Counted from the first letter of the stretch, positions 1 to 36,733 are shown. The stretch is DNA of 36,733 nucleotides from an uncultured Bacilli bacterium (GCA_944372485.1 CALVZI010000074.1:1-36733), one strand, 5' to 3'. Notes: a model not told the origin generated them from the letters alone. Translations and numbers: made by a program.

Positions 1-3000
1 CTCCAAAACGTTGTCCACCCATTTGTGCTTTACCACCTAATGGTTGTTGTGTAACTAATGAATATGGTCCCGTTGCACGTGCATGAATCTTATCATCTAC
101 CATGTGATTTAATTTAATCATGTACATAACACCAACACTGATACGATTATCAAATGGTTCACCAGTTCTACCATCATATAAAACTGTTTTTCCATCTTCA
201 TCTAATCCAGCTTCTTTTAAAGCATCAATAATTTCACCTTTTTTAGCTCCATCAAATACTGGTGTAGCCATATAAATATTTAAAGCTTTAGCAGCTGCAC
301 CTAAGTGCATTTCTAAAATTTGTCCAATATTCATACGAGATGGTACTCCAAGTGGGTTAAGTAAGATATCAATTGGTGTTCCATCAGCTAAATATGGCAT
401 ATCTTCTTTTGGTAAGATAAGTGAAATAACACCTTTATTACCATGACGACCAGCCATTTTATCACCAACACTAATTTTACGTTTTTGTGCGATATAAACA
501 CGAACCATTTTACTTACACCAGCAGGTAGTTGATCACTATCTTCTTTTGTAAATATCTTAATATCGTGAACAATACCACCACCACCATGTGGTACACGAA
601 GTGATGTATCACGAACTTCACGTGTTTTTTCACCAAAAATAGCGTGTAATAATTTTTCTTCACTAGTAAGTTCAGCAACACCTTTTGGAGTTACTTTACC
701 AACTAAAATATCATCATCTTTAACTTCTGTTCCGATACGAACAATACCAAATTCATCTAAGTTTTTACGAGCTTCTTCACTAACATTAGGAATATCACGT
801 GTAAACTCTTCTGGCCCTAACTTCGTATCACGACATTCAATTTTATAGTCTTCAATATGAATTGATGTATATACATCATCACTAACTAAACGTTCATTTA
901 AAATTACCGCATCTTCATAGTTATAACCATTATAGTTCATGAAGGCAACAGTAACATTTTTACCTAAAGCAATTTCACCTTTTTCAGTAGATGGTCCATC
1001 AGCAATAACCATACCTGCAGTTACTTTATCACCAGTACGAACAATTGGTCTTTGGTGATAACAAGTTCCATCATTACTCTTTTCATAACCATCTAAATAA
1101 TAAGTGTCACTTCCACCTTTAGTCTTAACAATAATCTTATTAGCATCAACATAATCAACAATACCATCAGCTTTAGCCATTACAACAGCTCCAGAATCTT
1201 TAGCTGCAATTGCTTCAATTCCAGTACCAACTAGTGGTGCTTCTGTTGTTAATAATGGAATAGCTTGACGTTGCATGTTAGAACCCATTAACGCACGTTT
1301 ACTGTCATCGTGTTCAAGGAATGGAATTCCACTAGTTGTAATTGAAACAACTTGTTGTGGTGAAACATCAATGAAATCAATTTTTTCTTTAGGTGCCATA
1401 ATATTTTCACCTTGATAACGAACTGGTACATTATCAGCAACAATTTTACCATCTTCTACTTTAACAGTAGCTTGCGAAATATAGTAATCTAATTCTTCAT
1501 CTGCCTTCATATAAACAATTTCATCAGTTAAAACACAATCTTTAACACGACGATACGGAGTCATGATAAATCCATATTCATCAACTTTAGCATAACTAGC
1601 AAGTGATGTAATAAGACCGATGTTTGGTCCTTCTGGTGACTCGATAGGACAAAGTCTACCATAATGACTTGGGTTAACGTCACGAACTTCCATACCAGCA
1701 CGATCTCTTGATAAACCACCAGGTCCTAAACTAGATAAACTACGTTTATTAGTAAGTTCAGCCATTGGGTTAATTTGATCCATGAATTGTGATAATTGGC
1801 TACTTCCAAAGAATTCAGTAATAGCAGCTGTAAGTGGACGAATATTGATTAATGATTTAGGTGTAACTTCATCACCTTCTTGTGTACTCATACGATCATG
1901 AATAACACGTTCAATACGATTCATTCCCACTCTAAATTGATTTTGTAATAATTCTCCTACTTGACGAACACGACGATTTGATAAATGGTCAATTTCATCA
2001 AAATGTCCAATACCTTCAAGTAAGTTTAAATAGTATGATACTGACGCATAAACATCTGAAATAGTTAAACGTTTATTATCAATAGTTGCATCATTACCAA
2101 TTAAATTAACAACACGTTCTGGATTTTTCTTAGAATATACTTTAATAATTTGAACAACATTATAAGTATCTAATTCTTCATTTATTAAAACTTCTCTTAA
2201 ACCAAAGTTATCAATTGCTTCTTTATTATTATCAACTAATTCTTTAGTAACAATTGTATCTCTTGGAATAACTACTTCGCCATTATAAGTAATATCTTCA
2301 GCTAATTTAGTACCAACTAAACGTTCTCTAACATTTAATTTTTTATTAAATTTATAACGTCCTACTTTAGCTAAATCATAACGGAAAGAATCAAAGAATC
2401 TTGAAATTAATTGGTTCTTAGCACTATCTAATGTAGAAGGTTCTCCTGGACGTAATTTAGAATGAATATCAATTAAAGCTTCATCTGTATTTTTATTTAC
2501 ATCTTTAGCAATAGTTCTTTCAAGATATTCATCTTTACCAAATAAGTCTAAGATATCATCATCACTAGATAAACCTAAAGCACGAAGTAAAGTTGTAATA
2601 GGAACTTTTCTTGTACGGTCAATACGTACATGGATAACATCTCTTGCATCAACTTCATACTCTAACCATGTACCATGATTAGGAATTAATTGAGCTGTTA
2701 CAACTATACGTTCATTCTTATCAGCTTCTTTACCATAATAAGCAGAAGGTGAACGAACTAATTGTGATACAATAACACGTTCAGACCCATTAATAATAAA
2801 TGTTCCACTTTCTGTCATTATTGGCATATCGCCTAAATAAATTTCTTGTTCTTTAACTTCTCCAGTTTCTTGATTAAACAAACGTGCTTCTACTTTCATT
2901 GGTTGTGCATAAGTTGCAAAACGTTCTTTACATTGTTTAATTGTATATCTTGGTTCCTCAAAGAAGTATTCTCCAAATTCTAAACGAAAATTACCATTGA

Positions 3001-3172
3001 AACTTTCAATAGGTGAAACTTCATCTAATACCTCTCTAAGTCCATTAGTCATACATTCTTGGTATGACTTAGTTTGAATTTCTAGCAAATTCCCTAATTG
3101 AATTGCATTTTCTGTTTTCGCATAACTGCGTCTTTCTCGGTGATCCCCAGATTTTATAGTTTTAAAAGCCAC
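1..3172 (-). CDS. rpoB: DNA-directed RNA polymerase subunit beta, first ~1057 codons (3' end lies beyond position 1)
   Basis: Absent from the ORF track (GTG start, no stop in window). Own translation downward from 3172 gives [38 protein letters not shown]...[19 protein letters not shown], a canonical RpoB N-terminus. GGGGTGA Shine-Dalgarno lies 5 nt upstream of the GTG. Position after rplL/ybxB matches Bacillota. An in-frame GTG 9 nt upstream is an alternative start. Confidence 0.93.
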
Positions 3173-3244
3173 TCTCTTCACCCCTATACATGTATAAAAT
3201 ATTAATTGCACGTACTAAAAGAAAGTACATGCCGTCAATTTATA

Positions 3245-3273
3245 ATTTTAACAAAACTTTTTCAAATTGTCAA
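3245..3273 (-). promoter_or_regulatory. sigma-A-type promoter upstream of rpoB
   Basis: Minus strand: TTGACA (3273-3268), 17 nt, TAAAAT (3250-3245) preceded by TGT (extended -10). The -35 hexamer contains the TGA stop of the upstream methyltransferase gene. Confidence 0.55.
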
Positions 3274-3857
3274 CGAACTTTTGCCAGAATTATATAAAAA
3301 CCTTTATTTTTTTTAACTATTTCTACGTTATAGTCTTTTTCTAAATCTTTAGCAACACTTTTAGCTCCTTGATTCTTATTTATTACTAACCAAAGTTCAC
3401 CATTTTCTTTTAAATGTTCCTTCGCTCCAAATAATAAATCATATAAAATTTTCTTTCCTACCCTAATTGGTGGATTAGTTATTATATAATCATATTTTTT
3501 TAAAACATTACTATAACCATTACTCTCAAAAACGTTAACAGATACATTATTTTTAGAAGCATTCATTTTAGCCAAATGAAGACTTCTTAAATTAATATCA
3601 ATCATATCAACATTTGCATTAGTATTGTCTTTAACAGTAATACCAATCGGTCCATAACCACATCCTAAATCAAGAACATCACCACTTATTTTATTAATTG
3701 GAATTGTTTCAATTAAAGTACGTGTTCCAAAATCTAATCCTTGTTTAGAAAAAACTCCATGATCAGTAATAAACGTATAACTTTTATTTAAAATATTTAT
3801 TTTGTGCTCTTGCCACTCACTTTTTAAATTCTTATCATTTTCAAAATAATGACTCAT
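3270..3857 (-). CDS. ybxB: class I SAM-dependent methyltransferase, RsmC/YbxB-like (probable rRNA m2G methyltransferase)
   Basis: 195 aa. SAM motif I is VLDLGCGYGPIG and the N-methyltransferase motif is IITNPPIRVG (NPPxH-like). It sits between rplL and rpoB, as ybxB does in Bacillus. Confidence 0.8.
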   Translation of the reverse strand: MSHYFENDKNLKSEWQEHKINILNKSYTFITDHGVFSKQGLDFGTRTLIETIPINKISGDVLDLGCGYGPIGITVKDNTNANVDMIDINLRSLHLAKMNASKNNVSVNVFESNGYSNVLKKYDYIITNPPIRVGKKILYDLLFGAKEHLKENGELWLVINKNQGAKSVAKDLEKDYNVEIVKKNKGFYIILAKVR

Positions 3858-3885
3858 AAATCACATCCTAAATTGTATCTTTATT

Positions 3886-3921
3886 AAACGACGAAAACCT
3901 ATACCGTTTAGTATAGGTTTC
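3886..3921 (-). terminator. rho-independent terminator/attenuator after rplL
   Basis: 10-bp stem 3895-3904 / 3911-3920 (AAACCTATAC / GTATAGGTTT) with a 6-nt loop. On the minus strand the stem runs into TTTTCGTCGTTT. Confidence 0.6.
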
Positions 3922-3935
3922 TTTCATTGATTCAA

Positions 3936-4301
3936 TTATTTTAATTCAATAGTAGCTCCAGCTTCTTCGAATTTAGCTTTTAATTCATTAGCTTCATCCA
4001 TAGAAACATTTTCTTTAACGTTACCACCGTTATCAGCGATTTCTTTAGCTTCTTTTAATCCTAAACCAGTTACTTCACGAACTAATTTGATAACAGCTAA
4101 TTTAGAAGCACCAGCACTTGTTAAAACAACAGTTGCAGTTGATGGTCCTTCTTCAGTTGCAGCAGCAGCTGGAGCAGCTACAGCAACAGCACTTGGATCT
4201 ACACCAAATTCTTCTTTCATTAAATCTACTACTTCTTTAATTTCTAAAAGTGACATTTCTTTTAGTGAATCAATAATTTCTTTAGCACTTAATTTTGCCA
4301 T
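3936..4301 (-). CDS. rplL: 50S ribosomal protein L7/L12
   Basis: 121 aa: MAKLSAKEIIDSLKEMSLLEIKE..., Ala-rich hinge AVAVAAPAAAATEE, C-terminal KLVREVTGLGLKEAKE...EEAGATIELK. Confidence 0.97.
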   Translation of the reverse strand: MAKLSAKEIIDSLKEMSLLEIKEVVDLMKEEFGVDPSAVAVAAPAAAATEEGPSTATVVLTSAGASKLAVIKLVREVTGLGLKEAKEIADNGGNVKENVSMDEANELKAKFEEAGATIELK

Positions 4302-4326
4302 AATAATATCCTCCTTTAATATTTAA

Positions 4327-4824
4327 TTAATTATTTTCTTCTAAATTTTTACTATGTAAATCTAAACAAATTGCAAAATCTCTTGGAATAGCCATTAAAC
4401 CAGAAGCAAACATAGTAAGTAATCCTTCTCTTGATGGAATAGCTGCAAGTTTCTTTAATGTATCTAAATCTGTAACTTCACCATCAACGATACCAACTTT
4501 AAGTTGTAATGCTTCGTGTGTTTTAGCAAATTCGTTTAGCACTTTAATTGGAGCAATCATATCTGTTCCAAATGCAACAGCTTTAGGTCCGTTAAGTTCA
4601 TCACCTAAATCAATATTTAATGAATCTAAAGCTCTTTTTGTTAATGTGTTTTTATAAATTTTTAACTCAGAATCATTTTCTCTTAATTTTCTACGAAGTT
4701 CTGTCATATCAGCAACAGTTAACCCTTGGTATTCAAATAAGATAAATGCATTTGATTCTTTTGCATTCTTAGCAATTTCATCAATTACTAATTGTTTCTT
4801 TTCTAGAATTTTTTGATTTGCCAT
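4327..4824 (-). CDS. rplJ: 50S ribosomal protein L10
   Basis: The track ORF (to 4896) starts inside the leader. The real start is MANQKILEKKQ at 4824, behind TAAGGAGGTG. 165 aa, adjacent to rplL. Confidence 0.93.
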   Translation of the reverse strand: MANQKILEKKQLVIDEIAKNAKESNAFILFEYQGLTVADMTELRRKLRENDSELKIYKNTLTKRALDSLNIDLGDELNGPKAVAFGTDMIAPIKVLNEFAKTHEALQLKVGIVDGEVTDLDTLKKLAAIPSREGLLTMFASGLMAIPRDFAICLDLHSKNLEENN

Positions 4825-4966
4825 GTTACACCTCCTTAAATTTATGAGAGTACCATATAAAAGGTTCCTACAACCGCAGGAACCTATTCTAAACATATTA
4901 TAGAATTTGTTGCCTCGGTAGGAAATATTAAGCCTAAGCTCCTACTGTCTACGGTACGTCTTTCAT
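4825..4966 (-). promoter_or_regulatory. ribosomal protein L10 leader (rplJL autoregulatory 5' UTR) with attenuator hairpin
   Basis: ~140-nt unusually G+C-rich untranslated region between the promoter and rplJ. Internal hairpin GTAGGA...TCCTAC. Terminator-like hairpin AGGTTCCT GCGGTTGT AGGAACCT (4862-4885) followed by TTTTATAT on the minus strand. The location matches the Bacillota L10 leader (Rfam RF00557); no covariance model was run. Confidence 0.65.
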
Positions 4967-4972
4967 GTATAC

Positions 4973-5001
4973 ATTATAACATATCAAAAACTAAATGTCA
5001 A
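4973..5001 (-). promoter_or_regulatory. sigma-A-type promoter for rplJL
   Basis: Minus strand: TTGACA (5001-4996), 17 nt, TATAAT (4978-4973) preceded by TGT. The -35 lies in the last codons of rplA (...TTT GAC ATT TAG). Confidence 0.7.
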
Positions 5002-5686
5002 AACTATTTACATCAATTTTAACACCAGGCCCCATTGTTGAAGCAATACTAATATTTTTAATATAAGTTCCTTTAACAACAGCTGGTTTTAATTTAGCCA
5101 TTAAAGTAACAAAAGATGTAATGTTTTCTTCTAAAGCTTTAGCATCAAAAGAAACTTTACCAACTAAAACATGAATGTTACCATATGCATCAGCACGGTA
5201 TTCAACACGTCCTTTTTTAACTTCTTCAACAGCTTTTTTTGTATCCATAGTTACTGTTCCAGTTTTTGGGTTTGGCATTAATCCTTTAGGTCCTAAAACC
5301 TTACCAATTTTACCTAAAGCAGGCATCATATCTGGAGTAGCAATAATTGTGTCATAGTCAAACCAATTTTCAGTTTGAATTTTTTCAATCATATCCATAT
5401 CTCCAACATAGTCAGCACCAGCTTCTTTAGCAGCTTTAGCAGCTTCACCTTTAGCAATAACTAATACTTTCTTTGTTTTACCTGTTCCATTTGGAAGAAC
5501 AGTTGCACCTCTTAATTGTTGATCTGCTTTTTTAGTATCAAGATTTAATCTCATAGCTAATTCAACAGAACCATCAAATGAAGAAGTAGATGTTTCTTTA
5601 ACTAATTTAACTGCTTCTTCTAAACTATATAATTTAGATTTTTCAATTTTTTTAGCAGCTTCTAAATACTTCTTTCCTCTTTTCAT
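4991..5686 (-). CDS. rplA: 50S ribosomal protein L1
   Basis: 231 aa: [31 protein letters not shown]...[26 protein letters not shown]. Confidence 0.97.
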
Positions 5687-5693
5687 AAATCCT

Positions 5694-5730
5694 CCTTATG
5701 TGGTATCAGCGGTCATACCTCCCACATAGG
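5694..5730 (-). promoter_or_regulatory. putative L1-binding site (23S rRNA L1-stalk mimic) overlapping the rplA RBS
   Basis: Minus strand: CCUAUGUGGGAGGUAUGACCGCUGAUACCACAUAAGG. The 5' arm GUGGGAGG and the 3' arm GACC...AUACCAC match both strands of the E. coli 23S L1-stalk base (GGUGGGAGGC ... GACCUUGAAAUACCACCC, recalled from memory). The 3' arm runs into AAGGAGG. An alternative upstream hairpin CATATAGGT TTG ACCTATGTG competes for the same bases. Confidence 0.55.
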
Positions 5731-5763
5731 TCAAACCTATATGTTTACTTATTTATATTAAAA

Positions 5764-6189
5764 TTAATCTTCTACTTTAATTCCCATGTTACGAGCAGTA
5801 CCTTCAATAATCTTCATTGCACCTTCAACATCGTAAGCATTTAAATCTGGTAATTTTGTTTCTGCAATTTCTCTTAATTTATCTCTAGAAATAGTTGCTA
5901 CAGTTTCATTTGCACCTTTGCTTGAACCCTTCTTAATATTAGCAGCCTTCATAAGTAAGAATCCAGCTGGTGGAGTTTTAATTACAAAATCAAAAGTTCT
6001 ATCTTCATAAACTGTAATTACAACTGGTAAAATATCACCCATCTTATCTCTAGTAGCATCATTATATTTTGTACAGAATTCTTGTAGATTAATACCTGCA
6101 GGTCCTAAAACAGTACCAACTGGTGGTGCTGGTGTAGCTTTTCCAGCAGGAATTTGTAATTTAATTTGCTTTGTTATTTGCTTTGCCAC
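5764..6189 (-). CDS. rplK: 50S ribosomal protein L11
   Basis: The track ORF begins at a GTG inside the RBS. The likely start is GTG at 6189 ([25 protein letters not shown]), 8 nt after AGGAGG. This gives 141 aa, the typical L11 length. Confidence 0.95.
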
Positions 6190-6283
6190 GAAAAACACCT
6201 CCTATTAATTTTCGTGAGTGGTCATATCGAGTGTCCGCTATCCACTTTTTCTCTCCCACTTCCTATGTATAAAAACACATAGC
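6190..6283 (-). promoter_or_regulatory. structured rplK 5' leader, possible second L1-responsive element
   Basis: Minus strand 6260-6214: AGUGGGAGAGAAAAAGUGGAUAGCGGACACUCGAUAUGACCACUCAC. It shares GUGGGAG and UAUGACC with the rplA-proximal element. AGUGG/CCACU can close a long irregular hairpin. Confidence 0.35.
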
Positions 6284-6289
6284 GAGTAC

Positions 6290-6318
6290 ATAATAACACA
6301 TTTTATGCTTTTTGTAAA
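6290..6318 (-). promoter_or_regulatory. sigma-A-type promoter for rplKA
   Basis: Minus strand: TTTACA (6318-6313), 17 nt, TATTAT (6295-6290) preceded by TGT. Confidence 0.6.
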
Positions 6319-6322
6319 TACT

Positions 6323-6901
6323 TTATTTTATTTTTCTTAAAGCTTTTATTATTTCATCATCTAATTCTTTATTATCATCAATATATTGTTCTAACTCTTG
6401 TATCTGCTGTTCTAATACCTTTTTTTGATTTTTCAAATCAAACACTTTAGCTTGTTTCTCTTTTGCTTCATACAATTTTTTTATTTGAAAACATAACTTT
6501 CGATCACTTTGATTTATTTTTTTAGTAGTATCTGGTTTCTTTAAAACATCCCAGACAGTTTTATTTTTAAAATTTTTTATATCTGGATTAAAACCATTTA
6601 AATACCCAAAATATAGAAATGGAGCAATTCTTCCAGTATAATCATCACTTTCTATAACTGTATGCATATATGTATCACCATACATATTAGTTCTTTTATT
6701 AATATTCATTCCATGTTTTATAGCATAATTTAAAAGTATTAATAAATCTTCTTCACTAAAACCAGCATATACAGCTTCTTCAAAAATAGAACAATCATCT
6801 TCTGTTTCTAAATTCCAATCAATATTATAAATATTTTTAAATCCTAATTTAGTCATTAATTTTTTTACCTTATTTTTATCATTATTTATTATATTCAACA
6901 T
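6323..6901 (-). CDS. hypothetical protein, ankyrin-repeat-like N-terminal half plus C-terminal coiled coil
   Basis: Likely start is MLNIINN (6901), 7 nt after GAAGGA; the track start at 6916 has no RBS. ANK-like repeats: ...LLILLNYAIKHGMNINKRTNMYGDTYMHTVIE... and ...YLNGFNPDIKNFKNKTVWDVLKK (compare G-TPLH...GADxN). The C-terminus (KEKQAKVFDLKNQKKVLEQQIQELEQYIDDNKELDDEII) is heptad-like. Confidence 0.45.
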   Translation of the reverse strand: MLNIINNDKNKVKKLMTKLGFKNIYNIDWNLETEDDCSIFEEAVYAGFSEEDLLILLNYAIKHGMNINKRTNMYGDTYMHTVIESDDYTGRIAPFLYFGYLNGFNPDIKNFKNKTVWDVLKKPDTTKKINQSDRKLCFQIKKLYEAKEKQAKVFDLKNQKKVLEQQIQELEQYIDDNKELDDEIIKALRKIK

Positions 6902-6931
6902 AGTACCATCCTTCATTATAATTTATTTTTT

Positions 6932-7802
6932 TTATTCACAATCATCATATTCAAATTCTTCCACATAATCATTAATTGGTTTATTTATATGCAAAAATTT
7001 AACTTTTTTATCTTTTAAGTACATACAATAATGTTCATAACCTTCATTCTCTTTAGAAACTTTATAAAGAAGAATATTATCATTTATTATTCTATTATAT
7101 AAAGTTAATCTTTTAAATTCAAAATTTTTAGGATGAACTTCTAATATGTTTTTTAAAGAAAATAAAATCAAATCACTTGCTTCTTTTAATCCTAAATTAT
7201 TAAAATTAGAATAATCTTTAATAAAATTAAATATTTCATTTAATTTTTCTTCGCCTAATTCTTGCTCATTTAATATTTCTTTTTTTATAATTTTAAATAT
7301 TCTAAATACAATTTTTGATTTGTATACCCAATTTTTAATAACGTATGTTCTTCTAAATAATCTTTTTTCTCATTATCCTTTATTCTAACAGCATCAAATT
7401 TTAACCCTTTTTTGACATTAAAGAAATCGTTTGTATAGCTAACTGGATCAATCTCTATATGAGTTCCATCTTTTAAAGAAGTTATAGAATAAGCATGTCC
7501 AATTTTACCTTAAAATAAAGTAAGATCATAATTTGGATCATTAGATAATAGTATATCAGCAACCATAGCATATGCCCTACTAAAACTTGTACATACTACC
7601 CTTACATCTCTAACATCAAAAACATTTATTTCTTTATTAAATATTTTTTCCGTAAATTGCTAATCATAAAAACCCCATAGCCATCTATGATCATATTGTA
7701 ATTCTTCACACATTCTTTTAACAATATAATATATTTTATCAATAATTGATGCATTTTTTATTTTGAATCAATTTCTTCTTCTAACATACTTAATAAATCC
7801 AT
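6932..7802 (-). pseudogene. decayed transglutaminase-like (Cys-His-Asp) cysteine peptidase-fold gene
   Basis: ATG at 7802 lies behind GAGGTGA and a TGT-TATAAT -10 (7833-7825). The frame is broken near the A-run at 7754-7763, by an in-frame TAG (7660-7662), by an in-frame TAA (7510-7512), and by a second frameshift at an A7 run (7280-7286). The 79-aa track ORF (6932-7171) is its C-terminal remnant. The conceptual product contains VRVVCTSFSRAYAM...(34 aa)...GHAYSITSLKDGTHIEIDP, giving transglutaminase-core spacing. Confidence 0.6.
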
Positions 7803-7854
7803 AGAGTCACCTCAATTGCGCTATATTATAACACATCCAATTATATAATCAAAA

Positions 7855-10680
7855 TTACTTAAATTTCTTTTTTAAGCTTAATTCATATTCCTGGTAAGCC
7901 CTAGGATCATAACTAAAAATACCCGAATATTCTTTATTATCAGAAGTTTTATAGTGATACCAACCATTTCCTACTTCTCCTTCTTTAATTGAATCTAATG
8001 GTGTTTCTTTTCCAATCAAAGCATTTATAATTTGAATATGTTGTTTAACGTTTTTATTGTCTATATTATTAATTTGTTTTACTTTAGATCTACTATCTAA
8101 ATATATGTTATTGGTATTAATATAATTATCTTTAGTTAAAAACGATAGTTCTTGATGCAAAACAACTTGTTGTCCACCTGCATCTGTATATATTTTCGGC
8201 AATAAATCTTTTAATTTATTTTTTACGAAAACAATATTTTCTCTTTTATCCAACTTAATATATTTATTTAACGAGCTAATTTTAACATCTCGAGAATTCC
8301 TTCCTAAAGTAATCATTTTTATTCTTTCAGTTTCATTCTCCTTATAAAATGACTCTTTATAAATCTCTTCTGTTGCTTTTAAATAACAATTAAACCATTC
8401 ATCAACATTTTTTTGTTCATTTTTTATACACTCTATATTATCAAAACAAACAACATTTCCATTTCGCCATACCCAACTTTGAGCAATTAAGACATTATCT
8501 TTCCACACACAAAAAATACGATTATCAGGATTTAACATTGTATAATGAACCGCAGTCTTAGCATGCCCATCAATTCTAAAACAACAATTAGTTAGTTTTC
8601 CAACTGCTAAAGCAAGTGGATCATTTGTATTTAACATTTCATAATGATAACCATTATATTCTCCTTTTACTTGCGGTATAGTTGCATAATAACGCATTTT
8701 CATATCAAGATAATATTTTTTTATATTAGAAATAGCTAAATCACTATTTCCAATATAAAATAAGTAAGGCTTCAAATCAAAATATTCTATTCCTATATCA
8801 TATGATTGAAATAATTGTTTTTCAACAAATGATTTTATCATTGAAAGAGAGAGTTTTTGACTAGGATAAAATTTAATAATTTTATCCCAATTATTATAAA
8901 TATTGGCGAAATTTTTTACAATAATATTTTCTGCATTTAATTTTTTTAAAACTCCATTTTCTTTCCCAAAAAATAAATTAATTAATTTTTGATTATATTC
9001 AATTTTTCCATCTTTAGAAATTTTTATTTTAGATTTATCTATACTATCAAACAATAATTCCATTATTCTATAGTCATACTGACATTCATTTAAGATTTTC
9101 TTTAACTTATCAAAAGGAAAAACCATCAAACCACATAATAACAACTGAGAATATGTACTATGATTTCCAAAATCAGAAATGACATACGTACTAACACCAT
9201 TAACACCATTATATTTAACCCTATTCCAATAATCTTTAATAATTTTTAAATATTCCTTAGCATTAATGGCCATTATTTGTTTTAATTTAAAATCATCAAT
9301 GGCTCCCATTTCAATATTAAAACGTTTATGTACACATAATTCTAACTCATTATTAAAATATAATAGTTTACAAAGCGGAAAGCCATTAATACATCTTTTA
9401 TAATATATCCTTAAAATTTTCTTAAAATATTCTTCATCGTCCTTTATAGTAATATATTCTATAAGATCATGTAATAATAATTGATAACCAAAATCAAACA
9501 ATTCTTTATTATTATGCTTATTTAAATATGCCAATAATTTAATGTAATCATCACAAAAAATTGTATTAATATTTTTTATTTTTTCTAATGTTATATCTTC
9601 TTTTTTTAATTTTTTTTCTAATAATTCAAAATATTTGAGATATTCAAAATAATCATTGTTGTGCAAATAATTAGTAATTTCTTTATAATTTCCTTTTGTT
9701 TCTAAATAATATCTAATTAGTGGTGCTTGGCTAATCGTATTTTTTAAAATAATTTTTTTTATATTTTCATTATCAAGTATTTTAGAGATTAAGAAAGGAT
9801 ATTTTTTTAATATATCAACTTTTTCTTTTACCAATATGTTAAAAAAGGGCATAAATAAGGTAATACCATAGTCTAAATTTTCATTTACAAATAAATATTT
9901 ATAATACTTTTTAAAAAACAAATCCATTGTTATTAAATTACCAGTATACCCTACATATTTATCGATTTTTTCAAACTTCAATAATTTTTGTTTTATTTTT
10001 TCATCATATTTATTTAATAAAGATAATCCTTCATTTGTATCTTTTTTCATAAATATTTTGTGCATGATTTCCGATAAACTTATTCTTTCTTCATTTAATT
10101 CTTTTATATTGTTAAGTAAATCATCAAGAACTCCATTTTCATAAATCGCATCTAAATATTGATTTTTTTCTTTATTTTTATTTAAATCACTCTTTGAATA
10201 AAAATTATTAATAGCCAAAATATAATCATTTGTTTTTTGATAATTTATTTTTAAATGATACTCTTCTAATAATTTAATTTTTTCATCTAAAGTTAAACAT
10301 CTAGATTCAGCAATAGTTTTTTCTTTAGCGAATTTTAATATATTAATATTTTTATCAATTAAAAATTTTATAGAATCATAATATAAACAATCAATTACAC
10401 TTTTATGACTTAAGTCTATACTATTAAGAAATCCTTGGATTATAGTTAAATTATCCTTTATATTATCTTTAAAAAAGTTTAATTGTTCCTCTCTTGTACT
10501 AATTTTTAATAATTTATAAAAAACAGAAATATTAATATCTCTTAAATCAATATTTTGTAACTTCAAATTAGAATCAATTTCACTATTATCAAAATCAATA
10601 ATATTAGTTAAAGTTGTAATATCTTCAAATTCAATTAATTTAACAATTAAGTTATCAATATAATAACTAGTTTTTGGCAT
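7855..10680 (-). CDS. large hypothetical protein, paralogue A (941 aa): diverged helical N-terminal ~650 aa plus conserved C-terminal Cys/His domain
   Basis: Intact 941-aa ORF with AAAGGTGGTGA RBS. No signal peptide or TM segment is visible. The C-terminal block YYATIPQVKGEYNGYHYEMLNTNDP...GKLTNCCFRIDGHAKTAVHYTMLNP.NRIFCVWKDN...AQSWVWR.GN..CFDNIECIK is almost invariant with the neighbouring paralogue. Confidence 0.85.
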   Translation of the reverse strand: MPKTSYYIDNLIVKLIEFEDITTLTNIIDFDNSEIDSNLKLQNIDLRDINISVFYKLLKISTREEQLNFFKDNIKDNLTIIQGFLNSIDLSHKSVIDCLYYDSIKFLIDKNINILKFAKEKTIAESRCLTLDEKIKLLEEYHLKINYQKTNDYILAINNFYSKSDLNKNKEKNQYLDAIYENGVLDDLLNNIKELNEERISLSEIMHKIFMKKDTNEGLSLLNKYDEKIKQKLLKFEKIDKYVGYTGNLITMDLFFKKYYKYLFVNENLDYGITLFMPFFNILVKEKVDILKKYPFLISKILDNENIKKIILKNTISQAPLIRYYLETKGNYKEITNYLHNNDYFEYLKYFELLEKKLKKEDITLEKIKNINTIFCDDYIKLLAYLNKHNNKELFDFGYQLLLHDLIEYITIKDDEEYFKKILRIYYKRCINGFPLCKLLYFNNELELCVHKRFNIEMGAIDDFKLKQIMAINAKEYLKIIKDYWNRVKYNGVNGVSTYVISDFGNHSTYSQLLLCGLMVFPFDKLKKILNECQYDYRIMELLFDSIDKSKIKISKDGKIEYNQKLINLFFGKENGVLKKLNAENIIVKNFANIYNNWDKIIKFYPSQKLSLSMIKSFVEKQLFQSYDIGIEYFDLKPYLFYIGNSDLAISNIKKYYLDMKMRYYATIPQVKGEYNGYHYEMLNTNDPLALAVGKLTNCCFRIDGHAKTAVHYTMLNPDNRIFCVWKDNVLIAQSWVWRNGNVVCFDNIECIKNEQKNVDEWFNCYLKATEEIYKESFYKENETERIKMITLGRNSRDVKISSLNKYIKLDKRENIVFVKNKLKDLLPKIYTDAGGQQVVLHQELSFLTKDNYINTNNIYLDSRSKVKQINNIDNKNVKQHIQIINALIGKETPLDSIKEGEVGNGWYHYKTSDNKEYSGIFSYDPRAYQEYELSLKKKFK
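7858..8035. repeat. near-identical 3'-terminal coding block, copy 1 (partner 10789-10966)
   Basis: Hand alignment at a constant offset of 2931 nt gives 7 mismatches in 178 nt with no indels. The flanking gene sequence is much more diverged. Confidence 0.9.
8467..8718. repeat. highly conserved catalytic-domain-like coding block, copy 1 (partner 11413-11664)
   Basis: Hand alignment at an offset of 2946 nt gives 18 mismatches in 252 nt with no indels. The block encodes YYATIPQ...NCCFRIDGH...SWVWR. Confidence 0.85.
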
Positions 10681-10706
10681 AAATCACCACCTTTAAAATT
10701 TCAAAT

Positions 10707-10715
10707 ATTATATCA
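10707..10715 (-). promoter_or_regulatory. extended -10 promoter of paralogue A
   Basis: Minus strand TGA-TATAAT (10715-10707). The -35 is weak (TTTTCT). The 5' UTR aligns with that of paralogue B. Confidence 0.45.
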
Positions 10716-10743
10716 CATTAAACTATTAAAGAAAAACTTTTTC

Positions 10744-10767
10744 CCATGCTTTCTCTATTTCTATAAA
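10744..10767 (-). other. 24-nt relic resembling the 3' end of nusG, between the two paralogues
   Basis: Plus strand 10744-10767 (CCATGCTTTCTCTATTTCTATAAA) versus nusG end 13706-13729 (CTATGCTTTCTCAATTTCTGTAAG): 20 of 24 identical. Confidence 0.4.
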
Positions 10768-10785
10768 AATTATTTTGACACAAAA

Positions 10786-13638
10786 CTATTTAAATTTCTT
10801 TTTTAAGCTTAATTCATATTCCTGGTAAGCTCTAGGATCATAACTAAAAATACCCGAATATTCTTTATTATCAGAAATTTTATAGTGATACCAACCATCT
10901 CCTATTTCTCCTTCTTTAATTGAATCTAATGGTGTTTCTTTACCAATTAAAGCATTAATACTTATAATTTTATCTTTTATTCTTTTTAGTAATAAAATAT
11001 CATTACTTATTTTAGATATATTCTGAATTTTAGACCTTTTATCTAAATAAATATTATGGCACTCTTTACTGTTTTTCTTTACTGTGAAACATGGTTCTTT
11101 ATATAAAACTATCTGTTCATATATTGAATCAGTATAAATCTTCTTTATTTCATTAGGTATTTCACTAGTTGGAATTAACATTTCTTCTTTATTTTTAATA
11201 TTTTCATAAGATTTAAGTTGCTCAATTACAACATCTTTAGGATTTCTTCCTAACGTAATCATTTTTATATGTTCTAATTCATTCTCTTTTTTTAATGAAT
11301 CTGTATAAATCTTTTTAGCAGCTTCTAAATAACATTCTCCCCAAATATTAGCATTTGCAACTTCTTTTTTTATACATTCAATATTATCAAAACACAAATA
11401 ATTTCCTTTTCTCCATACCCAACTTTGAGCAACTAATTCATTATCCTTCCACACACAAAAAATACGATTATTTGGATTTAACATTGTATAATGAAGTGCA
11501 GTTTTAGCATGCCCATCAATTCTAAAACAGCAATTAGTTAGTTTTCCAACTGCTAAAACAAAAGGATCATTTGTATTTAACATTTCATAATGATAACCAT
11601 TAAATTCTCCTTTTACTTGTGGTATAGTTGCATAGTAACGCATTTTCATATCTAAATAATATTTATCTAAAATTTCAAATACTTCTTTATCATTATTAAT
11701 TTTCTCATTACAAATAATATAATATAAATAATCTTTAAGATCATTATATTGAGGTGGTAGCTTTTCATCAACAAAGAATTTTTCTTTAACAAAATTTTTT
11801 GCCATTTTTAAAGATATATTTTTAGTTTTATAAAATTTTATAATATCATCCCAATAATTATAAATATATGTAAAATAAATTACTAAATCATTATTATTAT
11901 CTAAAGACTTAAATTTTTGATTATTTTTAAAAATTAAATTAATCATTTTTTTATTATAAATAATTTTATTACCATCAATTATAACTTTATTTATATCAAT
12001 ATCTTTAAATAATTTTTTTATGATTACAATAAAATTATCATCTATATTATCTAATATTATTTTTAATTTATCATAAGGAAATACTAACAAACCTTTTAAT
12101 ATAAAATACTCAAAATCATCTTTATTTTCAATTTTATATTTAGATTCATACTTTTTAATTATTTTTAGATATTCTTTAGCATTAATAACTTTTATTTTTT
12201 TTATATCACAAATATCAGCAACAGCAAATTCTTTTTTAAATTTTTGATGAATATTAAGTTCAATTTCATCATTAAAATATAATAACTTACTTAAAGGAAA
12301 CCCATTAATACAATTTTTATAATATAACTTCATTAGTCCTTCATATTCTTCTTCATTGTCTTTTACTTTAACAAATTTTTTTATATCTTTTATAAATATT
12401 TTGTAACCAAAATCATACACTTCTTTATTATCATGAGTATTTAAGTACGACAATAATTTAATATAATCATTAGAATATATTGTTTTAATATTTTTTATTT
12501 CTTTTAAAGATATTTCTTTATTTCTTAAATTTTTTTCTAACTTTAAAAAATAATTAAAATAAATATTATAATAATATTCATCTAAACATAAAGCAATATC
12601 TTTAAAATCAGCTTTATTTTCTAAAAAATATTTACAAATTGGTAAATTATAATTAAAATTTTCCATAATTATTTTTTTTATTTCTAAGCTATCTAAATTT
12701 TTTAAAGAAAACAAAGGGTAATATTTTAAAATATCTTCACCTCTTTGTAAAACCCTATTAAAAAATGGAATATAAAATTTCATAGCGTATTCTAAATTAT
12801 TTTCTGTAAATATAATATTAGTATACTTTTTCATAAATAATTTAATTAATTCAAAATTTTTATAATTAAATAAATTTTCATTAAAAGTTTCATGATTTAA
12901 TAATCTTTTTATTATTTCTTCGTTGTATTTATTTAATAATTTAATTCCATCATTTTTATATTCTTGTCTAAATATTTTATATAAGATATCATTTAAACTA
13001 ATTCTTTTTTGATTTAAACTTTTTATATGCTTAAACATTTCCTCTAGTTCATACTCACTATATGTATCTTGTGCGAAATAATAATTTTTATTTATTTTAA
13101 AATCACTTGACTCTAATTGAATAAATATTTCGTTCATTTTATCCTTTTCTTCTTGGCTGTAATAATCTAAAATCAAATTAATAATATCAGCAACTGTTTG
13201 ATAATCAACTTTTAAATAATAATTTTCTAATAAAGCAATTTTTTCTTGTAAAGTTATACCATCAGACTTGGCAATAGATTCTCTAGGAACGATATCAAGC
13301 AAATTTATACCATTTTCAATTAAATAAACAATTGTATCATAATACAAAACGTAAAATAAACTTTCCTTTTCAAGACTACAAATTTTAAATAGTTTTTCAA
13401 AGATTTCTGAATGTTGATTAATATTCTTTTTAAAGAAAGATAATTGTTCTTCTCTATTACTATTTTTTAATGCATTATAAAAATTATTGATATTTAAATT
13501 ATTAACATCAATATTTTCTAATTTAATTGTTTCATCAACATTTCCATTAAATTGAACTAACTGAGAAAGAGAATGAATGTCAATTTTTTCCATTATAAAT
13601 TTTAATATTTCTTTTTGTATATCTAATTTTTTTGGCAT
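10786..13638 (-). CDS. large hypothetical protein, paralogue B (950 aa), same architecture as 7855-10680
   Basis: Intact 950-aa ORF with AGAAGGTGA RBS. It is collinear with paralogue A over its whole length. By eye the N-terminus is ~40% identical, and the last 57 aa differ at 3 positions. Confidence 0.85.
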   Translation of the reverse strand: MPKKLDIQKEILKFIMEKIDIHSLSQLVQFNGNVDETIKLENIDVNNLNINNFYNALKNSNREEQLSFFKKNINQHSEIFEKLFKICSLEKESLFYVLYYDTIVYLIENGINLLDIVPRESIAKSDGITLQEKIALLENYYLKVDYQTVADIINLILDYYSQEEKDKMNEIFIQLESSDFKINKNYYFAQDTYSEYELEEMFKHIKSLNQKRISLNDILYKIFRQEYKNDGIKLLNKYNEEIIKRLLNHETFNENLFNYKNFELIKLFMKKYTNIIFTENNLEYAMKFYIPFFNRVLQRGEDILKYYPLFSLKNLDSLEIKKIIMENFNYNLPICKYFLENKADFKDIALCLDEYYYNIYFNYFLKLEKNLRNKEISLKEIKNIKTIYSNDYIKLLSYLNTHDNKEVYDFGYKIFIKDIKKFVKVKDNEEEYEGLMKLYYKNCINGFPLSKLLYFNDEIELNIHQKFKKEFAVADICDIKKIKVINAKEYLKIIKKYESKYKIENKDDFEYFILKGLLVFPYDKLKIILDNIDDNFIVIIKKLFKDIDINKVIIDGNKIIYNKKMINLIFKNNQKFKSLDNNNDLVIYFTYIYNYWDDIIKFYKTKNISLKMAKNFVKEKFFVDEKLPPQYNDLKDYLYYIICNEKINNDKEVFEILDKYYLDMKMRYYATIPQVKGEFNGYHYEMLNTNDPFVLAVGKLTNCCFRIDGHAKTALHYTMLNPNNRIFCVWKDNELVAQSWVWRKGNYLCFDNIECIKKEVANANIWGECYLEAAKKIYTDSLKKENELEHIKMITLGRNPKDVVIEQLKSYENIKNKEEMLIPTSEIPNEIKKIYTDSIYEQIVLYKEPCFTVKKNSKECHNIYLDKRSKIQNISKISNDILLLKRIKDKIISINALIGKETPLDSIKEGEIGDGWYHYKISDNKEYSGIFSYDPRAYQEYELSLKKKFK
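10789..10966. repeat. near-identical 3'-terminal coding block, copy 2 (partner 7858-8035)
   Basis: See partner: 171 of 178 nt identical. Confidence 0.9.
11413..11664. repeat. highly conserved catalytic-domain-like coding block, copy 2 (partner 8467-8718)
   Basis: See partner: 234 of 252 nt identical. Confidence 0.85.
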
Positions 13639-13666
13639 AATTTCACCTTCTTAAATTTTTTCAGTT

Positions 13667-13675
13667 ATTATAACA
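13667..13675 (-). promoter_or_regulatory. extended -10 promoter of paralogue B
   Basis: Minus strand TGT-TATAAT (13675-13667), immediately after the nusG terminator. No good -35. Confidence 0.45.
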
Positions 13676-13684
13676 CATAAACTC

Positions 13685-13715
13685 AAAAAAAAGAAAGCAT
13701 ATACACTATGCTTTC
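13685..13715 (-). terminator. rho-independent terminator of secE-nusG
   Basis: 9-bp stem GAAAGCATA / TATGCTTTC (13693-13701 / 13707-13715) with a 5-nt loop, followed on the minus strand by T8 (13692-13685). The stem includes the nusG TAG stop. Confidence 0.8.
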
Positions 13716-14239
13716 TCAATTTCTGTAAGAGCTAACTCAACAGTTGTTTCTTGACCAAATAAGTCAATGATTACTTCTAATTGTTGATGTTCAAAATCAA
13801 TCTTCTTAACAGTACCAATCATACCTTGGAATGGTCCAGAAATAACTTTTACTTTATCATCTTCTTTTAATTCATTACCTAAATCAAGACGACTCATTCC
13901 CATGCTTCCTAAAATATGATCTACTTCTTCTGGTGTTAGTGGGAATGGTTTAGCACCTTTACCACTAGAACCAATAAATCCTGTAACACCTGGTGTATTA
14001 CGTACAATAAACCATGCTTCATCAGTCATAACCATTTCAACTAAAATATAACCTGGAAACATTTTTACATTTTTTTCTTTTTCTTTTCCATCTTTTGTTT
14101 CAATTACTTTTTGTTCAGGAACGACTACACGATAAATATAATCTTCCATTCCCATTGAACTTGCTCGCATCTCTAACTTTTCTTTTACTTTATTCTCGTG
14201 ACCTGAATAAGTATTAACTACATACCATTCTTTTTGCAT
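13706..14239 (-). CDS. nusG: transcription termination/antitermination factor NusG
   Basis: 177 aa: MQKEWYVVNTYSGHENKVKEKLE... NGN domain, C-terminal KOW (VKVISGPFQGMIGTVKKID). The ATG overlaps the secE stop (TAATG). Confidence 0.96.
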   Translation of the reverse strand: MQKEWYVVNTYSGHENKVKEKLEMRASSMGMEDYIYRVVVPEQKVIETKDGKEKEKNVKMFPGYILVEMVMTDEAWFIVRNTPGVTGFIGSSGKGAKPFPLTPEEVDHILGSMGMSRLDLGNELKEDDKVKVISGPFQGMIGTVKKIDFEHQQLEVIIDLFGQETTVELALTEIEKA

Positions 14240-14418
14240 TATTTCATCATCATCTTTACTGTTGCAATAATTAAGTCACCTAGTGCAAAGAATACACTAA
14301 AGAATAATATAAAAGTTAATGTTGCGATAGAATATTTGACCATTTCCTTTTTACCTGGCCATCTTACTTTTTTTAATTCTTTTTTTACACTTACTAAGAA
14401 TCGTGCTAATTTCTTCAT
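14239..14418 (-). CDS. secE: preprotein translocase subunit SecE
   Basis: Not in the ORF track. Own translation gives MKKLARFLVSVKKELKKVRWPGKKEMVKYSIATLTFILFFSVFFALGDLIIATVKMMMK (59 aa). It has the typical SecE K-V-x-WP motif and a single TM helix. RBS is AAGTAGGTGA. It lies directly upstream of nusG. Confidence 0.88.
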   Translation of the reverse strand: MKKLARFLVSVKKELKKVRWPGKKEMVKYSIATLTFILFFSVFFALGDLIIATVKMMMK

Positions 14419-14437
14419 ATGTCACCTACTTTATTCT

Positions 14438-14486
14438 AAAATAAAAACACTATCTCGTGTTACCCGTAATATAACACAAAATAGTG
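14438..14486 (-). terminator. terminator hairpin of the upstream orphan gene, interleaved with the secE promoter
   Basis: Minus strand: CACTAT TTT GTGTTA TATTACGG TAACAC GAG ATAGTG (14486-14448) followed by TTTTTATTTT. Confidence 0.5.
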
Positions 14487-14496
14487 TCTATGTCAA
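14468..14496 (-). promoter_or_regulatory. sigma-A-type promoter for secE-nusG
   Basis: Minus strand: TTGACA (14496-14491) immediately after the TAA stop at 14497-14499, 17 nt, TATATT (14473-14468) preceded by TGT. Confidence 0.6.
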
Positions 14497-15210
14497 TTAT
14501 TTTTTATAAATTAAATTATAATAATCATTATTTTTATTTTCACTAAAGTATGTTTTATATTTTTTTAGCATAGAAATTATTTCTTCAGAACTATATAACT
14601 TAAAGAAATTTTCCACTCTTATATCACTAATTACTTTTTTTCCAACTAATCGAATGTGATTTTGTATATCATATTCTGGTAAATTAATTTTATCATTTCC
14701 ATAAACATCAAAAACAGCTTTATCTTTTTTATTTCCACAAACAATTTGCATAAATTCACATTCATCTTTTAAGAAATATTTTGTATAACCTTTTTCAATA
14801 TCTATAGCATCAACTAAACTATCAATATTAATGTTAGGATATGTTTTTCCAAAGTTTATCAACTTAATTAACATGATATCTAACTTTTGATTTTTTAATT
14901 CATAAACTTTACGTGGATTATAATGATATTTTAAATATCCCTTTTTATATCCACCAAAAATATTTTGTAATTCTTTAGGAATATTAATTTTTATTCCTCC
15001 GTCAAAATAAATTTTAGTTCCACCTTTTTTCTTATCAAATAAATCATTAGCAAAATTCTCATCAAGATTAATTTTTTTAGCTTGTTTTAAAGAATATTTT
15101 TTAATTTCACTCATATAATTCTTTACTATATTGTTAGTATAATCTAACGTTAATAAAGATTCTAATTCAATTAGTATATCATTATAAAATTCTATATATG
15201 CTAAATTCAT
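14497..15210 (-). CDS. hypothetical protein (237 aa), no recognisable domain
   Basis: The track ORF (to 15264) includes the promoter. The real start is MNLAYIEFYND at 15210, 6 nt after GGAGGGG. It has its own promoter and terminator. Confidence 0.7.
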   Translation of the reverse strand: MNLAYIEFYNDILIELESLLTLDYTNNIVKNYMSEIKKYSLKQAKKINLDENFANDLFDKKKGGTKIYFDGGIKINIPKELQNIFGGYKKGYLKYHYNPRKVYELKNQKLDIMLIKLINFGKTYPNINIDSLVDAIDIEKGYTKYFLKDECEFMQIVCGNKKDKAVFDVYGNDKINLPEYDIQNHIRLVGKKVISDIRVENFFKLYSSEEIISMLKKYKTYFSENKNNDYYNLIYKK

Positions 15211-15235
15211 AAAATCCCCTCCTCTATGAGGTACT

Positions 15236-15264
15236 ATTTTATTCTTTTTATTATTTTTTGTCAA
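15236..15264 (-). promoter_or_regulatory. sigma-A-type promoter of the 237-aa orphan
   Basis: Minus strand: TTGACA (15264-15259), 17 nt, TAAAAT (15241-15236). Confidence 0.6.
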
Positions 15265-15288
15265 ATTAAAAGGTGACTTAAGTCACCT
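15262..15288 (-). terminator. rho-independent terminator downstream of the yihY-like gene
   Basis: Perfect palindrome AGGTGACTTAAGTCACCT (15271-15288) followed on the minus strand by TTTTAATTT. Confidence 0.6.
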
Positions 15289-15406
15289 AGAGACAAAATT
15301 ACCTAAATAATACTTATTAGTTCACAGTTAAACTACACTCGGTACTATATGTAGTCTGCATACTTATAGGGTAATCGCTATAAGCATTCTTATTATATCC
15401 AAATAT

Positions 15407-16234
15407 TTATTTTTTATTATCTTTTTCATAACGATAATAAACGTTTCTGTTAATTGCAATTCCAATTACTAAGATAATTGATAATATATATACCCAAAAC
15501 ATCATCATAATAATACTTGATAAACTTCCATAAAATAAATCATAATTACTAAAATGAGTTATATATATTGAATATCCATATGTAACTAATAACCAAGATA
15601 TTGTAGTAAATACAGATCCTTTAGTAACTGAAGAACTAGGTATTTTCTTTGTTGGAGCTAATGTATATAACATTTTAATCATCCAATAAATTAGTATGAA
15701 AGCAAATGGATATTTGATAAAAAAGAATAACCAATATGTTTGAGCTGAAATTGTATCTAAAAGCTTTAAATGCAATATAAAATTTAAAATTGAATTACCA
15801 AAAGCTAATACTACTAAACTAAAGAAAAATAAGAATGTTAAAATAATTGTTAATACGAAAGCTTTTATACGACTACTTAAATAATCACTTGGTTTTTCAC
15901 CATATAATATATCACAAGCTGTTATTATTGCATGTGGACCATTAGAAGCTAAAACAAATCCTATTATCATAAAAATAACTGTATTAATACTACTATTTCT
16001 ATTTTTTACAAATGGTAGTAACAATTTTGTAATATCTTCAGGAATAATATGAGAAGAAATATCAATTAAAGATTCCAATGAAATAGAAAAATGATTAGCT
16101 ATTAAAGCAACTAATGTAATTAAAGGAATTATTGCCAAAACCAAAAAGAAAGCAATATGTCCTGGTAATATCTTCATTTCTGGAACTTGCATTATTTTTA
16201 TTAAAGATTTAATCCATTTTTTTAATCGATTCAT
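15407..16234 (-). CDS. YihY/virulence factor BrkB family integral membrane protein
   Basis: Start is the ATG at 16234 (MNRLKKWIK...) after AAGGTG. The signature N-terminus is ...ILPGHIAFFLVLAIIPLITLV, with about 6 hydrophobic segments. Confidence 0.8.
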   Translation of the reverse strand: MNRLKKWIKSLIKIMQVPEMKILPGHIAFFLVLAIIPLITLVALIANHFSISLESLIDISSHIIPEDITKLLLPFVKNRNSSINTVIFMIIGFVLASNGPHAIITACDILYGEKPSDYLSSRIKAFVLTIILTFLFFFSLVVLAFGNSILNFILHLKLLDTISAQTYWLFFFIKYPFAFILIYWMIKMLYTLAPTKKIPSSSVTKGSVFTTISWLLVTYGYSIYITHFSNYDLFYGSLSSIIMMMFWVYILSIILVIGIAINRNVYYRYEKDNKK

Positions 16235-16260
16235 ATACACACCTTATTCCTATTATCACC

Positions 16261-16289
16261 ATTTTAGTATAAAATATATAAAATTTCAA
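16261..16289 (-). promoter_or_regulatory. sigma-A-type promoter for the yihY-like gene
   Basis: Minus strand: TTGAAA (16289-16284), 17 nt, TAAAAT (16266-16261). Confidence 0.55.
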
Positions 16290-16293
16290 GTAA

Positions 16294-16319
16294 AAAGAGT
16301 CTAATTATTTTGACTCTTT
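16294..16319 (-). terminator. terminator hairpin overlapping the stop of the GGDEF gene
   Basis: 8-bp stem AAAGAGTC / GACTCTTT (16294-16301 / 16312-16319) with a 10-nt loop. On the minus strand it is followed by TTTTTAC. Confidence 0.5.
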
Positions 16320-18340
16320 ATTTCTTCTTTATTAGATTTCATATCAGCAGTTGCTTCATTTATAGCATCATCTATTGTTTTTATTGCATTTATAATCATA
16401 CTATAACCACTTGCAACACCAAAACCATATTCTAATTCTTTAAATTCTTTGTGCAATTTACGAATATAAGTAACAATTTGTTTTTCTGTATATCCAACTA
16501 AATATATTAAAAATTCATCTCCATTAGTTCGAATAATTTCACTGTTATCCATTTGTGTTTTTATTAAAATACTAGCAGTTTGTTTAATTAAATTATCACC
16601 AATTTTATGTCCATAATTATCATTAATATAATTTAAATTATTTAAATCAACAATAACAATTGCTTGTGGATATATTTCACTATTATCCCATTCTTCCATT
16701 TTATCATATAAATAATTACGATTTTTTAATGATGTAAGAATATCAATATATTTTATTTTATCGCCTTTAACAACAATTGTTTTTTGTTTTTTATCTTTTT
16801 TAGTTATTTGAAATATTCCAAAAATTGAAAGTGATAAAATGATTAACGTACTTATACTTAAAATAATTATTTTTAAAATTGATGGTTTATTTAATACTTT
16901 ATCAATATTGATATGTGCATCATTTATTATTTCAGTTTGATTAACAAAATTTAAATAAAAGTCAAAGAAACGATTAAACACTTTATTTTCGTTAGTATCA
17001 AGAGTTACAAAATTATATGATTTATCAAGAGTAAATTGATAATCTAATTTAAATTTTTTTAACTTAGATGAATAATATATATAATTTTCTAAATCTATAG
17101 CAATAATATCATCTTTAGTAACATTATTTACTAAATCTTCAATTGTTTTAAATTCTTTTACTTTAACACCATTATTAGCTAGTGTTTCAGCAATTAAACT
17201 AGATTTTATAGCACATACTTCCATTCCGTTTAAAGAAGCTAAAGTATTAATTGTAACATCATTCTCATTACTTGATAAAATATTAACTTGTTCATTTATA
17301 TGTGATGCAGTTTGATAAGTTTCAACACTATATTTAACATCTTTCCCATTATTATAATAAAAATCAATTTCTTTATTATTTATAGCTTTTACTAAAGCAT
17401 CTATATCGTCATACTCTTTAAATTCAATTTCAATACCAGTTGCAGTAGCAAAAGATTTTAAAAATTCTGTATTTATTCCAACAAATTCTTTATCAATAAT
17501 TGTATCAAATGGTAAATTATTTACAAAACCATACTTATATCTTTTACCAATAAAAGCAGCTTTATCCTTTTCACTTACATTATTAAAAACAAAATAGTCA
17601 TTTGAAAATTTTTCTTTAAATGTTTGTTTAAAATTTTCTTTTTCCCACACTTTATAATATTTTTTCAAAATAGAATTTAATATTTCATCACTTCCTAATG
17701 ATATAACATAATCATTAGTCATTTCGGTAATATTATAAGCAATATTTAATTTATCATCACCAGCAAGTGACTTCATATAAATTATTTTTGGTAGAACAAT
17801 AGCATCTACATCAGTAAAAGTTAATAAATCTGATTCATTTTCAACTGTAACATAATTTACCTTAGTTGATCCTACTAAATATTTCTGTATATCTTCTAAT
17901 TTTTCAGTAACAACTCCAATATTCATATCCTTAATATCTGAAGTAGTATTAAAAGTCTTTTTATCTTTAGTAACCAACACATAATTATCTTGATATAAAA
18001 GTATATCATCTTTTGATTTTTTATCAACTACTTTGAAAGCATATTCACTAGTTGGTTTTTCACCATAAGCATAAGATAATTCACCAAAATCAAGCCCTGT
18101 ATCTTTTTCTAAAGAATCTAAAAACTCAAAAATTATTCCATCACCATCGTATGTAAATACAGGTATAGATGATAAAATTGAAAAATCGTGAAGTTGATTT
18201 TTGTTAGTTTCAATCCACTCTTTCTCTGTTATATTTAAACTATTTTCATCTTGCCCATTTAAAAAATAATAAGTACCACCTACGACTGCCGTAAAAGCTA
18301 CTATTAATAAAACAACAAGTGTAAATAACCTTACCTTCAT
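16301..18340 (-). CDS. membrane sensor diguanylate cyclase-like protein: TM, two extracytoplasmic solute-binding-like domains, TM, GGDEF domain (NGDEF variant)
   Basis: ATG at 18340 after AAGGTGG. N-terminal TM is LFTLVVLLIVAFTAVVGG and the second TM is ILKIIILSISTLIILSLSIFGIF. C-terminus: LTSLKNRNYLYDKM...VIVDLNNLNYINDNYGHKIGDNLIK...IIRTNGDEFLIYL. Confidence 0.8.
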   Translation of the reverse strand: MKVRLFTLVVLLIVAFTAVVGGTYYFLNGQDENSLNITEKEWIETNKNQLHDFSILSSIPVFTYDGDGIIFEFLDSLEKDTGLDFGELSYAYGEKPTSEYAFKVVDKKSKDDILLYQDNYVLVTKDKKTFNTTSDIKDMNIGVVTEKLEDIQKYLVGSTKVNYVTVENESDLLTFTDVDAIVLPKIIYMKSLAGDDKLNIAYNITEMTNDYVISLGSDEILNSILKKYYKVWEKENFKQTFKEKFSNDYFVFNNVSEKDKAAFIGKRYKYGFVNNLPFDTIIDKEFVGINTEFLKSFATATGIEIEFKEYDDIDALVKAINNKEIDFYYNNGKDVKYSVETYQTASHINEQVNILSSNENDVTINTLASLNGMEVCAIKSSLIAETLANNGVKVKEFKTIEDLVNNVTKDDIIAIDLENYIYYSSKLKKFKLDYQFTLDKSYNFVTLDTNENKVFNRFFDFYLNFVNQTEIINDAHINIDKVLNKPSILKIIILSISTLIILSLSIFGIFQITKKDKKQKTIVVKGDKIKYIDILTSLKNRNYLYDKMEEWDNSEIYPQAIVIVDLNNLNYINDNYGHKIGDNLIKQTASILIKTQMDNSEIIRTNGDEFLIYLVGYTEKQIVTYIRKLHKEFKELEYGFGVASGYSMIINAIKTIDDAINEATADMKSNKEEIKSQNN

Positions 18341-18352
18341 ACTCAAACCACC

Positions 18353-18805
18353 TTATTCATTTGCATTATTGGACCAAACAAATTCAGTTCCACCTTTATG
18401 CAAGTAACCAATAATAGGATATTTATCTCCACCACCAAAGAAAAATACTTGAACATCATAAAATTTCCTTTGATCTTTATCTAATTTTTTATATACTTCA
18501 TTGCTAGCTTCTTTTAATTTATTAAAATCAGTTGTATCTTCTACATCAATTAATAAATTAATAATTTTTCCATTTTCTCTAGCATCAGTACTATTAACAC
18601 CCTCAACATCTTTAAACACACTTGCCATCTCATCCATAACACTTTCAGATACCTCAACATCCTCAATGCCATCTAATCGATTACCATAAACTCGATCTTG
18701 TTTTACGAAAAATAATGATTTTAAAAATAATAATCCTAATATTACTACAACAACTATTATACCTATTAAGATCATTTTCTTTTGTTTTTTTGTCATTTTT
18801 TTCAT
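18353..18805 (-). CDS. hypothetical membrane-anchored protein (150 aa)
   Basis: ATG at 18805 after GGGGTGA. The N-terminus is Lys-rich with a single TM (MILIGIIVVVVILGLLFL). It lies 7 nt upstream of the GGDEF gene. Confidence 0.65.
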   Translation of the reverse strand: MKKMTKKQKKMILIGIIVVVVILGLLFLKSLFFVKQDRVYGNRLDGIEDVEVSESVMDEMASVFKDVEGVNSTDARENGKIINLLIDVEDTTDFNKLKEASNEVYKKLDKDQRKFYDVQVFFFGGGDKYPIIGYLHKGGTEFVWSNNANE

Positions 18806-18860
18806 TTTACTCACCCCAATATACTACTTAATTATACTATATATTTCAATTTTATTCAAA

Positions 18861-20273
18861 TTATTTATTTAAAGTTTCAATTAATAATTTGTTTACTGTA
18901 ACTGGATTAGCTTGCCCACGAGACTCTTTCATTATTTGTCCCATCAAATATTTTAAAGCTCGATCCTTACCATTTTTATAATCATTAACACTTTCTGGAT
19001 TATTACTTATTACTTTATCTACAATAACTTGTAATGCACTATCATCACTAATTTGAACCATTCCATGTTCTTTCATAATATCTTCAACATTACCACCTTT
19101 TTCCATTAAAATTGGAAGTAATGTCTTAACTTGCTTACTTGAAATTTCACTATTTTTAATCTTTATAACTAATTCTTTTAAATTATCTTCATTTAATTTT
19201 ATGTCTTTTAAACTTAAATTATTTTTATTTAAATAACTTAAAATATCACCAGTAATTAAATTTGAAGTAATTATTGGATCAAATTCTTTTACTTTTTCAA
19301 AGAAAGAACAAAGTTCACGATTACTAATTAATGTCTTAATATTATTTTCATTAACTCCTAAATTGCGATATTCGCTTCTTAGTTCATCAGGTAACTTAGG
19401 AATTTCTAATTTTACAGAATCAATTTCAGCATCAGTTATTTCAAATTCTGGAATATTTGGTTCTGGAAAATAACGATAATCATTTCCTGTTTCTTTAACA
19501 CGCATCAAGATTGTTTTACAATCTTTTTCATCAAAACGTCTTGTTTCTTCAACTATTACTCCCCCATTTTCAAGTATTTCTTCTTGACGAATACTTTCGG
19601 CTGTAATAGCTTTACCAACACTAGAAATAGAACCAATATTTTTAGTTTCCGTACGAACTCCTAAAGTATCATCTTTAGAAATAGAAACATTAACATCACA
19701 ACGCATACTTCCTTCTTCCATCTTACAATCAGAAATATCGGCATAAACAAATAATTCTCTTAATTTAGTTAAGTATGCCATAGCTTCCTCTTCGGTATGC
19801 ATATCAGCTTCTGTAACAATTTCAATTAGCGGAACACCACTACGATTAAAGTCTAGATAACTCTTATCAGTTTGGTGAATACTTTTAGCCGTATCTTCTT
19901 CAATATGAATATCATGAATACGAACTTTCTTATCTTCTCCACCAACATTAATCATAACATATCCATCAACCCCAATTGGAAAGCGAGCTTGTGTTATTTG
20001 ATAACCTTTTGGTAAATCTGGATAAAAATAATTTTTACGATCAAAACAAACTAATTTATTTATTTTACAATTTAAAATTAAAGCTGCTTTTAGAGCTAAA
20101 AGGATTGCCCCTTTATTTACAAGTGGTAAAGAACCAGGGTAAGCCAAATCAATTGTATTAACTTGACTATTTTCTTTAGCTCCATAATTATTTAAAGTAT
20201 TAGAGAACATCTTTGTTTTAGTTTTAAGTTCACAGTGAACTTCTATTCCCACTGTTTTCTTATAATTACTCAT
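18861..20273 (-). CDS. gatB: Asp/Glu-tRNA(Asn/Gln) amidotransferase subunit B
   Basis: 470 aa: VGIEVHCELKTKTKMFS...DRKNYFYPDLPKGYQITQ. Overlaps gatA by 8 nt. Confidence 0.96.
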   Translation of the reverse strand: MSNYKKTVGIEVHCELKTKTKMFSNTLNNYGAKENSQVNTIDLAYPGSLPLVNKGAILLALKAALILNCKINKLVCFDRKNYFYPDLPKGYQITQARFPIGVDGYVMINVGGEDKKVRIHDIHIEEDTAKSIHQTDKSYLDFNRSGVPLIEIVTEADMHTEEEAMAYLTKLRELFVYADISDCKMEEGSMRCDVNVSISKDDTLGVRTETKNIGSISSVGKAITAESIRQEEILENGGVIVEETRRFDEKDCKTILMRVKETGNDYRYFPEPNIPEFEITDAEIDSVKLEIPKLPDELRSEYRNLGVNENNIKTLISNRELCSFFEKVKEFDPIITSNLITGDILSYLNKNNLSLKDIKLNEDNLKELVIKIKNSEISSKQVKTLLPILMEKGGNVEDIMKEHGMVQISDDSALQVIVDKVISNNPESVNDYKNGKDRALKYLMGQIMKESRGQANPVTVNKLLIETLNK

Positions 20274-21717
20274 GATTTTCCTCCTTTACTTTTAAATCTA
20301 AATTTAACTCTTTTTCAATAAATGAACCTAGTTTATACATCTTAGCTTCTTCAAAACGATTTCCAATAATGTGTAGACCAATAGGCATGTGTTCATGATT
20401 AAAGCCAATTGGAATATTTAATCCTGGAAGTCCTGCCATATTAACTGGTATTACTAAAACATCATCTAAGAAAGTTTTACGTGCATCATCCATACCTTCA
20501 CCTAAATGGTAAGCAACAGTTGTTGTAGTTGGACCAATAATTAAATCATAATTTTTAAAAGCTTCATCAAAACTTTCTTTCATACTATTTCTAACTTGTA
20601 GAGCTTTTGTATAATATTCTTTAGCATTATCTCCACTAAGTAAATAACTTCCTACCATAATTCTTCTTTTTACTTCACTACCAAATCCTTCGGCACGTGT
20701 TTTAGCATATAATTCATCAACATTATTACTGTCTGCTGAATATCCAAAACGAACACCATCAAAACGAGCTAAATTACTACTAGCTTCACCCATGGCAATT
20801 ATTTGATAAAGTGTAACAGCGTGTTCTAAATGTTTTATATCAATAAAATCAACAGTTGCACCATTTTCTTTTAATAATTCACAAACACTTAAAACATTTT
20901 CTTTTATTTCAGAGTCAACTATATCACTTATAAAATAATTTGGAATAGCTATCTTCATTCCTTTAATATCTTCACCAATTAATCTTGTAAAATCTTCAGC
21001 TTCTCTATTACTTGAAGTTAAATCAAATTCATCATAACCAACTAAAGAATTTAATACTAATGCATTATCATATACATTTTTAGTCATTGGTCCAATTTGA
21101 TCTAAACTTGAACCAAAGGCAATTAAACCACGACGTGAAATACGTCCATAAGTTGGTTTCATACCGACAATTCCACAATAACTAGCTGGTTGACGAATTG
21201 AACCACCTGTATCACTACCTAAAGCAATAGGTGCAAGAAGTCCAGCAACAACACTAGCACTACCTCCACTAGAACCACCAGCAATACGTGTTTTATCCCA
21301 TGGATTTTTAGGAGCTCCAAAATAACTTGTTTGACTAGTTGAACCCATTGCAAATTCATCCATATTAGTTTTACCTACAATAATCATACCAGCTTCATTT
21401 ACTTTATCAATAACAAAAGCATCTTCAAATGGTACAAAGTTTTCTAACATATGAGAAGCACAAGTAGTTCTAATACCCTTTGTATTAATATTATCTTTAA
21501 TAGCAATTGGAATTCCATATAACATAGAACTCTTATCAGCATTTTCTAACTCTTCTGCTCTTTTTAAAGCTTCATCTTTACAAACAGTAATAAAAGCATT
21601 TAAATCACTATTTTCAATTCTATCAATTGCTTCTAATACTAAATCTTTTGGTTTAACTTTCCCACTTACTAATAATTCGTGTAATTCACGAATACTTAAA
21701 TCTAAATATCTATTCAT
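20266..21717 (-). CDS. gatA: Glu-tRNA(Gln) amidotransferase subunit A
   Basis: 483 aa. Amidase signature GGSSGGSASVVAG...GSDTGGSIRQPAS. Confidence 0.96.
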   Translation of the reverse strand: MNRYLDLSIRELHELLVSGKVKPKDLVLEAIDRIENSDLNAFITVCKDEALKRAEELENADKSSMLYGIPIAIKDNINTKGIRTTCASHMLENFVPFEDAFVIDKVNEAGMIIVGKTNMDEFAMGSTSQTSYFGAPKNPWDKTRIAGGSSGGSASVVAGLLAPIALGSDTGGSIRQPASYCGIVGMKPTYGRISRRGLIAFGSSLDQIGPMTKNVYDNALVLNSLVGYDEFDLTSSNREAEDFTRLIGEDIKGMKIAIPNYFISDIVDSEIKENVLSVCELLKENGATVDFIDIKHLEHAVTLYQIIAMGEASSNLARFDGVRFGYSADSNNVDELYAKTRAEGFGSEVKRRIMVGSYLLSGDNAKEYYTKALQVRNSMKESFDEAFKNYDLIIGPTTTTVAYHLGEGMDDARKTFLDDVLVIPVNMAGLPGLNIPIGFNHEHMPIGLHIIGNRFEEAKMYKLGSFIEKELNLDLKVKEENHE

Positions 21718-22003
21718 TTATCATCACCGGAACTTCTATAAAATCACCTACACTATGTGGAATATTACTTTTAAATTTATTAAAATCAGTAGTGTCTACA
21801 TCATCATCACTACGTAATTTACATCCTTCAAAAGCAGGTGTAACTAAAACATCTTCACTAATATCATTTATATCTTTAATCTTTTCTACATCATCTAATA
21901 ATTGTTTTAATGAAATTTGATATTTTTCAATTTCATCTTCACTTACTGCAATACGTGCAAGACGTGCAACGTGTAATACTTCTTCTTTACTAAGTTTTTC
22001 CAT
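21710..22003 (-). CDS. gatC: Asp/Glu-tRNA amidotransferase subunit C
   Basis: 97 aa: EEVLHVARLARIAVSEDEIEKY... First gene of gatCAB. Confidence 0.92.
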   Translation of the reverse strand: MEKLSKEEVLHVARLARIAVSEDEIEKYQISLKQLLDDVEKIKDINDISEDVLVTPAFEGCKLRSDDDVDTTDFNKFKSNIPHSVGDFIEVPVMINE

Positions 22004-22023
22004 AAAATTCCTCCAATATATTA

Positions 22024-22032
22024 ATTATACCA
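22024..22032 (-). promoter_or_regulatory. extended -10 promoter for gatCAB
   Basis: Minus strand TGG-TATAAT (22032-22024), about 20 nt upstream of the gatC RBS GGAGGAA. Confidence 0.45.
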
Positions 22033-22049
22033 TGTTTTTTAGAATAAAA

Positions 22050-22073
22050 GAAAAAAAGAATATTTTTTATTCT
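22050..22073 (-). terminator. terminator after yqeH
   Basis: AGAATA AAAAA TATTCT hairpin (22057-22073) followed on the minus strand by T7 (22056-22050). The stem is weak and AT-only. Confidence 0.4.
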
Positions 22074-22074
22074 C

Positions 22075-23064
22075 TTAATTCTGTTTACCTATTAAAGATT
22101 TTCTTGTAAAAACTTTAACTTTCTCATCTATATCTAAATATATAGTACATGGTTCCATTATTCTAATAAAACCTAAACCTAATATTACAATATCAGTATT
22201 TTTTTTATCAATTACAATTTTTCGTTTATTATAATTATTAATTTCTTTATATACCCTTTTAATATTTAAACTATTAGACATATATATAGTTAAATTAGTA
22301 TTACTAACTTCCATATTACAAATACTATCAATTAATATTGTTTGCTTATTTTTTATTTGATAAGTAATTGGCTTAATTTCTTTTTTAGGAATAATCTTTT
22401 TTATTAAAGTGTTATCTAAATAATCAATTATATTACCACTTTCTAAGATACCAGGAGTATCTAAAAGTATTAAATCATCTAATAAAGGAACCTCAATTGT
22501 ATTTAGTGTAGTTGAAGTAAGAATACTTGTTGTTATTTCTAAATCAAGATTACTATAATGTTTAATTAAATGATTAATCATAGTTGATTTACCAGCATTA
22601 GTAAATCCTACGACGTATACATTTTTACTTTTCTTATATTTATTTATTTTTTCTAATAATAAATCAAAATTATAATTTTTAAGACTACTAATAATTATTT
22701 TATCTACATAATTTAATTTATAATTATCAATATATTTATTTATATTTTCATCATAAATAGATTTAGGTAAAATATCTCGTTTTGTTAAAACTAAAAGAAC
22801 TTCATTATTAATATTATTTGTAATTATATCTAAATTTTGTGGTAAATTAAATAAATCTAATACCAGAACAACTAAATCTTTTGTATTATTAATATCTTTT
22901 AAAATAGGTATAAAATCTTCATTAGTTTTACTAACTTGTTTATATTCATTATAATGTTTAATTCGAAAACATCTTTCACATAAATTACCATTATTTTTAA
23001 TATATCCCTCTTTAGATACATCACTATTTTGTAAAACAGCCCCACACCCAATACACTTATTCAT
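22075..23064 (-). CDS. yqeH: ribosome biogenesis GTPase YqeH (circularly permuted)
   Basis: N-terminal zinc ribbon CIGCGAVLQ...CERCF. Permuted GTPase motif order: TKRD (G4), GFTNAGKST (G1), DTPG (G3). Follows yqeG as in Bacillus. Confidence 0.88.
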   Translation of the reverse strand: MNKCIGCGAVLQNSDVSKEGYIKNNGNLCERCFRIKHYNEYKQVSKTNEDFIPILKDINNTKDLVVLVLDLFNLPQNLDIITNNINNEVLLVLTKRDILPKSIYDENINKYIDNYKLNYVDKIIISSLKNYNFDLLLEKINKYKKSKNVYVVGFTNAGKSTMINHLIKHYSNLDLEITTSILTSTTLNTIEVPLLDDLILLDTPGILESGNIIDYLDNTLIKKIIPKKEIKPITYQIKNKQTILIDSICNMEVSNTNLTIYMSNSLNIKRVYKEINNYNKRKIVIDKKNTDIVILGLGFIRIMEPCTIYLDIDEKVKVFTRKSLIGKQN

Positions 23065-23575
23065 AATATTTACCTCTTTTAAATAACTTCTTTTCTTCTA
23101 ATTCTTTTAATAATTTTTCTTCTCTTTTACGATTATATTTAGTTATAAAGAAATCTTTAACTGTAATTGAATCAACTAAAATAGTATTAATCCCAACATT
23201 ATTGCCACCAATAATATCGGTAAATATTTGATCTCCTATAATAGCAACTTCTTCTTTATTAAATTTATACTTTTTTAACACTTTATTAAAAGAATGTTTT
23301 AATGGTTTTAAGGAAGTATGGTTTATATCAACTTCTAATTCTTTTTTAAATGGAAGTAAACGTGTTATAAAACTATTAGAAAATATTATTACTTTAAAAT
23401 CTTTTTTTAATTCAATAAATAATTTTTGTAATTTTTCATTAGAGTGTTTAGTATGTGGTTCTACTAAAGTATTATCTAAATCAAATAAAATACACTTTAT
23501 TCCCTTTTCTTTTAACAATTTATAATTAATCTCATATATATTTTTATAATACATATTTGGTATATATTTATTCAT
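23057..23575 (-). CDS. yqeG: YqeG-family HAD-IIIA phosphatase
   Basis: 172 aa. HAD motifs are ILFDLDNTLV, IFSNS and IIGDQIFTDIIGGN. Overlaps yqeH by 8 nt. Confidence 0.88.
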   Translation of the reverse strand: MNKYIPNMYYKNIYEINYKLLKEKGIKCILFDLDNTLVEPHTKHSNEKLQKLFIELKKDFKVIIFSNSFITRLLPFKKELEVDINHTSLKPLKHSFNKVLKKYKFNKEEVAIIGDQIFTDIIGGNNVGINTILVDSITVKDFFITKYNRKREEKLLKELEEKKLFKRGKYYE

Positions 23576-23590
23576 TTAATCACCCCTAAA

Positions 23591-24280
23591 TTATTTACTA
23601 AATTTATGTTCACCAGTTAATTCTTCATATAAATCATTTAAAAAAGAATTTATATCTACATAATAATCTAACATCATATGTATTTCATTTACAAAATTTT
23701 CTTTTTCTAAAGGAATTTCTTTAAAATAATTTTTTGCTTTTTCACCTATTACTGTATTAGTAAAACAATTTTGAAATAAATCAATTAATGAATCATTAAG
23801 TAATATTTCATTAATTTTTTGAACTTTCAAAACACTTTCTTCAGGTAAATATTTATAATCACCTACATCAATAACGTAAATCTTACAATCAGTTGTAATA
23901 AACAAATTAATATCCTCTAATTTAATGTGTTTTTGAGATAATAAATTTATATCTTTATATAAAACATTTAAATTATCAAAAAACTCTTTTGTTGTCATCT
24001 TTCCAAAATGTAACCCGTTTCCTTTATTTAAATAAAAGGTTGTATAACCACAAAATTCATTTTGATTATTATATAAAATTGACTCAGGCATTCTTATTTG
24101 TTTAGTTTTTATACTCGTTAAATAAACACATAGTTCTTCTGTCAATTTAGAATCTTTAGTAGAATGAAATAATTTATAAATGTTATTATCTACTTTATAA
24201 ACATTCCCTTCTACTCCGCTCCCAAGTTTATTTTGATTATTAAAGATATTAGAATTAATATTTATATCTTTTTTTGACAT
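23591..24280 (-). CDS. hypothetical small protein-kinase-fold-like protein (229 aa)
   Basis: Gly-rich loop LGSGVEGNVYKV, then IYKLF (candidate VAIK Lys). Catalytic-loop-like KHIKLEDINLFI and DFG-like VIDVGDY. There is no Asp at the canonical HxD position. Confidence 0.45.
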   Translation of the reverse strand: MSKKDININSNIFNNQNKLGSGVEGNVYKVDNNIYKLFHSTKDSKLTEELCVYLTSIKTKQIRMPESILYNNQNEFCGYTTFYLNKGNGLHFGKMTTKEFFDNLNVLYKDINLLSQKHIKLEDINLFITTDCKIYVIDVGDYKYLPEESVLKVQKINEILLNDSLIDLFQNCFTNTVIGEKAKNYFKEIPLEKENFVNEIHMMLDYYVDINSFLNDLYEELTGEHKFSK

Positions 24281-24301
24281 TATAATACCCTTTCTAACTT
24301 T

Positions 24302-25681
24302 TTAAAATTTTATTTTATCATTTATATACGCTACTACTTCATCAAGTGGAATAGTTACTTGTTTCATAGTATCTCTATCTCTTATAGTAACTGTGTTATT
24401 GCTTACTGTCTCATCGTCAACAGTAATAACATAAGGTGTTCCAATAACATCTTGTCTACGATAACGTTTCCCAATATTACCAGATTCATCATAAGTACAC
24501 ATAAAATGTTTACTCAATTCTTTATAAACTTCGAATGCTTTTTCACTGTGATACTTCTTAACAAGTGGAAGTACAGCTAATTTATATGGAGCAAGTGCTG
24601 GGTGAAAATGCATTACTTCACGAGTAGTACCATCTTCTAAATTTTCTTCTTCATAAGCATCAGCTAAAAATGCAAGTACAACGCGATCAGCTCCAAGTGA
24701 TGGTTCAATTACATAAGGAATATACTTTTCATTTGTTTCTGGATCTAAATATTCTTGACTTACACCAGAAACTTTTTCATGTTGTGTAAGGTCATAATCA
24801 GTTCTACTAGCAACTCCCCAAAGTTCTCCCCAACCAAATGGAAATTTATATTCAAAATCTGTTGTCGCATTACTATAAAAACATAATTCTTCTGGTTTGT
24901 GGTCACGAAGTCTTAAATTTTCTTCTTTAATATTTAAACTTAATAACCATTCTTTACAATAATTTTTCCAATAATTAAACCATTCTAATTCTGTACCTGG
25001 TTTACAGAAAAATTCAAGTTCCATTTGTTCAAATTCACGAGTTCTAAAAGTAAAGTTACCTGGTGTAATTTCATTACGAAAACTTTTACCAATTTGTCCA
25101 ATACCAAATGGTACTTTAAGACGCATACTTCTTTGTACATTTAAGAAATTTGTAAATATTCCTTGAGCAGTTTCTGGTCTTAAATAAATAGTACTTTTAG
25201 CATCTTCAGTAACACCTTGAAATGTTTTAAACATTAAATTAAATTGTCTAATGTCAGTATAATCCATGGAACCACAATTTGGACAAACTATATTATGTTC
25301 TTTAATATAAGCAAGTAATTTTTCATTACTCCATCCATCTCCAGTTTCTTCCCCATTAGTAAACTCTTCAATTAATTTATCAGCACGATGTCTTGTTTTA
25401 CAATGTTTACAATCAATTAATGGATCACTAAAAGTTTTAAGGTGACCACTAGCTTCCCAAGTTTTTGGATTCATTAAAATAGCACTATCCATACCTACAT
25501 TATAAGGAGATTCTTGAATAAATTTTTTCATCCAAGTTTTTTTTACATTATTCTTTAATTCTACTCCAAGTGGACCATAATCCCAAGTATTAGCAAGTCC
25601 TCCATATATTTCACTACCTTGATAAATAAAACCATATTGTTTGCACATATTAACTAATTTTTCCATTGTTATTTTTTCCAT
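24302..25681 (-). CDS. glyQS: glycine--tRNA ligase (single-chain class II GlyRS)
   Basis: 459 aa: [40 protein letters not shown]... AGGAGG RBS 6 nt upstream. Confidence 0.96.
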
Positions 25682-25819
25682 AATTTCCTCCTAAAATAAA
25701 AGATTCCCTTAAGTTATAAGGGTCCAATAGGACGGTTCCACCTTATTTATTCTTAAGCGAATCACTCTTAACATATTCCTCGGGTTTTCCAAGCCGTCAT
25801 CAGATTTATAAATAACTAC
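25682..25819 (-). promoter_or_regulatory. glycine T-box riboswitch leader
   Basis: Minus strand: stem III CUUAAG...CUUAAG. T-box/antiterminator is AAUAAGG-UGGAACC-GUCC UAUU GGAC-CCUU (25746-25716), with a UGGA bulge that could pair with the UCCA 3' end expected of tRNA-Gly. The competing terminator is CCCUUA UAACU UAAGGG (25722-25706) plus AAUCUUUUAUUUU. Gly codons GGC (25795-25793) and GGA (25779-25777) sit in the short stem I region. Confidence 0.8.
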
Positions 25820-25825
25820 ACTTAC

Positions 25826-25854
25826 ATTTTACGATAAAATAAAGTTTATGTCAA
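25826..25854 (-). promoter_or_regulatory. sigma-A-type promoter for the glyQS T-box operon
   Basis: Minus strand: TTGACA (25854-25849), 17 nt, TAAAAT (25831-25826). Confidence 0.65.
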
Positions 25855-25889
25855 TTTAAAACTATTAAAATTGTTAATCTTTAAATTAT

Positions 25890-26861
25890 TTACTGTTTAA
25901 AATCTTTTTTTAATTTAGATAAACTAGGCATTGAATATCTATTACCATCAATATTATAATAAGCTCTAAAGACTTCTATATTTTGCATTACATCATCGGA
26001 ATTATCCATATAATAAGATATATCTTTTACATAATATGATTTTCTTATTTTATATAAAGCATAATTATGTATTTGTTTTACTCTAGTTGATGAAATGTGT
26101 AATTGCTTTGCAAGATCAGAAACTGATATTTGATTAGAATCATTTAATCCATAAATTCCTGTTAATATTTTTATTTCTCTTTCAGTTAATTTACACATTT
26201 TAAATAATTTACTAATATCTTCTTTCAAAGTTAATTTAGAAACTACATTGTCTGGTGATAAAGTATCTGAAGGAATCGTTTCCACTATTTCTTCCCAAAA
26301 TGAATTATCTGTAATTTTAAGTAAATTTAGACTAAGTATATCAAATTGTAACAATATAAGTCTATCTATTTCCTCTTCAGACTTACCTAATTCATTAGCA
26401 ATTTCACTAATTGTTGGAGTTCTTTTTAATTTATTTCCTAATTGCTTTGTTATTTTTTTTAATTTAATAATTTTTTCAATTGTAGAAACAGGTATTCGAA
26501 TTGTTCTTGAATTATTATCTATTGCACGAAGAATAGATTGTCTAATCCAAATTATTGCATACGTTGAAAAATTGTATCCCTTAGTAACATCAAATTTTTC
26601 TACTGCCTTCATCAATCCAATATTTCCTTCTTGAATTAAGTCTTCTAAATCAATTCCATGACCAATATATCTTTTAGCAACATATGTGACTAACCTTAAA
26701 TTTTTTTCAATAAATTTACGTTTTGCATCTATTTCCCCATTTAAAATTAAATAAGCAAGTTCTTTTTTTTCCTCTAAAGTTAATATTGAAGAATCAACTT
26801 TAGAAAAATAATCAATCATACAAGATCTTAATTTTTTCTTTGTACTATACTCTTTTAACAT
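25890..26861 (-). CDS. RNA polymerase sigma-70 family factor, RpoD/SigA-like regions 1.2-4.2 with a C-terminal extension
   Basis: 323 aa: LRLVTYVAKRY...LEDLIQEGNIGLMKAVEKFDVTKGYNFSTYAIIWIRQSILRAIDNNSRTIRIPV (regions 2.1-2.4/3.0). Region 4.2 HTH is SVSDLAKQLHISSTRVKQIHNYALYKIRK. About 50 further residues follow. Confidence 0.85.
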   Translation of the reverse strand: MLKEYSTKKKLRSCMIDYFSKVDSSILTLEEKKELAYLILNGEIDAKRKFIEKNLRLVTYVAKRYIGHGIDLEDLIQEGNIGLMKAVEKFDVTKGYNFSTYAIIWIRQSILRAIDNNSRTIRIPVSTIEKIIKLKKITKQLGNKLKRTPTISEIANELGKSEEEIDRLILLQFDILSLNLLKITDNSFWEEIVETIPSDTLSPDNVVSKLTLKEDISKLFKMCKLTEREIKILTGIYGLNDSNQISVSDLAKQLHISSTRVKQIHNYALYKIRKSYYVKDISYYMDNSDDVMQNIEVFRAYYNIDGNRYSMPSLSKLKKDFKQ

Positions 26862-26883
26862 AAACTTTCCTCCTGAATGTTAT

Positions 26884-26911
26884 ATTTTATCACAAAATAA
26901 TTATTTTACAA
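26884..26911 (-). promoter_or_regulatory. sigma-A-type promoter for the sigma factor gene
   Basis: Minus strand: TTGTAA (26911-26906), 16 nt, TAAAAT (26889-26884) preceded by TGA. Confidence 0.5.
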
Positions 26912-26929
26912 TTAAAAAAGCAAGAAAAA

Positions 26930-27661
26930 TTAAACGATTTTATTCAAATCTTTTAAAAATTTCTTACTTTTTAAATATAATCCAGTATAATCATCATAAT
27001 ATTCATCTAAGAACTTATCAATTTCATTCTTTACTGTTTGACTAATATCTAACTTTGTTATTTTAGATATATCGACATAATAAAACATTCTAAGTAACTT
27101 TATTGCTTTTTCATCAACTAACGTTTCATCATTACGACAATAATTACATAAGTAACCACCTTTTCTTACTGATATAGTGGCAATATTGTTAGTTCTCCCA
27201 CATACTGCACAAGAATCAATAATAGGCATTACTCCTAAATAATCTAAATATTTTAATTCAATAATATTAGTTATAACAGAAGGATCAAATCCATCATCTA
27301 TTTTTAATAATCCAGATATTAATAAATCATATATTTCTGGATTATTATTTTGTTTCATTACTTGTCCAGCTAAATCAACTAAAAATGATGCATAACTAAT
27401 ACAAACAATATCTGTTTTTATTTTTTTAAAAATATTTATAACATCAACTTCTATTAAAGTTGATAATTTATCTTCTTTATATAATATTTGAAATTTTCCA
27501 TAAGTAAGTTTTCCAGTTGTACTTCTAAGAGGACTTTTTATTCTTTTAGCCCCCTTAGCAATACAAGAAATAAGACCATGTGTTTTAGTCATTATCCCAA
27601 TTATTTTACTTGTATCTTTATAATCCATTTCACTTACGATAATGCCTTCTACTTCTATCAT
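26930..27661 (-). CDS. recO: DNA repair protein RecO
   Basis: 243 aa. N-terminal OB fold is MIEVEGIIVSEMDYKDTSKII. Zinc finger is CAVCG...CNYC. Confidence 0.9.
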   Translation of the reverse strand: MIEVEGIIVSEMDYKDTSKIIGIMTKTHGLISCIAKGAKRIKSPLRSTTGKLTYGKFQILYKEDKLSTLIEVDVINIFKKIKTDIVCISYASFLVDLAGQVMKQNNNPEIYDLLISGLLKIDDGFDPSVITNIIELKYLDYLGVMPIIDSCAVCGRTNNIATISVRKGGYLCNYCRNDETLVDEKAIKLLRMFYYVDISKITKLDISQTVKNEIDKFLDEYYDDYTGLYLKSKKFLKDLNKIV

Positions 27662-27673
27662 GGTCTCACCTAC

Positions 27674-30199
27674 CTAATCATCATTTTCTATATTATTTAA
27701 GAAATCATCAATGGTTAAAATTCGCTCATCTACTTCATGTAGTGAAACTTCTTTTTGTTTTACTTCAACTTTTTTATCTTTTTTAGTATCTTTTGTAATT
27801 AAATCTACTGGTAAATAAATATCTGTAATTTGTTTTTTTGTAATACTACTTCCAGCTGAATAACGATCCATAATTGGATAATCAGTAGCTTTAAAAGTTA
27901 AAGTATCATCACCACATTTAACATTTATTAAATGCTTATTTGGAATAATTAAAGTTGTTAAAATGTAATATGGATTTGTTTTAACATCTCTTACAATTTG
28001 TACTCCTCTTCGAGCTCTACTTGTTTTATCAAACTCACTAAGTTTAATTCTTTTGGCAGTATTTTTAGAAGTAATTACAGTTAAATATTCCATATCACCA
28101 TTAAAGATAATACCACTTACAACTTCATCATCTTTAAGTGAGATAGCTTTAACACCAGCACTCTTAGTTCCCGTAACTGGTACTTCACTTATATCATACC
28201 AAAGACCTAAACCTCTTCGTGTCGAAATAAATACTTCGCTATAATTTTCATCGCTTATACTTACTACTAAATCATTATTCTTTAACTTAATAGCTGTCAT
28301 TGGTTTAGAATAACGTTGTACTTTATAATCACTAATCTTAGTTCGTTTAATCATTCCATTTTGGGTAAATATTGTAATATATTTTTCATCTTCAAAATTA
28401 TATACTGGAACACTACTAATAATATTTTCACTAACACTAAGTTTTATAACATTACTTACATGTTTTCCCATTTCTTTCCATTTAATATCTGGAAGTTCAT
28501 AAACTGGTATATATAAATAATTTCCTAAGTCAGTAAATAATAGTAAAGTATCCATTGTATTCATTTCATATTTACCAATAATATAGTCCCCATCTTTTAG
28601 TGTTGGTTCTTCACTACTTACTGATGAATAACTACGCATACTAGTTCTTTTTACGTAACCTGATTTAGTTACTACAACAATAACATCTTCTTTTGGGATC
28701 ATACTTGTTGTATCTATTTTTATTTCTGCAACTTCATCTTCAATAACTGTCTTTCTTGGTTCACTATATTCTTTTTTAATTTCTCTAAGTTCAGTCTTCA
28801 TGACATTTTTTAATTCAGATTCATCATCTAATATTTTTTGTAGTTTCTTAATTAATTCTTTTAAACTTTCTTGTTCATTCATTAATTCTGTAACATCAGT
28901 GTTAGTTAATTTATAAAGTTGTAATACAACAATAGCTTCTGCTTGTTCAATTGTAAAGCCATATTCTTTTACTAAATTATTTTTAGCATCAGCTTTATTT
29001 TTACTAGCACGAATTGTTTTAATAACATCATCTAGAATTGATAAGGCTTTAATTAAGCCTTCTATAATATGCATTCTTTTTAAAGCGTGATCTAAATCAA
29101 ACTGTGTTCTTTTTGTTATAACATCTTTTTGATGTTCAATATAAGCGTCTAAGATTGGAATAATTCCAATTGTCATTGGTCGTTTATTTACGATAGCAAC
29201 CATATTATAGTTGTATGAGATTTGTAAATCAGTATTTTTATATAAGTAATTTAAGATTAAATCAGTATCTGCATCTTTCTTTAAATCAATAACAATTGAT
29301 ACTGGATTTTCACGATCTGATTCGTCACGAACTTCTGTAATACCATCTATTTTTTTATCTAATCTTATTTCATCTATTTTTTTAACTAAATTTTGTTTTA
29401 CTACTTCAAAAGGTATTTCATGAATAATTATTTGTGATTTACCTTTTGTCTTTTTAATTTCTACTTTTGATCTGACAATTACTTTTCCACGACCAGTTGT
29501 AAAGGCATCAATGATTCCTTGTTTTCCCATGGCAATACCACCAGTTGGAAAATCAGGTCCTTTTACAATTTCTAAAATAGTATCTAGTCGACAGTTTGGA
29601 CTATCAATTCTTTTAATTGTTGCATCAATTATTTCACCTAAATTATGAGGTGGAATATTAGTTGCATATCCAGCGCTAATACCAGTTGAACCATTTACTA
29701 AAAGATTAGGAAATTTTACTGGTAATACTGTTGGTTCTAATTCTGTATCGTCAAAGTTCCAAGTCCACTCAATTGTATTTTTTTCAATTGCTCCAAAAAA
29801 TTCATTAGATATTTTAGCTAAACGAGCTTCGGTATAACGCATGGCAGCGGCTCCGTCACCATCCATTGAACCATTATTACCATGCATATCAATATAAGGA
29901 ATACCTTGTTTCCACCATTGACTCATACGAACCATAGCTTCATAAATTGAAGTATCCCCATGTGGGTGATAGTTACCAATTACATTACCAACTGTTTTAG
30001 CACTTTTACGATAAGGTTTATTAAAAGTATTTCCTTCTTTATACATTGCGTATAGAATACGTCTTTGAACTGGTTTTAAACCATCTCTGACATCAGGTAA
30101 AGCACGTTCTTGAATAATAGCTTTAGAATATCTTCCAAAACGATCACCCATTATTTCTTCTAAGGAATACTCATATATTCTTTTTAATACTTCATTCAT
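27674..30199 (-). CDS. parC: DNA topoisomerase IV subunit A
   Basis: 841 aa. GDRFGRYSKAIIQERALPDVRDGLKPVQRRILYAM is the ParC-type (not GyrA-type) N-terminus. Active-site region is AAMRYTEARL. Confidence 0.88.
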   Translation of the reverse strand: MNEVLKRIYEYSLEEIMGDRFGRYSKAIIQERALPDVRDGLKPVQRRILYAMYKEGNTFNKPYRKSAKTVGNVIGNYHPHGDTSIYEAMVRMSQWWKQGIPYIDMHGNNGSMDGDGAAAMRYTEARLAKISNEFFGAIEKNTIEWTWNFDDTELEPTVLPVKFPNLLVNGSTGISAGYATNIPPHNLGEIIDATIKRIDSPNCRLDTILEIVKGPDFPTGGIAMGKQGIIDAFTTGRGKVIVRSKVEIKKTKGKSQIIIHEIPFEVVKQNLVKKIDEIRLDKKIDGITEVRDESDRENPVSIVIDLKKDADTDLILNYLYKNTDLQISYNYNMVAIVNKRPMTIGIIPILDAYIEHQKDVITKRTQFDLDHALKRMHIIEGLIKALSILDDVIKTIRASKNKADAKNNLVKEYGFTIEQAEAIVVLQLYKLTNTDVTELMNEQESLKELIKKLQKILDDESELKNVMKTELREIKKEYSEPRKTVIEDEVAEIKIDTTSMIPKEDVIVVVTKSGYVKRTSMRSYSSVSSEEPTLKDGDYIIGKYEMNTMDTLLLFTDLGNYLYIPVYELPDIKWKEMGKHVSNVIKLSVSENIISSVPVYNFEDEKYITIFTQNGMIKRTKISDYKVQRYSKPMTAIKLKNNDLVVSISDENYSEVFISTRRGLGLWYDISEVPVTGTKSAGVKAISLKDDEVVSGIIFNGDMEYLTVITSKNTAKRIKLSEFDKTSRARRGVQIVRDVKTNPYYILTTLIIPNKHLINVKCGDDTLTFKATDYPIMDRYSAGSSITKKQITDIYLPVDLITKDTKKDKKVEVKQKEVSLHEVDERILTIDDFLNNIENDD

Positions 30200-30212
30200 T
30201 TATTTCACCTTC

Positions 30213-32126
30213 TTAATTTTTTTGATAATGATCTTCTAATGAGAATTCAACATTTTCATTAATCCATTCTTTACGAGGTTCAACCTTATCACCCATTAAA
30301 ACACTAACTCTTTTTTCTGCAAGAGCTGCATCAATAATATTTACTTTAACTAAACTACGACGATCTGGGTCCATTGTTGTTTCCCAAAGTTGATCAGCAT
30401 TCATTTCACCAAGACCTTTATATCTTTGAATTTCACACTTCTTACCTTTAAATTTTTCATTAATAATTTCTTTACGATCATCTTCTGTCCATGCATATTC
30501 ACTATTTTTACCACAAGTTATTTTATATAGTGGTGGCATTGCAATATACAAGTGTCCTTCTTCAATAAGTGGTTTCATATAACGATAGAAAAATGTTAGT
30601 AAAAGAATTTGAATATGTGCCCCATCATCATCGGCATCGGTCATAATAATTATTTTGTCATAATGTGAATCTTTTACTTCAAAATCACTTCCAACACCAG
30701 CACCAATTGTATGAATAATTGTACTTATTTCTTCATTTTTTAACATTTCTTCTAGTTTTGTTTTTTCAGCATTTATTACTTTACCACGAAGTGGAAGAAT
30801 AGCTTGGAACTTACGATCACGTCCCCCTTTAGCAGATCCACCTGCTGAATCCCCTTCGACTAAGAATAATTCATTTATTGAAGAATCTTTTCCTTGGGCA
30901 GGAGTTAATTTACCACTTAAAATTCTTTCTTTTTTATTTTTATCTTTTCCAGCACGAGCAGCTTCACGAGCTTTACGAGCAGCCTCACGAGCAACTTTAC
31001 TCTTCAACATTTTTTCAAGTATTTTATCTGCAACTTCTTTATTTTCCTCTAAGAAAAATTGTAATTTTTCAGAAACAATACTATCAACAATATTACGAGC
31101 TTCACTAGTACCAAGTTTTCCTTTAGTTTGACCTTCAAATTGTAATAACTCTTCTGGAATTTGTAAACTAATAATAGCCGTTAATCCTTCACGAGTATCA
31201 TTACCTTCAAAGTTTTTATCTTTAGTTTTTAATATACCATTACTTCTTGCATAATCATTAAAAACACGAGTTAAAGCTGTTTTAAAACCTATTTCATGAG
31301 TACCACCATCATTAGTTTTAACATTGTTTACGAAAGAAATTAAATTTTCAGAATAAGTTTCCGTATATTGCATTGCAATTTCTACATTAATTCCATCTTT
31401 ACTTCCTTCAAAACTAAGAACTGGGTGAAGTACTTTTCGTCCATCATTTATAGATTCAACAAAAGCTTCAAGTCCCTTTTCATAGTGATATATTTCATGT
31501 TTACTAGCTTCCTCATCAATTACTTCAACAGTTAAACCTTTAAGTAAGAAAGCACATTCTTGCATTCTTTCACAAATAGTTGTAAAAGAAAAACTTGTAG
31601 TTGAGAAAATAGTATCATCAGGTAAAAATCTAACTGTTGTTCCTGTTTTACTAGTTTTACTTCCCTTTTTCAATGGAATTTCAGTTTTACCACCATCTTT
31701 AAAACGAATAAAATATTCATATCCATCACGTTTAATATTAACTTCAACCCATTTACTTAAAGCATTAACAACACTAGCACCTACACCGTGCAAACCACCT
31801 GATACTTTATAACCACCAGTTTCAAATTTACCACCAGCATGAAGTACAGTATAAATTACTTCCGGTGTTGACATACCACTAGAATGCATTCCAACTGGAA
31901 TACCACGACCTTCATCAGCAACTGATACACTACCATCTTTATGAAGTGTAATAACAATTCGCTTACCATAACCATTTATAACTTCGTCAATTCCATTATC
32001 AACGATTTCCCAAATTAAATGATGAAGACCTCTTTTATCAGTAGAACCAATATACATTCCTGGTCTTTTTCTAACTGCTTCAAGTCCTTCTAATATTTTA
32101 ATTGAACTTTCATCATACTTTACCAT
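30213..32126 (-). CDS. parE: DNA topoisomerase IV subunit B
   Basis: 637 aa: ILEGLEAVRKRPGMYIGST, GHKL ATPase, TOPRIM ELFLVEGDSAGGSAK, PLRGKVINAEK. Paired with parC. Confidence 0.88.
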   Translation of the reverse strand: MVKYDESSIKILEGLEAVRKRPGMYIGSTDKRGLHHLIWEIVDNGIDEVINGYGKRIVITLHKDGSVSVADEGRGIPVGMHSSGMSTPEVIYTVLHAGGKFETGGYKVSGGLHGVGASVVNALSKWVEVNIKRDGYEYFIRFKDGGKTEIPLKKGSKTSKTGTTVRFLPDDTIFSTTSFSFTTICERMQECAFLLKGLTVEVIDEEASKHEIYHYEKGLEAFVESINDGRKVLHPVLSFEGSKDGINVEIAMQYTETYSENLISFVNNVKTNDGGTHEIGFKTALTRVFNDYARSNGILKTKDKNFEGNDTREGLTAIISLQIPEELLQFEGQTKGKLGTSEARNIVDSIVSEKLQFFLEENKEVADKILEKMLKSKVAREAARKAREAARAGKDKNKKERILSGKLTPAQGKDSSINELFLVEGDSAGGSAKGGRDRKFQAILPLRGKVINAEKTKLEEMLKNEEISTIIHTIGAGVGSDFEVKDSHYDKIIIMTDADDDGAHIQILLLTFFYRYMKPLIEEGHLYIAMPPLYKITCGKNSEYAWTEDDRKEIINEKFKGKKCEIQRYKGLGEMNADQLWETTMDPDRRSLVKVNIIDAALAEKRVSVLMGDKVEPRKEWINENVEFSLEDHYQKN

Positions 32127-32143
32127 TTAAATCACCATGTATT

Positions 32144-32152
32144 ATTATAACA
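32144..32152 (-). promoter_or_regulatory. extended -10 promoter for parEC
   Basis: Minus strand TGT-TATAAT (32152-32144), just downstream of the preceding terminator. Confidence 0.45.
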
Positions 32153-32179
32153 AAAAAAGCCTTATTTTTCAAAGACTTT
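32152..32179 (-). terminator. terminator after the PASTA-domain gene
   Basis: Minus strand AAAGTCTT TGAAAAAT AAGGCTTT (8 bp with one G-U) followed by TTTTTGTT. Confidence 0.5.
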
Positions 32180-32195
32180 ACGTAAAATAATTTTT

Positions 32196-32987
32196 TTAAT
32201 TACTTGTTTCTGTTTCTATTTTATTTGAATCATCTATTATTTCTTCTTTAGGTTTTTCCGTTTTTTCTTCTTCTTTTAATTTAGAAACAGTTAATTTTAT
32301 AACAGTATCGTTGGTTATTTCTTTATTCTCTTTAACTGATTGTTTTAAAACAATATTTTCAGTTTCATCTTCTACATATTCTATTTCATATTTAATATTT
32401 TGTTCTTTTAAAAAGCTTTCAGCACTTTCTAAATGTAATCCAACTAAATTTGGCATTATAATTTTATCATCTTTTACACCAACTGTTATATTAATCTTCT
32501 TATATTTAAAAACTAACTCTCCAGCTTCAATACTTTGATCTAATACATAACCATAATCATCTGTTATTTCTTCTTTTACTAAAACTTTAAAACCAATATC
32601 TTCTAATTTTTTAGTAGCTTCTTCTTCACTTAACCCTATTACACTTGGAACTGTTGCAAGTTCTGTTGTATAAATGTGATATGCAAGAAAACCACTTAAA
32701 CCAGCAAAACCTAAACAAATTAGAAATAATATAAAAACAAAAAACTTTTGTAAAAAACTCATCTTATTTACAATAACTACTTCATTCTTATTTCTATTTT
32801 TGTTTCTTTTTTCTTTTTTTGTTTTTTCTTTTACTTTCTTAACTTTTGTTTTAGTTACTTCTTTAGTTTCTTTATTTATATTATTATTTAAATCATAAGT
32901 TTTATTATTCACTAAATCATAACCACAACGATTACAATAATGTGACCATTCTTCATTTAATTGATGACAATTAGGACATTTTATCAT
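32196..32987 (-). CDS. zinc-ribbon / single-TM / double PASTA-domain protein
   Basis: 263 aa. N-terminal CPNC...CNRC zinc ribbon, Lys-rich linker, TM FFVFILFLICLGFAGLSGFLAY. Two PASTA-like units: VPSVIGLSEEEATKKLEDIGFKV... and MPNLVGLHLESAESFLKEQNIKY... Confidence 0.7.
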   Translation of the reverse strand: MIKCPNCHQLNEEWSHYCNRCGYDLVNNKTYDLNNNINKETKEVTKTKVKKVKEKTKKEKRNKNRNKNEVVIVNKMSFLQKFFVFILFLICLGFAGLSGFLAYHIYTTELATVPSVIGLSEEEATKKLEDIGFKVLVKEEITDDYGYVLDQSIEAGELVFKYKKINITVGVKDDKIIMPNLVGLHLESAESFLKEQNIKYEIEYVEDETENIVLKQSVKENKEITNDTVIKLTVSKLKEEEKTEKPKEEIIDDSNKIETETSN

Positions 32988-33043
32988 TCTTTACCACCTC
33001 AAAATCTTTTTGTTATTATTTTCAAGTATAATTTTTTCTTCTT

Positions 33044-33069
33044 AATTGGTCAGTCGCAACTGACCAATT
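33044..33069. repeat. perfect 11-bp inverted repeat (AATTGGTCAGT CGCA ACTGACCAATT)
   Basis: Read directly from the sequence. It is G+C-containing in an AT-rich spacer between the radical SAM stop and the PASTA-gene start. No U-tract follows it on the minus strand. Confidence 0.85.
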
Positions 33070-33123
33070 CATAATTACTAATTTTAATGTTGTGATAATC
33101 TATTATAATTTAATCACACATTA

Positions 33124-34101
33124 TTAAATTTTCTTTTCTACTTTCTTATTTTTATATGTAATCATATCTTCTTTAATTGAATTTAATATATTTTTTTTAT
33201 AATCCCACTCATTAGACAGATTACCATTTGAATATAGTTTTAATGTTGGTATTACTTTATCTAAATCATAAGTATCTTCTACTTGTAAATATTTTAAAAT
33301 AACACTTTGATTATTTACTTTTAATTCTTTATATGGAATTAAACCAAAAACAGAATCATTACTATTTATAAGTTCATGTTTATTTACAAATTCATCATAT
33401 AATTCCTTTATTTCTTCTTTAGTCAAGCAAACTTGATTAGTATACTTTGTAACTTCATCTTTAGTATCAAACATGTCTGTTGGCATTAATGGAGAAAACT
33501 TTATTGTGTCTACACATCCATTAAAATAATCTACAAATTTAGTTAATTCATCTACACTATCACAATTATCTTTAAAAACATTTACATTTATACGCATAGT
33601 TTTATTTTTATCTTTTACTTGTTTATAAATTTCTTTAATTTGCTCTTTAGTTAAAGTTTTTCCTTGCATTATATTATTATTCTTATCATGATTATAATTC
33701 ATATAAGATAAATTAATTGTTGTAATTACACTATCTAATACTTTATTTAAAAAGTTTTTATTTTTTAATAATATTCCATTTGTTGTTAATATTACATTAT
33801 CTATTTTTTTATCTTTTATTACTTTTTTTAAATAATCTAATTTATCAAAGAATAATGGATCAACAGTTGCTTCCCCACCTAAAATAATAATATCTCTTAC
33901 ATCAAATATTTCTAGTGTTTTTTGTAAATTAATTTTCCATAATTCATAATTTTCTCTTGCAAAAGTTTTTGTATTAGCAATACAAAAAGGACAATTACAA
34001 TTACAACTATTATTAAAAATTAAATCTAAAAACAGCGTATCACTAACTAAATATTTTCCCATTTTTTTATATTTTACTTCATGTTTCATTTCTAAAGCCA
34101 T
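33124..34101 (-). CDS. radical SAM enzyme (no SPASM/twitch Cys cluster), function unknown
   Basis: 325 aa. CxxxCxxC is present as CNCNCPFC. Also a GGE-like ILGGEATVDP and LTTNGILL. TATAAT lies about 20 nt upstream of the GTGAGGT RBS. Confidence 0.8.
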   Translation of the reverse strand: MALEMKHEVKYKKMGKYLVSDTLFLDLIFNNSCNCNCPFCIANTKTFARENYELWKINLQKTLEIFDVRDIIILGGEATVDPLFFDKLDYLKKVIKDKKIDNVILTTNGILLKNKNFLNKVLDSVITTINLSYMNYNHDKNNNIMQGKTLTKEQIKEIYKQVKDKNKTMRINVNVFKDNCDSVDELTKFVDYFNGCVDTIKFSPLMPTDMFDTKDEVTKYTNQVCLTKEEIKELYDEFVNKHELINSNDSVFGLIPYKELKVNNQSVILKYLQVEDTYDLDKVIPTLKLYSNGNLSNEWDYKKNILNSIKEDMITYKNKKVEKKI

Positions 34102-34134
34102 AACAATACCTCACTAATATTATACTTTAATTTT

Positions 34135-34166
34135 CTAAAAAGTAAAGAAGTAGATTACTCTACTTC
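34135..34166 (-). terminator. terminator overlapping the stop of the arylsulfotransferase-like gene
   Basis: 8-bp stem GAAGTAGA / TCTACTTC (34147-34154 / 34159-34166) with a 4-nt loop. On the minus strand it is followed by TTTACTTTTTAG. Confidence 0.5.
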
Positions 34167-35840
34167 TGAAAACCAATAATCATTAAAATCATATTTGAAA
34201 ACACGATAAGCAAATTTCTTTGATGTATAAGTGAATTTTTTTATTAAATCACCGTCATTATCATACTCTGCATAAACATGACTCTTACCGCTAGATGTAA
34301 TTAAATTATCAGCTAATTCTTGTGTACTACTTACAATACTAGAATAATCTAAATTAACTTTTTTTACTAATTCATATGTTTTATTATTAGTATCAACTAA
34401 ATATTTATAGTAATATGAATTATCTCCTTCGGTATAACTTCCAACACCTGGATAATTACTGAAATCAAAGTCTGGTAAAGTTCTACTTCCACCATAATTA
34501 TTATTGTACATATATAAAAAATATTTTCCATCTTCTAAAGATTCATCACTTTCATATACAACTGTATGTTGTCCTGCTTGTGAAGTAAAATCTCCATTTT
34601 TAGTATATAAAAGTTCTTTATAAGTACTATTTTCATACATTGAAGAATCAGCAATTATATAATCTATTTCTGGATTTGTATAAATATTTTTTATTGTAAT
34701 TATACTACTTAGTTCCCTTGCTGAAACAACAATTTCATCATCACTTACAAAATCAATACTATTTAAATGAACCCAGTCTAATTCTTCTCCACCATAATCA
34801 TTTTCTTCAGGATGGAAGGCGTTTTCATACAATTCTGGTAATAGATCTTTCATATCTACTAATTCTTTAACTGTCCCATCTTCTAGATTAACTGAGATAA
34901 TCATATCTTCAATAGTCTCACTATCTTTTTTACTAGCAAGTACTAACAAAGTATTATTATCTTCATCTAAAATGTAATCATGATGCATTTCATAATTTCC
35001 TAAATAGTATGTTTTTTCTATTTTACCTAATGAGTTTACTTCTATTAATTCATCATAGTTTGAAGAATAAATTAAGTTATCATTGTAAAAAATAATTCTA
35101 TCAGCGCGATAATCTTCCAAATTTAATTCACTGCGTAATATTCCATCATTATCATATAAATATATATCAGCATTAAAGTTTTTATCATGTCCAAATACAG
35201 CATATAATCCATCTTCTAATTCATTAATACTGTCTCCTTCAGTTACTTCTAAGGTTTGAGCAACTTCACCACTATTTTCTATACTAGATAAATCAAAAGT
35301 AAATTCTTTATTTTGAGTATTTCCTTCATCATCTGTTAAAGTCATTGTAACTTTGTTTTTATAACCTGCCATTAATCCAATCATAGTATAAGCATTATTA
35401 CTTTCAACTGATGTAGCATTTAAGGTATTAGTATAATCTTCTATATCACTATCATCTACATGAACTGTATACTCTAAAGTTCCGGCATCAGCAAAATAAA
35501 TATTTATTGCCGTTGTATTAGTATTATATGGATCAATTATTAAAAAAGGTTCTTCAAAAGTATAAGGAACAATCATTAAATCCATTATTTTACTATCAAC
35601 CACCTCTTGGTAGTTAGAACTAAATGTGTCAACATCTTCGCCATCTATAATTACTTCATAAACATCACTACCTATATCAGATAATTCAAAAGAAACAATT
35701 TCCTCTAAAACAGCTGCACTTAAACTTCCTTTTTCTTTATTACTATCATATATTTTTTTACTAATATAAATAACAAATAATAAAATAGCGACAAACAAAA
35801 TTATTAATAAAATTAAATTTGTTTTTTTAATTCGCTTCAT
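34155..35840 (-). CDS. arylsulfotransferase (ASST)-family beta-propeller protein with N-terminal signal anchor
   Basis: Start is MKRIKKTNLILLIILFVAILLFV at 35840, after GAAGGTGA. ASST-like block: EELDWVHLNSIDFVSDDEIVVSARELSSIITIKNI...QAGQHTVVY. Confidence 0.65.
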   Translation of the reverse strand: MKRIKKTNLILLIILFVAILLFVIYISKKIYDSNKEKGSLSAAVLEEIVSFELSDIGSDVYEVIIDGEDVDTFSSNYQEVVDSKIMDLMIVPYTFEEPFLIIDPYNTNTTAINIYFADAGTLEYTVHVDDSDIEDYTNTLNATSVESNNAYTMIGLMAGYKNKVTMTLTDDEGNTQNKEFTFDLSSIENSGEVAQTLEVTEGDSINELEDGLYAVFGHDKNFNADIYLYDNDGILRSELNLEDYRADRIIFYNDNLIYSSNYDELIEVNSLGKIEKTYYLGNYEMHHDYILDEDNNTLLVLASKKDSETIEDMIISVNLEDGTVKELVDMKDLLPELYENAFHPEENDYGGEELDWVHLNSIDFVSDDEIVVSARELSSIITIKNIYTNPEIDYIIADSSMYENSTYKELLYTKNGDFTSQAGQHTVVYESDESLEDGKYFLYMYNNNYGGSRTLPDFDFSNYPGVGSYTEGDNSYYYKYLVDTNNKTYELVKKVNLDYSSIVSSTQELADNLITSSGKSHVYAEYDNDGDLIKKFTYTSKKFAYRVFKYDFNDYWFSEVE

Positions 35841-35927
35841 TAAATCACCTTCTTTAATATATTTAACTTTCATGTAGTTATTATGTTAATTATGTGAAAA
35901 AAAAGTAAAATTTATAAAAGAAAAGGA

Positions 35928-36296
35928 TTATAGTTCTTTTTTCCATAATCCGTGAATATTACAATAAGCATATACATTTAATATTTTTACTTCATCTGTA
36001 ACTTTTACTTCTGGTTCATCTTCAGGATTAAAGTTATGGATAAACATACCTTGATTAGTTTCAATAGCTACAAAAGAAATATAGTGTTCTTTTGTCATTG
36101 GATGTTTTTCTTCTCCTACTTTAATTATGATTTCACCACCAACAGTAGTTACAAATGGTACATGTTTTTCTACTGCTGCATCAACAGTATTAGCTTTTAA
36201 TTCTTCCATAGGTGCACCACAACAAATAGTTGGTACATTTACATTATTTAAAATTGTTATTACTTTACCACAATGTTTACATACATAAAATTTCAT
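35928..36296 (-). CDS. dfx: desulfoferrodoxin (class I superoxide reductase)
   Basis: 122 aa. N-terminal desulforedoxin-like CKHCG...CCG. C-terminal SOR centre is EKHVP...HPMTKEHYISF...YAYCNIHGLWK. Confidence 0.88.
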   Translation of the reverse strand: MKFYVCKHCGKVITILNNVNVPTICCGAPMEELKANTVDAAVEKHVPFVTTVGGEIIIKVGEEKHPMTKEHYISFVAIETNQGMFIHNFNPEDEPEVKVTDEVKILNVYAYCNIHGLWKKEL

Positions 36297-36300
36297 TATA

Positions 36301-36733
36301 TCAATCCTTTCTTATTAAACTAACTCCACTCATTTCACTAGGAATTTCTAAACCAAGTAATTCTAGTAAAGTTGGAGCGACATCCCCTAATTTACCATCA
36401 TTTAATTTTATATTATCTTTAGTTATAATACATGGAACTAAAGCAGTTGAATGACTTGTTACAACATTTCCATCATTATCTAACATTGTATCACAATTAC
36501 CATGATCGGCAATAATCATCATTGTCCCATTTATTTTATTAACTTTATCATATAATCTTTTTAAACATTTATCTACAGTTGTAATCGCTTTAATAGTAGC
36601 CTCCATACTTCCAGTATGACCTACCATATCACCATTCGCATAATTTAATATAACAACATCATATTTATTTTCACCTAATCGATTTATTAATTCATCAGTT
36701 ATCTTATTTGCACTCATTTCTGGTTTTAAATCA
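36301..36733 (-). CDS. gpmI: 2,3-bisphosphoglycerate-independent phosphoglycerate mutase, C-terminal part (5' end beyond the window)
   Basis: The reading frame is open to the window edge (DLKPEMSANKITDEL...). Motifs are NYANGDMVGHTG and IIADHGN. TGA stop at 36301-36303. Confidence 0.92.
   Translation of the reverse strand, partial: DLKPEMSANKITDELINRLGENKYDVVILNYANGDMVGHTGSMEATIKAITTVDKCLKRLYDKVNKINGTMMIIADHGNCDTMLDNDGNVVTSHSTALVPCIITKDNIKLNDGKLGDVAPTLLELLGLEIPSEMSGVSLIRKD

Follow-up and report, generated by a model that had tools for sequence, protein, structure and literature searches.

Gene content and transcription signals

The window analysed here, a 36,733-nucleotide stretch of DNA from an uncultured, RF39-like gut Bacilli species of roughly 25% GC, carries two large paralogous genes, a dead gene and a small partner gene between nusG and rplK. 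Read along the minus strand, secE is followed by nusG, a terminator, bigA, bigB, the dead gene, o197 and the rplK promoter, and gene calling bears out the order and coordinates given for this interval in a preliminary description made from the sequence alone. The features are as follows:

14418-14239, minus strand: secE
14239-13706, minus strand: nusG
13691..13717, minus strand: intrinsic terminator, overlaps the stop codon of nusG and bounds the island on the left
13667..13677, minus strand: extended -10 element TGTGTTATAAT, upstream of bigA
10786..13638, minus strand: bigA, 950 aa
11089..11637, minus strand: predicted GNAT-fold core of bigA, residues about 668-850
10707..10717, minus strand: extended -10 element TGTGATATAAT, upstream of bigB
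7855..10680, minus strand: bigB, 941 aa, divergent tandem paralogue of bigA
8143..8691, minus strand: predicted GNAT-fold core of bigB, residues about 664-846
7825..7835, minus strand: extended -10 element TGTGTTATAAT, upstream of the dead gene
6932..7802, minus strand: pseudogene of a 299-aa protein family, broken ORFs (the dead gene)
6323..6916, minus strand: o197, 197-aa ankyrin-like partner protein
6290..6318, minus strand: rplK promoter, right edge of the slot
6198-5764, minus strand: rplK

The strong terminator proposed after nusG is real, consisting of an 11-bp stem (13717-13691) followed by a T-run, and four terminator-like sites were seen in the region against 0.8 expected. It is absent from empty-site relatives, and the allele in contig L005 has a different terminator. 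The rplK promoter was also found as claimed at 6318-6290 (TTTACA, 17 nt, TATTAT, with an upstream TG) and is kept in every relative inspected. Generic -35/-10 matches are about as frequent as chance predicts (94 against 87 expected). In the whole window, the extended -10 motif TGTGNTATAAT has three copies (0.44 expected), all directly upstream of bigA, bigB or the dead gene, and each of these promoter-bearing units also keeps a ribosome-binding site. For o197, no extended -10 promoter of its own was found, its sole TATAAT abutting its ribosome-binding site; there are thus three promoter-bearing units instead of the four that had been counted, and the element at 7825..7835 probably drives o197 as well.

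The dead gene is indeed dead: alignment with its intact 299-aa L005 orthologue (48-50% identity) shows two in-frame stops and one or more frameshifts. The label "transglutaminase-like" could not be confirmed, as there is no Transglut_core match and the C...H...D spacing of the orthologue was seen by eye only. The sole Pfam match of this intact orthologue is a weak one to DUF6761, no sequence match was obtained in NCBIfam, PADLOC, PHROG or the PDB, and none of nine homologues carries a Pfam domain.

In the window, L001 and L005, an o197 homologue lies downstream of the big gene. The protein has no Pfam Ank match itself, and its C-terminal region resembles a coiled coil by eye. It aligns with the N-terminal domain of AAA proteins (E=1e-9 and 7e-12), and in the AAA protein of L003 this domain matches Ank_4 (7e-8) and Ank_5 (4e-4). 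The o197-like domain forms the N-terminus of AAA ATPases encoded directly upstream of distant big homologues, an arrangement present in 6 of the 20 loci of the distant-homologue subfamily (three or four gene neighbourhoods). One of these loci additionally encodes a Macro-domain protein. In L003, PADLOC matches of the Ank-AAA and Macro neighbours are only weak (PDC-M72A, 5e-5; DarG, 3e-3). As judged from sequence, the ankyrin-like partner is genetically linked to the big proteins.

Fold and family of the big proteins

The big protein, a cytoplasmic protein of about 950 aa present in one or two copies per cassette, belongs to an undescribed and unannotated family. At E<=1e-3, 1,714 representative clusters match; the family has no Pfam, PHROG, PADLOC or NCBIfam match. 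BigA and bigB share 50% amino acid identity; neither has an NCBIfam match or, at E<=0.1, a match to the curated GNAT models of Pfam, and a PDB profile search returned nothing relevant. When 41 family members were scanned against Pfam at E<=1, GNAT models were absent among the 25 commonest families listed.

The AlphaFold models are confident (pLDDT about 83-84; 83.8 for the core, with values above 90 over most of the domain) and divide bigA into a predicted alpha-solenoid (residues about 1-650), a GNAT fold (about 668-850) and a small alpha/beta domain (about 870-950). The best 50 Foldseek matches of the bigA core in the PDB are all GNAT acetyltransferases (E from 3e-4, probability 0.92-1.00, target TM mostly 0.45-0.6), and the full-length model gave the same outcome. 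The topology tested was beta1-alpha1-alpha2-beta2-beta3-beta4-alpha3-beta5-alpha4-beta6. Both bigA and bigB retain all 25 family-invariant residues, those in the bigA core being P673, Y684, G698, C704, R725, S739, W740, W742, R743, C749, D751, E754 and Y770.

The predicted fold matches the GNAT superfamily (GCN5/PCAF, RimI and the Legionella effector VipF) over bigA residues about 668-850, but several features set the big family apart. In addition to lacking a GNAT Pfam match, it has no motif A (Q/R-x-x-G-x-G/A, which binds the CoA pyrophosphate) at the beta4-alpha3 junction, where the sequence after strand beta4 (CFDNIE) is variable and without GxG/A. The sole match to the motif A pattern, RIDGHA (residues 706-711 of bigA and 702-707 of bigB), falls between alpha1 and alpha2 and is not a conserved feature of the family at large. 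The alpha1-alpha2 region contains an invariant Cys (usually Cys-Cys), and the domain is fused to the alpha-solenoid of about 650 residues and an extra C-terminal domain. D751 and E754 may lie at the end of beta4, like the catalytic Glu of GCN5, a placement read from secondary-structure order rather than from superposition. The GNAT-fold domain is accordingly described here as a predicted transferase whose canonical CoA motif is missing.

Occupancy, turnover and composition of the slot

Among 76 related species (RF39-like gut Bacilli), the nusG-rplK gap is mostly 110-260 bp, in agreement with the earlier statement that the two genes are normally adjacent. About 14 of these species have other, unrelated cargo at this site, mostly small uncharacterised ORFs. 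In L007, the nearest species representative, the same slot holds the defence candidate PDC-S05 (E=1.6e-94), the one strong match among 10 proteins tested with PADLOC and the only cargo gene at the slot in other species that matches a defence candidate. A search with NusG retrieved 80 species representatives, all without the big genes, which upholds the claim of lineage-specific cargo. Homologues at the nusG-rplK site are found in at least two species-level lineages, including a sister species (L001 and L002) whose flanks are about 75-86% identical. Elsewhere, none of 80 metagenome loci found with the family profile, and none of three found by GNAT-core alignment (L087-L089), lies in a nusG/rplK neighbourhood, so that this location is confined to the window's own clade. 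The same conserved flanking genes thus enclose differing cargo among strains and species, as in a hotspot.

Variation is also seen among contigs encoding an identical NusG protein, in which the island is replaced, rearranged or deleted, and its presumed accessory status is thereby confirmed. At least four states were distinguished: a window-type island with 99% nucleotide identity (L174); a single big gene and reordered partner genes (L005); N-terminal big-gene remnants of 81-112 aa fused to the rplK promoter (L173, L175, L178 and L181); and a big-gene remnant with an IS481-type transposase in the slot (L177). Between the window and L005, identity is 99.5-100% in the flanks and about 70% immediately after nusG, and within the big gene identity varies from 63 to 94% in mosaic fashion. 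The pattern is reversed in L004, where pS is 0.17 for nusG and 0.004 for bigB. Since flank and island phylogenies disagree, recombination drives island turnover. Over its last 206 nt, bigB shares 90% identity with bigA, a sign of gene conversion at the 3' end. Turnover involves homologous recombination via the conserved flanks, tandem duplication accompanied by gene conversion, short-homology deletion and, in one strain, IS insertion.

These observations bear on a possible housekeeping or translation role, in which the big proteins, encoded beside the genes of their substrates, would act as GNAT-type enzymes that modify ribosomal or transcription proteins, like RimI, RimJ and RimL. The position of the island between nusG and the rplKAJL genes, the occurrence of RimI among the structural matches and the presence of homologues in this position in two or more species-level lineages would fit such a role. 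Nevertheless, it is quite improbable, given that the genes are absent from the 76 related species, are reduced to a stump in contigs with identical NusG and adjoin nusG or rplK only in the window's clade. Moreover, the terminator insulates the island from nusG, island genes have their own promoters, and the N-terminus is hypervariable between near-identical strains.

The preliminary description had also regarded the interval as a compositionally distinct insert. Its low GC is genuine in comparison with rpoB and ribosomal protein genes (15-24% versus 30-35%) but is not specific to the insert. Island genes have a GC3 of 0.10-0.13, against 0.07-0.15 elsewhere in the window, and a total GC of 0.19-0.22, like yqeH (0.192), the yqeG-like HAD gene (0.189) and other window ORFs, the very outcome that the description had named as speaking against foreign origin. 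The gap relative to rpoB and ribosomal protein genes sits in codon positions 1 and 2 because amino acid composition differs. All family loci examined come from AT-rich metagenomic contigs, and as all 87 have a contig GC of 0.20-0.32, the family looks like part of a native gene pool. The cassette is native in composition and gives no sign of recent import.

Acquisition of a foreign genomic island from outside the lineage, recently and through an unrecognised mobile element, is consequently very improbable. Several findings do lean towards it: the lower GC than in the flanking ribosomal protein and rpoB genes, the absence from all 80 species representatives, dead-gene relatives at the edge of a conjugative element (L170, with TraG/VirD4, sortase and serine recombinase), one family member on a contig with a Mob_Pre relaxase, and the IS481-type transposase in another strain's slot. 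They are countered by the GC3 and total GC, indistinguishable from those of window genes including core yqeH and yqeG, by the GC range of the 87 family contigs, and by the absence of matches in phage, plasmid or IMG/VR collections; homologous cargo at the same site in a sister species with flanks about 75-86% identical implies that the arrangement is not recent. There is no tRNA in the window, no direct repeat flanks the island, and no integrase or transposase Pfam match was found among the island ORFs tested. The earlier remark that mobility machinery is missing thus holds for the window's island but not for the slot, where another strain carries the IS481-type transposase. A classical integrase-mediated genomic island was rejected, there being no recombinase domain, tRNA, flanking repeat or deviant composition.

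Constraint and a proposed role in genetic conflict

Rates of change differ along the big genes and from those of their neighbour. Among nusG-site alleles, the N-terminal 330 residues are 26-52% identical, compared with 52-80% in the GNAT core, and pN/pS, at 0.06 in nusG, reaches 0.40 in bigA and 0.54 in bigB, the bigB value being based on only 7 differences. Values of 0.4-0.5 are also compatible with relaxed constraint, and the dead gene, together with an apparent frameshift that splits the big gene of L001, could mean decay. The island might then be a decaying remnant, leftover genes drifting to loss in a permissive intergenic slot with no current function, and the deletion scars in several strains fit such a course; the apparent truncation of the L002 big gene carries little weight, as it falls within 46 bp of the contig end. 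Decay is nonetheless unlikely, since intact ORFs of 941 and 950 aa persist in DNA of 19-21% GC, where stop codons arise easily, both copies keep 25/25 family-invariant residues, each unit retains a promoter and ribosome-binding site, and the linkage to the ankyrin-like partner is conserved across unrelated genomic contexts.

The best explanation overall, which we consider reasonably probable, is that 6323-13705, from the nusG stop codon to the -35 box of the rplK promoter, is an integrase-free, strain-variable accessory cassette of native composition whose linked big-protein and ankyrin-like cargo may serve in conflict. PADLOC-DB v2 gave no match for bigA, bigB, o197, the so-called transglutaminase-like protein or P0007, and no known family of defence, toxin-antitoxin or immunity proteins was matched by any part of the island (PADLOC, PHROG); a defence or toxin-like role of the big proteins in genetic conflict is our best guess. 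The alpha-solenoid would recognise a macromolecular target or trigger, the GNAT-fold domain would transfer an acyl or aminoacyl group onto that target, and the ankyrin partner would regulate or neutralise this activity, the module acting in phage or mobile-element defence or in a toxin/immunity-type conflict rather than in housekeeping.

More tentatively, bigA/bigB and the ankyrin-like partner might represent an undescribed two-component conflict system of uncultured gut Bacilli, with nusG-rplK as its dedicated integrase-free exchange slot. Here a hypervariable alpha-solenoid sensor would direct an atypical GNAT-fold transferase, working through a Cys and perhaps without CoA, to a macromolecule of the phage or the host, with the partner either standalone or, in distant relatives, fused to an AAA/STAND-like ATPase.

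A comparison can be made with the GNAT-type toxins TacT, AtaT and ItaT, proteins of about 170 aa that retain the acetyl-CoA motif and whose antitoxins, of the RHH or DUF1778 type, are encoded upstream. Like them, the big protein is an intracellular GNAT-fold protein, and its gene adjoins that of a small partner in an accessory locus that varies. However, it has 950 aa and an ankyrin-like partner whose gene lies downstream, and the island proteins match no toxin-antitoxin model of PADLOC, Pfam or NCBIfam.

At the level of the locus, the slot resembles the "core defense hotspots" cDHS1 and cDHS2 of Pseudomonas aeruginosa, which are flanked by core genes and hold variable cargo, cDHS1 being not obviously part of any one mobile-element class (PMC10250203). 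Shared features are fixed conserved flanking genes, strain-variable cargo, no obvious mobile-element class and a defence-candidate gene in the same slot of a sister species. The nusG-rplK slot differs in its size (0.1-7.4 kb versus a 26-kb median; PMC10250203), in its position inside the secE-nusG/rplKAJL-rpoBC cluster rather than next to a tRNA or tmRNA (PMC10250203), in lacking a compositional signal, and in that a single cargo matches a defence candidate, itself without experimental validation.

Among viral proteins, the best structural matches (BFVD) were A0A7G9A3X2 (E=2e-10, query TM 0.50), Lactobacillus phage LP65 Orf137 and a "PcfJ-like" phage protein at rank 9, all functionally uncharacterised themselves. 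The likeness is structural only, as bigA has no PHROG or PcfJ Pfam match and no tblastn match in phage records or IMG/VR. Separately, a distant family member (P0121) matches hypothetical Microcystis phage proteins at 26% identity.

Location and boundaries of the nusG–rplK slot

Considering its gene content, boundaries and strain-level variation, the interval between nusG and rplK is very probably an integrase-free variable slot driven by recombination, which would mean that the most conserved gene cluster of bacteria can hold a slot of this kind. Variable hotspots flanked by core genes are already known (PMC10250203); what is new is the location of the slot inside the secE-nusG / rplKAJL-rpoBC cluster and the lack of an integrase despite active turnover. 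A literature search on nusG/rplK islands returned nothing relevant. The whole region lies on the minus strand, in the transcription order secE, nusG, bigA, bigB, broken ORFs, o197 and rplK, followed by rplA, rplJ, rplL, a small methyltransferase gene and rpoB. Further upstream are gatCAB, yqeH, yqeG, a class II aminoacyl-tRNA synthetase gene, a sigma-70-family sigma factor gene and recO.

Features of the nusG–rplK region (bigA and bigB, paralogous big genes; o197, ankyrin-like partner ORF)
14418-14239, minus strand: secE
14239-13706, minus strand: nusG
13717-13691: nusG terminator, 11-bp stem followed by a T-run
13638-10786, minus strand: bigA, 950-aa ORF
10680-7855, minus strand: bigB, 941-aa ORF
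~7802-6932, minus strand: broken ORFs
6916-6323, minus strand: o197, 197-aa ORF
6318-6290: rplK promoter, TTTACA, 17 nt, TATTAT, with TG upstream
6198-5764, minus strand: rplK
4847-4972, minus strand: Rfam L10_leader (RF00557, 78.6 bits), upstream of rplJ

The L10 leader is an ordinary feature of this position and confirms the operon annotation. The preliminary description of an island at this junction, closed off by a strong nusG terminator and the rplK promoter, is confirmed in its essentials. The terminator is real, with four terminator-like sites in the region versus 0.8 expected from shuffled sequences, and the promoter is kept in every relative inspected, its -35 box lying ~15-70 nt past the nusG stop in relatives with an empty site. 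The island, which includes a terminator of its own, sits exactly between the nusG stop and this -35 box. The reported absence of an integrase, tRNA or flanking repeat also holds: ARAGORN detected no tRNA across the window, and the island contains neither a recombinase domain nor a flanking direct repeat.

RF39-like Bacilli are frequent members of human and animal gut communities; their genomes are small, and the group is uncultured and poorly annotated. Scanning species-representative genomes with NusG yielded 80 loci (top match, 89% identity), all from uncultured gut MAGs of 'Bacilli', 'Tenericutes' and 'Bacillota' (Ca. Fimihabitans, Ca. Coprosoma, CAG:822/884), which we take to be of RF39 type. 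Among the 76 loci with both genes, the nusG–rplK gap is mostly 110-260 bp, bearing out the view that the two genes are normally adjacent. Gaps of 570-980 bp occur at ~11 loci, and all nine of those inspected contain one unrelated ORF (155-283 aa) starting a few bases after nusG; at three loci the gap reaches 1.8-3.2 kb. The cargo at these three loci comprises three paralogous membrane proteins in L069, a DUF4116-repeat protein in L070 (matched to DUF4116 in a scan against Pfam and PADLOC), and an ORF6N protein, a Ham1 NTPase and two unknowns in L007, the nearest species representative, where the ORF6N protein matches the PADLOC defence candidate PDC-S05 (E=1.6e-94). None of the 80 species representatives carries a big gene. 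The junction is thus a recurrent insertion slot in this lineage.

In the single-ORF species (including L010, L011, L012, L019, L027, L032, L035, L041, L044 and L063), the ORF starts 3-27 nt past nusG; since no terminator separates the two, it is probably co-transcribed. These ORFs represent several unrelated families, with a YQNSPYY motif common to L032, L044 and L063 and YRLSIQ to L011 and L012; those of L010, L011, L027 and L032 have no match in PADLOC, the one collection scanned. In three lineages with differing downstream cargo (L001, 9135-9290; L002, 9029-9439; L007, 10534-10755), the nusG stop is overlapped or directly adjoined by a small basic ORF (consensus ...FYxYEEGxKVxVSKxxYxIPxSL...), which is absent from the window and from L005.

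Strain-level variation and base composition

Among 5.8 billion proteins, only seven close homologues of the big proteins were found. Five of the six closest lie at or next to the nusG–rplK site where context is visible, directly so in L001, L002, L004 and L005; P0003 is apparently the bigB copy of L004, and the sixth, L006, is on a 3.1-kb contig with uninformative flanks. The L005 strain is 99.5-100% identical to the window in the flanking genes (o255, secE, nusG), drops to ~70% directly past nusG, and returns to 96.5% at the rplK promoter. Its single big gene is a mosaic relative to the window (~70% identity at the 5′ end, rising to 89-94% midway and falling to 63-75% at the 3′ end), its partner genes stand in the opposite order, and the third gene is intact. 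Two different genes share homology over their last ~28 nt, which run on without a break into the shared rplK promoter flank (L005 6349-6377, the TGase-like gene ending ...IKALEKNE; window 6323-6351, o197 ending ...IKALRKIK). The arrangement suggests that recombination within the 3′ end of an o197-type gene rearranged the gene order. The pattern in L004 is the opposite of that in L005, with 23/534 nt differing in nusG (pS 0.17) and 7/2766 nt in bigB (pS 0.004), so that flank and island histories are discordant. Such discordance is the hallmark of alleles exchanged through homologous recombination.

Further alleles were found by looking up the exact NusG protein.

Slot alleles in strains with identical NusG
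L174: the window allele, 99% at the nucleotide level
L173, L175: 112-aa N-terminal big-gene stump fused into the rplK promoter
L178, L181: stumps of 88 aa and 81 aa
L177: 88-aa stump, then an IS481-type transposase (HTH_28/29, LZ_Tnp_IS481, partial rve)

At the L173/L175 stump junction, a short stretch of homology with the right end of an L005-type allele identifies the junction as a deletion scar. Because these varied alleles accompany an identical NusG, the cassette is dispensable and turns over within a population, and the earlier proposal of an accessory system gains support from cargo that is variable or absent among such strains. The L177 transposase (3383-4220) adjoins the stump; in L178 (3383-3411), 'gaaaaattgaataa' occurs on both sides of a 41-bp remnant, which resembles either a footprint of the L177 IS or its collapse during assembly.

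Two other variable slots were observed. Between yqeH and gatC, a 352-aa Fic-domain gene is present in L173 (1097-2155) and L174 (1191-2249), which encode identical NusG, and the window has a mere 70-bp spacer (22003-22075). Between rplL and the methyltransferase gene, inside the r-protein/rpoB cluster, L173 (13390-14448) and L175 (4097-5155) have an extra 352-aa ORF with no Pfam domain, and the window has no ORF there (3857-3936).

Within the island, bigA and bigB are 50% identical paralogues arranged as a tandem duplication with a period of ~2.93 kb, and the 90% identity of their last 206 nt indicates gene conversion. In the sister lineage (L001, L002; flanks 74-86% identical at the nucleotide level), a related big gene and an o197 homologue occupy the same site, so the cargo type is no recent arrival.

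The preliminary description had regarded the insert as compositionally foreign, and its GC is indeed 15-24% versus 30-35% for rpoB and the ribosomal-protein genes. However, per-gene statistics place GC3 of the island genes at 0.10-0.13, against 0.07-0.15 for the rest of the window, and the total GC of bigA (0.191) and bigB (0.212) is matched by yqeH (0.192), the yqeG-like HAD phosphatase gene (0.189) and the ORFs o229, o325 and o255. The contrast with rpoB and rplK is confined to codon positions 1 and 2 and reflects amino-acid composition, with FYMINK residues making up 0.46-0.51 of the island proteins versus ~0.3 of RpoB and the ribosomal proteins. Low GC is therefore not a sign of foreign origin, and the claim falls on an outcome that its own author had named as counting against it. 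Given this native-like composition and the phyletic pattern, with a sister lineage carrying the same cargo type, recent import of a foreign island is highly improbable. A more general caution is that, in a 25%-GC genome, GC below that of ribosomal genes is no evidence of foreign origin.

The solenoid-GNAT family and its partners

Neither bigA nor bigB matches Pfam, PADLOC, PHROG or NCBIfam models. An exhaustive HMMER search with the family profile returned 1,714 representative clusters (defined at 50% identity) at E<=1e-3, 167 of them at E<=1e-30. Named members are only 'hypothetical protein [Bacilli bacterium]', and all 87 family loci examined have a GC of 0.20-0.32. What members have in common is a core of ~300 residues, also found close to the C-terminus in proteins of 1,100-1,870 aa; eight of these large proteins contain no Pfam domain. 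The family, absent from Pfam, NCBIfam, PHROGs and PADLOC alike, thus belongs to the unannotated part of gut metagenomes.

Confident AlphaFold models (core, pLDDT 83.8; full-length bigA, 83.4) predict an all-alpha solenoid at residues ~1-650, with weak, low-probability likeness to HEAT/ARM proteins, an alpha/beta domain at ~668-850 and a small alpha/beta domain at ~870-950. The best 50 PDB matches of the core model are all acetyltransferases of the known GNAT superfamily, GCN5/PCAF and RimI among them (E from 3e-4, probability 0.92-1.00, target TM mostly 0.45-0.6), and GNATs also lead the matches of the full-length model. Family-invariant residues cluster in the GNAT part (P673, Y684, G698, C704, usually as C703-C704, R725, S739, W740, W742, R743, C749, D751, E754 and Y770), and all are present in both bigA and bigB. 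In GCN5 the catalytic Glu is at the end of strand beta4; by secondary-structure order, not superposition, D751 and E754 would occupy a similar position. The canonical Q/RxxGxG/A pyrophosphate loop is absent at the beta4-alpha3 junction, and the one pattern match (706-711) is unconserved and lies between alpha1 and alpha2. The domain is accordingly named a GNAT-fold domain of a new family, with the acyl donor left open. A family of ~1,700 clusters thus combines a confident GNAT-like predicted fold with an unusual active-site signature. The existence of this large unannotated family, with its predicted solenoid-GNAT architecture, atypical signature and ankyrin or AAA partner, is also new.

Several other assignments were considered. 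An uncharacterised phage protein leads the matches to viral structure models (E=2e-10). PcfJ-like membership was rejected since one weak structural match (rank 9) stands against no PcfJ among the 25 Pfam families listed for 41 scanned members; literature on PcfJ yielded only C. elegans plasmid names. An interpretation of the conserved R, S and E residues as the R-S-E signature of an ADP-ribosyltransferase, considered because of the Macro-domain neighbour in L003, was dropped given the predicted GNAT fold, as was a papain-like Cys-His protease reading of the CC motif, because the family has no invariant His. A phage or plasmid origin found no support in tblastn searches of bigA and the core against phage and plasmid collections or in an IMG/VR scan; one distant family member weakly matches Microcystis phages. 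PDB sequence searches with family profiles gave spurious helical matches only.

A translation-linked housekeeping acetyltransferase is unlikely, since the genes are missing in related species and conspecific strains, and no family member examined outside the window's clade lies near ribosomal genes. The enzyme-like core is conserved, and variation among alleles at the nusG–rplK site is greatest in the N-terminal 330 residues (26-52% identity versus 52-80% in the GNAT region). With pN/pS of 0.40 for bigA, 0.06 for nusG and 0.54 for bigB (from only 7 differences), the cargo genes are shown to be real and under some constraint. Between divergent alleles, at ~50% amino-acid identity, synonymous sites have reached saturation.

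No Pfam model matches o197 itself. The protein can be aligned to a domain at the N-terminus of AAA ATPases (E=7e-12 and 1e-9), and the o197-like domain of the L003 AAA protein matches Ank_4 and Ank_5. Such AAA genes lie directly upstream of distant ~870-1,090-aa big-family members at 6/20 loci of that subfamily (three or four neighbourhoods), one with a Macro-domain gene downstream; in the window, L001 and L005, the big gene comes with an o197 homologue. That an ankyrin-like module recurs with a big protein in unrelated contexts speaks for a functional pair. Several other loci have a big gene followed by a second, shorter family member, resembling the window's tandem arrangement. At 35 of the 87 family loci, a member of the larger subfamily (1,100-1,600 aa) is followed by a ~335-aa truncated ProA-like reductase gene, with stop/start overlap in the one locus checked (L088). 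ProA-like here denotes gamma-glutamyl-phosphate reductase / ALDH (loci including L087-L089, L107, L109, L110, L113 and L116), so this subfamily pairs an acyltransferase-fold protein with a putative reductase-fold protein.

The gene earlier called a dead transglutaminase-like gene is dead, with two in-frame stops and at least one frameshift relative to its intact 299-aa L005 orthologue (48-50% identity), but the transglutaminase likeness was a judgement by eye; its family comprises nine homologues, all without annotation. An alternative genetic code was rejected, since a frameshift is among the lesions along with TAA stops, and table 11 translates all other genes normally. In L170 (1524-10900) and L171 (5678-10885), homologues border a conjugative element (TraG/VirD4, sortase, serine recombinase, NlpC/P60) and are close to WXG100/DUF4176 genes, and at both loci they adjoin the same chromosomal HTH / histidine-kinase genes. 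The reading of the cassette as a decaying, functionless remnant is possible, if doubtful.

As a mechanism, the variable solenoid may act as a recognition module, the GNAT-fold domain would modify a macromolecule, and the ankyrin-like protein might modulate the GNAT-fold protein. A conflict role (defence or toxin/immunity-like) rather than a housekeeping one is tentatively suggested by hypervariability between near-identical strains, duplication with gene conversion, gene decay and loss, the defence candidate in the slot of the nearest species, and the AAA/STAND-like and Macro neighbours of distant homologues. The evolutionary and functional statements, when combined, appear reasonably probable. 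The linkage of solenoid-GNAT with ankyrin/AAA proteins provides a concrete hypothesis testable by cloning, and the slot might be used to mark strains and to look for new accessory systems in reduced genomes.

Transcription units and leader elements

Four promoter-bearing units had been proposed within the island, and three stand. Exactly three copies of the extended -10 motif TGTGNTATAAT are present in the 36.7 kb window versus 0.44 expected, one each just upstream of bigA, bigB and the broken gene, but o197 has no such element; because its sole TATAAT abuts its own ribosome-binding site, o197 probably rides on the preceding unit. A generic sigma-70 -35/-10 scan was dropped as uninformative, with 94 sites found versus 87 expected, the chance level in AT-rich DNA.

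Upstream of secE, a near-consensus promoter (14445-14496, minus strand; TTGACA, 17 nt, TATATT with TG) overlaps a 19-bp hairpin with a T-run, a structure that could be an attenuator or regulatory element for the secE-nusG unit. Next to it, o255 (14497-15264, minus strand), a 255-aa ORF of 19.9% GC that matches nothing in Pfam, NCBIfam or PADLOC, diverges quickly from species to species (31-43% amino-acid identity in L007, L001 and L002; 100% in L005).

A conserved leader (6199-6289, minus strand) lies between the rplK promoter and start codon, consisting of a hairpin (gctat...atag), then AGTGGGAG...CCACTCGCGAAAA and a ribosome-binding site, and is also present in L001, L005, L007-L009, L013, L014, L016, L018, L023, L059 and L067. 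Rfam offers no significant match for this leader (best E=0.27, ylbH). An autoregulatory leader of the L1/L11 operon outside Rfam coverage is one possibility.
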